Made by a program: the position numbers and the translations under genes. DNA of 64,000 bases from Candidatus Bruticola sp. (GTDB taxonomy: Bacteria; Vulcanimicrobiota; Xenobia; Xenobiales; Xenobiaceae): the NCBI GenBank assembly GCA_051874735.1, contig JBJEGD010000026.1, forward strand, positions 162,247-226,246. The letters run 5' to 3'. A model generated the notes under the pieces. It was not told where the DNA came from and did not search any database. It saw only the letters and a program-made list of their open reading frames with translations. Positions 1 to 64,000 of the stretch are shown here, one piece after another (the stretch's first letter is position 1; each line of letters starts with the position of its first letter).

Positions 1-17
1 ATAATTTTTTTGATAAG

Positions 18-767
18 CTAGAAGCCGATAATAAAAGCGTTATCGGCAGCACTGGGAGTATCGTCAATCAGAGGAGATTGCAACGACTCTAAAACTGTAT
101 CAATAGTGTGAACGGTAGTCAGCACCAAATCGGGAGCACTGACGACTGTTTTTGATTCTAAGTGAGAACTGATCATTTGTCCGAGTTCGTAAGCAAAGGC
201 TACTCTGGCTGACACTTCTATAGACTGACTGATGCCGTCTTTTATGTTTGCTTTAGTTGGACCAGCATGGCTTACAATGATAGCGACGTCGTAATCTTGT
301 TCAGTTTCCAAGCTGACTAAGGTGTGAACATACTCTAAGTCGATGGTGACCGTCTGACCTTTTTCTCCCAAAGGAATCTCTAAGGGCTTATGTTCAGTCC
401 AGGTGGAACCTTTTTTCTGTAACCCGGAGGGGAAGATTGGTTGGTTAATATTGGCATTTACTGTAGAGCGGGTAATATTTCCGTTCTTTTCTACGGTCAT
501 TCCGATGGTTTGACCAATGGTCGGTAAGGGGAGACGCTGCTTATTGCGCTCAATAAAACCGTCCGTAACGTGTACATCGAGATCAAAAGTATTTCCGGAA
601 ACTTTGACTATCTTTTGATCGGTAGTCATTTCCATAGCTACGTTAGAACTGCTTATTTCCTCATTGTTTTCTTCAGTTCTCTGCTTAGAGTGCATCACCG
701 TTCTGTAAGACAGAACTTCTCCGGTAGCGGCCTTATACTCTAAAAATACGCCTTCACTGTTGAGCAT
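18..767 (-). CDS. hypothetical protein (249 aa), family not recognised
   Basis: Complete ORF. GAGAGGAA RBS-like motif lies ~9 nt upstream of the ATG on the minus strand. It starts 62 nt downstream of the M48 peptidase gene on the same strand. No signal peptide, TM segment or nameable motif. Confidence 0.55.
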   Translation of the reverse strand: MLNSEGVFLEYKAATGEVLSYRTVMHSKQRTEENNEEISSSNVAMEMTTDQKIVKVSGNTFDLDVHVTDGFIERNKQRLPLPTIGQTIGMTVEKNGNITRSTVNANINQPIFPSGLQKKGSTWTEHKPLEIPLGEKGQTVTIDLEYVHTLVSLETEQDYDVAIIVSHAGPTKANIKDGISQSIEVSARVAFAYELGQMISSHLESKTVVSAPDLVLTTVHTIDTVLESLQSPLIDDTPSAADNAFIIGF

Positions 768-829
768 TTAAATAATTTCCTCTCGCCTGGCCTGTGCAGC
801 CCGTGCCGTAAATTTTTATTCAGTGTAGA

Positions 830-2563
830 TTAAAATCCTTTGCTGCAGTCTAAAATATTCCAGTTTAGTTTGCTATAACTATGGTTAAGCTCATCAATTG
901 AGCTCTTGTTTTTTAGGTATAGTAAAGCGCTGCGGTGCAAAGCTTTTGCGTAGTTTTTATCTTTATTTTCCTGAGCGCAGAGAGCTGCTTTTTGTAAGGG
1001 CTCTATCTCCTGGCATAATTTGTTTATCTCTCCTATTCTTTGACCAAAATTTGGATGAGTACTGAACCAAGCAATCGATATTTTGCTTTGTCCCGATTCT
1101 TTTTGGTAAATTGATAGTTTCTCTAAAGTAGTACAGAATTCTTGAGGGTTAAATCCTGCTGCAAAAGTGAGCATCACCGCATCGCGGTCAGCTTCATATT
1201 CCTGTTCACGGGAAAATCCTTTATTAATCAAATTGGCGGCCTGCTTAGAACCAAAATAACTCCAATAATTAGTGGCGGTATAGCGCATTACCGTGCCAAA
1301 AATATTTGATATGTTGCGCCGTGTTTTTGAAGCACTGCTGTGATTACGGATAATATGAGAAAATTCATGGGCTAAGACTGAAACTAATTCATCGTCGCTT
1401 TCTAAGAGCTTAAGTAAGCCTGAAGTTATAAATATCGGTCCGCCGTGTACGGAAAGCGCCTGAGCTTCAGGAGAATTTAACACGACAAAATCACACTTTT
1501 CAGGAGGAAAGCCGTTGCCTTCCAGAAGTTTACGTCCTGCTTTCTGTACTCTCGATATGGCTTCCTGATCTTGGCTTAAAGCGTAACGGTTCTGTACTTG
1601 GGCCGTTCCTTCTCGGGAAAGTTCTCTATCCTGTTTATTCATACTGAGGTAAGCGTCTGTTTTAGGGAAACAAACTGGACAAGGTTCATAGCCCTTTCTC
1701 TGGGCAATTTTTTCATCGCGAAAAGCGTAGGGACGGCTATTTAAAGAAAGATGGCCAGCTCCTGGTTGGTGGTACTGCTTGCTTTCCATGTTTACCACTA
1801 CGCCTTGAGACTCTCCCCATTCTTGGAGTAGAGCCTGGCTGCATAAATGCTGCCATCTTTGATCGTCTGATAGAGGAATGCGAATCTCATGTTCCTCAAT
1901 CAGTTCTAAGTCGAAGAGGCGGCCGATTAAATTCTTTTTATCATGGGATACAACCATGACTTTGCGAGGTAGAAGAACTTTTTGAGTATAGTCTGACTGC
2001 ATAAAAAGGGAGAGGTCTTTTATAATAACGGCTTTATCTTGAACACTCAAATTCAAGACCGCCTTTTCGTTAAAAAGATCTTCCGGAGTGCAGACTATCT
2101 GCTCTTTTTGTTCAATTGAATCTGGCAGGATTACGCTGCTGAGCAGTCCTTGATCGTTAAAAGATATTAAAGCTAACTCCGGTCTTATTTCGGTGTCTTC
2201 TTCAGGATCTATTTCAATAGTATCGTTGTTTTCTGACTCTGTTTGGACCTTTGTTTGACTAGTAGGTACGGCTGTTCCCAAAGGATTATAGGAATTAACT
2301 GGAGCAGAGGGCGCAGATTGGGGATAAGCAGAGCTAGAATAATCTTCAGTTGCTTTGTTGGTGGTGTGGGGGATTCTCTTTTGCGGCGAAACATCGCTTT
2401 CATCTATATCAAGATCGCCGGGAAGTTCAAAATTGGATGCAGTATTACTTTCAGCAGGCGGCGTAACCATATGGGGCTGCTGGGCCGGAGCGGGCAGAGA
2501 AAAATTTATATATAACAAAGCCACCGTCAGGCTGCTCAGCCAAAATTTATAATATCTGTTCAC
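830..2563 (-). CDS. M48-family zinc metallopeptidase with N-terminal signal/anchor and a long non-catalytic N-terminal half
   Basis: Hydrophobic N-terminus LSSLTVALLYINFSLPAPAQ. C-terminal HEFSHIIRNH (HExxH) is followed by EYEADRDAV, as in M48 peptidases. The ~350-aa N-terminal region has no recognisable motif. Confidence 0.8.
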   Translation of the reverse strand: MNRYYKFWLSSLTVALLYINFSLPAPAQQPHMVTPPAESNTASNFELPGDLDIDESDVSPQKRIPHTTNKATEDYSSSAYPQSAPSAPVNSYNPLGTAVPTSQTKVQTESENNDTIEIDPEEDTEIRPELALISFNDQGLLSSVILPDSIEQKEQIVCTPEDLFNEKAVLNLSVQDKAVIIKDLSLFMQSDYTQKVLLPRKVMVVSHDKKNLIGRLFDLELIEEHEIRIPLSDDQRWQHLCSQALLQEWGESQGVVVNMESKQYHQPGAGHLSLNSRPYAFRDEKIAQRKGYEPCPVCFPKTDAYLSMNKQDRELSREGTAQVQNRYALSQDQEAISRVQKAGRKLLEGNGFPPEKCDFVVLNSPEAQALSVHGGPIFITSGLLKLLESDDELVSVLAHEFSHIIRNHSSASKTRRNISNIFGTVMRYTATNYWSYFGSKQAANLINKGFSREQEYEADRDAVMLTFAAGFNPQEFCTTLEKLSIYQKESGQSKISIAWFSTHPNFGQRIGEINKLCQEIEPLQKAALCAQENKDKNYAKALHRSALLYLKNKSSIDELNHSYSKLNWNILDCSKGF

Positions 2564-2611
2564 TACTATTCCGTTTCCTTTTGCAGCTTTCTAAAGCCAG
2601 AGATAAGTTAT

Positions 2612-2642
2612 TTGACTCCGCCGCTAGATGGAATTTTACAAT
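2612..2642 (+). promoter_or_regulatory. candidate sigma70-type promoter for the sigma-like gene
   Basis: TTGACT (2612-2617) and TACAAT (2637-2642). The spacer is 19 nt, which is longer than optimal, so this is weak. Confidence 0.25.
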
Positions 2643-2853
2643 ATTTTTGGCAGCCCTTCCGGTTGGCTGAGGGCTGATATCTCGATTTGGGAAAATTTTT
2701 GGTACAACATTTTAATTATGCGTTTGGCTGATCTAAAAACTAGAATGATTAGCCTTGTTTTTTTTGTTTTACGCTGAGCAGCCAAAAATAAGGAACGGGA
2801 ATAATCAGTGTCGAAACAGTCAGGGAGTATTTCCTTTATTCAGGTATGACAGA

Positions 2854-4098
2854 ATGAGCGATATCGATCTTTTTTACCATGTGCCAAAAAATGGCAATGT
2901 CGCTATTAATGAAGATGGCTTATCTGCGTCGGATAATAACGCTAAACGACTCGATGAAGAAGCTAAAATTAGAACTATTGAACTGCTGAAGCGGGAAGAT
3001 GTAATAACTACTTCTGACATAATCAGCCGTTTTCAAAATCATGATAAAGAGGCTGCCGAAATTTTAGTGCGCACTTTTTATCCCTATGTTGAAAGTTTAT
3101 TAATTGCTTTAGAAAAAAATGAGTTTCAGAAGCGCACTTCTGAGCGAATTGGTGTGGCTCCGGCTCTCACCAGCATCGGCAGTCATCGTAGTGAATTTCT
3201 AAACGAATTCTTTATAGACTTTGTCAATAATGCGGACAAAATCGATTTAAGCAAGGGTGTACGCCTTTATCTTTACAAAACTTGTGCGGAAGCTTTTAGA
3301 GAACATACTCAAGAACAGTCTGCTGTTTCATCAGCTTCAGATTTTGTTCAAAATACAAGAAAAAGTGAGTCACTTTTCTTCGACGATGATATCGATTCAG
3401 ATGCTGCTGAAGAGAGTCGTCGACAGTTATACGAAAATAGTGATGGTGCTACGACAAGCGTATTTTTTGATGACAACGCTACTAGGTTGTCTATGAGAAA
3501 AAAAATCTCTGGTACGCCTGTATGGCGTTATACAAATTCAGATTTGCCGGAAATAAAACGGCAGGAGTCTACGGGAATATCCGGAGGCGGCAGGCTTTTA
3601 CGCACTGCTGCTGATAGAGACAAGAATGTTTATACCCAAAGTAAATACGCTTTGTCGAAGCAAGCTTCAGATAGCGAGGCCGATATACTGAAGTCTAAGT
3701 CTGGAACCGTCGGTGGAGCTCGTCTTTTGCGCTCTGACAGTAGCAAATTAAGTCTGGCTAGCAGAATTTATTTGAGAAACGGTGCCCATTTAGCTCCTCC
3801 GTTAAGTAATGCGGATGAATCTATTGAAACAAAAGAAAACGATCATTCTTCTACATCAGTTCAATCATCGAGCCAGAAAACGGCCATTTCATCTACTGAG
3901 TTATCTCATCGAGCTAATAGTATTGTCAGAGGTTTAAAAAAATTAGCGGTCTCTGACATTGAAGCCTATCGAGCAGTCACCATGCGTTACTTTGCTAATT
4001 GCTCTTTCGCTGAGCTCTGCCATAAACTTGAGGTCACTTCCGCCAGCGAATTAGGATTGCGTTTATTGCGCGGTTTGTTGAGCATAAATACGGATTAG
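2854..4098 (+). CDS. ECF-like sigma-70 family protein with a long low-complexity linker between regions 2 and 4
   Basis: The N-terminal part (DKEAAEILVRTFYPYVESLL ... VRLYLYKTCAEAFREH) resembles sigma70 region 2. The C-terminal part (SDIEAYRAVTMRYFANCSFAELCHKLEVTSASELGLRLLRGL) resembles the region 4 HTH. A zf-HC2 anti-sigma gene follows. The ORF is open from TTG 2755, and I prefer ATG 2854. Start is uncertain because there is no strong RBS. Confidence 0.5.
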   Translation: MSDIDLFYHVPKNGNVAINEDGLSASDNNAKRLDEEAKIRTIELLKREDVITTSDIISRFQNHDKEAAEILVRTFYPYVESLLIALEKNEFQKRTSERIGVAPALTSIGSHRSEFLNEFFIDFVNNADKIDLSKGVRLYLYKTCAEAFREHTQEQSAVSSASDFVQNTRKSESLFFDDDIDSDAAEESRRQLYENSDGATTSVFFDDNATRLSMRKKISGTPVWRYTNSDLPEIKRQESTGISGGGRLLRTAADRDKNVYTQSKYALSKQASDSEADILKSKSGTVGGARLLRSDSSKLSLASRIYLRNGAHLAPPLSNADESIETKENDHSSTSVQSSSQKTAISSTELSHRANSIVRGLKKLAVSDIEAYRAVTMRYFANCSFAELCHKLEVTSASELGLRLLRGLLSINTD

Positions 4099-4135
4099 CC
4101 TTAATTAAATAATTAAAGCTGGATGGTACAATATT

Positions 4136-5713
4136 GTGAAACCTAGAAATCTTGGTGCAGAAACCTGCAACAATGAACATATTAAGGCGATGCTGGTGCC
4201 TTATGCTGAGCGATCTTTAGCCAAATCTAATCGCGAAGAAGTTGATGCTCATTTAGTTAACTGCGCTATCTGCCGCGATGAAGTTAAGCGTTTGCGGGAT
4301 ATGATGCGTCCTTTGAGCGAACTGGCTAAGAGCGGCTTTAAACCTGTTTATGATGCTCACCCCGATCATGAGCGTCTGTTTAAATATGCTTTCCGGGACC
4401 CTTCTCTAAGTCACAGTGAATATCGAGATATAGATTTACATGTTTTTATGTGTGAGGACTGTCGCCGGGAAATTTCTATAATTGAACAAGTTAGCGCTGA
4501 TTTCGATAGTTTAGTTCCGGCGGACAGCTATCGTTGGATTATGCCTCCCGTATTGCGCAATCTGTTCGCTCCTCCCAGCCGAACTTCTGCTATTGTCGAA
4601 AATGCTTTAGAAAAGCGCATCCCGAATCAGGAGCGCCTAAGAGCTATAATGCAGAAAATCAATCTGCGTTTAGTTGGTATTTTAACTGCCATTGTACTGC
4701 TAATTTTTATCTGTTTGTCTTTTATAACTTGTGGTGATGAGGAAGGTGAGGCTAGTGCCCAAAACGTTCCTTCGCCTAGCAAAGCTCCTGCGGTGGCAGT
4801 TAATAAAGTTAAGGCTGAAAACTGGACAGCTTTGCCCTTAAATAATTCTGATCCCGTAGAGGCCTGTGAGCTCCTAAGTGCCAAAAATATCAAGTATCGC
4901 AGTGTGCGTGGCCGTCTTGAAGTTTTGGTCGACGATTTAAGCAGAGCACAGGCTGCTTTGCAGCCGCCTGCTGATTCTGTATCTGCTGATGAAGCTTTGG
5001 CTTCAGCTGATTATGCATCTGAAGTTGCCAATGAAGCTGAAAGTGTTGGGACTAGCCAGGAAGAAGAGTATGGTTCAGCTCCATCTTCTGATTATACTGC
5101 TGAGGAAAGCGGTCCCGTTACTACTGCCAACGATGTCGAGGCTGACAAGGACTTTGTCGAACCGGAAGCTGCGCCTGCAAGTGATTTTAACTCAGCGGTC
5201 GCCTCCCCTCCAGAACCGTCGGCGCCTAAGCGTCAAGTTGTGCCTGTTAAACAATTCTCTCAGCCTCGAGTCGCTGCTCCTCAGCAGCGCACAGCCGTTC
5301 GTCCCGTGTACAGTGCGCAGCCTAGAGTTAAGGCCAAAGTCGCTTCCAGGCCAGTACGCACTTATGACGCCGCTTCCTATCAGCCTGCTCCTGCGCAGGC
5401 TGCCGCACCAGTACAAACAGTTCAAAAAACTAATTTAGGGGCAGATCCTACTCCCATTTCTGCCTCGTATCGTCACAAAGCTACTTCGGCCGATTCTGCT
5501 CGTCGTTCTTTAGTCGCTCCAACTCCCCAGACTATCCATCCAGATATTGATGTTACAGTTTCTTCATTGCCCCGGCGTAGTCATAAAACGGAAGATACTA
5601 GCTCAGAAATTACAGTTTCTTCTGCTGATTCTTCGCAGGGAGGCGATGTAATAATTAGTGGCAATACTTATGACGAAACTGATAGTGTAACGAGCCGGGA
5701 AGAGATAGAATAA
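4136..5713 (+). CDS. anti-sigma factor, zf-HC2 type, single-pass membrane protein with Ala/Pro/Ser-rich extracytoplasmic tail
   Basis: N-terminal H-x3-C-x2-C motif (HLVNCAICRDEV) and a second pair FMCEDCRRE. One TM segment, LRLVGILTAIVLLIFICLSFITCG. GTG start lies 37 nt after the sigma-like gene stop. Confidence 0.65.
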   Translation: MKPRNLGAETCNNEHIKAMLVPYAERSLAKSNREEVDAHLVNCAICRDEVKRLRDMMRPLSELAKSGFKPVYDAHPDHERLFKYAFRDPSLSHSEYRDIDLHVFMCEDCRREISIIEQVSADFDSLVPADSYRWIMPPVLRNLFAPPSRTSAIVENALEKRIPNQERLRAIMQKINLRLVGILTAIVLLIFICLSFITCGDEEGEASAQNVPSPSKAPAVAVNKVKAENWTALPLNNSDPVEACELLSAKNIKYRSVRGRLEVLVDDLSRAQAALQPPADSVSADEALASADYASEVANEAESVGTSQEEEYGSAPSSDYTAEESGPVTTANDVEADKDFVEPEAAPASDFNSAVASPPEPSAPKRQVVPVKQFSQPRVAAPQQRTAVRPVYSAQPRVKAKVASRPVRTYDAASYQPAPAQAAAPVQTVQKTNLGADPTPISASYRHKATSADSARRSLVAPTPQTIHPDIDVTVSSLPRRSHKTEDTSSEITVSSADSSQGGDVIISGNTYDETDSVTSREEIE

Positions 5714-5724
5714 TAGTATACTGT

Positions 5725-6639
5725 ATGGGCGTTCCTATTTTAGAGGTGAACAATCTTACACGATGGGGGAGAAGTATCGCTTTAAAGACGCCGATCTCTT
5801 TGGTGTTAGAAGCTGGCGATATTGGTGTAGTGATCAGCCAAAATTTGAGTAGTTCATCTCATTTGCTGCGTACTGCTGTTGGTCTGTGCCCTTCATTTAA
5901 AGGTTGTATTCGTTTATGCTCCCAGCCCATTGCTTCTTCAGCAGCTAAACATATGTTCGGTTTTGTTTCTGCTGATCCTGAGTTATATGACGATCTTACT
6001 GTTTGGGAACAACTAGCCCTTTTTGCTGATATCTATAGGGTTGATACGCATTACCGTCCCTACGCTATTTATGAAGCTTTAGAAACTGTTAAGATCACCC
6101 CATACAAGGATACGCAAATTTCTTCTATACATGACAGAAGTTTGCTGAAGCGCATAAGCTTAGCTCGCGCTTTAGTACACAGTCCTCGCCTTATAGTGAT
6201 AGAAAATTTGTTTCAGGGCAGTGATTTTCGCAATTGGCAGTTAGCTGCCGATATACTCAACGAAATTAGAAATACGGGCAAAGCGATTCTGCTGTCTGCT
6301 GATAGTCTTCAATATTTGCATAACTTATACAGCCAGCTTTTTTTAGTAGGAGAAGACGAACTGTTGCTTCAAGGAAGTTATCCGCAAATATTTCAGGATC
6401 TGTATCTTTACAGATTAGTTCAGCTGCAATTATGGGATACTGGTATCGATTTAGCTTTAAATTATTTAAATGCTGCAGAATCAGTTTTTGATCTTCTGCA
6501 GCAAGAAAATGATCCGGGAGTAGTGCGTTTTTTCTTCAAAGGAAGCGAAACGGAATTAAAAAAGTTAATGCACAGTTTGGAACAGCAAGGAGCTGCTATA
6601 GTATCTTGTTCTGTGCTTAACAATTTTTTTGGACGTTGA
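5725..6639 (+). CDS. ABC-transporter ATPase-like protein with degenerate catalytic motifs (probable pseudo-ATPase)
   Basis: Overall NBD layout is present (ILEVNNLTRWG..., LTVWEQL, ISLARALVHSPRLIVIEN). The Walker A position reads ISQNLSSSS with no Lys. The signature reads HDRSLLKR, not LSGGQ. Walker B reads LIVIEN, not hhhhDE. The H-loop reads LLSADS. ATG lies 11 nt after the anti-sigma stop. Confidence 0.6.
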   Translation: MGVPILEVNNLTRWGRSIALKTPISLVLEAGDIGVVISQNLSSSSHLLRTAVGLCPSFKGCIRLCSQPIASSAAKHMFGFVSADPELYDDLTVWEQLALFADIYRVDTHYRPYAIYEALETVKITPYKDTQISSIHDRSLLKRISLARALVHSPRLIVIENLFQGSDFRNWQLAADILNEIRNTGKAILLSADSLQYLHNLYSQLFLVGEDELLLQGSYPQIFQDLYLYRLVQLQLWDTGIDLALNYLNAAESVFDLLQQENDPGVVRFFFKGSETELKKLMHSLEQQGAAIVSCSVLNNFFGR

Positions 6640-6733
6640 AAGCTCCAACTGCTGGGAGGAGAACAGGGGAAGCTGTAGAACCGATCACGAAAGTTCGTTA
6701 CAAAACTGAACTAATTATGGCGGGCTGTCCTTC

Positions 6734-6773
6734 ACGAAACGTATCGGGGTTGTGTTCGGCAGTTTCGTTTTTG
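6734..6773 (+). terminator. possible intrinsic terminator or attenuator hairpin
   Basis: ACGAAAC (6734-6740) pairs with GTTTCGT (6762-6768) and is followed by a T-run. It sits in the relatively GC-rich leader between 6639 and 6845. Confidence 0.35.
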
Positions 6774-6844
6774 GGATTGTAAAATTGGTCCCATCAATAT
6801 TGAGATGGCCCGTGAGGGCCGAGAAAGCGAGTGGAGTAGGCTAA

Positions 6845-7381
6845 ATGCGCAAATTTACAGCCACACTCTTCCTGCTGGCCACTTTGTCGCTGGGCTGCCT
6901 AGCGGTAGGTGCTGCGCCGGCTATGGCGGATGAGAGCATGAAGACCGTAAACGTAGTAACCGAGTTCGGTCCTTACACTTACAGCCTTTATGAGTATCCT
7001 TCTTATAACACTAGTTTCTTCTTCTATCAGGACAGCTATGTTGAGTTCGATGTAGTAAACGGCACTTCCTGGAGAATCGAATCTCCCAAGGACAAGATCC
7101 ACAAAGAGCAAGCTGCCCCCAGCGAGTCTTTGTTAGGTACTGGCCGTACATACAATTCTCTTGAGAATTTCGATGTATACTTCTATGCTCCGGACGGCAC
7201 TCTTTTAGCCTGCCGCAAGAATGCCAGACTTAGTGACAACTATAGCTTCCCTAGCGATCGTTCTCATGACAAAGTGCGTGTTCGCATAGAGTCTAGAGCT
7301 ACCCAGAACTTAGACGCCAAGTTCATTGTTTGGGAACCGGTCAATCCTGTTGTGGCTAAACCCCTCAGCACAAAGAAGTAG
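6845..7381 (+). CDS. small secreted protein (178 aa), family not recognised
   Basis: Sec signal peptide MRKFTATLFLLATLSLGCLAVGAAPAMA-DE. GGAG RBS ~8 nt upstream. Aromatic/Asn-rich mature part. Codon usage by eye differs from neighbours: TTC, TAC, AAC, GAC and AAG are preferred. Confidence 0.7.
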   Translation: MRKFTATLFLLATLSLGCLAVGAAPAMADESMKTVNVVTEFGPYTYSLYEYPSYNTSFFFYQDSYVEFDVVNGTSWRIESPKDKIHKEQAAPSESLLGTGRTYNSLENFDVYFYAPDGTLLACRKNARLSDNYSFPSDRSHDKVRVRIESRATQNLDAKFIVWEPVNPVVAKPLSTKK

Positions 7382-7467
7382 TGTCATTTAATTTGTAAGT
7401 TGCGTTCCTTGTTCTTTCCTTCTTTTTTTTGTAAGGGGAAAGCTGCCTGGGGGCGCATATTTTTTTC

Positions 7468-7506
7468 GGGCCGTTTCAGCTAATCTGAAGGCTCGTTTTT
7501 ATTTTT
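7468..7506 (+). terminator. rho-independent terminator after the 178-aa secreted protein gene
   Basis: GC stem (gggccgtttcag / ctgaaggctc) with a small bulge, followed by tcgtttttattttt. Confidence 0.45.
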
Positions 7507-7679
7507 ATATTAAAAATACCCATAATTCTAACGTTAATAAAATATAGACTGTTTATAATAAAAAGAGGTTGAGCGGATTTTTTATCTTACGTTGAAAATT
7601 AGCGTTCGATCTGCTCGCTGCAGAGGGGGGAATACCTCTAATTTGTTTTATTTTATATTGTGTCTATGGAGTCTGTATC

Positions 7680-9617
7680 ATGGCTGTGCAAACTTACGAA
7701 TTTCAAGCTCAAGCTCGTCAGCTTTTAAATTTAGTTATAAACTCAATTTATTCCAATAAAGAAATCTTTTTGCGCGAGCTCCTTTCGAATGCTTCTGACG
7801 CAATGGACAAATTGCGCCTTGAGTCGCTGCAAAACTCCGATTTGAAAGCTGATATATCCGATTTACATATTACTATTGAGCGCGACAGCGAAAAGCGCAC
7901 TTTAAAAGTTATCGACAACGGCATTGGCATGAATGCTGAAGAACTGAAAAACTTAATTGGTACTATCGCTCGCTCTGGTACTGCTGAGTTTCTGAAGCAA
8001 GCTGCAGAAAATAAAACTGCTGCAGCTGAACTTATTGGTCAGTTTGGCGTTGGTTTCTACTCTGTTTTTATGGTCGCTGATAAAGCTGTCATCGAAACCC
8101 GTAAAATTGGTGAAGAAGAAGGTTACAGATGGGAGTCTGCTGGCGATGGTTCTTACACTATTGAAGAAGCTGGGAAACTTCCTCAGGGTACGGCCATTAC
8201 TTTATACTTAAAAGATACTGATGAAGAAAACGGTATCGATGACTACACCCAGGAATGGGTTATCCGCGACTTAGTCAAACGTTATTCCGATTTTATCTCT
8301 TATCCCATCAGAATGATGGTGACTAAGCGCGAAAGTGTGCCTGCTGAAAAGGAAGGCGATGAGCCTAAGACTGTAGAGAAGCAGGAAATGGAGACTTTAA
8401 ATTCTATGAAAGCGCTGTGGGCGCGATCTGAAAGCGAAGTCGACTCTAAAGAATATAACGATTTTTACCGCCTTATTGCCCACGATTGGCAAGATCCTTT
8501 GAAAGTTATCACCATGAAAGGTGAAGGAACTTTCGAGTTCCAGTCATTGCTCTTTATACCTGCCAAAGCTCCTTTCGACATGTATATGCCGGATAGCAAG
8601 AGGGGAATCCAGCTTTATGTAAAGCGTGTTTTTATTATGGATGACTGTGAAGAGCTCATCCCACCTTATCTGCGCTTCCTCCGCGGTGTGGTTGATTCGG
8701 CTGATCTGTCCCTCAATATATCTAGGGAAATTTTACAAAAAGATCGTCAAATTAAGGCTATAAACAAGAGTATTGTTCGTAAAGTACTGAGCACTCTCAA
8801 AAGTATGATGGATGAGGATCCTGAACAGTACCGCAAATTCTGGCGTGAGTTTGGCAAAGTTCTTAAAGAGGGACTTTATAATGATAGCGCTAACCGCGAG
8901 AAGATTTTAGAAGTTATGCTGGCCGATTCCACAAATTCTGCTGAGTTGACTTCTTTGAACGACTATATTTCTCGCATGAAAGAGGGCCAGGAAAATATTT
9001 ACTATATTGCCGGAGAAAACCGCGAACGTTTAGCCCAAGCTCCGCAAATGGAAGTTTTTAAAGCCAAAGGTATAGAGGTACTTATACTTAGCGATCCCAT
9101 TGACTCTGTTTGGGTGGAAATGGTTGGTGAGTATAAGGACAAGAAGTTTAAGTCTGTGTTGCGTGGAGCGGTTGAACTTGGTGATGAGGCCGAAAAGAAA
9201 GCTGCTGAAGAAAAATTGGAAGCTCAGCGCAAAGACTTAGCCTCTATGATTGCTTGGATGGGCAGCGGTTTAGATAGTAAAGTTAAAGAGGTTAGGGTAT
9301 CCAATCGTTTGACCGATTCTCCTGCCTGTTTAGTTTCTGATGAAAATGATCCTACTCCATCAATGGAAAAAATCATGAAGGCCATGGGGCAAAATTTCCC
9401 AACTATCAAGCGTATTTTAGAAATTAATCCGGAGCATCCCATCATTAAACGTCTGCACGAACTTTACACTCAAAATGGTGACAGTGAAGAACTTAAGTCT
9501 GTGACTAGTTTGATTTACGATCAGGCCATTTTAGCTGAAGGTGGCGAACTCGCTGATCCGGCTAGTTTTTCTGCCGCTTTAAGTAAAATTATTAGTAAGG
9601 CTCTGCAGCAGAACTAA
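7680..9617 (+). CDS. htpG: molecular chaperone HtpG (Hsp90 family)
   Basis: Canonical N-terminus YEFQAQARQLLNLVINSIYSNKEIFLRELLSNASDA, then IGQFGVGFYS, full length 645 aa. GGAG RBS 8 nt upstream. Confidence 0.97.
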   Translation: MAVQTYEFQAQARQLLNLVINSIYSNKEIFLRELLSNASDAMDKLRLESLQNSDLKADISDLHITIERDSEKRTLKVIDNGIGMNAEELKNLIGTIARSGTAEFLKQAAENKTAAAELIGQFGVGFYSVFMVADKAVIETRKIGEEEGYRWESAGDGSYTIEEAGKLPQGTAITLYLKDTDEENGIDDYTQEWVIRDLVKRYSDFISYPIRMMVTKRESVPAEKEGDEPKTVEKQEMETLNSMKALWARSESEVDSKEYNDFYRLIAHDWQDPLKVITMKGEGTFEFQSLLFIPAKAPFDMYMPDSKRGIQLYVKRVFIMDDCEELIPPYLRFLRGVVDSADLSLNISREILQKDRQIKAINKSIVRKVLSTLKSMMDEDPEQYRKFWREFGKVLKEGLYNDSANREKILEVMLADSTNSAELTSLNDYISRMKEGQENIYYIAGENRERLAQAPQMEVFKAKGIEVLILSDPIDSVWVEMVGEYKDKKFKSVLRGAVELGDEAEKKAAEEKLEAQRKDLASMIAWMGSGLDSKVKEVRVSNRLTDSPACLVSDENDPTPSMEKIMKAMGQNFPTIKRILEINPEHPIIKRLHELYTQNGDSEELKSVTSLIYDQAILAEGGELADPASFSAALSKIISKALQQN

Positions 9618-9643
9618 GCTGGCTGCTATCTATTGAATAATAG

Positions 9644-9696
9644 GGCTGATTAGATTTAGTTGTGTCTAAGTCTGGTTAGCCTTTCTTATTTTTTAT
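9644..9696 (+). terminator. rho-independent terminator of htpG
   Basis: 14-bp stem ggctgattagattt / aagtctggttagcc. All non-Watson-Crick positions are G-U pairs. Followed by tttcttatttttt. Confidence 0.6.
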
Positions 9697-9876
9697 TATT
9701 TATTTATATTTGAGGAAGGTAATTATCAATAAAAAAAGGTAGAATCAGAGTGTATGAATTAGTTCGATGATTCTTTCATTAAATTATCAGCTGTGTAGCA
9801 AAATTACAGAGCGTAAGACCAGGCTGGTTTAGCTCGTAGTTTTGCTTTTTTTTTTGTAAAGAGGTCTAATTTTTTT

Positions 9877-11073
9877 ATGGAACGCAGTAATTCCAGAGCT
9901 TTTTTGCTTGTGTTAATGGGGGTACTGACAGCATTTGGGCCGTTTGTTACCGATATGTATCTGCCCACTCTGCCAACTATGACTACATATTTTTCAGCCA
10001 CTATGTCGCAGGTTCAGTTAGGCTTAACTTTTTCTATGTTGGGGTTAGCCTTAGGTCAGCTTGGTTTTGGACCGCTCAGTGATAAAATCGGCCGTCGTTC
10101 TCCTTTATTAATTTCGATGCTGATTTTTGTTATTTCAACTTTGGCTTGTATTTTTTCACCTAACATTGAATTATTTTTAGCTATGCGTTTTTTTCAGGGA
10201 ATAGCTGGGGCAGGAGGTATAGTTATTGCCAGATCTATAGCTGTAGATAAGTTTTCTGGTCGTAATCTAGCTGAGGCTTTAGCTATTGCTGGTGCTATTA
10301 ACGGCATAGCTCCGGTAGCGGCTCCCATTATTGGGGGAATATGCAGTGATTCTATTGGTTGGCGCGGTATTTTCGTTATCTTGCTGGCTGTGGGGTTGGT
10401 AGTTACCGCCATGTGCATTGTCTATAAAGAGACATTAGAAGAATCTAGACGATCTTCCGAAAAATGGGCCGATATTATGCGCCTCTTTGGCAAAGTAATT
10501 AAAAGAAAGCGTTTTCTTGGATATATTTTGCAGATGGCATCAGCCCAAGGCATTCTCTTTGCTAATATAGCTTCTTCTCCGTTTATAATTCAAAATTTAC
10601 ATCATAAAAGTGCTTTGGTTTTTAGCGTATATTTTGCTATAAATTCTATAGCAATAGGTTTAGGGGCAGCTATGTCAGTTAAATTTGACAAGCAAGAAAA
10701 ATGTATAACTTACAGTTGCGCCGGTATGCTAATAGGAGCACTGGCCAGTACTTTAGCTCTAAATTTAGGTGCTTCTCTGATAGTTTATGAAATTATTATT
10801 ACTGCAACTTGCTTTGCTATGGGGATGACTTTTACTGCTGCCACCACATTAGCTATGGATGAAGTCCGCGATTATGCTGGAGCTGGTTCAGCTGTTTTAG
10901 GAGCTTCCTGCTATGTTATGGGAGGTTTGGTTTCTCCTTTAGTAGGATTAGGCAATATTCTCTATTCCGTGTCTATTATTTTTATTGCAGCAGCTGCTAT
11001 CTCTAGCTTATGTGCTTGCCTAGCTAACAGATGCCCTTCTACTAAAGTTGAGTCTATAGGGGCGGTAGCTTAA
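9877..11073 (+). CDS. MFS transporter, Bcr/CflA drug-resistance subfamily
   Basis: 12-TM layout. N-terminal FGPFVTDMYLPTLPTM and GPLSDKIGRR motifs are typical of Bcr/CflA. Confidence 0.9.
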   Translation: MERSNSRAFLLVLMGVLTAFGPFVTDMYLPTLPTMTTYFSATMSQVQLGLTFSMLGLALGQLGFGPLSDKIGRRSPLLISMLIFVISTLACIFSPNIELFLAMRFFQGIAGAGGIVIARSIAVDKFSGRNLAEALAIAGAINGIAPVAAPIIGGICSDSIGWRGIFVILLAVGLVVTAMCIVYKETLEESRRSSEKWADIMRLFGKVIKRKRFLGYILQMASAQGILFANIASSPFIIQNLHHKSALVFSVYFAINSIAIGLGAAMSVKFDKQEKCITYSCAGMLIGALASTLALNLGASLIVYEIIITATCFAMGMTFTAATTLAMDEVRDYAGAGSAVLGASCYVMGGLVSPLVGLGNILYSVSIIFIAAAAISSLCACLANRCPSTKVESIGAVA

Positions 11074-11107
11074 ACGATATTTCTTTAAATTGTCAATTGA
11101 CAATAAA

Positions 11108-11146
11108 TAAAAAAGATGGGGCTAGTTGACCCCATCTTTTTTATTT
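11108..11146. terminator. bidirectional rho-independent terminator between convergent genes
   Basis: aaaagatgggg (11111-11121) pairs with ccccatctttt (11130-11140). A-run and T-run flank the stem on both sides. Confidence 0.7.
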
Positions 11147-11161
11147 ATTGAAAACTATTTT

Positions 11162-12772
11162 TTAGGCTTTGCCGTGCATCCACTTTTTCAGCAGCGGAGT
11201 TAGAGCTAAAACTAAAATACCTGATCCAATAGACGAACAGATGAGGAAGAACCACATGTTTATGTTATACGAATGGAGTACGCTCTCAAGGATGCCAGCA
11301 AAGTAGTTGGCCATAGCTGAAGAGAGGAACCAAAATCCCATCATAATAGACATCAGGCGATTGGGAGACAATTTGGACACCATAGAAAGGCCAACAGGAG
11401 AGAGGCAAAGTTCGCCCATGGTATGTAGGAAGTAAACACTAACTAACCACATCGGACTAACTTTAGTGCCATCTGCAGCTAAGCTGCTGCCCATGAACAT
11501 AACGATAAAACCAAGACCTAAGATGATCATGCCCAAGCCCATTTTGGCTGGTACTGAAATGGCGTATTTGGAATTATCCCATTTGTACCACATTATTGAG
11601 AAAAGCGGAGCAAATGTGCAGATAATGAAGGGATTGATAGATTGGAACCAAGAAGCGGGGATGGTGAAAGCCTTACCCAGAAGATTTACGGCACGTTGAG
11701 TTTGTTCTTCCGCAAATAGGGTCATAGTGCCTCCGGCTTGTTCGAACCCCATCCAGAAGAAAGTGACAAAAACGGTGATAATCACAATTACGCAAAGGCG
11801 ATGTATTTCTTCCAGGGTGAGTTTATTGCTGCTTTTATCGGCGCCGCTGTTTTGATTATCACCCTGTTTGTGGGTGAACAGGTAGCTGATAACAAAAGTG
11901 AACAGCACGCTTAAACCGACAGCTACAGGAAGCGGGGAAGAAGTTAGGCTGAAAGAGGCGCTCTTAGTAATATTCCAGAGCCAGCAAGAAACGGCTGTAA
12001 TGCCTATTATGCCCAAAATCCAGTAGCATACTTCTAAGTAGTCCTTAGTATGGAGATGGGCATCTTCAATAGAACCTTTAAATTCAGGTGGCATGCCGGC
12101 GCCATTGAAACGGCTTTGGCCTAAATTGAAAATAATTTGACCGATGATCATACCTATACCGGCAGCAACAAAGCCCCAAGACCAGCCGAAGTTTTGGCCT
12201 AAACTTCCGCAGATAAGCGGGGAGAAGAAGGCGCCCAAGTTGATGCCCATGTAAAATATGGTAAAACCACCGTCGCGACGGGGATCGTTATCTTTGTAAA
12301 GGCCGCCTACAATATTAGAAATGTTAGGTTTAAAGAAACCGTTACCCAAAATAAGCAGGGCCAAAGCCGGATAAAGCATAGCTGGTTGAGACAGCAGCAG
12401 CTCGCCTAAAGCCATAGTACAGCCGCCTATAATAACTGCTTTGCGGGCGCCCAAAAAACGATCGGAAAGATAGCCGCCTATCAGGGGAGTTAAATAGACT
12501 AAGCCGGTGTAAATGCCGTAAAGGGCGAGGGCGTCTTTGCGTTCGTACTGCAGTTGGCTGACCAAGTACAGAACTAAAATGGCACGCATGCCGTAGTAAC
12601 TGAAGCGCTCCCAAGCCTCTGCTCCGAATAGCCAGTATAGACCTTGGGGCTGCTTTGAGTCAGCTGCTTCTAGCTTAGCTTTTGCGCTTTCTTCACCTAC
12701 TGATTGTTTTAGTGAATCATCGGATGAGGAGGCAGCTGGAGTGATTGATTTTTCTTCGGACAATAGATCCAC
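11162..12772 (-). CDS. POT/PTR2 family di-/tripeptide:proton symporter (DtpT-like)
   Basis: ERFSYYGMRAILVLYL and GGYLSDRFLGARK PTR2 signatures, polytopic membrane protein. Start is uncertain: GTG 12772 or TTG 12763. Confidence 0.9.
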   Translation of the reverse strand: MDLLSEEKSITPAASSSDDSLKQSVGEESAKAKLEAADSKQPQGLYWLFGAEAWERFSYYGMRAILVLYLVSQLQYERKDALALYGIYTGLVYLTPLIGGYLSDRFLGARKAVIIGGCTMALGELLLSQPAMLYPALALLILGNGFFKPNISNIVGGLYKDNDPRRDGGFTIFYMGINLGAFFSPLICGSLGQNFGWSWGFVAAGIGMIIGQIIFNLGQSRFNGAGMPPEFKGSIEDAHLHTKDYLEVCYWILGIIGITAVSCWLWNITKSASFSLTSSPLPVAVGLSVLFTFVISYLFTHKQGDNQNSGADKSSNKLTLEEIHRLCVIVIITVFVTFFWMGFEQAGGTMTLFAEEQTQRAVNLLGKAFTIPASWFQSINPFIICTFAPLFSIMWYKWDNSKYAISVPAKMGLGMIILGLGFIVMFMGSSLAADGTKVSPMWLVSVYFLHTMGELCLSPVGLSMVSKLSPNRLMSIMMGFWFLSSAMANYFAGILESVLHSYNINMWFFLICSSIGSGILVLALTPLLKKWMHGKA

Positions 12773-12991
12773 CTCTCTGCATATATAGTTATAAAATAGT
12801 TAGGGTTTTAGGCTAGGGGGCTGTATTTTACTTATTGGCTACACCCTGCTCGGAACTACTGGCCTTCGCACTTTTGTAACTTGAGCCCTGCTCCTTTACA
12901 AAGCTGCAGAGATTGAGGGATAATGCTCTGGGGTAAATTTAGGTTATGAGCCATAATTAAGTTGTTAAGGGTGGCATTAATTTAAATGATC

Positions 12992-13825
12992 TTATTTTGC
13001 TGTCCAGGTAAGCTGGTAAAGATCTGTACGCCTGTGCTTTAATAAGGGAAGTTGTTCGCGCACTTCCTTAACTAAATTGAGATCAATCTCGATTATTTGC
13101 ATTCCTTCTTCCTGTCCCATTTGTTTTATGACTTCTCCCCAGGGATCAACAGCTATAGTGTGCCCCCACGACTGATAGGTCGCTTTTTGACAGCGAGCTG
13201 GAGCGGTGCCTAAAGCGAAAAATTGGTTAAACATAGCTTGGCTTCGGAATATAAGCTCCCAATGAGCTGGTCCAGTAGTCATATTAAAAGCGGCAGGCAC
13301 CAAAACGATAGACGCTCCTTGCAGAGCCATTAGTCGTCCTAATTCTGGAAATCTGAAGTCATAACATATGCAAAGGCCGAAACGTCCAAACTCAGTGTCG
13401 AAGATGGTGGCGTGGTTGCCGGCACTTAGCGTCTCTGATTCCTGGAAATGTTGGCCATCTCTAATATTTATATCAAAAAGGTGCATTTTGCGGTGTTTAG
13501 CAATTATTTCACCGCTGGCATTAAACACGTAAGCTGTATTGAATATATGCCCGTTATAATCTTTTTCTGGCATAGAGCCGGCAGATAGATACAGTTTGTA
13601 AGTGTTGGCCATTTCAGCACAGATGTTGCAGATGGGCCCTCCTTCCTCTTCAGCATAGCGGCTGAAAAGAGCCGTTTCGTAGGGACAACAAAACATTTCT
13701 GGCAAAGTTATCATTTGCGCTTTTGCTGAGGCGGCGCTGCGACAGATTCGCTCTAATACTGCTCTGATTTCATTGAGCGAATAGACTGTTTTTATTTGAG
13801 CTTGTAAAAGGCGTATTTTATTCAT
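12992..13825 (-). CDS. carbon-nitrogen hydrolase (nitrilase superfamily, omega-amidase/Nit-like)
   Basis: Glu-Lys-Cys triad context: ITLPEMF, HRKMHLFD, GLCICYDFRFPE. I chose ATG 13825 (MNKIRLL) because the TTG extension to 13879 runs into the upstream terminator hairpin. Confidence 0.85.
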   Translation of the reverse strand: MNKIRLLQAQIKTVYSLNEIRAVLERICRSAASAKAQMITLPEMFCCPYETALFSRYAEEEGGPICNICAEMANTYKLYLSAGSMPEKDYNGHIFNTAYVFNASGEIIAKHRKMHLFDINIRDGQHFQESETLSAGNHATIFDTEFGRFGLCICYDFRFPELGRLMALQGASIVLVPAAFNMTTGPAHWELIFRSQAMFNQFFALGTAPARCQKATYQSWGHTIAVDPWGEVIKQMGQEEGMQIIEIDLNLVKEVREQLPLLKHRRTDLYQLTWTAK

Positions 13826-13850
13826 AAGTTTATTGAAGCAGACTGGAACA

Positions 13851-13889
13851 TAAAAACAAAGGCCGCTGCTTGGTACCAAGCAGCGGCCT
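13851..13889 (-). terminator. rho-independent terminator of pseudopilin-like paralog 1
   Basis: Perfect 14-bp stem aggccgctgcttgg / ccaagcagcggcct with a 2-nt loop, followed on the minus strand by ttgttttta. Confidence 0.8.
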
Positions 13890-13902
13890 CCCTTAACAGT
13901 TT

Positions 13903-16275
13903 TTAGTAGTTAGCAAACATGGTCACAGTCACCTTACGATGGGCAGAAGCAACTAAAAGTTTGTTTATGTAGGCAGGATCGAAAGTCATATCTACACTTT
14001 TAGCTTTATAATAAATATTGCCCGTTCCATCTGTCTTAGTGGCTTCTCCATCAGCTTGTGGGTCTTTTCCGTAGGCAACCATGGAGCCAGTTAAATTTAA
14101 GCGGCTATTTTTGCCTATATCGACATTTATGTTGCCGCAGGCGTAGATAACGCCGGCTATTTCCTGATCGGAGTAATTAAGACTCTGGTAGCGACTGAGC
14201 AAACCGGCCAGTTGCTGAGATTTGTAAGTTTCGTAGTTTGAACTTTGCTCCGCTGGAGGAACTAGCTTGTCAGTTAAGTCTACATTAGTAATGGAAGTCA
14301 TTTCCTGATTGCTTCCCCCGTCAGTGGTACTTTGAGAGGCTTCTCTACCCGCGTTATAAATTCTTCGCACATCTCGATAATATTCACAAGTCGTTGGATC
14401 ATGCTTAGTAACACGAGTACCATATTGGTAAGGGCAAGAGCAATAAACAATAGACAGATCAATTGTTTGGTAGTTGCTCAAAGTGTCCTCGCCCAACATA
14501 CCTTCGGAGTAAATTTGGGCTACCATAGCTCTTCCTTTTTCATTATTTATGAAGCCTGTTATGCCTGTTATTTCTTTTCCTAAACCTCTATTCGAACTAC
14601 AGTAGGCTCTATTATTATGTTTACATGATTCGCATCCATCTATAATGTTGATATTGGCGGCAGTTTCAATGTTTATATCATCAAGTTCTGTAGCAGTTAT
14701 TCCTTCGATGATTACAGGTTTTTCGTGAGCTACACCTGTAGTAGGATCTATAGCAATATTGTCATAAGGCTTGTTGGTATCTTTATTGGGAGTAGGGGAG
14801 ATCTCTTCCATATGGGCTGTAGTGTTGTAAATAGTTTCCAAATTTACGTCGCCTTTAGCGTAAATAGAGACACCTACACCGGGATCCGACTCTAAAATAC
14901 TAGGCCCCTGCATGCTTATATTGCCTTCGGCGGTAATGGCTCCGTTGCCAATAGTAGCTCCTGAAATGGTAATGTTGCCAGTGCCAGTTAAAATAGTAGT
15001 ATCAGTGTCTCCCTGATTCTGGCTGGCAAAACCCACAATTGGACGGGTGCCATATTCATTTATATCAGAACGAATTAACAGATCGCCGTCAACATACATG
15101 TTTTTGTCGAACATAATGGCTAAATTGTCACTGTCAACGGTCATATCTTTATTGGTATTGTTGATAACTTCATAACCGCTATCTGGAAGAGTTTGACCGT
15201 AGTAGTATATCTTACCGGGATAATGGTGCAGTTCATTTTTTCCGGAAGAATTTCTTACCCATACATAGGTACCAGCCGACAATTTTGTGTCCTTGGCTGT
15301 GGCTCGAGGAATATCTTCCCAAGAAAGGGCCGTAAAGTTTTTGCCGGAATTGCTTTGTTCACTTTTTACAGTTTTAGGATTTTTGCCATTTACTTTAAAT
15401 GAGTCTCCGTAATAGACGGTTGCTCCATTTTCAACTCTAAAGCTGTTGTCGTTTTTTTTGTTAACTTTCAAATCTACTTTACCCAAAGAGCGCATGTTGG
15501 GAGCGGCAGAACCATCTGAGGAAACTAAAGAAAATGACTCTACTTTGCCTGTAATATTGCCGGCAGCGCTGACTACAGAGTCAGAATTTAAAAAATCGGG
15601 ATCGAGAGATACGTAAAGTTCTAGTATTTGCTGAGCACAGCCGGATTTTTCGTTTATAGGCTCATTTAAGGTGGCTTCACGCACCGCTTCGCCACTGAAG
15701 CCCTCTACGATAAGGTTACAGGTGGCTTTGGGAATAGTGACTGCCTGTACATTGTTGTTGGGAGTAAAAACATTTTTGGTTCCGTCGTTTACATATTTGC
15801 CCATAACTACGCCGTTTTTATCAGCGGGATAGGCAAAGCGAGGAACCGTGTTAAAAAGGTTGTTGGTGGAAATGTAAGGGGAAGCAATTTTCTTAGAGCT
15901 ATTTTTCATACCGTCCAGGCCGTCATCTCCGTCTTCACAGTTAAATTTAATACGGAAGACTGATTTTTTGCCGTTAGTGCTGGTTAAAATGCCCCAGACG
16001 TTTCCTTCTGCTTCTTTTACTTCAAAATTGTTAGTTTTCAGCTCATAAGGGGAAGAGGGGTTTGCTTTCCAAAGAATATTGCTCTGCAGGCGGGTAATAG
16101 CATATTGAGCACCTGATTGAGCTGCTATCAGAGCATTTTCTTTATCGTAAAAATTATTAGTCAGCCTGAAACTGCCGAAGTTAGAGTAAACTACTGAGCT
16201 CAGGAGCATGATAACTAAAACAACTGCTAGCATTGTTGTTATTAATACAATGCCTTTTTTCCGTCCCTTCAGCAT
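13903..16275 (-). CDS. large PilX_N/GspK-like pseudopilin-domain protein, paralog 1 (790 aa)
   Basis: N-terminus MLKGRKKG-IVLITTMLAVVLVIMLLSSVVYSN...ENALIAAQSGAQYAITRLQ has the PilX/GspK layout with no Glu at +5. GGGAGG RBS 5 nt upstream. Paralogous to the next two genes. Confidence 0.7.
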   Translation of the reverse strand: MLKGRKKGIVLITTMLAVVLVIMLLSSVVYSNFGSFRLTNNFYDKENALIAAQSGAQYAITRLQSNILWKANPSSPYELKTNNFEVKEAEGNVWGILTSTNGKKSVFRIKFNCEDGDDGLDGMKNSSKKIASPYISTNNLFNTVPRFAYPADKNGVVMGKYVNDGTKNVFTPNNNVQAVTIPKATCNLIVEGFSGEAVREATLNEPINEKSGCAQQILELYVSLDPDFLNSDSVVSAAGNITGKVESFSLVSSDGSAAPNMRSLGKVDLKVNKKNDNSFRVENGATVYYGDSFKVNGKNPKTVKSEQSNSGKNFTALSWEDIPRATAKDTKLSAGTYVWVRNSSGKNELHHYPGKIYYYGQTLPDSGYEVINNTNKDMTVDSDNLAIMFDKNMYVDGDLLIRSDINEYGTRPIVGFASQNQGDTDTTILTGTGNITISGATIGNGAITAEGNISMQGPSILESDPGVGVSIYAKGDVNLETIYNTTAHMEEISPTPNKDTNKPYDNIAIDPTTGVAHEKPVIIEGITATELDDINIETAANINIIDGCESCKHNNRAYCSSNRGLGKEITGITGFINNEKGRAMVAQIYSEGMLGEDTLSNYQTIDLSIVYCSCPYQYGTRVTKHDPTTCEYYRDVRRIYNAGREASQSTTDGGSNQEMTSITNVDLTDKLVPPAEQSSNYETYKSQQLAGLLSRYQSLNYSDQEIAGVIYACGNINVDIGKNSRLNLTGSMVAYGKDPQADGEATKTDGTGNIYYKAKSVDMTFDPAYINKLLVASAHRKVTVTMFANY

Positions 16276-16511
16276 TTCTGCCTCCCAAAAATAATTATCA
16301 GAAATAAACTGTTAAAAAGAATGGCATAAATCCTCTTAATTATAGGTCTTATTAAAAAAATTATCAATTAAAAAGCATATTACGTATGTTCAAGAAATAA
16401 AAAAAACTTACTTTTCGATGTATGCCTAATAGATGTCTTTTTTACAAAAGATCGCTGCTTTCGTCGTTATTTCTGTTAAGATTGCTGGCCTTAGCTTTAA
16501 AGTTATTGTAA

Positions 16512-16546
16512 AGAAAAAAGCCCCGGATTTATATAAATCCGGGGCT
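16512..16546 (-). terminator. rho-independent terminator of pseudopilin-like paralog 2
   Basis: agccccggattt / aaatccggggct stem, followed on the minus strand by a T6 run (A-run 16514-16519 on plus). Confidence 0.75.
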
Positions 16547-16566
16547 GGATGGGCCTAGTTTGACCT

Positions 16567-19098
16567 TTAGAAGCTGGAGAACATAATCTGTTTAAGCTTT
16601 CTCCGAGCATTCAGCGAAATAAATGAACCCATGTAATCGGGGTCTAGAGTCATACCTACAGATTTGGCTTTTATATTTATTTGACCACCTTCGCCGTTGC
16701 CGGGAGTGCTGTTGCTAGGATCGCCTCCGTAGGCTATCATGGCGCCGGTTAAGTTGAGAGTACTATTAGAACCAAGGTCGGCATTAATATTGCCCCAAGC
16801 GTAGATAACTCCGGAAATATCTTGATCGGAATATTTTATTTCACCGTAGCGGGTCATCAAATCGCTGAGCTGACTCTGCTTTTTATCGCGGAAGTTCTTA
16901 CTGGCCAATTTGCTATCAACGTAGTTTTGCACGTTGCTCAAGTTATCGGGAGTAAACTCTGCATCGGATATTTCAATAGGAGTTACAGTACCATCGTCAT
17001 AGCCGTCATCGTCGTCATCGTCCCAGTTGTCATCATCAAACAGGTATTTTAATAACTTGTTAGTCTTGTTATAAAGATCTTGACGCGCTGTGGCTATTTC
17101 CCGAAACTTATCTTCAGATAAACAGAATTTATTTCGAGTGTTTGAATCTTGAGCCTGCAGATAAGCTGAGTCATCATCTTGTTTGCATTGAATGTTACAG
17201 AAATCTACAAGACAGGTACAGTATGCAAAATCATTATAATACTCTGATGAAGGTTGCCATCCTTGTATATGTTCATGTGAGCCAGCGGCTAGAGCGGCGC
17301 CCTCTTCATATCTGGACTGATAAAAATGGTCGAAGTATTTGTCAGTTTGTTGGGGACTAAAAAGATTGGAATCTATTTGACCATTTTCTCTGTAAGCAGC
17401 TAAGTATATTGACATGAGCGTCCTATATGCATTCAGAGCATCGTTTTTCATGTTTTGAGCTTCTGTAGGATGCTCAAGCCTAACTGTTTTGCCTTTGGGG
17501 TTATTTTTATTAGGTCCTTTTGATTTTCCAGGTTCGCTGGGTTTAACACTAATCGTTGGATCGCTTTCAGCCAACTGAAATTTTTTGGGTTCAGCTTTTT
17601 TTACCGTTTCAGTTACATCTTCAATGGGCAGCAGATTGACGTCGCCTTTAGCGTAAACTGAAACGCCAACGCCAGGATCCGATTCTAAAATGCTGGGCCC
17701 TTGCAAAGAGATGTTGCCAGCTGAAATTAGGGAGCCTCCTCCTAAGGCAGCTCCTTCAATGAAAATATTGTTGTCAGAAGTTATAATCGGATAATTGCCG
17801 GAACTGTCTTTCAGAAAAGCTACAATGGGACGGGAGGCTCCACCCTCTTTATCGTAGCGAATGATAAAAGAAGAGGTTTGGCCATTGGAAGCTACAGACA
17901 GATTATCAGAAATCGTCATAGTCTGACTGCTGAAATCTATTTCTATGCCGGGCATGTTAGCCGTTATTTTTGTTTTGGCTGTATCTGCCGGAATAGAAGT
18001 GCCAGGAGGGAAGTTGCCGTCGTAGCGAACTAATACGTTTGTTTTGCCGCTTTTGTCATCGGGATCTTTTTCCCAGCGATAAGTGCCGGCTGTAACTTTT
18101 ATAAAGGATTTATCCTTGCACTTTTCCTGTACCGATTCCCACGTAACTTGGGCGAAGTTACTGGTGTCTTTGCTGGTAAAAACGGTATAGCTCGATTGCT
18201 TAGGATCTGACAGTTTAATATCGCTGGCTGCAGCTGAGACGATCTGGCCGTCAGACATGTCGAGCAGGCCAGCATTGATGGAAGCACTACCTAAAGTTCG
18301 CATCTTGGGCGCATTGCTGCCTTTAGCATTGCTGGCTCTAATTACATTGGCCTTGATTGTCAAATTACTAGCGGCGCTAGCTACAGAGTCAGTAAATTGC
18401 TCTTCGGAATCTAAAGTTAAATAAGCTTCAGAGCGGACGGAAGTTTGGCCGGATAAGTCGGAGCTGCGCAAAGCGGCTAAATCGTCAAGTTCTAAATCGC
18501 GCAGTGAATTGCCAGCAAAACCTTCAGCTATTAAGTAGCAGCTGGCTTTGCCTAGCTCAAAACTGGGGGAATTCTCAGCTTCAACATATTTTGTACCGTA
18601 GGAGTCGCTACTTTCTTTCAGCCTAATAGTGCCGTCAGCGGAAGCTGTATAAACTTTAACGGGTGTGCTGTTGAATAAATTGTTTACTGAAACGTAAGGA
18701 GAAGCAATTTTGCCTGATAAGCTACTATTGTTGAGGCCATCTAAGCCGCCTGCGCCGTCTTCATAGTTGAATTTTAAACGGAAGAAAGATCTGCGGCCGT
18801 TAGATGTAGTAATACAGCCCAGTACGTTACCTTCTTTTTCAATAACTTCTAGGCCTTTGCTAGTTTCAGAAATATTTTTTGCTTCAGCTGCTCGCCAGGT
18901 AATATTGTCTTGTAGACGAGTAACGGCGTATTGTATACCTGATTGGGCCGCCATAAGGGCTTCTTCTCTTCCGTAAAAGTTAGAGGCCAGACGCATGCCG
19001 CCCAAATTGGAGTACACAACCGAACTTAGTAGCATGATTACTAACACAACGGTGAGCATTGTAGTTATCAACACAATGCCGCGTTTGTTTTTTAGCAT
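16567..19098 (-). CDS. large PilX_N/GspK-like pseudopilin-domain protein, paralog 2 (~843 aa)
   Basis: MLKNKRG-IVLITTMLTVVLVIMLLSSVVYSN... AAGGAGG RBS 9 nt upstream of ATG 19098. The TTG at 19107 abuts the RBS and is unlikely to be the start. Confidence 0.7.
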   Translation of the reverse strand: MLKNKRGIVLITTMLTVVLVIMLLSSVVYSNLGGMRLASNFYGREEALMAAQSGIQYAVTRLQDNITWRAAEAKNISETSKGLEVIEKEGNVLGCITTSNGRRSFFRLKFNYEDGAGGLDGLNNSSLSGKIASPYVSVNNLFNSTPVKVYTASADGTIRLKESSDSYGTKYVEAENSPSFELGKASCYLIAEGFAGNSLRDLELDDLAALRSSDLSGQTSVRSEAYLTLDSEEQFTDSVASAASNLTIKANVIRASNAKGSNAPKMRTLGSASINAGLLDMSDGQIVSAAASDIKLSDPKQSSYTVFTSKDTSNFAQVTWESVQEKCKDKSFIKVTAGTYRWEKDPDDKSGKTNVLVRYDGNFPPGTSIPADTAKTKITANMPGIEIDFSSQTMTISDNLSVASNGQTSSFIIRYDKEGGASRPIVAFLKDSSGNYPIITSDNNIFIEGAALGGGSLISAGNISLQGPSILESDPGVGVSVYAKGDVNLLPIEDVTETVKKAEPKKFQLAESDPTISVKPSEPGKSKGPNKNNPKGKTVRLEHPTEAQNMKNDALNAYRTLMSIYLAAYRENGQIDSNLFSPQQTDKYFDHFYQSRYEEGAALAAGSHEHIQGWQPSSEYYNDFAYCTCLVDFCNIQCKQDDDSAYLQAQDSNTRNKFCLSEDKFREIATARQDLYNKTNKLLKYLFDDDNWDDDDDDGYDDGTVTPIEISDAEFTPDNLSNVQNYVDSKLASKNFRDKKQSQLSDLMTRYGEIKYSDQDISGVIYAWGNINADLGSNSTLNLTGAMIAYGGDPSNSTPGNGEGGQINIKAKSVGMTLDPDYMGSFISLNARRKLKQIMFSSF

Positions 19099-19210
19099 AT
19101 CTGCCAACCTCCTTTACCTAAATTTTTATGCAGCTTTTAGGAGAGTTGTTGTAAAGCCGCTCGGTATTTTTCTTGTTTATGTTGTGTTTGAAGTTTGCTC
19201 CCATAAAAAG

Positions 19211-19278
19211 AGCCTAATCTAGGCTATTACACAATTAGAGCCCGCGTCCTTTATAAAAAATTAAGAAACGTGGGCTCT
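19211..19278 (-). terminator. hairpin region downstream of paralog 3 (weak terminator candidate)
   Basis: Short hairpin agcct/aggct followed on the minus strand by ctttttat. A longer imperfect hairpin agagcccgcg / cgtgggctct has no minus-strand U-tract. Confidence 0.3.
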
Positions 19279-19344
19279 AATTTATTTTTTGTTTAATTTA
19301 GGCTTGATGCTGCGATGCTGGATCGCACAGCATAGCGTAGCTAT

Positions 19345-21738
19345 TTAGAAGCTGGAGAACATAGTCTGTTTCAGCCTGCGTCTAGCATTGGCCGCTAAGA
19401 ATGAACCCATATAGTCAGGATCGAGAGTCATGCCAATACTGCCGGCATTTATAGTAATAGTTCCTTTCTTGTCTTTACCGGGAGTTTTTGTTTTAGGATC
19501 TGCTCCGTAGGCTACCATAGCTCCTGTAAGATTGAGCGTGCTGCTCGCACCTATATCGGCATTGATATTGCCCCACGCGTAAATAACGCCGGAAATATCT
19601 TGATCGGAGTATTTGAGTTGACCGTATCGAGTCATAAGGTCGGCCAACTGAGCTTCCTTATTGTCGCGGAAGTTGTCGCTAGCTAAATCTTTATCGATGC
19701 AGTTCTGCACATTGCTGATGTCGCTCGAGGAAAGCACCGTATCAACTTCAGTGGAACCGGCTACCTGCTCGGTTGGCTCCCAGTTATCTGGATTACGGAG
19801 ATATGTATCTAGCGCTGGCATCAGAGGTTGAGATTGATCTCCTTTATCTCCTCTATGTTTAGACATCGTTAAGGCGTAATACAGTTCCAACGCTTCGTCA
19901 AAGCTCATTTTATCTCCACCTATATAAGGAGTTATACTAAGAGACGATGTAACTTCTGGCTCACCATTTTGAAGCTTTGCACAGTTGCTTGCATACTCTG
20001 CACAGTAGGCTTCAAACATCAATGCGGCTGCTGCGTGGCTAGAGTCGCTGCTAAAGAAATTACTGCACTGTTTATGTTTTGTTGTGATATGACTGATAAT
20101 ATTGTTGAAAACATTAACTTTTAGAGCGTTATATTCGTCATTTTCTTTAAGAACATAAACTTTCTCTGTAGTGCTTCCCCCTGTTGAACCGCCGTTATTG
20201 TCGACTTCTGGAGGAGTGGTAGGCTTTATAGTGTCTTTGACGGTTGAGGTCAAGTCTTCAATGGGCAGCAGATTGACGTCTTTTTTAGAGTAGATGGAGA
20301 CGCCTACGCCGGGATCTGACTCCAAAATACTGGGCCCCTGCAAAGAGATATTGCCTTCAGAAGTAATAGAGCCGCCTCCCAAAGTGGCCGCCTGCAGAAA
20401 GATATCGCCTGAAGAACTGATAATGGGTGAAGTTTTTGTTTCAGGATTTTCTAAAAGAGCAACAATAGGACGGGAAGCACCGCTGTCCTTGTCATAGCGC
20501 ACAATAAAAGAGGCGTCTTTGCCGTCGGCTACTATCAGAAGGTTCTGCGATATTTTCATAGTTTGAGTATCAAAGTCTATGGTCATTCCTGGCAGACTCG
20601 ATACAACTGTCGATTTGGCGTCTGTGGGAATAGACTCGCCAGGAGGATAGATGCCTTGATAGCGTTTCAAAACATTCTTTTTGGTGTCAGGGTCAACGCT
20701 CCACACATAAGTTCCTGATTGCAACTCTGTGTACGTCTGGCCGGGAGAGTCTGCTTTGGTGACGTCATCCCAGATAATCTGAGCAAAATTGCCCGAATCG
20801 TTGCTACTTTTTGCCGTATAGTTAGCTTCTTTGTTAATGGATTGGCCGTTTATGCTGTAACTGCAGCCTTCCCCATAGTAAAATTGGCCGCTGGGAAAAT
20901 CTATGCTGTTGCTTTGTATAGTCAGATTCTTTAAGGTGCGGATTTTGGGGGCTGAACCGCCTTTAGCATTATTTACGCGAAAAATTGAAGAATTTGTTTT
21001 TAAATCGTTGGCTGCACAAGCTACAGAATCGGTAAACTGCTCATCTGCTGCTAAGTCCAGATAGCTTTCTACGGTTACACAGATGGCATTGCAGCGCTCT
21101 TTTGAAATTTTGAGCATATCTGTCAAGCTCATATCGCGCACTCCGTCGCCAGCGAAGCCTTCTACAACAAGATAGCAGCTCGATTTATCCAGCACAAAAT
21201 TGCTGGAATTTTCGGCTTCTTGGCGGTCTTTACCGTACTCATCTTTGTAAGTGTTCAGCTTGAGAGTGCCATCTTTTGATGCTGTATAGACTTTTGTCGA
21301 TATGCTGCTGGTAAGGTTATTAACAGAGACATAAGGAGAGGGAATTTTGGCTGAGTCTGAACTATCGTTCAGGCCATCAAAGCCATTTTCGCCGTCTTCA
21401 TAATTAAATTTTATGCGAAAGAAAGAGCGGCGTCCATTTTTGCTGTCGATCATGCCGACAACATTGCCGTTATTCTCAATGACGCTTAGACCTGTGCTGC
21501 TATCCGAAATAGTTTCGCTGTCGTCGCAGCCTTTCCAAGTGATGTTGTTCTGCAGCTTAGTTATGGCGTACTGTACGCCTGACTGGGCAGCCATGATGGC
21601 CTGTTCGCGTCCGTAAAAATTGGAAGCCAGTCTCATACTGCCTATATTTGAGTAAACTATTGAGCTAAGCAGCATAATTACCAACACTACCGTTAGCATG
21701 GTAGTGATTAGTACTATGCCTCGTTTGTTTTTCAACAT
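19345..21738 (-). CDS. large PilX_N/GspK-like pseudopilin-domain protein, paralog 3 (~797 aa)
   Basis: MLKNKRG-IVLITTMLTVVLVIMLLSSIVYSN... AAGGGGG RBS 5 nt upstream of ATG 21738. The ORF is open to ATG 21753. Confidence 0.7.
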   Translation of the reverse strand: MLKNKRGIVLITTMLTVVLVIMLLSSIVYSNIGSMRLASNFYGREQAIMAAQSGVQYAITKLQNNITWKGCDDSETISDSSTGLSVIENNGNVVGMIDSKNGRRSFFRIKFNYEDGENGFDGLNDSSDSAKIPSPYVSVNNLTSSISTKVYTASKDGTLKLNTYKDEYGKDRQEAENSSNFVLDKSSCYLVVEGFAGDGVRDMSLTDMLKISKERCNAICVTVESYLDLAADEQFTDSVACAANDLKTNSSIFRVNNAKGGSAPKIRTLKNLTIQSNSIDFPSGQFYYGEGCSYSINGQSINKEANYTAKSSNDSGNFAQIIWDDVTKADSPGQTYTELQSGTYVWSVDPDTKKNVLKRYQGIYPPGESIPTDAKSTVVSSLPGMTIDFDTQTMKISQNLLIVADGKDASFIVRYDKDSGASRPIVALLENPETKTSPIISSSGDIFLQAATLGGGSITSEGNISLQGPSILESDPGVGVSIYSKKDVNLLPIEDLTSTVKDTIKPTTPPEVDNNGGSTGGSTTEKVYVLKENDEYNALKVNVFNNIISHITTKHKQCSNFFSSDSSHAAAALMFEAYCAEYASNCAKLQNGEPEVTSSLSITPYIGGDKMSFDEALELYYALTMSKHRGDKGDQSQPLMPALDTYLRNPDNWEPTEQVAGSTEVDTVLSSSDISNVQNCIDKDLASDNFRDNKEAQLADLMTRYGQLKYSDQDISGVIYAWGNINADIGASSTLNLTGAMVAYGADPKTKTPGKDKKGTITINAGSIGMTLDPDYMGSFLAANARRRLKQTMFSSF

Positions 21739-22078
21739 ACTGACCCCCTTCATTGGATTATTTATAGGCTTAAATGTATACGAAATTTTATGTCAGATGT
21801 TAATGTTCTGGGTAAAGTGTGAAAACTAAAAAGGCTCATGGCCTATCCTGCTCTCATTCTACAATAGCTTGGTTATTATTGCCAACTTAATATTGTTAAT
21901 TTTCATCCCTTTATAAATGTTCTTAACTTTTTCTTTATGTTGAGAGGAGTTCAATTTTGAGCTTTTGAGATGTTGGCAAGCTGCTATATGTTACAAAGGA
22001 GTGAGATTTTTGCAAAAATAATAAAATAGATAAAAAATTGGCTTGTCTAAGCAGAAAAAAGTTTGTAAATTTAGGATA

Positions 22079-25000
22079 ATGAATAGTAGGACTTTTTTCG
22101 TCAGCTTAGCGATTTTCTCGATCCCACTGACTGGGTCGGGCTCTTCTTGGGCTGTCGGCGCAGATTCAGCTCGTCAAGAAGCTTCCGGGGCTGAACAAAG
22201 GCATGAGGCCTCTGAAGTCCTAAGGTTAAATGGTCTAGAAAAGACTTCTGTCGTCACCTATACAGAAAAGAGTGAGGAATCGATGAACATAAACGTAGAA
22301 CGTTCTTCCGACTTATTCCGCGCCAATTCCGTGGTGCAGAATAATGGCTCTGCCGAGTCTAAGCAGATGACTGCAAGTACCTCTGCTCCGGCCGTTCCTG
22401 TGGACAGTTTCTCTTTAAACAGTACCGAGAGCAAAGAAGCTGTTGCTGGTCTTCCTAAGCTTAATGCTGCTCAGGTAAAAGCTGAAAGTACCGCGGTACA
22501 GCCTGAAAACACCGATAAAAAACAGGTTATATTCCAGTTCGACAGTCGTGGCTGCTCCCAGACTGAGCTCAGCAACATCGGGCTCAAAGGCTCCTTCAAT
22601 AATGAGACTGGTCTTTACGATCAGCATTGGAATGGCGATAAAGTTATTCCTATGCACGACGACGGTCTCAACGGCGACGCCGTAGCTGGCGATGGAGTTT
22701 ATACTGCTGCTGTCGATTTAAAAACCGGACAGAATCAACAGTTTAGTTGGGGCGTGGTTGGAGATATTACTGGCAAAGACGGTAAAGTGCAGAACGCTCA
22801 GTGGTTAGTTATGAGCGAAACTAATCCTAATTTCAACTTGAACGATTCTCCGGTACAAACTTATGCGCCTATTCAGACTCATCTCTTTGGTGTGCACAAA
22901 GAGGGAGAAGATGGCGTCCGCTTCCAAACTTGGTCCCCTGAAGTTGGTAAAGGCGACTTAGGCAACTACAAGCTCTACGTAGAAGTAAGTAATCCTCAGA
23001 CTGGCGAGATCGAAGAGCGTCTGCCCATGGAGAAAAATGAGCAGAACGGAGTTTGGACTCTCACCCAGAACGATGGTTGGAGCAAACTTAAAGGTAAAAC
23101 TTATCAGTATGCAGCCCTTAACGATAAAGGCGAGGTACTTAAGAATAAATGGGGCGGAGAAGTACGCTATTCTGATCCGCATGCCCGTTATCTGCAGGGC
23201 GAGCAGCGTGGCTTAGAGAGAATCTTCGTCGATCCCGTAATGGGCTTCGAGGTCGGTTGGTATGATGACAGCGGTAAAGGCGGTCCCAACTACGCCGATA
23301 ATCCTCAGTGGGGACGTTTCACAGTCGATTCTCATCCTAACGCGGATAGCGTTCGCTTAGTGTTGCGCGATGAAAACGGTAAGCAGCTCAATAAGCAGGA
23401 ACTGTTGGATCGTCTCGGCAAACCTGAGCGCATTCCTTACGATCAGGCCTCTCCGGAAGATAAGCATGACGTCGATGTTTTGCGCAACTGGAAGCTCGAT
23501 CAAACTGAGCCGATCGATAAATATTCCTGGATTAACAGCGTCAACGAAGATGGTTCTATCGATATGAATCGCGTGGACAGCCCTGGAGCCGGCACTGCTT
23601 GGGTTACAGCTGTAAACAACTTCCCTAAACTGATCGGCATGCAATATGAATATCAGGTTGTAGAGGATGGCAAGTTAGTAGGCGACGTCAACGGAGATGG
23701 CAAACTCAGTAGCCAGGAGCGTATAGCTACTCCTTTCAACGATCCTTATACTAACGTAATTCAGCCTAAGCCCGGCTCTGCCCGCAAGTCTCTGATTCGC
23801 GAGTCTAGCTTCGAGTTCCGTTATGACAACGTACCCAGACGCCAAACTAATCAGAACAACTTTGTAATTTATGAAGCTCATGTCGGTTCATTCATGAGTT
23901 CTAAAGACAACGCTGTGCCGGCCACTTTTGAAGACATGATTAATAATCTCGATTATTTCGCTTCTTTAGGAGTAGATACTATCGAGTTAATGCCTACAAA
24001 CGAGTTCGGCGCCAAACGCGACTGGGGTTATACTCCCGATTTCTATTACGCCGGTGCGGCTAGTTACGGTTTTGAAATGGATCGCCAAGAGGCCATCGAT
24101 CGCAAGCTGATTACTGACGACGAACAGCCTGGAGCCAAGAGTGTCTGGATATCTGGTACAGATGCTATGAAGCTCTTCGTCGATGAGAGCCATAAACGCG
24201 GTTTCAACGTCATGGCCGATGTAGTTTACAACCACACTTCTGGCAAGCCCGATGCCGATGATCCTCTGGGGCGTATCGATGGCGATAAGCGCTCTTTCTT
24301 CAACTGGTGGCAGAAAGGTGAGTCTTACACTCCTTGGGGAGCTAAGCCCAATTTTGCTAATCAAAACGTAAAAGATTTCTATTCCGACAACGCGGTTCAG
24401 CAAGTTGCCGAATTCGGCTTCGATGGTATCCGCTTCGACTTTACGCAGGTTCTCCATTCTACAGGTAATTCTGCCGAGCAGATTGAAGGCATGAACACGT
24501 TGCGTCAGATTAACCGCTCTTTGCGTTTAATTAAGCCCGACGTTTACACTGTAGCTGAAGACTTTAGTGGCAGTTGGCTGGTTGCTGCTGATATGGATAA
24601 GTCTGAAACTCAGGGTTATGGTCCCGGCAGCTGGGAAAAGAAAGGCATGGGCTTCAGTGGCGTTTGGAATGACCGTTTCCACGATGATCTGTTGGAAATG
24701 GCTCAGGGACGCGGAAGTGCTGATCGCTTGATGGAAGCAATTACCTGTCACGTCGGCGTTACCGACTGGAGCAGAGCGGTAACTTACGCTCACAGTCACG
24801 ATGAAGTTGGTAATACTGGTAACTGGATGCACCGCGGCGCTGCAGCTTCCAAAGATGACGAAGCTGTCAAGCAGCCCTTCCCGCGTTCTATTGCCCGAAC
24901 TGCCTCTGCTATAACTTTGACAGGTCCTGGTGTGCCTATGCTCTTCCAGGGTGAAGAGTTCTTAGCTAATAATGACTTTAAACATGGTCTGACTTCTACC

Positions 25001-25546
25001 TGGGGCGCCGACATGGATTGGACTAAGTTCCCCGTCACTCCCGATAAGTTAGATAACTTTGCTAGAGTGGCTTCCATGGATATGTCCTCTCGTGAAGTCG
25101 AACGTTCTCGTATGAGTGCCGATGAGCAGAAGCTCTTCGATCGTTATTGTGAGATGAGTCCTGAGGAGAAGAATAAAGCTGAAGATATGGCCAACCAGGT
25201 CGGTCAGTTTATTCTCACTCGCGACTTAGTCGCTTTGCGCCGCACTTCTCCGGCTCTTAATGCGACCGGTAATATCAGCCGTGTTTACACCCATAACGAC
25301 GACAGAGTTTTGGCTTGGAAACGTGACGACGGTGGCTCCGATGAGTTCGTGGTTATTTCCAACTTCGCCAATACTGATCGTCCTGGCTACCGTATGGAGC
25401 TTCCTCCCGGTCAGTGGAAAGAAGTCTTCAATACTAACGCCCGCTGTTATGGCGGCAGCGGTACCGGTAACGGTGGCAACTCTGTAACTTCTTACGGTGG
25501 CGTATTCCTGCCTGCTGGCGGTACCATCGTTTTGAAGAAGCAGTAG
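22079..25546 (+). CDS. secreted GH13 (alpha-amylase family) alpha-glucan-active enzyme with CBM48/E-set-like modules
   Basis: Signal peptide MNSRTFFVSLAIFSIPLTGSGSSWA. CBM48-like segment LFGVHKEGEDGVRFQTWSP...GVWTL. GH13 regions: NFVIYEAHVGSF, GFDGIRFDF (nucleophile), VAEDFSG (acid/base), YAHSHDEVGN. The ORF is open from TTG 22043. Confidence 0.85.
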   Translation: MNSRTFFVSLAIFSIPLTGSGSSWAVGADSARQEASGAEQRHEASEVLRLNGLEKTSVVTYTEKSEESMNINVERSSDLFRANSVVQNNGSAESKQMTASTSAPAVPVDSFSLNSTESKEAVAGLPKLNAAQVKAESTAVQPENTDKKQVIFQFDSRGCSQTELSNIGLKGSFNNETGLYDQHWNGDKVIPMHDDGLNGDAVAGDGVYTAAVDLKTGQNQQFSWGVVGDITGKDGKVQNAQWLVMSETNPNFNLNDSPVQTYAPIQTHLFGVHKEGEDGVRFQTWSPEVGKGDLGNYKLYVEVSNPQTGEIEERLPMEKNEQNGVWTLTQNDGWSKLKGKTYQYAALNDKGEVLKNKWGGEVRYSDPHARYLQGEQRGLERIFVDPVMGFEVGWYDDSGKGGPNYADNPQWGRFTVDSHPNADSVRLVLRDENGKQLNKQELLDRLGKPERIPYDQASPEDKHDVDVLRNWKLDQTEPIDKYSWINSVNEDGSIDMNRVDSPGAGTAWVTAVNNFPKLIGMQYEYQVVEDGKLVGDVNGDGKLSSQERIATPFNDPYTNVIQPKPGSARKSLIRESSFEFRYDNVPRRQTNQNNFVIYEAHVGSFMSSKDNAVPATFEDMINNLDYFASLGVDTIELMPTNEFGAKRDWGYTPDFYYAGAASYGFEMDRQEAIDRKLITDDEQPGAKSVWISGTDAMKLFVDESHKRGFNVMADVVYNHTSGKPDADDPLGRIDGDKRSFFNWWQKGESYTPWGAKPNFANQNVKDFYSDNAVQQVAEFGFDGIRFDFTQVLHSTGNSAEQIEGMNTLRQINRSLRLIKPDVYTVAEDFSGSWLVAADMDKSETQGYGPGSWEKKGMGFSGVWNDRFHDDLLEMAQGRGSADRLMEAITCHVGVTDWSRAVTYAHSHDEVGNTGNWMHRGAAASKDDEAVKQPFPRSIARTASAITLTGPGVPMLFQGEEFLANNDFKHGLTSTWGADMDWTKFPVTPDKLDNFARVASMDMSSREVERSRMSADEQKLFDRYCEMSPEEKNKAEDMANQVGQFILTRDLVALRRTSPALNATGNISRVYTHNDDRVLAWKRDDGGSDEFVVISNFANTDRPGYRMELPPGQWKEVFNTNARCYGGSGTGNGGNSVTSYGGVFLPAGGTIVLKKQ

Positions 25547-25565
25547 CTTTAGACAAATATAAATG

Positions 25566-25627
25566 AAAACTGCTCCTTGCAGGTCTGGCTTTCAGTTGGC
25601 AGTCAGCAAGGAGCAGTTTTTTGTTTG
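25566..25627. terminator. rho-independent terminator between convergent GH13 and MBL genes
   Basis: aaaactgctccttgc / gcaaggagcagtttt stem followed by tttttg on plus. There is also a short T-run on the minus side. Confidence 0.75.
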
Positions 25628-25672
25628 TAGTTTAAGCTCTGGTTATGAACTTTACTGAATTTATTGACAAAG

Positions 25673-26299
25673 TCAGACTCTGACAAAGGGGTTATGGGTT
25701 TTTTCGTATCCTACACTGCTTTGGGAGCCATGCCCGGGGTAAAGTATAGTGCTATCAGGCAGAGCGTAAATCTTATTCTTGATAGAACTTATTAATTGGC
25801 TGTAATTGCCTCCGAAGAAGTCGGTGCGTCCGATAGAGGTGTGAAAAATAGTATCGCCGCAGAAAGCATGATTTTCGCAGACGATTGTTATGCCGCCTGG
25901 AGTATGGCCAGGAGTGTGGATGATTCTAAATTCCAACTTGCCGACCCTAAATATTTGCCCATCTTCAAGCGTTCCAGAAATTTTGGGAATTTCCTGACAT
26001 TTCAGCCCCAGCATTACCGCGTCGCTTTGGCATCTATTTAAAGAGCCAGTATCTTGGCTGTGAATATACAACGGCAGCTGCAGATCTTTCTCTAGTTGAG
26101 AAGCACCAATGAGGTGATCGCAATGGCCGTGAGTTAGCAATATGGCTTTAATATTTAGATGATGATTCGTGATAATCTGCTCTAGTTCGGCAGCATTATC
26201 TCCTGGATCGATAATAACTCCAGTATTATCGCTGTCATAGACTAGATAACAGTTGGTAGCGAAGCCTCCTACCTCTCTGGTAATAATGTTTACTGACAT
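25673..26299 (-). CDS. MBL-fold metallo-hydrolase (glyoxalase II/YcbL-like)
   Basis: LLTHGHCDH metal-binding motif, HTPGHTPG, ~208 aa. GGAG RBS. Confidence 0.85.
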   Translation of the reverse strand: MSVNIITREVGGFATNCYLVYDSDNTGVIIDPGDNAAELEQIITNHHLNIKAILLTHGHCDHLIGASQLEKDLQLPLYIHSQDTGSLNRCQSDAVMLGLKCQEIPKISGTLEDGQIFRVGKLEFRIIHTPGHTPGGITIVCENHAFCGDTIFHTSIGRTDFFGGNYSQLISSIKNKIYALPDSTILYPGHGSQSSVGYEKTHNPFVRV

Positions 26300-26318
26300 A
26301 TCTGGGGGCTCCTTAGAC

Positions 26319-27701
26319 TCAATTAAAGTTTAACTTGGGGAAAGGTACAGCCTCTTCAAAACGCTGAGCTACAGCCAGCAAGAGACGGTCGCTGCCTCGA
26401 GGTCCGATAATTTGCAGACCGATAGGCAAGCCTTCTGAACTTAAACCTGCAGGAATAGTTATAGCTGGCTGTCCTGTTAAGTTAAAAGGATAGGTGAATG
26501 GAGTCCAGCCGAATAAAGTAGAAATCTTTCTGCCGTTAATATTATCAGGGCGTTCTAAGTCGGCGGAGAAAGCGGTTAGGGGCATAGTGGGAGTAATAAG
26601 TAGATCAAAGCGCTCAAAGAATTGATCCATTGTATAGTAAAGTTTAGTGCGTTTGATAGAGTCTTGGCTGTAAATATAAGCTGGTAATTTAGTGCCTTCT
26701 TCTATAATATCAACCATCTCCGGGGTAAGCAGCTCTTTCATTTCTGCAGTTAAGGGAGCATAGCGGGAAGCGTATACTGTGTTCCAAATGTTGAGCTCCA
26801 AGGGCTCCGGATCTTCCTCTATGGGCGGATTTTCTTCCCTGACTATATAACCTAAGTCTGCAAGTTTATCTACAGCCAGTTTGACTTTTTCAGCTACCTC
26901 ATTTTCCACTGGTGCATAATTTAAATTAGGGCTGTAAGCTATATGGAGCTTGTCGTAAGCCGATTTGGGCCAATCGATCGGGTTCATGCTTAGATTGTCA
27001 TGAGAGCTGGATCCGGCTAAAACTTCAAATAGAAGAGCTGCCTCATCAACATGGCGGGCTATAGGGCCAGTGTGACTTAAAGTATAATAAAGGTCTGGAA
27101 TAGGATAGCGTGGAACCATAGCAAAGCTAGGCTTAAAGCCGACTACTCCGCAAAATGAGGCCGGAATTCGGATAGAACCTGCTCCGTCAGTTCCCTCAGC
27201 TAAAGGTACCAAACCTGCAGCTACGGCACTAGCTGAACCGCCGCTGGAGCCCCCGGCGTGGCGTTCAGTATTCCACGGATTAAAGGTTGTGCCGAAAAGT
27301 CTGTTGTTAGTTATGCCTTTATAACCGAATTCTGGGGTGTTGGTTTTTCCTAAAATAACAGCTCCAGCTTGGCGTATGCGAGTTACCGATATAGAGTCAA
27401 AATCGGGGATATTATCTTTTAAAGTTAGTGAACCGCAAGTAGTGCGCATCCCCTTGGTATAAGATAAATCTTTGATCGCTATAGGTACGCCGCGCAACGG
27501 GCCGCTGATTGCTGAATTTTCAGCTTGGCGGGCTTGCTCTAAAGCTCCCTCTGGATCGAGGGTAATAAAAGCGTTGATTTTGGGATTAAGTTTATCTATG
27601 CGCTCAAGGTAAGCCTGAGTGACTTCAACGGGTGATAATTTCTTCTCTCTAATTAGTTTTGCCAGTTCAGTGGCTCTTAAATCGCAAATATCCATAGGCA
27701 C
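26319..27701 (-). CDS. amidase (amidase-signature family)
   Basis: GGSSGGSASAVAAG signature plus the upstream KD...TT..S context. 460 aa. Start is GTG 27701 or ATG 27695. Confidence 0.9.
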   Translation of the reverse strand: MPMDICDLRATELAKLIREKKLSPVEVTQAYLERIDKLNPKINAFITLDPEGALEQARQAENSAISGPLRGVPIAIKDLSYTKGMRTTCGSLTLKDNIPDFDSISVTRIRQAGAVILGKTNTPEFGYKGITNNRLFGTTFNPWNTERHAGGSSGGSASAVAAGLVPLAEGTDGAGSIRIPASFCGVVGFKPSFAMVPRYPIPDLYYTLSHTGPIARHVDEAALLFEVLAGSSSHDNLSMNPIDWPKSAYDKLHIAYSPNLNYAPVENEVAEKVKLAVDKLADLGYIVREENPPIEEDPEPLELNIWNTVYASRYAPLTAEMKELLTPEMVDIIEEGTKLPAYIYSQDSIKRTKLYYTMDQFFERFDLLITPTMPLTAFSADLERPDNINGRKISTLFGWTPFTYPFNLTGQPAITIPAGLSSEGLPIGLQIIGPRGSDRLLLAVAQRFEEAVPFPKLNFN

Positions 27702-27770
27702 ATATTTGCCTTATCTGATCGCCTCTTCCTGCCTGCACTTTAATCATAAAATTTAACTGTTCGCTTGAAT

Positions 27771-28403
27771 TTATGCTTCTAGCTTATGTAGACAGGAGCA
27801 AATTGGACAATGCTGTGGATTGTGTTTGATTGCTTTGCAGTAGCGACGGCCGCACTCTATAAATTGAAGGTGACGGCGTCCCCATTCATCAGGGGGGAAA
27901 AGCTGCTTAAGATCGTACTCCACCTGGCTGGGAGTAGTACCTTGAGATAATCCCCAGCGTTTGGATAAGCGCAAAATGTGTGTATCTACAGGAAAGGCTG
28001 CCTGGTTGAAGGCTTGCACCATAACTACGGAAGCTGTTTTGTGACCTACTCCTGATAGACTTTCCAGATCGGCGAAGTTAGCAGGTACCTCTCCGTTAAA
28101 TTTATCTAAAAGCTGGCGGCACATACTTTTTAGGTACTTACTTTTGTTTTTGGCCAAACCTAATCCGCAGATGTGTTCAAAAATTTGTTCTTGGCTCAGC
28201 TTATCCATCTTTTCTGGTGTGTCAGCACAGGTAAAAAGGTTAGCTGTAGCCTTATTCACACGTTCATCAGTGCATTGGGCTGAAAGCATAACGGCAGTTA
28301 AAAGTGTAAAAGGACTGTAAAAATTGAGGCTAGGTTTAGGATTGGGAAAAAGCTGATCTAGCTGTCTCCCTATGACAGCTGTACGCTGAATTATAGAAAG
28401 CAT
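27771..28403 (-). CDS. nth: endonuclease III
   Basis: HhH-GPD motif LSGVGHKTASVVM...FPVDTH and a C-terminal 4Fe-4S Cys cluster (CGRRYCKAIKHNPQHCPICSC). Confidence 0.92.
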   Translation of the reverse strand: MLSIIQRTAVIGRQLDQLFPNPKPSLNFYSPFTLLTAVMLSAQCTDERVNKATANLFTCADTPEKMDKLSQEQIFEHICGLGLAKNKSKYLKSMCRQLLDKFNGEVPANFADLESLSGVGHKTASVVMVQAFNQAAFPVDTHILRLSKRWGLSQGTTPSQVEYDLKQLFPPDEWGRRHLQFIECGRRYCKAIKHNPQHCPICSCLHKLEA

Positions 28404-28420
28404 ATCAATAACGATTTTCT

Positions 28421-29461
28421 TTATTTTATATCAATAATTTTTATATCTTGATTAGATGTAGCAGTTGAGGAATCTTGTTCCGGTTGATCGTCGGAAATAA
28501 ACTCTGCATCAATAATTTTTCCCTGAGGAAAAGCAGAAGGCCGACGTGTTTGAGGGGTTACATTAATTATGTATTCCGGAGAGCTGCCGCCCTGATTTTG
28601 ATAAGAAGGTGGCGCGTAATTTTGCGTATTTAAGTTGGTATAATTACCTATATTAATCGTTCCCATATTAAAAATATGGCTCATAATATTACCCATATTG
28701 CCTAAGCCTAAACTCAATAAATCTCCTAATCCGGCTGTACCTTCACGAACGCGGCGCATCCGCTCTATCATAATGGCCTGATCTAATTCTTTACTACCGC
28801 TCCACCAAATAAATAAAGCTATTACAGCCAGCATATGATTGTAAGCTAAGCCGTAAATGCCCATAACTACAGCGCAGAGGCGTCCAATACTGACAGCTTT
28901 ATAAGTCGAAGTTAAAAAATCGTATTTGCGTGCGAACAAACCGCGCAGCACTCGCCCGCCGTCCATGGGAAAAGCGGGAATTAAATTAAAGAGCATAAGA
29001 GCTAAGTTGCTCCACATGAACCAGTAAAGAAACTTCAAGATCAGAACTTGAGCAATAGGTATCAAGAGAGGGAACAAGTACGGAATAAAAATGTAGTTTG
29101 TAAAACAAAAAGTTACAGCCGTCAGGAATAAATTTACAGCAGGACCAGCTAAGGCCAGCAGAATCTCCTGACGAGGAGTTTGAGTTTGGCCCTGTATAGT
29201 GGCTACCCCTCCAAAAGGCCAAAGCGTAATATCCCGAGTGGGAATACCGAAGCGTCTGGCAGTTAAAGCATGGCCGTATTCATGCAGAGTAACAGCCATG
29301 AAGGTAATCAAAGTAAGACCTAAGCTTAATAAACTGTAAGTCCAATTATTTTGAGCACCGTGTGTCAAAAATATCCAAAGAAGCAATATTATGAAGGTGT
29401 AATGTACATAAATGTCTATGCCCCATAATTTTGCCAGTTTAAACGACCAACGCATAAGCAA
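28421..29461 (-). CDS. site-2 protease family (M50) membrane metalloprotease with Asn/Gly/Gln-rich tail
   Basis: HEYGHAL (HExxH) in a TM segment and FNLIPAFPMDGGRV second motif. Polytopic. The C-terminus is low complexity rather than CBS domains. Confidence 0.85.
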   Translation of the reverse strand: MLMRWSFKLAKLWGIDIYVHYTFIILLLWIFLTHGAQNNWTYSLLSLGLTLITFMAVTLHEYGHALTARRFGIPTRDITLWPFGGVATIQGQTQTPRQEILLALAGPAVNLFLTAVTFCFTNYIFIPYLFPLLIPIAQVLILKFLYWFMWSNLALMLFNLIPAFPMDGGRVLRGLFARKYDFLTSTYKAVSIGRLCAVVMGIYGLAYNHMLAVIALFIWWSGSKELDQAIMIERMRRVREGTAGLGDLLSLGLGNMGNIMSHIFNMGTINIGNYTNLNTQNYAPPSYQNQGGSSPEYIINVTPQTRRPSAFPQGKIIDAEFISDDQPEQDSSTATSNQDIKIIDIK

Positions 29462-29678
29462 GTGTTATCCTATCTTCGGCTTGTCCGCACAATTTTTGTC
29501 AGGCTGAGGCTACTGCGGCTGCATTAATTGTAGCACATAAGTATTAGCAGTAAATCTGTGTAGTATTGGAATTAGAAAATAAAAAAGGCCCGCTTGAGGT
29601 GCAATCATAATTAATAGGTTTGATAGCGAATAGCGGGCACTTATTTTCTATATAATGCTGATATAATCTTTATTTAGA

Positions 29679-31586
29679 CTAATATAAGCTGTCTAGTTCC
29701 GCTTGTAGTTCACTGAGCTCCAGAGCTGCAGCTGAAGCTTGCTCTAAGCCATTATATAAATAGGCAATTTCTGCTTCTTGGGTAAAGTTTCGGCAAATTT
29801 CTAAGCCTTCAATATATGAGCTCATACTGACTTCAAAACGCTCGGCCACAGAAGGATCTAATTGTGACCTTTCCAAAGCTGGGCGCACTCGGTTTATGTA
29901 TAAATTGCGGTAAGAGTAAGCACTGCTGAGCAGCTGACCTACTTGATCGTCTACTTCTTGAGTGTAGGCTTCTCCACTTTCCACAGATCGCACCAGCTGT
30001 TCTAGTTTTAAAATGTTGCCTGGCAGAGGAGAATTGAAACTGTCGTCGCTCAATCCTGTTTCCAAATCGGTATATTCCACCGGAGGCGTCTGGACTAGCT
30101 GCATAAGCACAGCTGAACACTTTGAACAGTAGCGAGCTGAAGCCGGATTTAGCTGTCCGCAGCGCATACAAGTCTGCTTTTTCGCCGATTCTTCTCCCAA
30201 ACCTAAATTTTTTCTCATTTGGCTGTATATGCGTTTGAATGAGGGCAAAGCTGAAGCAATGCGCCGCCATCCAGTTTTAAGCAGTTCTTTGTCTCCGCTC
30301 TCGCACCAAGAATCTAGTTCTTGACATCCTTTCATTTGACAATCAAGACAGTGAGAAAGTAAATCGAGATCCTCAGCACTGAGTTTGCCAATAGCTCCGC
30401 TTAAATTATCCTGAGCTTCGGCAATTTTTTCTGCTGTTTCTTGCAAAATTATACGGAAGGCTTCTGGTTCTATTTTGCCGTCGATAGCCAGGCCAACGGT
30501 GACAAGAAGCTCTTCAAAGTTAGGAGCTCCGGCTGTTAAACGACATTCTATATTCAAATGGGCCAAATCGTTTCTGATCAAGCAGTCTAAATTAAAAATA
30601 AGCTTGTCAAATTCTTCTAAATTTAATTCATTAAGCCCCTTTTTTTGACCTTCGTTGACTAGATGCACAATACGGGATATTCCCGCTTTAAGGGTTTCGC
30701 GGTGGACTCCGCATAAAGTACCTAAGGGATGGTTTAGCAGAGTCTGAACTTGGGTTAACTCCAATTTTAGGGCGTGTTGTACCGCTTGCCATAGATAATT
30801 GAGTTCTTCACTGGATAGGTTAGCTTCTCTGGCTCTGTACAATTCTTCAGCTAAAGGATGGTGAGCATACTTCTTTTCAGCAGCTGCCCACTGTCCCATA
30901 TCTGCCATAATTGTATACATAGTGATAGAGGTAGAGGTTAAAAGCCGAATGGCATCGTTCAGTACGTTGGTCTCTTGGCTATGCAGATAACGGTCTACAG
31001 CTCCCATGCCACTTTCTAAATTTTTTATTACCTTTTGAGCACAGTCTGAAAGAGAAGATTGACCGTAAAATAAAGTGAAGCGTTTTATAGCATGATGGAG
31101 GCGGAGGGTAAAATCGGCAGCAGGAGCAAAAAAAACGGCTAAGATAGATGAATTTATATGGCCTTTAAGTATATTGTGAGCAGCTTTAAGCAGACGATCG
31201 TAAACTGGATAAGGGGAGATCACTGATTGATTGCCGGTTTCTTCGTTGAGCGAATCCCATAAGACAGACACTTCTTCGGCACTGTATTTTAAATCGCGTC
31301 CAGCCTTTTCCAGGGCAAATCCATCATTATCACCTATAGCATGTTCCAGATCTTGTAGAGCAGCTTCGTGGGCATCCAGTTCGGAGCGCAGTTTATCAGC
31401 AAGTTTTTTTATATTGTCAGTCCAAATTACGTCCCACATAAAGCGCTCTAAACTAGTGTGTTCAAAGGCCACAACTTGTCTAGCTTTTAAAAAAAGATCA
31501 TTTAAAGCACTGGGATCAGCTTTACCATCAGATATCTTTTCACAAACTTTGATTATTTGCTGTAAGGAGGCGGGAATTTCAGGCAA
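29679..31586 (-). CDS. hypothetical all-helical protein (635 aa) with embedded zinc-ribbon
   Basis: CMRCGQLNPASARYCSKCSAVL zinc-ribbon near residue 475. The rest is predicted helical by eye. TTG start with GGAGA RBS 6 nt upstream. No nameable family. Confidence 0.6.
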   Translation of the reverse strand: MPEIPASLQQIIKVCEKISDGKADPSALNDLFLKARQVVAFEHTSLERFMWDVIWTDNIKKLADKLRSELDAHEAALQDLEHAIGDNDGFALEKAGRDLKYSAEEVSVLWDSLNEETGNQSVISPYPVYDRLLKAAHNILKGHINSSILAVFFAPAADFTLRLHHAIKRFTLFYGQSSLSDCAQKVIKNLESGMGAVDRYLHSQETNVLNDAIRLLTSTSITMYTIMADMGQWAAAEKKYAHHPLAEELYRAREANLSSEELNYLWQAVQHALKLELTQVQTLLNHPLGTLCGVHRETLKAGISRIVHLVNEGQKKGLNELNLEEFDKLIFNLDCLIRNDLAHLNIECRLTAGAPNFEELLVTVGLAIDGKIEPEAFRIILQETAEKIAEAQDNLSGAIGKLSAEDLDLLSHCLDCQMKGCQELDSWCESGDKELLKTGWRRIASALPSFKRIYSQMRKNLGLGEESAKKQTCMRCGQLNPASARYCSKCSAVLMQLVQTPPVEYTDLETGLSDDSFNSPLPGNILKLEQLVRSVESGEAYTQEVDDQVGQLLSSAYSYRNLYINRVRPALERSQLDPSVAERFEVSMSSYIEGLEICRNFTQEAEIAYLYNGLEQASAAALELSELQAELDSLY

Positions 31587-31710
31587 TTTTTATCTCCGTA
31601 TTTCAATCTGCAGCCCAAAAAAGCTCAGGCAAATCTTCAGGCCTAAACATTAACTTCCCGGAAACTTCGTTAATGGCCCTGGTTCTACCTTTGAGGCTGT
31701 TATTTCTTTT

Positions 31711-31760
31711 AACAAACAAAAAAAGAAGACTTCCTGAGGAAGCCCTCTTTTTTTGTTTGT
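31711..31760 (-). terminator. hairpin terminator after the TPR gene
   Basis: Long imperfect inverted repeat acaaacaaaaaaagaagacttcc / ggaagccctctttttttgtttgt immediately downstream of the stop at 31782. Confidence 0.55.
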
Positions 31761-31781
31761 AGTTAGTCCTTGATAATAGTA

Positions 31782-33509
31782 TTATTGCCAATCTGGGGTT
31801 ATATTTACCCAAGAGGATGATTTAATTATATCTGCTGAAACGGCAGCAGTGCCACCTGTAATAGAATTGGGAACTAAAGTAGTACCATTCTCAGCAATAG
31901 AACCCTGAATTTGGAAGAGCATGGTTCCCGCTTCGCCAAGTTCTAAATTGGAGATTGTTTCCAGAGCACCGCTGAGCTGTTGTATAGCCTCCTCTTTATC
32001 AGGCCGTTTGCCTTTTTCCAGTCGGCGCATCTCCGCTTGGAGCTGCTGTCGGGCCCCGTTTTTGTAAGTGTCAAACTTGTCGCTCAAACTTTGACACTGG
32101 CTCGATACCGAGGCTGTGCGTCTCCAGGTCTGGAAAATGCACTCCATCGATTTGGCATATTGTTTGCGGGCCGCTTCCACTTCAGATAACGCACAAAAAG
32201 CACTGCGGTGAACGAAAAGAGAATCTGGGCCGGAGTAAAGCAGAGCATCGCGACAAGCTTTTTCTCTCATAGGAAGCTGATTCTCAGCATAAGCATTGTA
32301 AAGAAGAGCCATAGGACTACTAGAAGAGTTGAGCACCTGCAGATCTTCAGGGGTGACGCAGGCCAGAGCTTTTTTGCTGTCGCCGCGCTCAAAGTGAATT
32401 AAAGCCATGCACACTTTAGCTGAGGCTGCTTGAACTGGAGTAAAAGAAGCGGAAGAGGCAATAGCACTGTAAGCATTGAGAGCATCTGTCGTGCGTCCTG
32501 CTTCTTTAAGCAAACAGGCCATTTGATAGCAAGCTTTAAAATCGTTGGGATCTTGATTTATTTGATCTTTATAAGCGGCCAGGCCTTCGTCGACTTGATT
32601 GTCGCAAAGATAAAGCAGACGCAGAGCTACTGCTATGCGGTGATCGGACGGACGGAGATCTTGAGCTGTCATATACTCTTGTCGGGAGGCGGCAAAATCG
32701 CCCGTCAGTTTGTAAATATCACCTTTGTACAGATGAAGTACCGGATTGCGTCCGAAGAGCGATGACAATTCTGTAAGTTGACTCATAGCTCGGCTAGCCT
32801 CACCTACAGAAGCGTTGGCAAAGGCGTCCCAAAGCTGTAAATATTTATTCTCTTTGCGTATAGCTAAACCGTCGTCGAAGTATTTTTTAGCTAATGTATA
32901 ATTGCCACTAATAAAAGAATTTATACCGTTAACTAGCTGCTGAGTTGCCGAAGTGGGATCGAGTTCTCTAGTTTTTTCCCAGCTTTCCATAGCAATGCGG
33001 GAATCTTCCGGATCGTTACTGAGACACCAGCGCTCGAAGTAGGCAGTACCCTTGGCAAAGTAGCACCCTGCCTGAGCCACGCGGAACTCCATGATATTCC
33101 ATTTGGGCATAATTTCTACGCTGTGATTGGCTAAAGCAATGGCGTTGTCATTTTTGCCTTGGTTCAGGTGGTAAACTGCTTGCTGATTGATTCTAGCGTA
33201 AGCGGTGGCGGCATTATGATTTTTAGGAGCCAACTGCAACACGATTTCTAGACGCTGCAGGGCTTTAATGTAGTGGCCCATGCGGTATAAAATCATGGCT
33301 TTGGCATATTGGGCATTTGCATCTTTAGGATTTTTGGCTAGGTGCTGATCAATAAGCGTATTGGCTTTTGTGTAATTTTTGGTGTTAAAGTACTTTAAAG
33401 CTTCTCCAACTAATTTGTCGTCAGCTTTGGCAGGTGAAAAACTGGTGACAGACAGACCGGCAGCAAGAGTGCAAACAAGTAAAAACTTAGATAAATTCAC
33501 AGAAGCCAA
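31782..33509 (-). CDS. secreted TPR-repeat protein
   Basis: Signal peptide KFLLVCTLAAGLSVTSFSPAKA-DD. Multiple TPR-like repeats (A..Y...G.Y..A......A....P). Start may be GTG 33500, 9 nt after GAGAGGG. Confidence 0.8.
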   Translation of the reverse strand: MASVNLSKFLLVCTLAAGLSVTSFSPAKADDKLVGEALKYFNTKNYTKANTLIDQHLAKNPKDANAQYAKAMILYRMGHYIKALQRLEIVLQLAPKNHNAATAYARINQQAVYHLNQGKNDNAIALANHSVEIMPKWNIMEFRVAQAGCYFAKGTAYFERWCLSNDPEDSRIAMESWEKTRELDPTSATQQLVNGINSFISGNYTLAKKYFDDGLAIRKENKYLQLWDAFANASVGEASRAMSQLTELSSLFGRNPVLHLYKGDIYKLTGDFAASRQEYMTAQDLRPSDHRIAVALRLLYLCDNQVDEGLAAYKDQINQDPNDFKACYQMACLLKEAGRTTDALNAYSAIASSASFTPVQAASAKVCMALIHFERGDSKKALACVTPEDLQVLNSSSSPMALLYNAYAENQLPMREKACRDALLYSGPDSLFVHRSAFCALSEVEAARKQYAKSMECIFQTWRRTASVSSQCQSLSDKFDTYKNGARQQLQAEMRRLEKGKRPDKEEAIQQLSGALETISNLELGEAGTMLFQIQGSIAENGTTLVPNSITGGTAAVSADIIKSSSWVNITPDWQ

Positions 33510-33635
33510 CCCTCTCTATGATTATAAAAAGATCTACTAAACTCGGTTCACGTTCGCTTTTTTTAGCTTTTTTACCTGCGAACAAGGTTAATAATGGCTT
33601 TTAGTAATAACGAATACTGCTGATAAATGTGGCGT

Positions 33636-34967
33636 TTAGGCGTCTTTGGGAGCAGCCGTTGTATTGGCTTCGCTATTCTGTTGTTTTTGTATTTGCTGTA
33701 GCATTTTTGTCTCCAAAGCTGGATTGCAGTAATGAATAACTAAGATCTTGACAGCTGCTATAATAGGAGAAGAGAGAACTATTCCCCAAAATCCAAAAAC
33801 GTTGCCGAACACCATCATACCAATCATAAGGCTTAGAGGATGCAATCCTAGACTGTCTCCCATAATTTTGGGCACTAGCAAGTTGTTCTCAGCTTGCTGA
33901 ATGAGAATATATATGGCTGCTACTATCACGGCTAAAGTTACACCGCCTGTGTTAGGTAGTGCTAGAGCTAAAAAAATAGCTGGAAGTGCACCTAAAATAG
34001 GGCCAATAATGGGAATAGCTTCTGTTATTCCTGCTATTATTCCCAAAGCTATACAATATTTAGGCATAACCAGCGACATGAGTAAAGTAGTCAGACTGCC
34101 TACAGCGAAACAAAGCAGAACTTGGCCTTTTATGAAGCTTTTCATAGCTGTATGCATCTGAATTAAGATATTCTTAGTAGCTTGGCGATTTTTGGGAGGC
34201 AGTAGCTCTATCCAAAAATCTGTCAGCTCCTGACCTTCGCTCATTATGTAAAAAGAGATAAAGGGCACCATAACAGCGGCTGTAGCTACCCAAATTATGG
34301 CTGACGAAAAAGCTCCCGCGTATTGAATACCGCTGTTGATTAAATCACTGGCTACGCTGCCAATTTGATTAATCAGCCCCATAATTTGGTTCTGTAAATT
34401 GACAGGCAAGGCTTCTAAATGGTGATGTCTGAATTCTATAAGAATAGCAATCGATTTTTTAGTTATAGTTGGAAAACTTTCAGCTAGGTTTTTTATCTCG
34501 CTAAAAAGTGAAGGAGTTATTACGGCTAAGAAACTCATTAAAGCCGTAAGCAGTATAATATAAGTTACAATCAGAGATTTTGTATAAGAAAAGAGCTTGG
34601 CTCCTGGTAATTTCCTTATTTGAGCCATTAAAAATTCTACCAGAGGGTTAACAACATAAATAAAAATCAGCACTAGCAAGAGTAATGGAGTTATACTCAG
34701 AGCTTCTTCAACCGCTTGTTTAGTCCAAGGATGGAAGCAAGCTATGACCAGACTGAGAATTAAAAGCATGTTGCCCAAGGAATTTACGCCTTTTACCAAG
34801 CGCCGAGCTGTCTGTTCACTGATGAGTAGGGCAGACGTCTCCTTGGTTTCGTTTTTTTTAGGAATATTGGCCTCTGTTGTTGAGATATCCGTAACTGTTT
34901 GAGTTTCGGAAGAGCTCTCTGAAGTTTGAACTGGCAGCTGGCTCGGGACAGGATCTTGAATACTCAA
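33636..34967 (-). CDS. AI-2E family transporter (PerM/YhhT-like)
   Basis: Polytopic, with the typical C-terminal EAIPIIGPILGALP and LVPKIMG motifs. Polar N-terminal extension. Confidence 0.88.
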   Translation of the reverse strand: MSIQDPVPSQLPVQTSESSSETQTVTDISTTEANIPKKNETKETSALLISEQTARRLVKGVNSLGNMLLILSLVIACFHPWTKQAVEEALSITPLLLLVLIFIYVVNPLVEFLMAQIRKLPGAKLFSYTKSLIVTYIILLTALMSFLAVITPSLFSEIKNLAESFPTITKKSIAILIEFRHHHLEALPVNLQNQIMGLINQIGSVASDLINSGIQYAGAFSSAIIWVATAAVMVPFISFYIMSEGQELTDFWIELLPPKNRQATKNILIQMHTAMKSFIKGQVLLCFAVGSLTTLLMSLVMPKYCIALGIIAGITEAIPIIGPILGALPAIFLALALPNTGGVTLAVIVAAIYILIQQAENNLLVPKIMGDSLGLHPLSLMIGMMVFGNVFGFWGIVLSSPIIAAVKILVIHYCNPALETKMLQQIQKQQNSEANTTAAPKDA

Positions 34968-34996
34968 AGTGTAGTAAGGCTTCCTTTTCTAAAAAA

Positions 34997-36958
34997 TTAC
35001 GACATATAGGTATAACGAGCCAAGCTGCTTTCGAAATTATTGAGCAGCTTTTGAGACATCTCTAAAGTTAAAGCATTGTTGCTTAAAGCTTCTTCGCACT
35101 GCTGGCGCATGCGTTCCAAAAGATCGTCTGGATTGTATTGGAAGTAAGACAGTACTTTGCTCATGGTATCGCCCCTCACTATGTGTTCTAGTTTATAGCC
35201 TGAAGGAGTCAGCTTAACTTGAACAGCGTTGGTATCGCCGAAAAGGTTGTGCAGGTTGCCCATAGTTTCCTGATAAGCTCCAACTAAGAACATACCTAAG
35301 TAATAAGGCTCATGGCTAAGACGTTCGGCCGCTTGTCCATCTTCTTCCGTACCATACATATTTACTTCTTGGCCGAAGCGTAAAGAATGGACGTCGAGCA
35401 GGGGACTAACGTCTTCTTTTATATCGATAAATTTATCAATTTTTCCATCTGAATCGCAGGTAAGATCAGCTAAGGTAACTTTTTCATCTGGAGCAGTATC
35501 GAGACGGTGAATGGGGAGTATGGGGAAAAGCTGATCTAGCGCCCAAGAATCGGGGGCAGATTGGAAGACGGATAAATTTACGTAGTAAGTAGTTGAGAGT
35601 AATTTTTCCAAGGTGAAGAAGTCATCACTGGCGTTTCCAGATGAAGCGCGCAGAACTTCGTAGATGCGTCGGCAAGACTGCCAATAAAGTTTTTCTGCCA
35701 GAGTGCGCTGACGCAGAGAAAGTATGCCTAGTTGGAAAGCACTCATGGCTTCATCTTTGAATTGTACCGCATCATGGAAAGATTCTTGAGCATTTTCTAA
35801 GGTTATTCCTTCATAAATTTCTCTCAAAGTTTTTATAATATAATCTTCTTCACCATCAGGCGCAGGAATTTTAAAATTGCCCACTTTGCTCTGGCCGACT
35901 ACATCAAAAACTAAAACTGATTGGTGAGAAGCCAAAGCTCGGCCGCTCTCGCTGATAATAGTGGGCGGTTGAATAGAAGCTAAGCGGCAGGCATCATTGA
36001 TTTCTGCAACTACGTCGTTGGCATAACTTTGCATATTGTAGTTTTTGGAGGCATAGAAATCGCTTTTAGAGCCGTCATAGTCAACCGCGAGTCCGCCGCC
36101 GACGTCGAGGTAACCCATAGGCGCCCCTAATTTCACTAGTTCGGCATATATGCGCCCAGCTTCGCGTAAAGCCCCCTTGATAACACTAATGGCAGAAATT
36201 TGCGAACCTATGTGGAAATGGAGCAGTTTTAAAGTATCCAGCATATTATGGCTGATTAAGATTTGTACTGCTTGATAAATTTCATAGGCGGACATACCGA
36301 ACTTGGCTCTTTCGCCTACACTATTGCCCCAATGGCCTTGGCTTTTGCGGTTCAGCTTAACCCGAAATCCGAAAGAGGCGGGCAGGTTGAGCGCTTTGGC
36401 TGTACGTACAGCTAAGCAAACTTCATCGAGTTGCTCTAATATGATAATAACTTTTTTGCCTAATTTTGAAGCTAAGATTGCTGTTTCCAGATATTCACTA
36501 TCTTTATATCCGTTGCAAGTGATCAGGCATTCTTTTGAATCCATAGCCGAGAGAGCTATAAGTAGCTCTGGTTTAGAACCTGCTTCTAAACCGAATTTGT
36601 GCGGCTGTCCGCATTTGACCAATTCTTCAATAATGTGACGCTGTTGATTGACTTTGACGGGAAAAACTCCGCGATAAACACCTGCATAATTATATTTGGC
36701 TATGGCTCTGGAGAAGGCCGAACTCAAGCGTTCAATTCGATCTTGTAGAATGTCAGGAAAACGCAATAAGATGGGCAGGCCTAGTCCGCGTCCTTTTAGA
36801 GCTTCAATTAAACTGTACAGATCGATAGAACCGCCGCGTTCACCTTGAGGAGAAACGACTAGATGGCCGGTTGAATTTATCGAAAAATACGGAGCTCCCC
36901 AACGCTTTATAGAATAGAGTTCGTCACTTTTATCTATGTTCCAATCAGCAGAATACAT
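34997..36958 (-). CDS. speA: biosynthetic arginine decarboxylase
   Basis: N-terminus YSADWNIDKSDELYSIKRWGAPYFSINSTGHLVV and FPVKVNQQ (PLP Lys) typical of SpeA. ~653 aa. AAGGAA RBS 7 nt before ATG 36958. Confidence 0.93.
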   Translation of the reverse strand: MYSADWNIDKSDELYSIKRWGAPYFSINSTGHLVVSPQGERGGSIDLYSLIEALKGRGLGLPILLRFPDILQDRIERLSSAFSRAIAKYNYAGVYRGVFPVKVNQQRHIIEELVKCGQPHKFGLEAGSKPELLIALSAMDSKECLITCNGYKDSEYLETAILASKLGKKVIIILEQLDEVCLAVRTAKALNLPASFGFRVKLNRKSQGHWGNSVGERAKFGMSAYEIYQAVQILISHNMLDTLKLLHFHIGSQISAISVIKGALREAGRIYAELVKLGAPMGYLDVGGGLAVDYDGSKSDFYASKNYNMQSYANDVVAEINDACRLASIQPPTIISESGRALASHQSVLVFDVVGQSKVGNFKIPAPDGEEDYIIKTLREIYEGITLENAQESFHDAVQFKDEAMSAFQLGILSLRQRTLAEKLYWQSCRRIYEVLRASSGNASDDFFTLEKLLSTTYYVNLSVFQSAPDSWALDQLFPILPIHRLDTAPDEKVTLADLTCDSDGKIDKFIDIKEDVSPLLDVHSLRFGQEVNMYGTEEDGQAAERLSHEPYYLGMFLVGAYQETMGNLHNLFGDTNAVQVKLTPSGYKLEHIVRGDTMSKVLSYFQYNPDDLLERMRQQCEEALSNNALTLEMSQKLLNNFESSLARYTYMS

Positions 36959-36993
36959 ATGCAAGTTCCTTGATACATTGTGAAAGTTAAAGT

Positions 36994-37040
36994 AAAAAAA
37001 CGCAGACTGTGCTTTTACCAGCTACAAGCAAAGCACAGCC
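36994..37040 (-). terminator. rho-independent terminator of the inositol monophosphatase gene
   Basis: On the minus strand, ggctgtgcttt...aaagcacagtc stem followed by tgcgttttttt. Confidence 0.7.
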
Positions 37041-37085
37041 TTACTTTTTAGATGATAATTATCTATTTTACTTAGAGCAATTGCT

Positions 37086-37946
37086 TCAGCGTTTGTAAGT
37101 AGAGTGATCGATGCGTTCTCCTTCTTGAATCCAATAAGGAGAACGACGCAGTGCATCTGAATATTTTGAAGCTGCTTCTAAAAGCTTGGGGTGAATTTTG
37201 CCGTTGGAAGCCATCAAGTCGCGGAAGAGCATATTGTGTGGTTCACCTAAGAAGTCACTCATAGTTCCGCCTGCTTCACGGACAATTAAAGAACCAGCAG
37301 CAATATCCCAGGGAGAAAGGCCTAGCTCCCAATAACCGTCAAAGCGTCCGCAAGCAATGTAGCATAAGTCTAGAGCAGCGGAACCGTCGCGGCGTACCCC
37401 TCTAGCTTTTATAATTAGGTCATGAAACATGCCTAAATGAATGTCTGGAGAGCTGCTTATGTCGTAAGGAAAGCCTGTTACTAATAAAGCATCTTCCAAA
37501 GAGCTGTTGTCGCTGACGTGAATAGGTTGCCCATTTAAAAAGGCTCCTCCTCCCAACGAAGCATAGAAAGCTTCATCATGACAGGGATCGTAAACTACGC
37601 CTACTACTACCCGACCTTCAAGCTCAAAAGCGATCGAAATGGCGAAAAAGGGGTAACCCGAAGCAAAATTGGTGGTGCCATCTAATGGATCGACAATCCA
37701 GCGGCAGGTTGCGTTGCTGCCGGTAATTTCTCCCTGCTCTTCCCCTAAAATACTGTGGCTGGGAAAAGTATCTTTTATAAGTGAAAAAATCAGCTGCTCG
37801 CTGGCTTTATCAACTTCAGTAACTAAATCTATACGACCTTTTTTATCAATTTGGTGAGAGCTGCCGATAGATTTGCGGATCAGTTCTCCCGATTGACGGG
37901 CTGCTTTCAGAGCTAAATCGAGATAAGGCTGATAATTAGTGTTCAT
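37086..37946 (-). CDS. inositol monophosphatase family protein (SuhB-like)
   Basis: ILGEE, WIVDPLDGTTNF and AAGSLIVREAGG motifs. Confidence 0.9.
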   Translation of the reverse strand: MNTNYQPYLDLALKAARQSGELIRKSIGSSHQIDKKGRIDLVTEVDKASEQLIFSLIKDTFPSHSILGEEQGEITGSNATCRWIVDPLDGTTNFASGYPFFAISIAFELEGRVVVGVVYDPCHDEAFYASLGGGAFLNGQPIHVSDNSSLEDALLVTGFPYDISSSPDIHLGMFHDLIIKARGVRRDGSAALDLCYIACGRFDGYWELGLSPWDIAAGSLIVREAGGTMSDFLGEPHNMLFRDLMASNGKIHPKLLEAASKYSDALRRSPYWIQEGERIDHSTYKR

Positions 37947-38088
37947 AATTTCCTGCTATAATTTTTATTGACACAATGAAGGGCGCTCTTCAAAGATTTA
38001 ACTCTTTTAAGAGCGCCCTATTGAACTTATAGGTACTGAGTATGAAGCGTTGAAATCGGAATGATCCGACTCAGTTGGGATCAACTAC

Positions 38089-39540
38089 TTACTTTACTTC
38101 CTGTCCTTGATAATCGTATTTCATGGCGCCTTCGATATTGAGACGCGCTCCGCTGCCAACTTTTCCTTGAAGACTTTCCAGTTGATCCCCTCCCTTAGTG
38201 AGGCGGGTCATCAGCTCGTCGTTGCTCATGTTGGGATCCATAGCTAGAAGCAGACCGGCCGCGCCGGTAACATGGGGAGTGGCCATAGAAGTGCCGCTGT
38301 ATACCGCATAACCTCCGCCAGGAACGGTAGATAGGATGTCTTTACCGGGAGCGGCAATATCAACATTCTTTTCTCCGTAACAAGAGAAACCGGCCAGTTG
38401 ATCGTTGCGGTCTGTAGCTGCTACAGCCAAATTATTCGGCAGATTGTAGTCAGAAGGATAGTGAGGATGAATGTCATTATTCGTGCCGCTGTTGCCGGCA
38501 GACATCATGTGCAGGGCTTCAGAAGAGTTGCGGAAAGCCTCTTCGATAGCAGGGTTAGCCGGGCCGCCTCCCCAAGAATTGGAGGTCAAGCGAGCACCCA
38601 CAGAATTGGCGTAGTTAATACCGCGGATAATTGAAGCTGCATCAGCGCCGCCGTCGTCACTGAATATTTTAACGGGCAGTATTGAAGCTGACCAGTTGAT
38701 GCCACTGATACCCTCGCCATTGTTGCCTACAGCACCAATCGTACCGGCTACGTGAGAACCGTGACCTTGGCGATCCATGACGTCGCCATTTTGCAGGCAG
38801 GCGTTCCACCCGTGATAGTCGTCGATAAAGCCATTGCCGTCGTCGTCAATACCGTTTCCGGGAATTTCCCCCGTGTTGGTATAAATATTGGCGGCTAGAT
38901 CTGGGTGAGTAATATCGACTCCGGTATCAATAACTGCAATTAGCGGACCTTGGCCGTTGGGCATACCGGTAGTAATCTGCCAGGCTTCAGGAGCGTGAAT
39001 ATCGGCGCGAGCTGTACCATTTTTACTACCATCGTTATACATATCCCACTGTTGTTCGAATTTGGCATCGTTGGGGACCTTGCCTTCAGCCAGCTGCTCT
39101 CTAGTGAATTCCTGACCTTTAACTACATCTTCAGCGTGATAAATAGTGTTAGGAACAGCAAATTCGATGTTGGGATCTTGCTGCATTTGGGCTAAAGCTT
39201 CTTCTGTGGTCATGCCTTCCGGAAGCTGGAGTTGCATCATTTCGCCCATATCGGCAGCTTTAACGCGTCCGGGGATTTGGAAATTGTCTAAAACTTTAGC
39301 GCCGTATTTCTCGGCGACATTCTCTGTGTTGGCGCTGGCCAACAAGGAGCCTTTAGTTTTAATTATAACTTGGCCGGGAACAAATTCTCCTAAGGAACTT
39401 TTTTCGGAGCCTAAGCTGACAGAATCGGAGCCTACTTGCGGATTGGTATTCTCAGATTTAGCTTCAGGCTGACCGGCAACCTGAGGAGTGTAAGTGCTCT
39501 GCATCTGGTTGATGCTGTTGGAGCCAATATTAGAGATCAT
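38089..39540 (-). CDS. subtilisin-like serine protease (S8) with I9-like pro-domain, paralog A
   Basis: Asp VIDTGVD, His HGSHVAGTI, Ser GTSMATPHV. Pro-domain-like PGQVIIKTKG...AEKYGAKVL...EEALAQMQQDPNIEFAVPN. AGGAGG RBS 4 nt before the ATG. The N-terminus is polar with no Sec signal. Confidence 0.9.
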   Translation of the reverse strand: MISNIGSNSINQMQSTYTPQVAGQPEAKSENTNPQVGSDSVSLGSEKSSLGEFVPGQVIIKTKGSLLASANTENVAEKYGAKVLDNFQIPGRVKAADMGEMMQLQLPEGMTTEEALAQMQQDPNIEFAVPNTIYHAEDVVKGQEFTREQLAEGKVPNDAKFEQQWDMYNDGSKNGTARADIHAPEAWQITTGMPNGQGPLIAVIDTGVDITHPDLAANIYTNTGEIPGNGIDDDGNGFIDDYHGWNACLQNGDVMDRQGHGSHVAGTIGAVGNNGEGISGINWSASILPVKIFSDDGGADAASIIRGINYANSVGARLTSNSWGGGPANPAIEEAFRNSSEALHMMSAGNSGTNNDIHPHYPSDYNLPNNLAVAATDRNDQLAGFSCYGEKNVDIAAPGKDILSTVPGGGYAVYSGTSMATPHVTGAAGLLLAMDPNMSNDELMTRLTKGGDQLESLQGKVGSGARLNIEGAMKYDYQGQEVK

Positions 39541-39710
39541 GCTGCCTCCTCAATAATTTTTTTCTGTGCACATTCGACTTTTAGCCTTTTTTATTCTCTT
39601 GAAGCTCGTTTGTGCCTTCCTGCTCAGTAAAGGCCTCAAGATAAAAAAGTCGCATATCTTGCTGTTTGATGGCTATAGTCAGCAAATAATTATGTTGTTT
39701 ACAGACAACC

Positions 39711-41210
39711 TTACTGCTGAGCGATATGATACTCGTATTCCATGGCTTTATTGACATTCAGGCGGCCGCCGGAAGAAACTACGTTTTGTAGTCCGTCAAT
39801 CTTATCAGAACCTTCTAGAAGTCGAGTTTTGAGCTCATCGTTGCTCATGGTGGGATCCATAGCCAAAAGTAATCCGGCCGCACCGCTTACATGAGGAGTT
39901 GCCATAGAAGTTCCGCTCTTAGAGGCGTAACCTCCGCCTGGAACTGTGGAGTAAATGTCCTTGCCTGGAGCTGCTATATGGACTGATTCTTTGCCATAGC
40001 AGGAGAATTTGGCTAATTTATCGTTGCGATCGGTAGCTGCTACTGTAATTGAGTTATGTAAAGGATAACTGCCTGGATAGTGCGGCACTTGATCGTTATT
40101 GTCAGCAGAGTTGCCCGCTGCCATAATGTGCAAGGCCTTAGAGTGGGCGAAGGCGTCGCGTATGGCCAAGTTGGCCTCTCCACCTCCCCAGGAGTTGGAA
40201 GTTATGCGAGCACCGTTGTTGGAAGCGTAATTAATGCCGCGTATAATGGCAGCTGCATTAGTGCGTCCGTTGTCGTCAAAAATTTTAACGGGCATAACAG
40301 TTGCCTGCCAATTGACGCCGACAACTCCTTGACCGTTATTACCTTCTGCCGCAATGGTGCCGGCGCAGTGGGTGCCGTGAGAGTGGACATCCATGGGATC
40401 GCCGTTGTCGCTAAAGGCGTTGTAGCCGTGGACGTCGTCAACTACACCGTTGCCGTCGTCGTCTATGCCGTTGCCGGGGATTTCGCCGGGATTAGTCCAA
40501 ATATTATTAACTAAATCGGGATGGTTATAATCGACGCCGGTATCGATTACTGCAATAATTGGTCCTTGTCCGTTGGGAAGGCCAGTAGTTTTCTGCCAAG
40601 CTTGTGTCGCTCCGATATCGACGCCGGGAGTGCCGCCGTCCTGACCGTCGTTCTTTAACCCCCAAAGTTTTGAGTCAAGATCGTTAGGGACTTTACCTTC
40701 AGAGGTGGAGAGTTTAGCGCTAGTTGTTCCAGCTTCGGACGGTACCTCATCTTCTAAGGTATATATAGAGTTGGGGACGGCATATTCAATCTCAGGGTCT
40801 TCCTGCATAACGGCTAAGGCTTGAGCTGTAGTCATGCCTTCTGGTAGTTGCATATGGAGCATCTCACCCTGCATACCCTTGAAGATGCTGGCTTTGTTAT
40901 TAAACTTTTCTAGAACAACTGCACCGTATTTTTGGGCTATGTTGCTGGTACTCTGCATGAGAGTACCTTTTGTTTTGACAATAACTTGACCGGGTACGTG
41001 GGGCTCGAGATCCTGTTCTAATTGGGCCGCTTTAGTACTGGAAGCAGCTAAAGCTTTTTCCAGTTTAGTTTGAGGGCGAATGTCTACCTGATCGGCCTGT
41101 GAAGCCTGACAGTAAACGGTTTCCTCTTGGGGGGGCTGCGCTTTGGCTATAGTAGCAGTGCTGCCCGGCTGCAGATTGGATATGTAAGCAGAGCCAATAC
41201 TGTTGATCAT
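39711..41210 (-). CDS. subtilisin-like serine protease (S8) with I9-like pro-domain, paralog B
   Basis: VIDTGVD, HGTHCAGTI, GTSMATPHV. Start set at ATG 41210 (MINSIGS...) by a GGAGG RBS 4 nt upstream and by alignment with paralog A. The ORF is open to 41252. Confidence 0.88.
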   Translation of the reverse strand: MINSIGSAYISNLQPGSTATIAKAQPPQEETVYCQASQADQVDIRPQTKLEKALAASSTKAAQLEQDLEPHVPGQVIVKTKGTLMQSTSNIAQKYGAVVLEKFNNKASIFKGMQGEMLHMQLPEGMTTAQALAVMQEDPEIEYAVPNSIYTLEDEVPSEAGTTSAKLSTSEGKVPNDLDSKLWGLKNDGQDGGTPGVDIGATQAWQKTTGLPNGQGPIIAVIDTGVDYNHPDLVNNIWTNPGEIPGNGIDDDGNGVVDDVHGYNAFSDNGDPMDVHSHGTHCAGTIAAEGNNGQGVVGVNWQATVMPVKIFDDNGRTNAAAIIRGINYASNNGARITSNSWGGGEANLAIRDAFAHSKALHIMAAGNSADNNDQVPHYPGSYPLHNSITVAATDRNDKLAKFSCYGKESVHIAAPGKDIYSTVPGGGYASKSGTSMATPHVSGAAGLLLAMDPTMSNDELKTRLLEGSDKIDGLQNVVSSGGRLNVNKAMEYEYHIAQQ

Positions 41211-41335
41211 GGAACCTCCGTTGATACTGCAAATAGACTTTGCAGTGAACAAACAATTCTACATTCTTTAGTGTAGGCTAAAATCGTTTTCTACGTGTAA
41301 TCATGAAGTTAACGTTTCGCCGTTATAGTTGGCGG

Positions 41336-41380
41336 AAAAAAAAACAGCTTCGCTTTTCTGCAAGAGACTGAGCGAAGCCG
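41336..41380 (-). terminator. rho-independent terminator of add
   Basis: On the minus strand, gcttcgct...agcgaagc stem followed by a T9 run. Confidence 0.7.
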
Positions 41381-41414
41381 TCAGAAAATAAGATGTTAAG
41401 TAAGCAACCGGAAG

Positions 41415-42638
41415 CTATTCAGCTTTCTGCTGCTGGTTATACTTATCCATGATAGAGTCGTAGTAATTGAGTACTTGGCGTACATATTTGCGTCTCTCAA
41501 CGTAAGGACCTGAGAAGAAGCTGCGCTTGAAACCGTAGACGATCGTATCGCGCAGCTGTCTGGCTGTGAGATCGAAGTTGTTGAGGGCTTGCTCAACTTC
41601 ATCGGTAACGGTTGTGTGGCTGACTAAGCGGTTATCCGTGCATAAGGTGGCTGACAGGTTGTTAGCCAGCATTTTACCGAAGGCATGGTTCTTAACCGAG
41701 CCAATAGAGGGGTTTGTCTGCATATTGCTGGTAATGCACACTTCGATAGTGGTGCGACTGTCAGCAATGTGACGAATGAGGCGCTTTATGTATTGCTGAG
41801 GATCGGCAACATTAGGCCCACAGAGATCGGCAGAGAAGAGATGGTAGCCGTGACCTATGCGGTCGGCATGCAGATCGGTAATAGCTTGGAAAATACTTTC
41901 TGGTCCGTAAGCTTCGCCTGCATGTACAGTTTTATGCATGAAGTTTTTATGAACATAATGGTAAGCTGCCTCATGATCGCTGGCAGGATGGCCCGCTTCA
42001 GCGCCGGCTAAGTCGAAGCCTACAATGGGAATACCTTCCTCGTCGCGCATGCGAACAACAGCTCTGGCTAATTCTAAAGACGCCATTGAATAAATTTCTT
42101 TGGAGGGAGCCTCTCTAAAGACGTCCATCAACTTCGCATAATAAGGCGAACTAGCTGCTACAAAGAAGCGCATAGCACAGGTAATAAGGCCGTAGTGGAA
42201 AGGAGGTTCGCCTTTTTCTGCTACAGCAGGAGAGGAATTGTACTCGGCCTCTGCTTTGGCAAAACCTCTGTTAACGGCACGGATAATGCGTTCTAAAGTT
42301 AGGTTGTTGTTAATATGGAGTTGAGGAGCAAAGCGGGTTTCAATATAGCGCACGCCTTCGTTAATGTTGTCCCAGGCCAATTCGTAAGCACTGCGCTCTA
42401 AAGCTTCTTCATCGTTCAACACGGCGCAAGTGTAGTCGAAGCCCTGCAAATACTCTACCAAGCTGTTGTAATGCGAGCGGAATACTAATTCATTCATGCC
42501 TTCTTCCGTATAGGAAGGTAGCTCAACGTTGCGCTCTTTAGCTAATTCAATTAAGGTGCTTAGACGCAAAGAACCATCGAGGTGCAAGTGCAGGTCAGAT
42601 TTAGGAAGGGCACGGATAATCTCGCGGGGTAATATCAT
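41415..42638 (-). CDS. add: adenosine deaminase
   Basis: LPKSDLHLHLDGS metal-binding start, HAGE, and TDN/D motifs of the adenosine/AMP deaminase family. 407 aa. Confidence 0.9.
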   Translation of the reverse strand: MILPREIIRALPKSDLHLHLDGSLRLSTLIELAKERNVELPSYTEEGMNELVFRSHYNSLVEYLQGFDYTCAVLNDEEALERSAYELAWDNINEGVRYIETRFAPQLHINNNLTLERIIRAVNRGFAKAEAEYNSSPAVAEKGEPPFHYGLITCAMRFFVAASSPYYAKLMDVFREAPSKEIYSMASLELARAVVRMRDEEGIPIVGFDLAGAEAGHPASDHEAAYHYVHKNFMHKTVHAGEAYGPESIFQAITDLHADRIGHGYHLFSADLCGPNVADPQQYIKRLIRHIADSRTTIEVCITSNMQTNPSIGSVKNHAFGKMLANNLSATLCTDNRLVSHTTVTDEVEQALNNFDLTARQLRDTIVYGFKRSFFSGPYVERRKYVRQVLNYYDSIMDKYNQQQKAE

Positions 42639-43074
42639 ATATTCTGTCTTTATCCTCCGTTTTACCTCCTGACCTTCTATCGAATAATGATTTTTTCCTG
42701 CCTAAATAATCCTGTACTTTGTGGGGCATTGTAGAAAAAACGGCCGATAGCTCTGACGGTAGTACAATAAAACATTAGGCAGCCAGCACGATAAGTTTTA
42801 ATATTATTACTTGCATTTTGGGCTGCTTTACGGGTAAAGGAAAATCGTATTTGATTAGAAATAAATAGCCAGTTTACTGCAGTGCAGCTTCTTTAGGGAT
42901 ACCTATGGGTCGGAACATTCGCAGTTTATTGTTTGGTTCGCCAAAATAAAGCTTGTCAGCAACAATTTTTTTTGTTGGAGATAACTTAGTAGATATTATT
43001 GTACGCTTTTGATTGGAAAGTGAGGTTTTTAACCTGAAAGACATACTTTATGTATGGCTGCAGGGAATAACTTG

Positions 43075-43668
43075 ATGAAAAAAAATAGTGACGTAGATAG
43101 TTCTCTCTGTGCTGATCTTCGATCGCTGTCTAGGGCTATAACGCGTCTTTATAACACTTATATGCCCAAAATTTCGGTTAACCGCAAACGCAGTGGCAGT
43201 TTCGGAGGCAATTTCCGAGTACAGTTGCCGATCAGAGTCACTCAAGTGTCTGTTTTGGAAGCTCTTAACGACCTCAGCTGGTGCTGTTCCGATTGTTTGC
43301 CCGAGGATAAAGATGGAGTTTCTCAAGTTGATTTAGCCCAGCATTTGGGTATTGACACTGCTACTATGTGCCGCAACATGAGAGTTTTAGTGCATGAAAA
43401 TGCCTGGGCAGAGGAAAGGCTAAACAAAAAATCCGGACGCGGTAAGTTGCTAAACATTAGTGAGACTGGACGCATGGCACTTCAAGAAGCTCGTCCCAGA
43501 ATTACTCGCCTAGATGCTGAAATTAAGCGGAGAATTCGTGCTAAGGGAATCGATATAGAAAGACTGTCCCAAGATCTCTGTGTCGTTGGAGAAGTGCTAA
43601 AAGAAATGGAATCTATAGATAAAAACAGCGGCTTTTCTGAAGGTGGTTTTTCTCAAATATCTGAATAA
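43075..43668 (+). CDS. MarR-like winged-helix transcriptional regulator with Cys-rich insert
   Basis: VTQVSVLEAL...SQVDLAQHLGIDTATMCRNMRVLVHENAW...GRGKLLNISETGRMAL matches the MarR wHTH layout. AGGGA RBS 8 nt before ATG 43075. The ORF is open from 43054. Confidence 0.65.
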   Translation: MKKNSDVDSSLCADLRSLSRAITRLYNTYMPKISVNRKRSGSFGGNFRVQLPIRVTQVSVLEALNDLSWCCSDCLPEDKDGVSQVDLAQHLGIDTATMCRNMRVLVHENAWAEERLNKKSGRGKLLNISETGRMALQEARPRITRLDAEIKRRIRAKGIDIERLSQDLCVVGEVLKEMESIDKNSGFSEGGFSQISE

Positions 43669-43736
43669 CTAAAAACTTAATTTCTAGTTAGAAGATAGTT
43701 GATTCTTCCAAAACAAGGCAGCTGTTGAGGACGGCA

Positions 43737-43790
43737 AATAAAAACCGATCCTGTTTGGTGCACTATTGAGGCAACAGGATCGGTCTATTT
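43737..43790. terminator. bidirectional terminator between convergent genes
   Basis: aaccgatcctgtt / aacaggatcggt stem with an A-run upstream and a T-run downstream. Confidence 0.65.
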
Positions 43791-44453
43791 TTACTTAGTA
43801 GGCAAATTTTTGATATTGACTTTGGCAGTGGATTGAGCTGCCTGATTGTTTTTGCCTTTTTTATTCGTTTGATTTTGTGGATTAACTTTAACTACCGCTG
43901 AGCCTGGTTGAACTGGCCGAGGGTTGCTTGGAACTACTGCCTGAGGTTCTTGAGGCTTTACTGGAGCTGGAGACGAAGGTACCACTGCTTCCGGATCGCT
44001 AGGTTTTACTGGCGATGGAGCAGTGGGAACTCCTGGTTTAGGGGGAATTGGAATGCCCGCTCTAGGAGTTTGAGGAGGCTTAGAACCAGTTTCCCCTGAG
44101 GGCGGCTTGGTCATTTTTCCTGATACACTTGATGAATTGCCGTTTTCATCGTAAGCATTTTTAATCAGAGACGCCTCTACCTCTGGAGCAGGTTCCCCAG
44201 GCTGAAGTTCTGGATTACTATTGAATTGGACTAGTGTTTCCGCTGTTGCAGAAGAAGGATTCGAGCTGGGAACAGGAGTCGCCTCAATATATTTAGGCGT
44301 TGGGTTGGGAGGCTTGTTTGAAGCCTCCTGGGAAGTGATTACAGATGGATTTGTTCCTTCTGCTGGGGATGAATTCGGTGCAGCACAAGAAATGGCCCCC
44401 ATACTTAGTACCAGAGAACCGATTAGAAGCTTTACAATAGAATTATATCTCAT
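43791..44453 (-). CDS. proline-rich secreted protein, possible lipoprotein
   Basis: Signal peptide with SMGAISC (lipobox-like). The mature part is Pro/Ser/Val-rich with an imperfect tandem repeat P-x-PVKP-x-x-P-x-AVVPS. Confidence 0.6.
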   Translation of the reverse strand: MRYNSIVKLLIGSLVLSMGAISCAAPNSSPAEGTNPSVITSQEASNKPPNPTPKYIEATPVPSSNPSSATAETLVQFNSNPELQPGEPAPEVEASLIKNAYDENGNSSSVSGKMTKPPSGETGSKPPQTPRAGIPIPPKPGVPTAPSPVKPSDPEAVVPSSPAPVKPQEPQAVVPSNPRPVQPGSAVVKVNPQNQTNKKGKNNQAAQSTAKVNIKNLPTK

Positions 44454-44537
44454 ATTTTTATTTGCTTCCTAATTTTTTAAGATACAAACCTGCAGCTGTA
44501 TTCGCAGCTGAAGCCTGAGAAATTAAAGATTACTGAG

Positions 44538-46244
44538 TTATTTAAGAAAAAGCTTGGCAAAAGCCTTTGGACTTAAAGGCTCTCCAGTAGCTTCTTTGCA
44601 CATTTCTTGCCAGTTGGTACGATTGCCGACGGAAAATACCTTTTCACGCAAATAATTGCCCGCTTTAGGTTCGTTGTAGAAAGAAGTGTCTAAAGGATTT
44701 TCCTTGCCAATGATGTTCTTAGCCATATAATTGTACAACTGCGATGCGAAAAGGTCGCCCATCATGTAGTTGTGATAGTAAACTGGAGCACCAACTATAT
44801 GCATTTTAGCGCCGTAATCTTGGCCAGACATACTTATAGGCGGAGCTTGCAGCTGGTATTTAGCTTTCAAATCCCACCAAAGTTTATTCAGATCCTGATT
44901 GGGGTTGGCATACATTTCCTTCTCAAAGTGGAGCATAGTCTGAGTCCAGCGGCTGAAAATAAGGCGCTCGGAACGCAGCAGACGCCATGAAGCTTTTGAA
45001 TAGTTGTCTAGCTCTTGGCCGCTGAGTCCAACAACATTATGCAGAAAATCTGGAGTGCGTGTCATTTCACCCATAAACATAGCGAAACCTTCGGTGGTTA
45101 AAATGTGGGCTGGAGTTCGCAACAAATAAGGTTGGGCAGGATCAATATATTGATCGTAGAGGCCGTGTCCCAGTTCATGATTAATCGTATCCATCCAGGC
45201 GCCGTTGGGTTTTATGTTGCATAGCACGCGGATATCTTGTTCCCTGTCTATGCAAGTTTCGAAAGCATGAGGACTTTTGCCGTTGCGTTCATAAAGATCG
45301 CTGCGGGATATAATTTTGCTGGGATCCATACCTAAACTAACATAGTATTTAGTGGACAGGGCGACTGGGTCTTTATCTTTATAAATATCGTCAAGATTTA
45401 GTCCGTTTTCTTTAAGTTCCGGCGCTTCTTGGAAGAAGAGATCGCCTAAATGCCAAGGACGAACGGCTTCATTATCTTTAAGACCGAAACGTTTGCGCTG
45501 GTAAGTGTCAATCTCTTGTTTTAGTTCGGTAAATGGAGCTTTAGTTAGTTTGTCCAGTTCGTCAAAAGTGTCAAACAGCTCTTTCTCATCGAACTCTTGC
45601 ATATCAAGTTGCATGGCAAAGAAGTCGCGGTAGCCAAGCTGCCTAGCCATTTTATTGCGCAACTTAACTAAATCTTTTAGAGGCGCAGAAACTTTTTGGC
45701 CTACTTCCATATAGCCCAACCAAGCTTGACGCACTTTATCATTATTATCGCTCTCTGCAATAATTTTGCGCACATCATTTTCCGTTAACTTCTGGCCGTT
45801 GACTAAGCTACGGTGAGTATTAAAAATTTTATCAACTTCAGCTTCTCTAGAAATTATTTTAGAAGTAATGTCGGGATCAGCCTGATAAGGCAGATAAGCG
45901 TAGTATATTATGTCTAATTCTCTAGCTTCAGTAGGATCGGTAATCGCTTTAGATTGGCGCAGCTTTTGTAAGTCGGAGAAAGTTTTTTTATCTTGATGGA
46001 GAGCAGCCATGGCGTTATCTGCTTTTTCACGCCTGGCGTAAGCTTCATCTGAACCGGTGGTTGATGACTCCCACCAGGCCTCGTTAGCTTCTTTTTCTAA
46101 AGGTTTTATTTGGCTTATATATCGATCGCGTATAGCGGCAAACTGCTGTTGGGGAGTGGGGGGCACCGCTTGCACCATCGTTCCACCTAAAATTGCTGCT
46201 CCTAGTACGGCAGCTGCAGCAGCAAAGCGAAATTTTTTAGACAT
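44538..46244 (-). CDS. secreted gluzincin metallopeptidase (M2/ACE-like or M3-like)
   Basis: Signal peptide AAAAAVLGAAILGGTMVQA. HELGH zinc motif with a downstream Glu (TEGFAMFMGE). N-terminal ANEAWWESSTTGSDEAY resembles the ACE-family N-terminus. Exact family is uncertain. Confidence 0.72.
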   Translation of the reverse strand: MSKKFRFAAAAAVLGAAILGGTMVQAVPPTPQQQFAAIRDRYISQIKPLEKEANEAWWESSTTGSDEAYARREKADNAMAALHQDKKTFSDLQKLRQSKAITDPTEARELDIIYYAYLPYQADPDITSKIISREAEVDKIFNTHRSLVNGQKLTENDVRKIIAESDNNDKVRQAWLGYMEVGQKVSAPLKDLVKLRNKMARQLGYRDFFAMQLDMQEFDEKELFDTFDELDKLTKAPFTELKQEIDTYQRKRFGLKDNEAVRPWHLGDLFFQEAPELKENGLNLDDIYKDKDPVALSTKYYVSLGMDPSKIISRSDLYERNGKSPHAFETCIDREQDIRVLCNIKPNGAWMDTINHELGHGLYDQYIDPAQPYLLRTPAHILTTEGFAMFMGEMTRTPDFLHNVVGLSGQELDNYSKASWRLLRSERLIFSRWTQTMLHFEKEMYANPNQDLNKLWWDLKAKYQLQAPPISMSGQDYGAKMHIVGAPVYYHNYMMGDLFASQLYNYMAKNIIGKENPLDTSFYNEPKAGNYLREKVFSVGNRTNWQEMCKEATGEPLSPKAFAKLFLK

Positions 46245-46865
46245 ATATCTTCCTCTTTTATGACAATTTAGGCTAATAGTGTACCTTCAATTCTTTGGTA
46301 ATTTTTCTTTTTAAGTCAATTCCTTTTTTTTTGCATTAAGGTCAACCTAAGCGACTTAACCGATAACATGCAGTCAATCGCCTAATCACATAATAACCGT
46401 GTTTAATATGCAGTTTCCTGTTTGTTTTGCGCATATGATGTCAACAATATTTCTAAAATGATTTTTGTTTATAATTTTTTTAATAAAAATAAAAAAATGG
46501 TTACTTATTATGGTAGGCATGATTGGAGTGTTTAGTAGTCAAGTTCATTTGTATGTGTCCATGCAGATTGAGCTTCAATAAATAAGCATAAAGTTTATCT
46601 TGTAACAATTGATTGCAAAAATCAGTGTTAAACAGTTTTTGATTACGATTTGATCGTTTATTAGGCTTCTTGTATGCCTAAAAACTTTGTTCGGCTTAGT
46701 AAATTCAGTTGCAAAATAGATTGTAACTGAAACGATTTGATAATTGACGCATATTTCTCTTTGTCGGCTATGCACGCTGGGTAGTTAATGAATTTGTTTA
46801 CGGGTAGTTTGTCTGTATTTTCATAGAAAAGTATGAGTTTTTGTTGAGGAGGTAGCGTTGCTGTA

Positions 46866-49361
46866 ATGATTAATATGTCTTTTGAGGTAGAAGCTGCCAG
46901 TTATGAGCCTCTTCCAGTGAAATATTTAAAGGTTGAGCGGTTACCTGAGCACGATGAAAGAGTGAAATCGCTATCTAATTATCTGCCATCTAGCCAACAG
47001 CGTTTTTTTTTAGATAAGGTTTATCCATTTACTTATTATTTCCACTGTCAGCAGAAGCGTCACAGTGGAGAACCATATATTGTACATCCGATTTCTGTAG
47101 CCGAAATTTTGTCAAAATATCAGGTCGATTTGCCGACTTTGTCTGCTGCTCTTATGCACGACGTATATGAAGATCATAGCGATGAAATTTCTTTAAGTGA
47201 GATACGATGTTACTTCGGCTGCAATATTTGTAATATGGAGGATGGATTAACTAAAATAGGTATTGCTGCTTCCAAAAATCGCCGAGAAACGGCTGCCCTG
47301 AGAGAACAACTTCCCAAAGATCGTATAGATTCTATCGCCAATCAAAATATATACAATTCGATTTCCAAGCTTGGGGGGCAGCAAGAAGGGAGCTATTCCC
47401 AAACTTCTCCCGAAGAAGCGGCAGCTAGAGCAAAGCGTATAAAAATTGCCAACAAAAATGCTTCTTTAGCTAAATTACTTCTGGGGATAGCTTCAGACCC
47501 ACGCGTTATTTTGATTAAGCTGGCTGATAGACTCGATAATATGCGTACTTTGGACAGCTTGAGACCTGACAAACAGCAGAGAATAGCCAGAGAAACTTTA
47601 GAGTTCTTCTGTCCCATAGCCGATCGTTTCGGAGTTTGGGAAATAAAAAAAGAATTGGAAGATTTGTGTTTTCGTTATCTTTACAAAAATATATACAATA
47701 ATTTCAAAAAACAGGCAGAATTAGTTCGGGCCAAGAGACGAGGCAGTCTTGAAAAGACTGCTGAAAGAATTAGAAATCTACTAAACAGCAAATCTGTTGC
47801 TGCTGAAGTCCATATTAAAGACAGTAGTTTATATACCGTTTTCAGGCGGATGGAAAACCATGGACAAACTTCCATCGATGATGTTATAGGCTTGAGTTCT
47901 ATTGTCATAGTTGCCGATAGCGAATCTTCCTGTTATACCGTAGAAGGACTTATTAAGAGTAATCTTTCTTTCTGTGGCAGCAGTTTCTATAAAGATTACA
48001 TATCTTTGCCAAAGGCCAATAAATATAAGGCTATTCACATGGCTGTTTGGTCTGAAAGGCATATTACTAAAATACGTATATTCTCAGCTCAAGATCTTGA
48101 AATAAACAATATAGGCGTTTTTTCCGAGTTTAAAGGGTTGCCTTCAAGTTTGGAAGATAGCGATGTCAGCCGAATTATCAGTAAAAAATGGGCTACTTGG
48201 ATTCAATCTTTGAGAGCTTTGCACGACGTCGCCGCTGAAAATACCGATTTTCTTGATTGGGCTATGAGCGGTACGCTGACCCACTCAATTACTTGTTTTA
48301 CCTCCTGCGGTGACATGGTTAACCTGCCTATAGGGGCGACTCCGCTCGACTTCGCTTTTGCTCTTAATGTAGATTTGGGATTAAAGTGTGAAGGTGCGCT
48401 GGTAAACGATCAATCAGTATCTTGTTTAGATTATAAACTTAAGGATAACGATTTTGTCAAAATTATCAGTTCTGATTCGGTGATTATACAACGCAGTTGG
48501 TTCGATTGTTGTTGCACTCCGGAAGCTCGTTCTGCTCTTAGTACCTGGTATAAAAATAATTACAGCGCTGAGTCCAATCGTGCCTACGGGCAAAAATTGC
48601 TAACATCTGTTTTGATTAAAGCTAATCTTCCCGGTATGCAAAACAACGAAGAGTTTTTGAAACAATTAGCTCAAAAATGCACCTGTCCTTCCGTGCAGGA
48701 AATGTTGGAAATGATTGGCACTCGCCGCATTAGTCTAAAATTCGTTCGTGAACAGTTAAACGACTGTTTAAGTACTTATCGAAATGGCCGCGAAGACTGC
48801 GATCGGATGACAGAAAATAGCGATATCTCAGCTCTGGTGCACATACGTCGCTTTGATCGTTTCAAAGTTTGTGCTTGCAGTGAGTGTCTGCCTTTAATAG
48901 GCGACGATATTTTCGTTATGGGAGCGGCTCCTGGACAGCTGATTTTACATCGACGTGGCTGCGCGGATGCTGAAAAAAAATTACTCCTAGCTACTCAGAG
49001 TAGCGCTAGGCAAGATGCTACTCTTCCTGTTAAGAGCACCGAATTAAGGCGCGATCTGGAGCCGCTAGTCATTCATGAAAATGCCTCTTGGTTGGAAGAC
49101 AGTCATTCCAATGTGTCTGATCTCGGGCTGAGAGCTGAATTGACTGTAAAATCGGTCTACAGTTTTTCTTTAGCAGCAGAAATCATTGTGTGCTGTAACG
49201 ATCGCGATGAAAAAATTTATAACCTAAAATTAGACAATAATTTTGTTGGAGGAGCTTCTAGTTTGAGTATGCTTGTTGGAGTATCCAGCCTCAGCGAATT
49301 GGAAAGTCTGATTTCGTGTATAAAAAAGATAGATGGTGTCGTTGAAGTAACGCGTATTTAA
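46866..49361 (+). CDS. long RelA/SpoT homolog 1 (HD + degenerate synthetase + TGS + Zn-finger + ACT)
   Basis: HD motifs RHSGEPYIVHP, HDVYED, LADRLDNMRTL. TGS segment LPIGATPLDFAF. CxxC...HRRGC zinc-finger domain. The synthetase region lacks the EIQIRT...AAHW.YK motifs and reads KIRIFSAQDLEINNIGVFSEFKG. Confidence 0.85.
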   Translation: MINMSFEVEAASYEPLPVKYLKVERLPEHDERVKSLSNYLPSSQQRFFLDKVYPFTYYFHCQQKRHSGEPYIVHPISVAEILSKYQVDLPTLSAALMHDVYEDHSDEISLSEIRCYFGCNICNMEDGLTKIGIAASKNRRETAALREQLPKDRIDSIANQNIYNSISKLGGQQEGSYSQTSPEEAAARAKRIKIANKNASLAKLLLGIASDPRVILIKLADRLDNMRTLDSLRPDKQQRIARETLEFFCPIADRFGVWEIKKELEDLCFRYLYKNIYNNFKKQAELVRAKRRGSLEKTAERIRNLLNSKSVAAEVHIKDSSLYTVFRRMENHGQTSIDDVIGLSSIVIVADSESSCYTVEGLIKSNLSFCGSSFYKDYISLPKANKYKAIHMAVWSERHITKIRIFSAQDLEINNIGVFSEFKGLPSSLEDSDVSRIISKKWATWIQSLRALHDVAAENTDFLDWAMSGTLTHSITCFTSCGDMVNLPIGATPLDFAFALNVDLGLKCEGALVNDQSVSCLDYKLKDNDFVKIISSDSVIIQRSWFDCCCTPEARSALSTWYKNNYSAESNRAYGQKLLTSVLIKANLPGMQNNEEFLKQLAQKCTCPSVQEMLEMIGTRRISLKFVREQLNDCLSTYRNGREDCDRMTENSDISALVHIRRFDRFKVCACSECLPLIGDDIFVMGAAPGQLILHRRGCADAEKKLLLATQSSARQDATLPVKSTELRRDLEPLVIHENASWLEDSHSNVSDLGLRAELTVKSVYSFSLAAEIIVCCNDRDEKIYNLKLDNNFVGGASSLSMLVGVSSLSELESLISCIKKIDGVVEVTRI

Positions 49362-49445
49362 GCAGAAAGAATAGTCTTTTTTTATAGATATATCTCAACA
49401 ACTAAATCATATATCAATTTACAAAAAGAAAGGTTAGCTAGTTCT

Positions 49446-51842
49446 ATGACTTATATTCCTGAGGGCTGCAATCCGCAGGCAAAGTTTGACAAGCAAGGTC
49501 CCAATTATCCTGAGTTTGAGGATAGTGTAAGAAAAAGCTCCGCTCACCTTTCGCCAGAATGTCGCGATTTTATCGTTAATAAGGTTTATCCTTATGCTAA
49601 TTATTGGCATCAGTTTCAAAAGCCGCGCATTAACGGTAAGCCGTATATCTCTCATCCTGTAGCTGTAGTCGGCATTCTAGCTCCCTATAAACTTGATGTT
49701 TCCAGTGTGGCGGCAGCCCTGCTTCACGACGTCCATGAAGATAACGAAAATGATGTAAGTCTAGATGATATCAAGGAGCTATTTGGTACTGATATACGCA
49801 ATATTGTCGATGGTTTGACAAAAATAGGCAAGGCCAGTGCTAGACAGCGTCGCGAAGCGGTGCGAGCAGCTGTATGTGAAGCTTCTGCCGGTTTACTGAG
49901 TTCGTTACAGGCTTCTTTCGGACTTAATTTGGGAATAGAGAATAATTTAGCCGTTCCTTTAACTCCCGCTCAAATCAGAGAAAGAGCTCGCCAAGCTAAA
50001 CTAGATGATAAGGCAGCCAGTCTTACCAAGCTAGTTACAGAGATGGCCAGGGATATACGCATTATCATTGTTAAGTTGGCAGACCGCCTGCATAATATGT
50101 ATACTTTAGACGGGCTACGCCAAGATAAACAAATACGTATTGCTCAAGAGACTTTAAATTTTTTCGCTCCTTTAGCAACCCGTTTAGGTATGTGGCCTTT
50201 TAAGGTGGAGCTGGAAGACCTATGCTTCAAATATTTAGAACCTAGTCAGTATACTGAATTAAAAGAAAATTTAGCTGCTGAAAGGAGTCGTCGCTCAGAA
50301 TCTTTGGCGCAGACTTTAGAGTCAATACGCAAATCTTTAGTACAAGAAGGCATTTCGGCCAAGGCAGAGCTGCACACTAAATCACTTTATTCTGTGTTTG
50401 CTAAAATGCGACGTCAGCATAAAACTTTAGAGCAAATTTTCGATTTAGATCCTATATCTATAGTGGTTGATGATAAAAATACCTGTTATCAGGTACTGAG
50501 GGTCATTCATCAGCGTTTTGGATTTTTGCAGGGGAAATTCCGCGATTATATTGCTAATCCTAAAAGCAATAATTATCAAGCTTTGCACACTACAATTTCG
50601 GCTGACGGCCGACTGCCTGTGGAAATTCAAATCTGCACGTATGATGAAGAAGCTGAGAATAACTTGGGAGTGCTCAATGTTTTTGTCTCGGGAAGGTACA
50701 GCGCTGAAGCTAATAGCGGTGAAGTTAACAAACTATTTCGTCCTTTTGCTCCTTGGTTAGCCTCTTTAAGCCATATAAAAGAAGGTTGTAAAGAAGATCA
50801 AGACTTTTTAGATGTTCTCTGTCAGGATGAGCTTACTGTTGGAGTAGTCTGCACTACTCCGGACGGTCGCAGCATTGAATTGCCGCAAGGAGCAACACCT
50901 TTAGACTTCGCCTTTAAAATTCATACTCAGTTGGGATTGTGTTGTACTGGAGCTATTATAAATGATAGGGAAGTATCTCTGACTGGTTATGAACTGCGTG
51001 ATAACGATGTTGTGCAAATTCTGTCTTCTGATAAGGAGAATCCGTCCCGTAATTGGTACGCCCATTGTCGGACTAGGCAAGCGCGCTCAGTTATAAGTAA
51101 GTGGTTCTTTGTAAATCAGACGCCTGAGCCTAACCGCACTATAGGTTATAAAATGATTTGTGCGGAGCTGATTCGTCAGGGTGCCGCTGGAGCGCAGACT
51201 AATGCTGAAATTATGAAAGCTATGGTGAGTTCTCTCAATTTCAAGTCACTTGAAGAACTTTATATCGCTATAGGCAGCTTTCGTACTCCTATGTCAAATT
51301 TTTCTAAGTGCTTCAAAAATTACCGTGAGAATAATCCTCAGCAGTTTGACAATTTAGATTGCGATCCAATGCGTTTGCGCGATATCTCTCTGTCAGTAAG
51401 GATTGCAGAGCAGCCTAAGGCTCGTTGCTTTGCCTGTAGACAGTGTACTCCTGTTTTTGGAGATTCTATTAAGGCTGTGGGTGGCAAAAAGAATAAGGGA
51501 TATGTCATTCATCGCGGCAGTTGTTCTTTGATCGCTGAAGCCGCTGGGGCCGGAAGGCGAATTTATGAAGCAGAGTGGATCAGTGGCATCGATCCTAAAC
51601 TATTCATGCTGCGTGCCACCATTCAAATATGTGCTTTAGTGCGTCATGGATTGTCTAATTCCGTTATTAGTGTTTTTGACAGTAAAAATGTTCTAATATA
51701 CAACTACAAGTTCACTAATGATTACGCTAAAAATGTGACCAGTATAAAAATAGAAGTAGGTGCTGCTTCTATAGAAGAGCTGGAAATGCTGATGGATGAG
51801 CTGCGGTCTGTGGACAGTGTAGTTACAGTTGAAAGAGCCTAA
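49446..51842 (+). CDS. long RelA/SpoT homolog 2 (HD + degenerate synthetase + TGS + Zn-finger + ACT)
   Basis: RINGKPYISHP, HDVHED, LADRLHNMYTL. TGS segment LPQGATPLDFAF. The synthetase region reads LHTKSLYSV...DLDPISIVV...EIQICTYDEEAENNLGVLNVFVSG, so the key Arg and the HW.YK residues are replaced. Confidence 0.85.
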   Translation: MTYIPEGCNPQAKFDKQGPNYPEFEDSVRKSSAHLSPECRDFIVNKVYPYANYWHQFQKPRINGKPYISHPVAVVGILAPYKLDVSSVAAALLHDVHEDNENDVSLDDIKELFGTDIRNIVDGLTKIGKASARQRREAVRAAVCEASAGLLSSLQASFGLNLGIENNLAVPLTPAQIRERARQAKLDDKAASLTKLVTEMARDIRIIIVKLADRLHNMYTLDGLRQDKQIRIAQETLNFFAPLATRLGMWPFKVELEDLCFKYLEPSQYTELKENLAAERSRRSESLAQTLESIRKSLVQEGISAKAELHTKSLYSVFAKMRRQHKTLEQIFDLDPISIVVDDKNTCYQVLRVIHQRFGFLQGKFRDYIANPKSNNYQALHTTISADGRLPVEIQICTYDEEAENNLGVLNVFVSGRYSAEANSGEVNKLFRPFAPWLASLSHIKEGCKEDQDFLDVLCQDELTVGVVCTTPDGRSIELPQGATPLDFAFKIHTQLGLCCTGAIINDREVSLTGYELRDNDVVQILSSDKENPSRNWYAHCRTRQARSVISKWFFVNQTPEPNRTIGYKMICAELIRQGAAGAQTNAEIMKAMVSSLNFKSLEELYIAIGSFRTPMSNFSKCFKNYRENNPQQFDNLDCDPMRLRDISLSVRIAEQPKARCFACRQCTPVFGDSIKAVGGKKNKGYVIHRGSCSLIAEAAGAGRRIYEAEWISGIDPKLFMLRATIQICALVRHGLSNSVISVFDSKNVLIYNYKFTNDYAKNVTSIKIEVGAASIEELEMLMDELRSVDSVVTVERA

Positions 51843-51876
51843 AAAATACAGCATTGTCATTTGAGGTTTATAAAAA

Positions 51877-54213
51877 ATGGGAGAAGAAAAGAAGTTATTG
51901 GAAAAAAAAGCTGAGGTTGCTTTAAATGGAAAAAAGATAGATTTAAATAAAGAGCTGCCTGCATTTAAGCAGCAGTTAGAAGACAAATATTGGTCGAAAT
52001 TGGCTCAATGCGCTTCTTATCTTGATGAAGAACGGCTGAAAAAATTGAGAAAAGCTCTCGATTTAGCTTTTCGAGCCCATGATGGGCAGTTCCGATTTTC
52101 TAATGATCCTTATGTCGATCATCTTGTTGAAGTAACCAAAATTTTAGCTTCTTACCATTTGGATTCCACTACTTTGTGTACTGGGATGTTGCACGATTTA
52201 ATCGAGGAAGAAACTGGTGTTAGTCTTGACTATGTGACTGAGCAGTTTGGTAAAGAACTTAGTAATTTAATTAACGATGTCACCAATCTTACTAAGCGTT
52301 TTGCCAGCGAAACTGAAAATTTAGAAAATAAAGATCGACGCCAATCGAAAGAATTTACTCGCTTGGGAGGCAAAGAGGCTGCCGACGAAAATTTGCGCAA
52401 AATCTTTTTGGTCATTGCTCGTGATTTGCGTGCCATTTTAGTTAAATTTGCCGATCGCTTACACAATCTTCGTACTTTAGAATTTTGCAAAGTTGATTTG
52501 CAGAAAAAGATTGCGCAGGAAACTTTAGATATTTTCGCTCCGCTAGCTTCGCGTTTAGGGGTTTGGGAGTTTAAAGCTGAATTAGAAAATTTATCTTTTC
52601 GGTATGCACTACCGGAAGAGTATCTGGCACTCAATCGCGATTTAGAAGAAGTGCGCCCTGCTTTTGTCGCTGTCATGGACAAAATCGTAGCAACTTTAAA
52701 AGAAAATCTGCGAGAATTAAATGTAGAAAACGAGTTAGAGTATCGTTTTAAACATCTTTACAGTATTTATCGTAAAAAGGTGCGTTCTCATAAAAGTTTA
52801 TCCGAAATTTACGATCTAGCGGCCATACGCGTTTTAGTGCCTACAGTAGAAGATTGCTATATGATTTTCGGTTTAGTGCACTCTTTATGGTCTCCCATGC
52901 AAGGACGCATTAAAGATTATATAGCTCATCCTAAGCCTAATAATTACCGTTGCCTGCATACTACGGTTATAGGACCTGATGATGTGCCAGTAGAGATCCA
53001 GATTCGTACTTTTGAAATGCATAAAGTTAACGAAGTTGGCGTGGCCGCTCACTGGGCTTACAAAGAAGGCAAAGTGAGCGCCGATAAGAGTCGGCGTGAT
53101 ATCTTCGCTGAATTGTATCCGTGGATTAGAGCTCTCTTTGATTGTAGTCATGAAGATGAAAGCGATGTCGGTGAACATGCCAAGTTTAGTGTACCTTCTA
53201 ATGAAGTTTTTGCCTTCACTCCCTTAGGCGATGTTGTCAATTTGCCCATGGGAGCAACACCTATTGATTTTGCTTACCGAGTACATAGCGAAGTAGGTAA
53301 CCGCTGTGTGGGAGCCTTAGTCAATGGGCGTATAGTACCGCTTACTTATAAGTTATCTACTGGCGATCAAGTAGAGATAAAAACGGCCAAAAATGGTACT
53401 CCTTCGCGCGATTGGTTGCGTATTTGTACGAGTCATCAAGCTTTAAGTAAAATCCGCGGTTGGTTTAAACGAGAGCGCCGGGAAGAAAATATCATCTGCG
53501 GACGGGAAGCGGTGAAGGCTGAACTGAAGCGCCTTCGTTTAGAAGACCTTCTCAACAATGAAGAAATTATGCTCAAAGCTGCTCAACAGCTAAGCTTTGT
53601 CAGCGGTGATGACTTATTGGCCAGTATAGGTTATGGTGAAACTTCTGTTTTGCAAGCTGTCAGCCGTCTGCAGAATGCTCTGCCTAAAACTGAAGTTGCG
53701 CCCGAAATCCCTCTGCCGGAAAATTCGCAGGCTGCCGCTAAGCGTTCAGGATCTGGACGAGAAGTTATTGTTGAAAATATTGATACCCTTTTAACTAAGA
53801 TGGCCCGCTGCTGCATGCCCGTGCCCGGAGATGATATCATTGGATATATTACGGTCGGCAGTGGAGTCTCTGTACATAGGGCTGATTGCGTTAATTTCGC
53901 CCATCTGTCCAAAGTGCATCCTGAGCGCGTTGTTCAATGTGCCTGGAATACTTCTTCTGTGCAGGCTAGTAAAACTTACTGGGTTCATATTGTCATTGAA
54001 GCGTGGGATCGCTCTGGATTAGTTGGTGAAGTGTTGGCGTGTCTTAGCGATATACGGATAAGTGTAAAATCTTGTCAGGCGCTTACAGTTGGCGATAAAG
54101 CCAAGATAAAGCTTTCTGTTGAAGTTACTGGCAACAAGCAGCTGGAAGAAGCCCTTAAAAGATTAGGGGGAGTAAAGAGTGTATTTTCGGCAGTTCGTTC
54201 TAAAAACAGATAA
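51877..54213 (+). CDS. rel: bifunctional-type (p)ppGpp synthetase/hydrolase, canonical long RSH (Rel)
   Basis: Complete synthetase signature: [66 protein letters not shown] domain ([18 protein letters not shown]), [16 protein letters not shown] Zn-finger and ACT are present. dtd follows, as in many genomes. Confidence 0.92.
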
Positions 54214-54272
54214 ATTTCTACTGCACTGAAGAAGGGCAGGGTTGCTCTAGTTTCAACAGAAAGTATAGCAGT

Positions 54273-54725
54273 ATGCGTGCAGTTGTTCAAAGAGTCTTAG
54301 GCTCTAGCGTGGAAGTAGATAATCAGGTTGTTGGCCAAATAGGGCAGGGACTTTTAGTTTTAGTAGCTGTTCATTGTGATGATACTGAGAAAGAAGCTGA
54401 CTGGCTAGCTCATAAAATAACTCATCTGCGTATCTTTTCCGATGAAAATGATAAGATGAATTTGAGCGTTTCCGATATCGGCGGGCAAGTATTAGTCGTT
54501 TCTCAGTTTACCCTTTACGGCGATTGTCGCAAAGGTTTGCGTCCTAGCTACAGTCATTCAGCGGCGCCTCAAGAAGCTTCGCGCCTCTATTCCTATTTCG
54601 TAGAAAAAATCAAATCTTGTGGTTTAGAAGTTCAGGAGGGAGTCTTTCAGGCTCACATGCTGGTTAGTTTAGTTAATGACGGTCCAGTTACCATTATAAT
54701 CGATACCCCTAGCATAACTAAGTGA
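54273..54725 (+). CDS. dtd: D-aminoacyl-tRNA deacylase
   Basis: MRAVVQRV..., [33 protein letters not shown]. Canonical DTD, 150 aa. Confidence 0.93.
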
Positions 54726-54737
54726 GGTTAGTTTACC

Positions 54738-55130
54738 GTGGCTTATAAAGTTTTTGTAGTTGACGATTCCAAGTTTATGCGCATGATGCTGGGAGAAGTT
54801 ATTACTTCTATGGGATGTGAAGTCATCGAAATAGACAGCGGGCGGCGCGCTGTAACCATGTATGAGCATTATAAGCCTGATTTGGTGACTTTAGACATTC
54901 TGATGCCTGAACAGGATGGTATTGAAACGCTTAAGCAGCTTTTTGATACCGATCCTAACGCTAAGGTTGTTATGGTGACGGCATTGGGTATGGAAGATTA
55001 CATTAAGCAGGCGATGGAGCTAGGGGCCTGTGGTTTTATTGTGAAGCCTTTTTCCGCTGAGCAAGTAGAAACAGTACTTTCGGAAGTCTTAGGCGATCCT
55101 TCTTTGCACATTTCGGCTGATGAATTTTAA
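54738..55130 (+). CDS. single-domain CheY-like response regulator receiver
   Basis: VFVVDDS, phospho-acceptor context LVTLDILMP, VVMVTA, KPF. GTG start 12 nt after the dtd stop. Confidence 0.88.
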   Translation: MAYKVFVVDDSKFMRMMLGEVITSMGCEVIEIDSGRRAVTMYEHYKPDLVTLDILMPEQDGIETLKQLFDTDPNAKVVMVTALGMEDYIKQAMELGACGFIVKPFSAEQVETVLSEVLGDPSLHISADEF

Positions 55131-55160
55131 CAGTTCATTGGCAGGCTGGTAGCTCAAAGC

Positions 55161-55841
55161 TCAAATTATAGGGGCGCTCAGTACCGCTATAACTCTGCCT
55201 TTGTGGCATTTCAATTGAGCTTGTTCGGCCGTTATTACATTAGAAAGTCCTCTAGTAGAAGAACGTTGCAGCAGACTGTGTTCAAGGGGCCATTTAGTTC
55301 CTGTTACGCTTATTTCTACTTTGCTGTCTAGGGCAATGAGCGAAAGAATCCACCCTTGGAAACCTCTCCAAGAGCGGTTTTTTTGTTGCAGTTGGCAAAC
55401 TTGGCAGCCTGGCTCTACTAGAACAGTGTCTAGGCCTAATTCATCGGCTAATTGAAGTAAGCTGATAACATTAAATAAACAATGATCTAAACGGCCCCCG
55501 AGGGCGGCGGCTATGACAGCTTGATAAAAACCTAATCTGTGAGCGGCGCGCAGGGCCAGTTCCAGATCGCTGTAATTTTTGTCACAAGGAAAAGTTAAGA
55601 CTTGCTGACAACTTTTCTGCATGTCAGCTAGAACATTTTGAGGCAAAGAATCGAAATCGCCCAGCATTATATCTGGATGCAGTCCGCTTTTCTGTAGATA
55701 GAGCGCTCCGCGGTCGGCAGCAATAATACAGTCGCCGATTCTATACAATTTATATAGCCAGTCTGGGGGGGGAGGGGAGCCGCCGCCTACAATAAAAGCC
55801 CGATTAAAAGCAGAAAAATGGCTACTTTCTAGAGTGTCCAT
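55161..55841 (-). CDS. thiN: thiamine pyrophosphokinase
   Basis: IVGGG...IAADRGA...PD.MLGDFDS motifs. Overlaps the 3-prime end of thiT by 20 nt. Confidence 0.82.
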   Translation of the reverse strand: MDTLESSHFSAFNRAFIVGGGSPPPPDWLYKLYRIGDCIIAADRGALYLQKSGLHPDIMLGDFDSLPQNVLADMQKSCQQVLTFPCDKNYSDLELALRAAHRLGFYQAVIAAALGGRLDHCLFNVISLLQLADELGLDTVLVEPGCQVCQLQQKNRSWRGFQGWILSLIALDSKVEISVTGTKWPLEHSLLQRSSTRGLSNVITAEQAQLKCHKGRVIAVLSAPII

Positions 55842-56373
55842 AGGCCTCCATAGCTTTTTTGAGAGTAGGAACTAACAGATACAACACTAAAGCAGAAGGC
55901 AGAAGAAAAGTGCAATTATAACTCAAAGACCACAACCAGGGTGAAGTTGGCAGCTGATCTGATGAGAGAAATAGCTTGATAAAGATAACTCCCGAAAGAG
56001 TATGACAAAATAATCGCACCGATACTGCAGCCAGAACGGAAAGCCAAGAGCGATTTTTAAAAACAGGCAACCCGGCTACAGCTAAAGAAGCATAAGCCAA
56101 AGGATAATCGAGAAAAAACTGCAGAGGATGGAATATCACTGGCTCTTGTAAAGCGTGCAAGCTGCCATAAATAAGGCCAGCCGCTGCTGCTTTAAAGCTT
56201 CCCTTGCTCACAGCTAACAGGAGCAGAGGTAGCATATCCAGAGATATCTGTCCCCCGTTAGGCATAACTGGTAAATTAAAAAAGGCCAATAAAAGCGACA
56301 GGGCGACGGCAGCGCCAACCTCGGCTATGCCTCGCCCTGACTCACGCAGCGGCCTGGCTAAATATTCAGCCAT
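55822..56373 (-). CDS. thiT: thiamine transporter ThiT-like (ECF S-component type) membrane protein
   Basis: ~6 TM. Layout ISLDMLPLLLLAVSKG...GLIYGSLH...HPLQFFLDYPLAYASLAVAG resembles ThiT. GGAAGG RBS. Genomic link to thiN. Confidence 0.7.
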   Translation of the reverse strand: MAEYLARPLRESGRGIAEVGAAVALSLLLAFFNLPVMPNGGQISLDMLPLLLLAVSKGSFKAAAAGLIYGSLHALQEPVIFHPLQFFLDYPLAYASLAVAGLPVFKNRSWLSVLAAVSVRLFCHTLSGVIFIKLFLSSDQLPTSPWLWSLSYNCTFLLPSALVLYLLVPTLKKAMEAYGHSRK

Positions 56374-56408
56374 AACGCTGACCTTCCAAAAATAACGAGA
56401 TTGTCAGC

Positions 56409-56600
56409 TTACTCAGCCTGACTATTTTTCCAAGAACGCAGGCAGCGAGTGCATACTCTGATCGCTTTGGGAGAACCTTTTACCATAACAACAATCTTCT
56501 GCAGGTTGGGCAGCCAACGGCGGCGAGTACGACGATTAGAGTGGCTGACCATATTGCCAGTGGAAGGGCCTTTACCGCAATGAGCGCAAACTCTGGACAT
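56409..56600 (-). CDS. rpmB: 50S ribosomal protein L28
   Basis: [35 protein letters not shown] matches the L28 N-terminus. GGAGG RBS 9 nt before ATG 56600. The ORF extension to 56642 is unlikely to be translated. Confidence 0.93.
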
Positions 56601-56722
56601 GTTTTTTGTTCCTCCTGTATGTCCGTGCTCTTCTGTGCGCACGGTTCCGGGGAGCCGGACGAACGAGAAAGACTTCTTGACAAGCTATTGAAAAAAATAG
56701 AAAGATGTACAATAGCGGGGGT

Positions 56723-56751
56723 ATTCTACCACAACTGCATTTTCTTGTCCA
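56723..56751 (-). promoter_or_regulatory. candidate sigma70 promoter for rpmB-thiT-thiN
   Basis: On the minus strand: TGGACA, 17-nt spacer ending in TG, then TAGAAT (extended -10 like). It lies ~115 nt upstream of the rpmB ATG. Confidence 0.35.
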
Positions 56752-56948
56752 GATCGAAACTCTGAGGCCTGCTTTTTTTTAAGGCTTAAAGCTAGTACGT
56801 CAGTCTAAAAACGTTCTGTTGCTAACTACTAACATGTGGCAAAATTAGAACTAAACATATTTTGCCTCTCTTTTAATTGATACATATATGCTATTATGCA
56901 TCTATTAATTTTTACGGCGTTTAATATTTCCAAAGAAGGGGCTATTCT

Positions 56949-57677
56949 ATGGATTACACTGAACATGTTGGCTGGTTTTTTAAAAGACGCAATTTTTGGA
57001 GCTGTTTAGCTAAAATGGGACTCTTGTTTTTTACAATTTTTGGTCCTTTGTGCTACAGCGCAGAGATAACTAGAGAGACTGTTAAAAAAGGGTCCGCTGA
57101 AGCTGAAATGCCTCTGTTCACTTTTGATAATTGCTGCTCACGCAGTATTATGCTTTGGCTTTGCTGGATCAGCATGTCATTTATACCTGCGTTGTTGGGT
57201 GTCGTGCTTATTCTGCTCGATTACACGCCAGCGGCTAAATTCTTTACTGGGATTTCTACCTTTTTATCGCTTGTTTACCTACCTGCTTTCCTAATATGCG
57301 CAGCTTCCGGAGATGATAGCTCTTCAGTATATGGCAAATTCTTTAGTCTCCCCTGGGTGGGATTGCCCAAATATTATGGATTAGTTTTTATTTACGCTAT
57401 TTGGACAGGAGTGGTCAGTGCGGTTATGATTCTGCCCATTTCCTTCGTTATGCTCGGCATTGTTGCTATAGGATTAGAAAAATTTGCTTTAGCAATTATT
57501 ATGCTGCTGCCAGCAATTTTTTTGGCTTTAATGATTAGTTTTGCCGCTCATGCTTATGCTTTCGCTTCTGTGGCTTCTCTAATTGGTACTTACATGCGCA
57601 CATATAAAGAACTGCTTTTAGCTAAAAATATTGTCCGTCCTGAAGCTTTTTTATTGGAAGGAAGTTTTGAAGAGTAG
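56949..57677 (+). CDS. polytopic membrane protein (DUF4013-like topology)
   Basis: 5-6 hydrophobic segments. GAAGGGG RBS 7 nt upstream. Architecture is similar to the next gene. Confidence 0.6.
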   Translation: MDYTEHVGWFFKRRNFWSCLAKMGLLFFTIFGPLCYSAEITRETVKKGSAEAEMPLFTFDNCCSRSIMLWLCWISMSFIPALLGVVLILLDYTPAAKFFTGISTFLSLVYLPAFLICAASGDDSSSVYGKFFSLPWVGLPKYYGLVFIYAIWTGVVSAVMILPISFVMLGIVAIGLEKFALAIIMLLPAIFLALMISFAAHAYAFASVASLIGTYMRTYKELLLAKNIVRPEAFLLEGSFEE

Positions 57678-57829
57678 ACGACCAATGCCCTAATCGTTTT
57701 TTTAGGAAAAAATCAGCTATTCTTGAACTACTTGTACTTCTATACGTGTATACGATAAAGGAATAGTGTATATAACTAGTAAATAAGAGAGAGTTAAATT
57801 TTGGTTAAATTCAGCTAAGGAGAGACTGT

Positions 57830-58510
57830 ATGCAGTTTTTAAAGCCAATTAATTATATAATGGATGCCCCTCAAATTGTCAAAAAAATTTTTATTTTATT
57901 GATATTCACCATCTTCATCATAACTATTCCGGCTGTTGGTGGCTATACCGTAAAAATTATTAAAAATATACGCAGCGGTAAATTGGAGCTTCCTGATCTT
58001 GAATTCGGAGATTTCTCCGAGCTTTTCAGCGAAGGATGCCGTGTATTTCTGCAAATGTTCCTGCTTATGCTTCCTGCGGTTATTTTCATAGGCATAGGCA
58101 TGGCGATTATGTTTACGCAAGACAGCCCTATGCTGGGCATAGTCTTTATTATTATTGGACTGGTGGGAGTTTTTATAGCTAGTTACTTGTCATCGGCAAT
58201 TTTTTGTTTGGCTGCCAAAGACTCTGACTGGATGTTGATTAAGTTCGACAAAATTCATAGTATTATGTACAGCGAAAACGCTTCTTACCTGAAACTGTTC
58301 GCCTTCATTTTCGTTTGGAATATAATATTTAATGCTGTGAGTATGGTACCGATTGTTGGTATCGTGATCCCCATGCTGCTGGTTTTTGTGCAGGGCGTTT
58401 TGTGTGGAGAGTACATGAGATTAGTCGATCCTGAAGACAATGCTACTGAAGCTTATGATATTGGTTCAGGTTCTGATAAGATAAAGTCCGATTCTGCATA
58501 CTTCAGCTAA
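57830..58510 (+). CDS. DUF4013-like membrane protein
   Basis: N-terminal layout (IVKKIFILLIF...AVGGYTVKIIKNIRSGKLELPDLEFGDFSELFSEG) resembles DUF4013. AAGGAGAG RBS 5 nt upstream. Confidence 0.62.
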   Translation: MQFLKPINYIMDAPQIVKKIFILLIFTIFIITIPAVGGYTVKIIKNIRSGKLELPDLEFGDFSELFSEGCRVFLQMFLLMLPAVIFIGIGMAIMFTQDSPMLGIVFIIIGLVGVFIASYLSSAIFCLAAKDSDWMLIKFDKIHSIMYSENASYLKLFAFIFVWNIIFNAVSMVPIVGIVIPMLLVFVQGVLCGEYMRLVDPEDNATEAYDIGSGSDKIKSDSAYFS

Positions 58511-58598
58511 AAAAAACATAATTTGGAGCAGATGTGGCGAAAAATTAAACATCTGCCCCACTGGGGTATATTTTACCGTAAGTATCTGTAACGTTAAA

Positions 58599-58632
58599 AG
58601 CTGCTGGAAATAAGTTTCAGCAGTTTTTTTTA
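58599..58632 (+). terminator. rho-independent terminator
   Basis: gctgctggaaa / tttcagcag stem with a one-base bulge, followed by a T8 run. Confidence 0.55.
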
Positions 58633-58866
58633 TATCGATAATTTATTGAAGAGGAGCCAAACTTAGTTAAGTTTAATACTTCATTCTGTATGAAGTGCTG
58701 GTCCCCGTACTGATCGTATTCTTTGCATATAAAGTTGTGCAGATAAAAAAGCTGTATCTAGAACAGAACTGCGGCCTCTCGTCTGCAGATTGTATAAGTT
58801 ATATGATGACAATGCTTAGTTAACGTCAATGATAGAGGGCCAAATTTTTTTTAATTGGTAAGATGG

Positions 58867-60525
58867 ATGAATAATAAGCGAGTTCTTGCGCTTGGACTAT
58901 CTTTAGCTCTATTTTTGGGCGGGCTGGCTCAAGCTGACACAGGAGAAGGCGGTGCCTCTGGTTGTGGATCTGGGCGCATTGAGGCTGCTGATGGCCGGAA
59001 TTCTGCCGTAAAAGCCCCTTCATCTGAATATAAGTTGGAAGCAGATCAAGCATCTTTAGATCTTGAGCATCCAGCTGATCATTATGTCTCGACGCGCAGT
59101 GAGGCAGAAAAATCGAAAACTGCTTCAAAAGATTTAGAAGGCTTTGAACAGAAGAGTCTGTTAGAAATGCAGATTATAGACGGTTCCGGAGCGGTGCGCC
59201 AAATGGAACGTTCTGTAACTGGAAGCGATAAGTTCGATCTTAACAGTGCTATAGGGGCCTATACTTTAGAGAACAGTATAAGTAAAGCTATGCGTCAGAA
59301 CTCTAAAGTCAGAGTGGCCGATGAACGAATTGTCCAAGCTAACGCTCAGTACGGACAAAACAAAACTCAGAAGAATTTAAAATTTATTGTTAACGATAAA
59401 ACTACTTGGCAAAACAGACAAGTTAGCGGTAATAGAACAACATTAGAGGCTCTAACTAACCAGCTTGATGCTTCCCTGCAGCTTTTGCTCACCACTTTCG
59501 GTCAAATTGAGAAGCAGATTGCTGCTTCTTATTTGCAGATAGGAGTGGCTGCTCTCGACGCCGCTTCTGTACGTCACGATCTAGCTTATGCGGTTAAGCG
59601 CGATTTCTTTAACTGCCTTAAAGCTGAAGCTCAGGTCGATGTAGCTAAGCTCAATCTTCAAGTTTGTGAAAAGAACCTTTCCGACTCAAAAAGGCTATAT
59701 CGCCGAGGTGTTATGGCCCTTTATGATGTTATTCAGGCTGATCTTCAGGTGACTGAAGCTCATGAACAGTTGGAACGCAGCTACAGCGGGGTTCAATCTG
59801 CTAATGCAGCATTTTTAAGCGATTTAGAGGAGCGTGTGGCCGGTGAAGCTAGCACTGCTCCTTTATATTTTCAGCCTCCTAAGCCTATAGAAGTCGATCC
59901 TTTATGTCGTCTTTCCGATCTGCAGGAACTGGCCATGCGCCGTCGGTTTGAAATTCTCAGTCTTGATCGGAGTATAGAAGTTGCTGAAAAGGTTAGAGAA
60001 GCTGAAAAATGCAGCAATCTCCCTCAATTGCTCTTAGCTGCAGATTATATCTTCTCGCCGGGATATCGCACTTATCCCTGCAGTATGTATCAGCTTAGTT
60101 TGAATGTTAATTGGTCAGTTTGGGACGGAGGTCTTAAAAAACAGAAGCTGATAGAGCTTGACTCACAAATCCGCTCCTTAGAGGCCTCCCGCGATCAGCT
60201 TTGCAATAGTATACGCTTAGAAGTGGAGCAAGCTTGGATCGACTTTAATCTTTCTGCTGTTGTATTGAAGACCGCCCGTCAGCGTGTGGAAGCTGCTTGG
60301 GTTTACAGCGATATGGCCAGACAGCGTTTTTTAAACGGTTTGGGAACTTCTTTGGAAGTACAGAACAGTTTGAAGAGCTTGAACGATGCCCGTGTGGCTT
60401 ACGTAGTGGCCTCTTACGATCGTGATTTAGCTTTTGCCACTATAGAACACAGCGTGGGGTGTGATTTCCCTAACCGCCGACTAGAAGTTTTACCCGAGTT
60501 GTTAGAAGCTCCAGAACAGCCTTAA
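58867..60525 (+). CDS. TolC-like outer membrane efflux protein (OMF)
   Basis: Signal peptide MNNKRVLALGLSLALFLGGLAQA. Two OEP-type coiled repeats. ~120-aa low-complexity N-terminal extension. The ORF is open from TTG 58855. Confidence 0.85.
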   Translation: MNNKRVLALGLSLALFLGGLAQADTGEGGASGCGSGRIEAADGRNSAVKAPSSEYKLEADQASLDLEHPADHYVSTRSEAEKSKTASKDLEGFEQKSLLEMQIIDGSGAVRQMERSVTGSDKFDLNSAIGAYTLENSISKAMRQNSKVRVADERIVQANAQYGQNKTQKNLKFIVNDKTTWQNRQVSGNRTTLEALTNQLDASLQLLLTTFGQIEKQIAASYLQIGVAALDAASVRHDLAYAVKRDFFNCLKAEAQVDVAKLNLQVCEKNLSDSKRLYRRGVMALYDVIQADLQVTEAHEQLERSYSGVQSANAAFLSDLEERVAGEASTAPLYFQPPKPIEVDPLCRLSDLQELAMRRRFEILSLDRSIEVAEKVREAEKCSNLPQLLLAADYIFSPGYRTYPCSMYQLSLNVNWSVWDGGLKKQKLIELDSQIRSLEASRDQLCNSIRLEVEQAWIDFNLSAVVLKTARQRVEAAWVYSDMARQRFLNGLGTSLEVQNSLKSLNDARVAYVVASYDRDLAFATIEHSVGCDFPNRRLEVLPELLEAPEQP

Positions 60526-60561
60526 TTAACTAAAGCTATCGATTTCTATCAGGAGATATAT

Positions 60562-61944
60562 ATGAACTTTTCCCGCAAGTTTACTTTTTATGTAACGGCT
60601 GCGGCTTTGGGCCTAAGCCTAATAACGTCCGGCTGTTCCGGTGATACTGCTAAAGAGCAGGGCGGCAGTTCTGCGCAAACAGAGTCTTCCAGCAGTTCCT
60701 CTACTGACAAAAGTAGTAAAAACGGTAAAGAGGCCGCTACTACGACTGCTGCGGCTCCTGCTCCGGCCGTAAATGCCGTGAAGATCGGTACTGTAGAACA
60801 GAAATTTACTCGCGAATGGCCGGCAGAACTTAAATATTCCAGTACGGTAGACGTCAAAGCCCGCGTCGTTGGCACTTTACAGGACTTTTCTTTTAAAGAG
60901 GGTTTTAAAGTAAACGCCGGGCAAGTCATTTTCCGCATAGACGACGCTCCTTATGTGGCAGCTCTTCAAGGAGCTCAGGCACAAGTCTCTCAATGTCAAG
61001 CTGATCTAGATTATGCTAAGGCTCAGGTCGATGTGCGCCGCGCAGAAGCCGATCTGAGCTCGGCAAAAGCCGATTTAATACGAGCTCAGCAAGACGTCGA
61101 CCGTTACAAACCGCTGGCTGTCAACGGTGTTATTCCTACCCAGACTTTGGATAACGCTGTAGCTCAGCGCGATGTAGCTCAAGCTCGCGTCGATTCAGCT
61201 CAGGCAACTCTGCACAATACTGAACTTTCGTCCAGGGCCCAAATAGAAGTAGCTAAGGCTAATTTAGAAGCAGCCCAAGCGCAAGTAACTCAGGCTAAGC
61301 TCAATATCGGTTACTGCACTATTACTTCACCTATTACAGGTGTTATAGGTGAAATTAATGTTTATCCTGGTAACTTAGTAGGACAAGCCGGCAGTCAACA
61401 GGTTTTAGTAACTATATCTTCGCTCGATCCAATTTACTGTAATTTTAGTTTGAGCGAAAAAGAGTACTTGTACATGATGGAACACCGCGGTTCTGGCGAG
61501 GTAGATTTCAATTTGGTACTCTCTGACGGTTCTGTTTACAAACACAACGGAAGTTTCAGCATGATTTCCCGTTCTCTCGATGCTAAGAGCGGTACAATTG
61601 CAGTGCGTATAGCTTTCCCCAATCCTGAAAGGCTACTGCGTGAAGGACAATTTGGACGCTTGCGTGTGACGAGCCGCGCTTCGGAAAAGGTTTTAGTTGT
61701 GCCTCAGAAGGCTGTTTCGACAGTACAATCGGATCACGCTGTATATGTAGTTGGAGCTAACAATATTGTCGAATCAAGAAATATCACTATAGGCAACGCC
61801 GTAGGCACCGACTTTATTGTCAAATCTGGACTTAAACCTGGCGAAATTGTCATTGTAGACGGACTTACTAAAGTACAGGCTGGGGCTGCCTGTGATCCTA
61901 CCATTACTTCCGCTAATGCGGATGATTCTTCCGCCCAGGGTTAG
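60562..61944 (+). CDS. efflux RND periplasmic adaptor (MFP) lipoprotein
   Basis: Lipobox LITSGC. Biotinyl-lipoyl/hairpin/beta-barrel layout: VIFRIDDAPY, coiled hairpin, CTITSPITGVIG, VVPQKAV. GGAG RBS. Confidence 0.92.
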   Translation: MNFSRKFTFYVTAAALGLSLITSGCSGDTAKEQGGSSAQTESSSSSSTDKSSKNGKEAATTTAAAPAPAVNAVKIGTVEQKFTREWPAELKYSSTVDVKARVVGTLQDFSFKEGFKVNAGQVIFRIDDAPYVAALQGAQAQVSQCQADLDYAKAQVDVRRAEADLSSAKADLIRAQQDVDRYKPLAVNGVIPTQTLDNAVAQRDVAQARVDSAQATLHNTELSSRAQIEVAKANLEAAQAQVTQAKLNIGYCTITSPITGVIGEINVYPGNLVGQAGSQQVLVTISSLDPIYCNFSLSEKEYLYMMEHRGSGEVDFNLVLSDGSVYKHNGSFSMISRSLDAKSGTIAVRIAFPNPERLLREGQFGRLRVTSRASEKVLVVPQKAVSTVQSDHAVYVVGANNIVESRNITIGNAVGTDFIVKSGLKPGEIVIVDGLTKVQAGAACDPTITSANADDSSAQG

Positions 61945-61955
61945 GAGGGAGAACT

Positions 61956-64000
61956 GTGGCAAAATTCTTTATTCATCGACCGGTTTTAGCTATAGTGATC
62001 TCTTTGGTTATTTTGCTGGCCGGTTTGGTATGCATTTACAGTTTACCAGTAGCCCAATATCCGGAAATTACGCCTCCGGTTATTCAAATAGACGCCGATT
62101 ATACTGGAGCTAATGCGCAAGTACTGGAAGAAACGGTCGCTTCCTGTATTGAACAGCAAATCAACGGTGCAGAAGGCATGCTTTACATGCGTTCAATCTG
62201 CGCTAATTCTGGTCACTATACTTTGCAGATCACTTTTGATCTATCGCGTGATCAAGATATGGCCATGGTTGACGTGCAGAACCGTCTGTCAAAAGCTACG
62301 TCGCTGCTCCCTTCTGAAGTTAACCAATCTGGTGTTAGCGTTAAGAAGCAGTCTACTCAGCAGTTGATGTATCTGAACTTTTATTCAAAGGACGGTTCTC
62401 GCGACGACCTGTTCGTTAGTAACTACTGTGTTATTAATATTATTGATCAGCTGGCGCGCTTGAATGGTGTAGGCTCGGTGGCCATTATGGTAGGTCAACG
62501 TGATTACTCTATGCGTCTTTGGATAAAACCTGACATCTTATCTAAGCTGGGTGTGACTGTTGACGATATCGTCAACGCTATTCAGTCGCAAAACGTTCAG
62601 GCTGCTGCCGGCTCAATAGGTGATCCTCCTCAGGAAACTGGAATACAGTTCCAGTATCCAGTCAATGTTAAAGGACGCTTAGTTACACCTGAAGAGTTCG
62701 GCAATGTTATTATTCGGACTCAGTCTAACGGCGCTTATTTGCGAGTTCGTGACGTTGCCCGTGTTGAATTGGGAGCTAATACTTATTCTAGTGAAGGTCA
62801 GTTTAACGGAGGCAGTTCAGTATTGGTGGCTATTTATCAGCAGCCCAGTGCCAATGCTGTAGCTTTAGCCAAAGACGTCAGGGCTAAGCTTGTAGAATTG
62901 TCCAGTTCTTTCCCCGCCGGCCTAGATTATAAGGTAACTTATGATGCCACTATTTTTGTAGTGAAATCTATCGAAGAAGTGGTGCAGACTCTATTCGAAG
63001 CTATTGTTTTAGTTTTGATAGTAGTTTTTGTGTTTTTAGGTAATTTTAGGGCTACTTTAGTGCCGATTTTAGCGGTGCCTGTGTCCTTGGTCGGTACCTT
63101 TGCTGGTTTTGCTGCTCTAGGTTTCTCCATCAACTTGCTGACTATGTTCGGTATGGTGTTGGCTGTAGGTATTGTTGTAGACGACGCTATTGTAGTAGTA
63201 GAGGCCGTAGAACTTCACATTGAACATGGTCTGTCGCCGATGGAAGCTACAGAAAAGGCTATGGATGAAGTCTCTGGTCCTGTAGTGGCCATTGCTTTAG
63301 TGCTCTGCTCCGTATTTGTGCCTGTAGCCTTTATGGGCGGTATGACCGGCGTCATGTACGAACAGTTCGCCGTTACTCTGGCTGTTTCAGTATTGCTGTC
63401 AGCTTTGGTGGCTCTTACTATGACGCCGGCTTTATGCTCCATGCTGTTGCGTCCTCGATCTGAAAAAGGTGTAATCGACTTCTTGTTTGGCTGGTTCTTT
63501 AAACTGTTCGATATGGTTTTTGGCTGGCTGACCAAAATGTATACTTCCATAGTGCGGTTTTTGGTGACTAATTTGATTGTCAGTTTTGTGATAATCGGTG
63601 CTGTTTACTATGGAGCGTACTATTTAATGTCGACGACTCCTACGGGCTTTATTCCTATTGAAGACCAAGGTACGATTATAGTCAGCTGCACGCTGCCTTC
63701 AGGCGCTTCTTTAGAGCGCACTAAGGCGGTCGTAAAAAAACTGAACGATATTATGATGAAGCACAGTGATGCCGTAGAGAATACTATAGGCTTAATCGGC
63801 TACAATATTATGCAGGGCAATATGTCCAGCAACTCTGGCGCTTCTATTGCTATTTTGAAGGACTGGGATCTGCGTAAAACTCCTGAAACTCAGCTGCGCG
63901 GTTTGATGGCCGCTTTGACTAAAGAAACAGCTGAAATAAAGGAAGCTTCCACTGTTGTATTCTGTCCTCCGCCTGTCCCCGGTTTGGGTATGTCGTCGTC
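61956..64000 (+). CDS. RND efflux permease (AcrB/HAE1 family), 5-prime partial (continues past window end)
   Basis: GTG start with GGAGGG RBS. VAKFFIHRPVLAIVISLVILLAG...LPVAQYPEITPPVIQI is the canonical AcrB N-terminus. The frame stays open to the end of the window. It is absent from the ORF track because it is truncated. Confidence 0.95.
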   Translation, partial: MAKFFIHRPVLAIVISLVILLAGLVCIYSLPVAQYPEITPPVIQIDADYTGANAQVLEETVASCIEQQINGAEGMLYMRSICANSGHYTLQITFDLSRDQDMAMVDVQNRLSKATSLLPSEVNQSGVSVKKQSTQQLMYLNFYSKDGSRDDLFVSNYCVINIIDQLARLNGVGSVAIMVGQRDYSMRLWIKPDILSKLGVTVDDIVNAIQSQNVQAAAGSIGDPPQETGIQFQYPVNVKGRLVTPEEFGNVIIRTQSNGAYLRVRDVARVELGANTYSSEGQFNGGSSVLVAIYQQPSANAVALAKDVRAKLVELSSSFPAGLDYKVTYDATIFVVKSIEEVVQTLFEAIVLVLIVVFVFLGNFRATLVPILAVPVSLVGTFAGFAALGFSINLLTMFGMVLAVGIVVDDAIVVVEAVELHIEHGLSPMEATEKAMDEVSGPVVAIALVLCSVFVPVAFMGGMTGVMYEQFAVTLAVSVLLSALVALTMTPALCSMLLRPRSEKGVIDFLFGWFFKLFDMVFGWLTKMYTSIVRFLVTNLIVSFVIIGAVYYGAYYLMSTTPTGFIPIEDQGTIIVSCTLPSGASLERTKAVVKKLNDIMMKHSDAVENTIGLIGYNIMQGNMSSNSGASIAILKDWDLRKTPETQLRGLMAALTKETAEIKEASTVVFCPPPVPGLGMSS

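Follow-up and report, generated by a model that had tools for sequence, protein, structure and literature searches.

Tandem long RSH genes upstream of dtd

The window, by which we mean the whole 64,000-nucleotide stretch of DNA analysed here, comes from an uncultured gut-associated bacterium. ORF calls on the window identified three intact, tandem genes coding for long RelA/SpoT homologues (RSHs) at 46866-54213 of the forward strand, followed by dtd and a response-regulator gene (Table 1). RSHs are the stringent-response enzymes that synthesise and degrade (p)ppGpp, by which starvation is signalled. Hydrolase-type and synthetase-type paralogues are referred to as H-type and S-type, and residues are numbered as in BsRel. 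The intergenic gaps from copy 1 to dtd are 84, 34 and 59 bp, and an RBS-like sequence is found ahead of each RSH ORF; judging only from these short gaps and RBS-like sequences, the three genes are probably co-transcribed. A promoter/terminator scan of positions 46000-55400 gave counts equal to the shuffled expectation (20 vs 20.3; 9 vs 8.3). No RSH gene beyond the three copies, and no tRNA gene, was found within the window.

Table 1. Features of the RSH locus (positions in the window)
Feature	Position	Strand	Basis
Copy 1, long RSH, H-type with degenerate pseudo-synthetase domain, 831 aa	46866..49361	+	ORF, Pfam, AF2
Copy 1 HD (hydrolase) domain, R44, H53, P54, H77, D78, E81, D82, D144, N148 and T151 canonical	47028..47651	+	residue table
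Copy 1 H-loop (HD alpha6-alpha7) insertion, segment 88 aa vs 31-43 canonical	47262..47459	+	flanks conserved in orthologues
Copy 1 pseudo-SYNTH	47799..48137	+	alignments; AF2 fold retained
Copy 1 TGS, BsRel H420 equivalent (tRNA CCA sensing), Asn instead of His	48366..48368	+	alignment
Copy 2, long RSH, H-type with remodelled, strongly conserved SYNTH, 798 aa	49446..51842	+	ORF, Pfam, AF2
Copy 2 H-loop (HD alpha6-alpha7) insertion, segment 84 aa, modelled helical hairpin	49830..50015	+	alignment, AF2
Copy 2 SYNTH domain	50361..50693	+	phmmer, MAFFT L-INS-i, hhalign
Copy 3, long RSH, S-type, fully canonical SYNTH site with RxKD, 778 aa	51877..54213	+	ORF, Pfam, TIGR00691
Copy 3 HL where HP expected	52120-52125	+	alignment
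Copy 3 variant hydrolase motif HDLIEEET (HDxxEExT: D82E plus one-residue insertion)	52192..52215	+	alignment
Copy 3 SYNTH domain, slowest-evolving segment of the three genes	52735..53070	+	dN 0.027 vs L002; within-group identity 0.79
dtd, conserved downstream partner	54273..54725	+	same block in one-, two- and three-copy genomes
Response-regulator receiver gene, conserved downstream partner	54738..55130	+	same block in relatives

The three proteins are only 30-35% identical to one another. All have the long RSH architecture (HD, SYNTH, TGS, helical/ZFD and ACT/RRM), with Pfam matches to HD_4, RelA_SpoT, TGS and ACT_4 and a TIGR00691 match that spans their full length, and their closest PDB matches are Rel, RelA and SpoT. 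The HD_4 scores of copies 1 and 2 are 114 and 116 bits. The RelA_SpoT score, however, falls from 137 bits in copy 3 to 88 in copy 2 and 35 in copy 1; against TIGR00691, copy 3 scores 637 bits, over the cut-off, and copy 1 scores 408, under the cut-off of 499. The sensing C-terminal domains are retained in all three copies, as originally predicted, but this holds at the domain level and not for every residue. The ZFD Cys/His ligands are present, with CC changed to CxxC in copies 1 and 2, and the TGS histidine equivalent to H420 is replaced in copy 1 and in 7 of 11 copy 1 orthologues in all, while it is retained in all orthologues of copies 2 and 3.

The triplet occurs with the same gene order in three other, independent MAGs from different hosts (L002-L004). 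L005, L084 and L085 have a doublet, and L082 and L083 (Ca. Xenobium) have only one Rel, which is canonical; the rel-dtd-RR-TPK-YuaJ-L28 block is shared by the one-, two- and three-copy genomes. In an NJ tree, bootstrap values of 100% were obtained for copy 1 with copy 2, for these two with L005_A, and for copy 3 with L005_B. The H-type clade clusters with Xenobia paralogues and not with the SpoT reference, and orthology with beta/gamma-proteobacterial SpoT was not found for it. Monophyly of all Xenobia paralogues had a bootstrap of only 44%, so that synteny is the main evidence for a single local origin. We conclude that rel was duplicated stepwise and in tandem, from one to two to three copies, upstream of dtd in a small subclade of Xenobia (Vulcanimicrobiota), and that the H-type genes arose in situ at this position. 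A search of the literature on Xenobia/Eremiobacterota and ppGpp found nothing relevant.

Catalytic residues, constraint and the H-loop

Catalytic residues were scored in 24 H-type and 7 S-type proteins. Four independent alignments (by phmmer against solved structures, MAFFT L-INS-i and hhalign profile-profile comparison) agree on the register of the catalytic columns, so that residues that differ are substituted, not shifted; this rules out the reading that they are present but displaced, and the phmmer alignment to solved structures confirmed the substitutions in copies 1 and 2. The motifs quoted in the original prediction were likewise recovered, 16/16 strings being present with coordinates within 1-3 nt (for example EVHIKDSSLYTVFRRM at 47805-47852 in copy 1, EIQICTYDEEAENNLGVLNVFVSG at 50622-50693 in copy 2 and EIQIRT...AAHWAYKEG at 52993-53070 in copy 3).

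None of the 24 H-type proteins deviates at any of the ten scored hydrolase positions (R44, H53, P54, H77, D78, E81, D82, D144, N148 and T151), and all ten are canonical in copy 2 as they are in copy 1; the claim that both copies keep HD..ED is thus borne out. Also present in all 24 are K304, N306, Y308 and H312 of the G-loop. R328 and H343 are lost in every one of these proteins, W344 is F or Y in every one, and R269 and R241 are each lost in 20. Conversely, all seven S-type proteins retain all synthetase residues and carry D82E and P54L/V. Among 56 copy 3 homologues, with identity down to 42%, there is no variation at R241, K243, K251, D264, R269, E324, Q326, R328, H343, Y346 and K347; because of this, and because R328 and H343 are replaced in 24/24 H-type proteins, the losses from the H-type synthetase site are not due to chance. 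Adenine is sandwiched between R241 and R269, D264 and E323 hold Mg2+, and Y308 stacks the guanine (PMC7983052). In SaRelP, Arg78 and Arg112 stack the adenine, His190 binds the ATP ribose, and Lys80 and Lys88 bind phosphates (PMC5794853). We infer that His190 corresponds to H343.

Among the three copies, only copy 3 has the synthetase residues of bifunctional Rel[HS] together with the RxKD motif (R295-x-K297-D298), in agreement with the canonical synthetase site foreseen for it. The altered hydrolase motif expected in this copy was found as well. EE and H[L/V] occur in 18/18 members of the copy 3 clade, versus HDxxEDT and HP in 38/38 more distant homologues. Of the loci examined, the seven with several copies all carry the HDxxEE variant and the two with a single copy lack it, so that in this set it is confined to loci with a hydrolase-type partner. 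The HD domain of copy 3 evolves only mildly faster: the gap in the HD/SYNTH divergence ratio (1.25 in the EE clade vs 1.14 in single-copy relatives) is too small to mark this copy as hydrolase-dead through relaxation of HD. Since the four Mn2+ ligands (H53, H77, D78 and D144) are all kept and the ratio is barely above that of the single-copy relatives, copy 3 may still hydrolyse (p)ppGpp.

The conserved arginines and the AAHWxYK segment are replaced in both other copies, as predicted. In copy 1, the SYNTH domain carries R241K, K243S, K251R, D264G, R269V, E324K, Q326R and R328F, and FSEFxGL stands where AAHWxYK is expected; K304, N306, Y308 and H312 are retained, and nearly every ATP/Mg2+ residue of the synthetase site is gone. 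The fold is still predicted (pLDDT 89-98 over SYNTH, 87 for the whole AF2 model). Copy 2 has R241H, R269S and R328C, with LNVFxSG in place of AAHWxYK. In its eight orthologues, R269 is always lost, R328 is always Cys, and H343, W344, Y346 and K347 are always replaced; R241 is lost in five and kept in three. An invariant new motif (QICT ... LGVLNVFVSGRY) takes the place of the adenine- and ribose-binding residues. However, the catalytic carboxylates D264/E324, Q326, the phosphate lysines K243/K251 and the G-loop are kept in 8/8. Loss of the synthetase catalytic motifs, claimed for both copies, therefore holds for copy 1 and was overstated for copy 2. The SYNTH fold of copy 2 is also kept (AF2 pLDDT 89).

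Foldseek returned 7qpr, a hydrolase-only SpoT, as the top full-length structural match of the copy 1 model; full-length matches had TMq of 0.36-0.41 and rmsd of 17-31 A, and only matches of N-terminal domains are meaningful. The N-terminal half of copy 2 is nearest to the hydrolase-ON conformer of RelSeq (chain B; TM 0.90, rmsd 2.7 A). Global superposition of the full-length models gives no information on the tau versus the extended conformation.

Between the window and L002, synonymous sites have reached saturation (pS about 0.75), and only dN, and pN/pS as an upper bound, are usable. For SYNTH, dN is 0.37 in copy 1, 0.079 in copy 2 and 0.027 in copy 3; for HD, the corresponding values are 0.07-0.31, 0.08-0.09 and 0.10-0.16. 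The SYNTH domain of copy 1 thus evolves fast (within-group identity 0.45), while SYNTH is the most conserved domain of copy 2 by within-group identity (0.71), with a dN equal to that of its HD domain. Over the whole proteins, copy 1 evolves about twice as fast, being 75% identical to its counterpart in one Ca. Bruticola MAG against 89% and 88%, in the same MAG, for copies 2 and 3. This acceleration, the C-terminal truncation of some copy 1 orthologues (P0011, P0362) and the split of the H-type gene of L084 into two ORFs could be taken as signs that copies 1 and 2 are duplicates in decay, on the way to pseudogenes, or else products of assembly. Either is highly improbable: the ORFs are intact, each with its RBS, the gene order recurs in independent MAGs from different hosts, copies so dissimilar are not collapsed repeats, pN lies far below pS in each domain, and the hydrolase residues are invariant. 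Together, these observations largely rule out a pseudogene or an assembly artefact.

The alpha6-alpha7 segment is 82-89 aa in the H-type copies 1 and 2, the longest seen. It measures 31-43 aa in canonical proteins, 47-75 aa in the copy 3 clade, 43-44 in single-copy, Xenobium-type Rel, and 34 in Bacillus, Megasphaera and SpoT. The insertion of copy 1 is modelled with low AF2 confidence; that of copy 2 forms a hairpin of helices 129-158 and 174-202, with pLDDT 51-78 in its distal part.

A predicted division of labour

We propose, with a probability of roughly 0.6, that two successive tandem duplications of rel left copy 3 alone as an efficient (p)ppGpp synthetase, with copies 1 and 2 as hydrolases. 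Every enzymatic activity, and any allosteric role, is a prediction in this scheme. The ancestor would be a single bifunctional rel upstream of dtd in Xenobia. The first duplication would have produced an S-type gene (copy 3), which kept the canonical synthetase site and gained the HDxxEExT and H[L/V] variant in HD, and an H-type gene, in which every hydrolase residue was kept while R328 and the AAHWxYK helix were lost from the ATP site. A second duplication, of the H-type gene, would then have given copies 1 and 2. The SYNTH domain of copy 1 would be a non-catalytic scaffold, and its TGS would no longer read deacylated tRNA. That of copy 2 would not bind ATP productively, yet it is under strong constraint; its intact G-loop probably still lets it bind a guanine nucleotide and relay this to the hydrolase domain. 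A division of labour between one synthetase and two hydrolase-type or pseudo-synthetase proteins had been predicted at the outset. It is partly supported, by the recurrence of the triplet, synteny, the 24/24 residue pattern and the link between the EE variant and a partner; however, the two H-type copies are not equivalent, copy 1 being degenerate and fast-evolving and copy 2 having an altered site in its most conserved domain. The long H-loops of copies 1 and 2 speak against hydrolase specialists, as the published trend runs the other way: hydrolase-only SpoT has the shortest alpha6-alpha7 loop and hydrolase-dead RelA the longest (PMC9974481, PMC8012599).

Copy 2 and the L085_A-like doublet partners could instead still be bifunctional, as is E. 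coli SpoT[HS], with a remodelled, conserved site whose (p)ppGpp synthesis is weak or under different regulation; that would leave copy 1 as the sole hydrolase-only copy. The carboxylates, Q326, the lysines and the whole G-loop kept in all eight orthologues, R241 in three of them, the conservation of the domain and a RelA_SpoT score far over the Pfam cut-off are in line with this, and in RelA, H354Y reduces synthesis without abolishing it (PMC4154780). Against it, one adenine-stacking arginine is missing from all copy 2 orthologues and the other from most, R328 is uniformly Cys and the H343-K347 positions are replaced throughout, in columns that are invariant in 56 functional-type homologues. 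We regard a bifunctional copy 2 as rather unlikely. Also unlikely is that copy 2, with the L085_A-type proteins, is no dead synthetase but a long RSH whose active site has been put to another use. Such a site might take pyrophosphate from a donor that is not ATP, or carry out another reaction on nucleotides; a further option is a dedicated GTP/GDP/(p)ppGpp sensor, controlling the attached hydrolase via the enlarged H-loop hairpin.

Copies 1 and 2 might also be non-enzymatic regulators or sensors, such as ribosome- or nucleotide-binding decoys, with hydrolase motifs that serve for ligand binding only. An unusually long, conserved H-loop insertion does adjoin the hydrolase site, the G-loop is retained, and RelA offers a precedent, its pseudo-HD being a domain retained for regulation (PMC8012599). 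That true pseudo-HD, however, is without the HDxxED motif (PMC8012599), whereas none of the 24 H-type proteins departs from the four Mn2+ ligands, the ED pair, R44, N148 or T151, as expected of catalysis over binding alone, and an organism with an active synthetase requires a hydrolase. We consider this improbable, and retain two hydrolases beside one synthetase as the preferred reading.

Relation to other RSH systems

Moraxellaceae SpoT[Hs] and RelA[hS] represent complete subfunctionalisation after a rel duplication (PMC9974481, PMC3153485). Like SpoT[Hs] (A. baumannii SpoT, 7qpr), the H-type proteins have an intact HD and a retained, degenerate SYNTH beside a dedicated synthetase paralogue. 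Unlike it, the locus originated independently, in Vulcanimicrobiota, as judged from the tree and synteny; it has two hydrolase-type paralogues instead of one, all genes being in tandem, and their alpha6-alpha7 loops are the longest and not the shortest. SpoT[Hs] is further characterised by short linkers between its domains and by hydrolase activity without synthetase activity, both in vivo and in vitro (PMC9974481). The G-loop Tyr is missing from SpoTAb, which fails to bind GDP, whereas here the G-loop residues are invariant. SpoTAb also lost D272 and Q347 (RelTt numbering), both of which copy 2 keeps. Copy 1 comes closer to the synthetase-site losses of SpoT[Hs], with D264G, Q326R, R241K and R269V, but keeps Y308.

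As with E. coli RelA[hS] and SpoT[HS], rel was duplicated and synthesis and hydrolysis, here as predicted activities, were then partitioned; unlike relA and spoT, the genes are adjacent and probably co-transcribed. Copy 3 resembles RelA[hS] in an H-loop longer than that of ancestral Rel (47-75 aa vs 43-44 in single-copy relatives). It differs in keeping HD, E81 and all metal ligands, HDxxED being varied (HDxxEExT) and not lost, and in having the RxKD of bifunctional Rel and no EXDD. Going by the text of Atkinson et al. 2011, none of the secondary long RSH copies RshA-D is known as a tandem triplet with graded SYNTH degeneration. Like RshA-D and plant RSH1, the genes described here are lineage-specific, extra long RSHs that arose by Rel duplication, with divergence in one catalytic domain (PMC3153485); RshA-D are classed as [HS], and the divergence of RshB is in HD, not SYNTH (PMC3153485).

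A split of synthesis and hydrolysis between paralogues is already known in Beta- and Gammaproteobacteria, with complete subfunctionalisation in Moraxellaceae. The locus appears to be an independent division of labour of the RelA/SpoT and hydrolase-only SpoT kind, in an uncultured phylum in which the one-, two- and three-copy stages survive at the same position. This natural series suggests the order in which the synthetase was lost from bifunctional Rel: R328 and the AAHWxYK helix, then the adenine-stacking arginines, and the catalytic carboxylates last. The guanine-binding loop and all hydrolase residues are fixed throughout the H-type series. The practical impact is modest, as the organisms are uncultured and the enzyme functions are predicted from sequence. 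The long H-loops of copies 1 and 2, if these are hydrolases as predicted, contradict the proposal that, as a rule, the alpha6-alpha7 loop becomes shorter with specialisation for hydrolysis, and the two copies offer two differently constrained pseudo-synthetase domains for the study of how hydrolysis is regulated.

A tandem RSH locus upstream of dtd

The three RSH genes of the window (copies 1 to 3, numbered 5' to 3') are separated by 84 bp (copy 1/copy 2) and 34 bp (copy 2/copy 3), and each is preceded by a purine tract resembling a ribosome-binding site; dtd lies 59 bp past copy 3 and is followed by a receiver-domain gene. All three products have the long-RSH architecture (HD_4, RelA_SpoT, TGS and ACT_4) and match TIGR00691 over their full length. 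HD_4 scores are steady across the copies (114-132 bits). For RelA_SpoT, the synthetase domain, copy 3 scores highest at 137 bits, copy 2 reaches 88 bits and copy 1 has 35 bits. The copies share only 30-35% pairwise identity and are therefore old paralogues; the same low identity rules out an assembly artefact as their source. According to the original prediction, copies 1 and 2 keep hydrolase motifs but have lost the synthetase motifs seen in copy 3; we found every string on which it relied, no more than 1-3 nt from where it had been placed.

Features of the RSH locus and its surroundings in the window
Feature	Position	Strand	Remarks
Three-gene RSH locus	46866-54213	+	adjacent intact ORFs of 831, 798 and 778 aa
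H-loop (HD alpha6-alpha7) insertion, copy 1	47262-47459		~50 aa, conserved flanks
H-loop (HD alpha6-alpha7) insertion, copy 2	49830-50015		~50 aa, conserved flanks
Changed zinc-finger motif, copy 1	~48840-48950		
Changed zinc-finger motif, copy 2	~51430-51530		
Intergenic region	46245-46865		AT-rich, 620 bp, without ORF; separates copy 1 from a divergently oriented M3/M2-like peptidase gene
Low-complexity protein gene	43791-44453	-	220 aa, Pro/Ser/Ala-rich; no Pfam match on record; N-terminus signal- or lipoprotein-like (…LSMGAISCAAP…)
Two tandem S8 subtilisin-like peptidase genes	~38089-41252	-	annotated with a Fervidolysin N-pro-like domain

No promoter signal above shuffled expectation was found in the intergenic region upstream of copy 1. 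The S8 peptidase pair is a further local tandem duplication on the RSH contig.

Synthetase sites and their constraint

Residues are numbered as in B. subtilis Rel (PDB 6yxa); the numbering was rebuilt from the alignment and then checked, and phmmer, MAFFT L-INS-i and hhalign profile-profile alignment gave the catalytic columns an identical register. The synthetase domain (SYNTH) of copy 3 has the canonical residue at every catalytic position and also the RxKD motif found in bifunctional Rel. Copy 1 carries the substitutions R241K, K243S, K251R, D264G, R269V, E324K, Q326R and R328F, with FSEFxGL in place of AAHWxYK. Copy 2 retains K243, K251, D264, E324 and Q326; R241 is replaced by His, R269 by Ser, R328 by Cys and AAHWxYK by LNVFxSG, the last three changes being present in 8/8 orthologues. 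Neither chance nor gene decay accounts for the changes in copies 1 and 2. The altered columns do not vary among 56 homologues of copy 3 (down to 42% identity). G-loop residues K304, N306, Y308 and H312 are invariant in 24/24 hydrolase-type (H-type) proteins, that is, copies 1 and 2 and their relatives.

R241 and R269 sandwich the ATP adenine, D264 and E323/324 hold Mg2+ and Y308 stacks the guanine (PMC7983052). In SaRelP, the adenine is stacked by the equivalents Arg78 and Arg112, a hydrogen bond links the ATP ribose to His190, which we infer to correspond to H343, and the phosphates are bound by Lys80 and Lys88 (PMC5794853). Synthesis is lowered by RelA H354Y (PMC4154780). Copy 1 is almost certainly synthetase-dead, and copy 2 probably lacks normal ATP-dependent synthesis. 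The conservation of the copy 2 site, with G-loop and carboxylates intact, suggests that a nucleotide-binding or regulatory role is retained; less probably, the site has an altered catalytic role.

Between the window and L002, a related triplet locus, dN for SYNTH is 0.37 in copy 1, 0.079 in copy 2 and 0.027 in copy 3, and for HD 0.07-0.31, 0.08-0.09 and 0.10-0.16, respectively; pN is well under pS in every domain compared, with pS saturated. Within-group SYNTH identity is 0.45, 0.71 and 0.79 for copies 1, 2 and 3. Divergence and identity thus indicate that copy 1 SYNTH is relaxed, yet its fold is retained in the AF2 model (pLDDT 89-98). The altered SYNTH domain of copy 2 is under the same constraint as its hydrolase domain, and no segment of the locus is more constrained than copy 3 SYNTH.

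The orthologues of copy 1 (proteins P0001-P0011, 40-100% identity) and of copy 2 (P0121-P0128, 50-100%) form closed groups, beyond which identity falls sharply to that of generic Rel (~30%). When 1.84 billion representative proteins were searched exhaustively by HMMER for matches to an H-type profile, ~6,600 RSH-like clusters reached E<=1e-30, and just eight 50%-identity clusters stood out above the plateau of generic matches. In the copy 1 orthologue P0010, the D264-equivalent strand of SYNTH is directly followed by a ~28-aa insertion with a repeated 'DLDS/DLNS' unit, apparently a minor internal duplication. A different insertion, of ~16 aa, precedes the E324-equivalent strand in P0011 and P0358. 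The copy 1-type proteins P0011 (L004 7606-9624) and P0362, of 641 and 661 aa, stop after the helical domain, without ZFD and ACT; P0358 (792 aa) is a full-length relative in their lineage.

Hydrolase and C-terminal domains

Copies 1 and 2 carry R44, H53, P54, H77, D78, E81, D82, D144, N148 and T151, all ten of which are invariant across 24 H-type proteins; both are quite likely active hydrolases. HDxxEExT (D82E plus a one-residue insertion) and H[L/V] are found in 18/18 members of the copy 3 clade, and HDxxEDT and HP in 38/38 more distant copy 3 homologues. The EE variant occurs at 7/7 multi-copy and 0/2 single-copy loci, the reciprocal signature that a transfer of hydrolysis to the H-type paralogues would predict. 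Two points speak against a loss of hydrolysis in copy 3: all four hydrolase metal ligands are present, and its HD and SYNTH domains diverge in a ratio of only 1.25, compared with 1.14 in single-copy relatives.

The alpha6-alpha7 segment measures 82-89 aa in copies 1 and 2, the longest among all sequences compared, 31-43 aa in canonical enzymes, 47-75 in copy 3 and 53-73 in the H-types of two-gene loci (doublets). The copy 2 insertion was modelled as a helical hairpin with a low-confidence tip. According to published work on long RSHs, hydrolase-only SpoT has the shortest such loop and hydrolase-dead RelA the longest (PMC9974481, PMC8012599); the insertion in the hydrolase-type copies 1 and 2 runs opposite to that trend.

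Copies 2 and 3 keep the TGS His that corresponds to BsRel H420; copy 1 has Asn there in the window, and the His is lost in 7/11 copy 1 orthologues. Where canonical long RSHs have the zinc-finger motif CCxPxPGD...H...C, every copy 1 and copy 2 orthologue has CxxCxPxxGD...H...C; doublet H-types retain the CC. The closest fit to the N-terminal half of the copy 2 model was RelSeq chain B, which has the hydrolase-ON conformation (TM 0.90; rmsd 2.7 A, compared with 6.5 A for chain A); as evidence this is weak. The best full-length structural match of copy 1 was 7qpr, a hydrolase-only SpoT.

Copy-number series and origin of the locus

The organism is related to Candidatus Bruticola (Vulcanimicrobiota, class Xenobia). 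The downstream block dtd/response regulator/TPK/YuaJ/L28 is conserved at every locus compared, and RSH copy number varies directly upstream of dtd. A single canonical Rel is found in L082 and L083 (Ca. Xenobium), a doublet of an H-type (_A) and a copy 3-type gene (_B) in L005, L084 and L085, and the triplet, in the same order, in the window, L002 (human-gut MAG), L003 and L004 (goat rumen). In a neighbour-joining tree (709 columns, 200 bootstraps), copies 1 and 2, these two with L005_A, and copy 3 with L005_B each had 100% bootstrap. The doublet protein L085_A is copy 2-like, retaining R241, K243, K251, D264, E324 and Q326, with R269G, R328C and AAHW changed to FGEF. What all H-types examined share is thus the loss of R328 and the AAHWxYK helix; copy 1 and the L005_A/L084_A lineage each underwent additional synthetase-site decay independently.

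The H-type gene of L084 (5445-7900) was called as two ORFs (188 and 604 aa) in different frames, which is a frameshift, pseudogene or assembly error; P0360 (805 aa) is a full-length relative. The L002 record (CAAGRW010000041.1) is titled 'Candidatus Riflebacteria bacterium' and is probably mislabelled taxonomically; its three RSH genes share 57-79% identity with those of the window, and its relatives are labelled Eremiobacterota/Ca. Bruticola.

The locus is predicted to work like RelA/SpoT, above all the Moraxellaceae SpoT[Hs]/RelA[hS] pair (capitals, active hydrolase or synthetase; lower case, inactive). On the tests of orthology, loop length, EXDD motif and G-loop loss it falls outside those families; the H-types keep the G-loop Tyr, whereas A. 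baumannii SpoT has lost it and does not bind GDP (PMC9974481). Among the papers searched, none linked Xenobia or Eremiobacterota with (p)ppGpp. The locus is set apart by its three tandem paralogues, by the 1, 2, 3 copy-number series preserved in related genomes, by the enlarged H-loop and by two pseudo-synthetase domains that differ strongly in constraint. The evidence best supports a subfunctionalisation of rel that was independent and stepwise, in which copies 1 and 2 would act as hydrolases and copy 3 would be a dedicated synthetase or, at a minimum, the one copy that synthesises efficiently.
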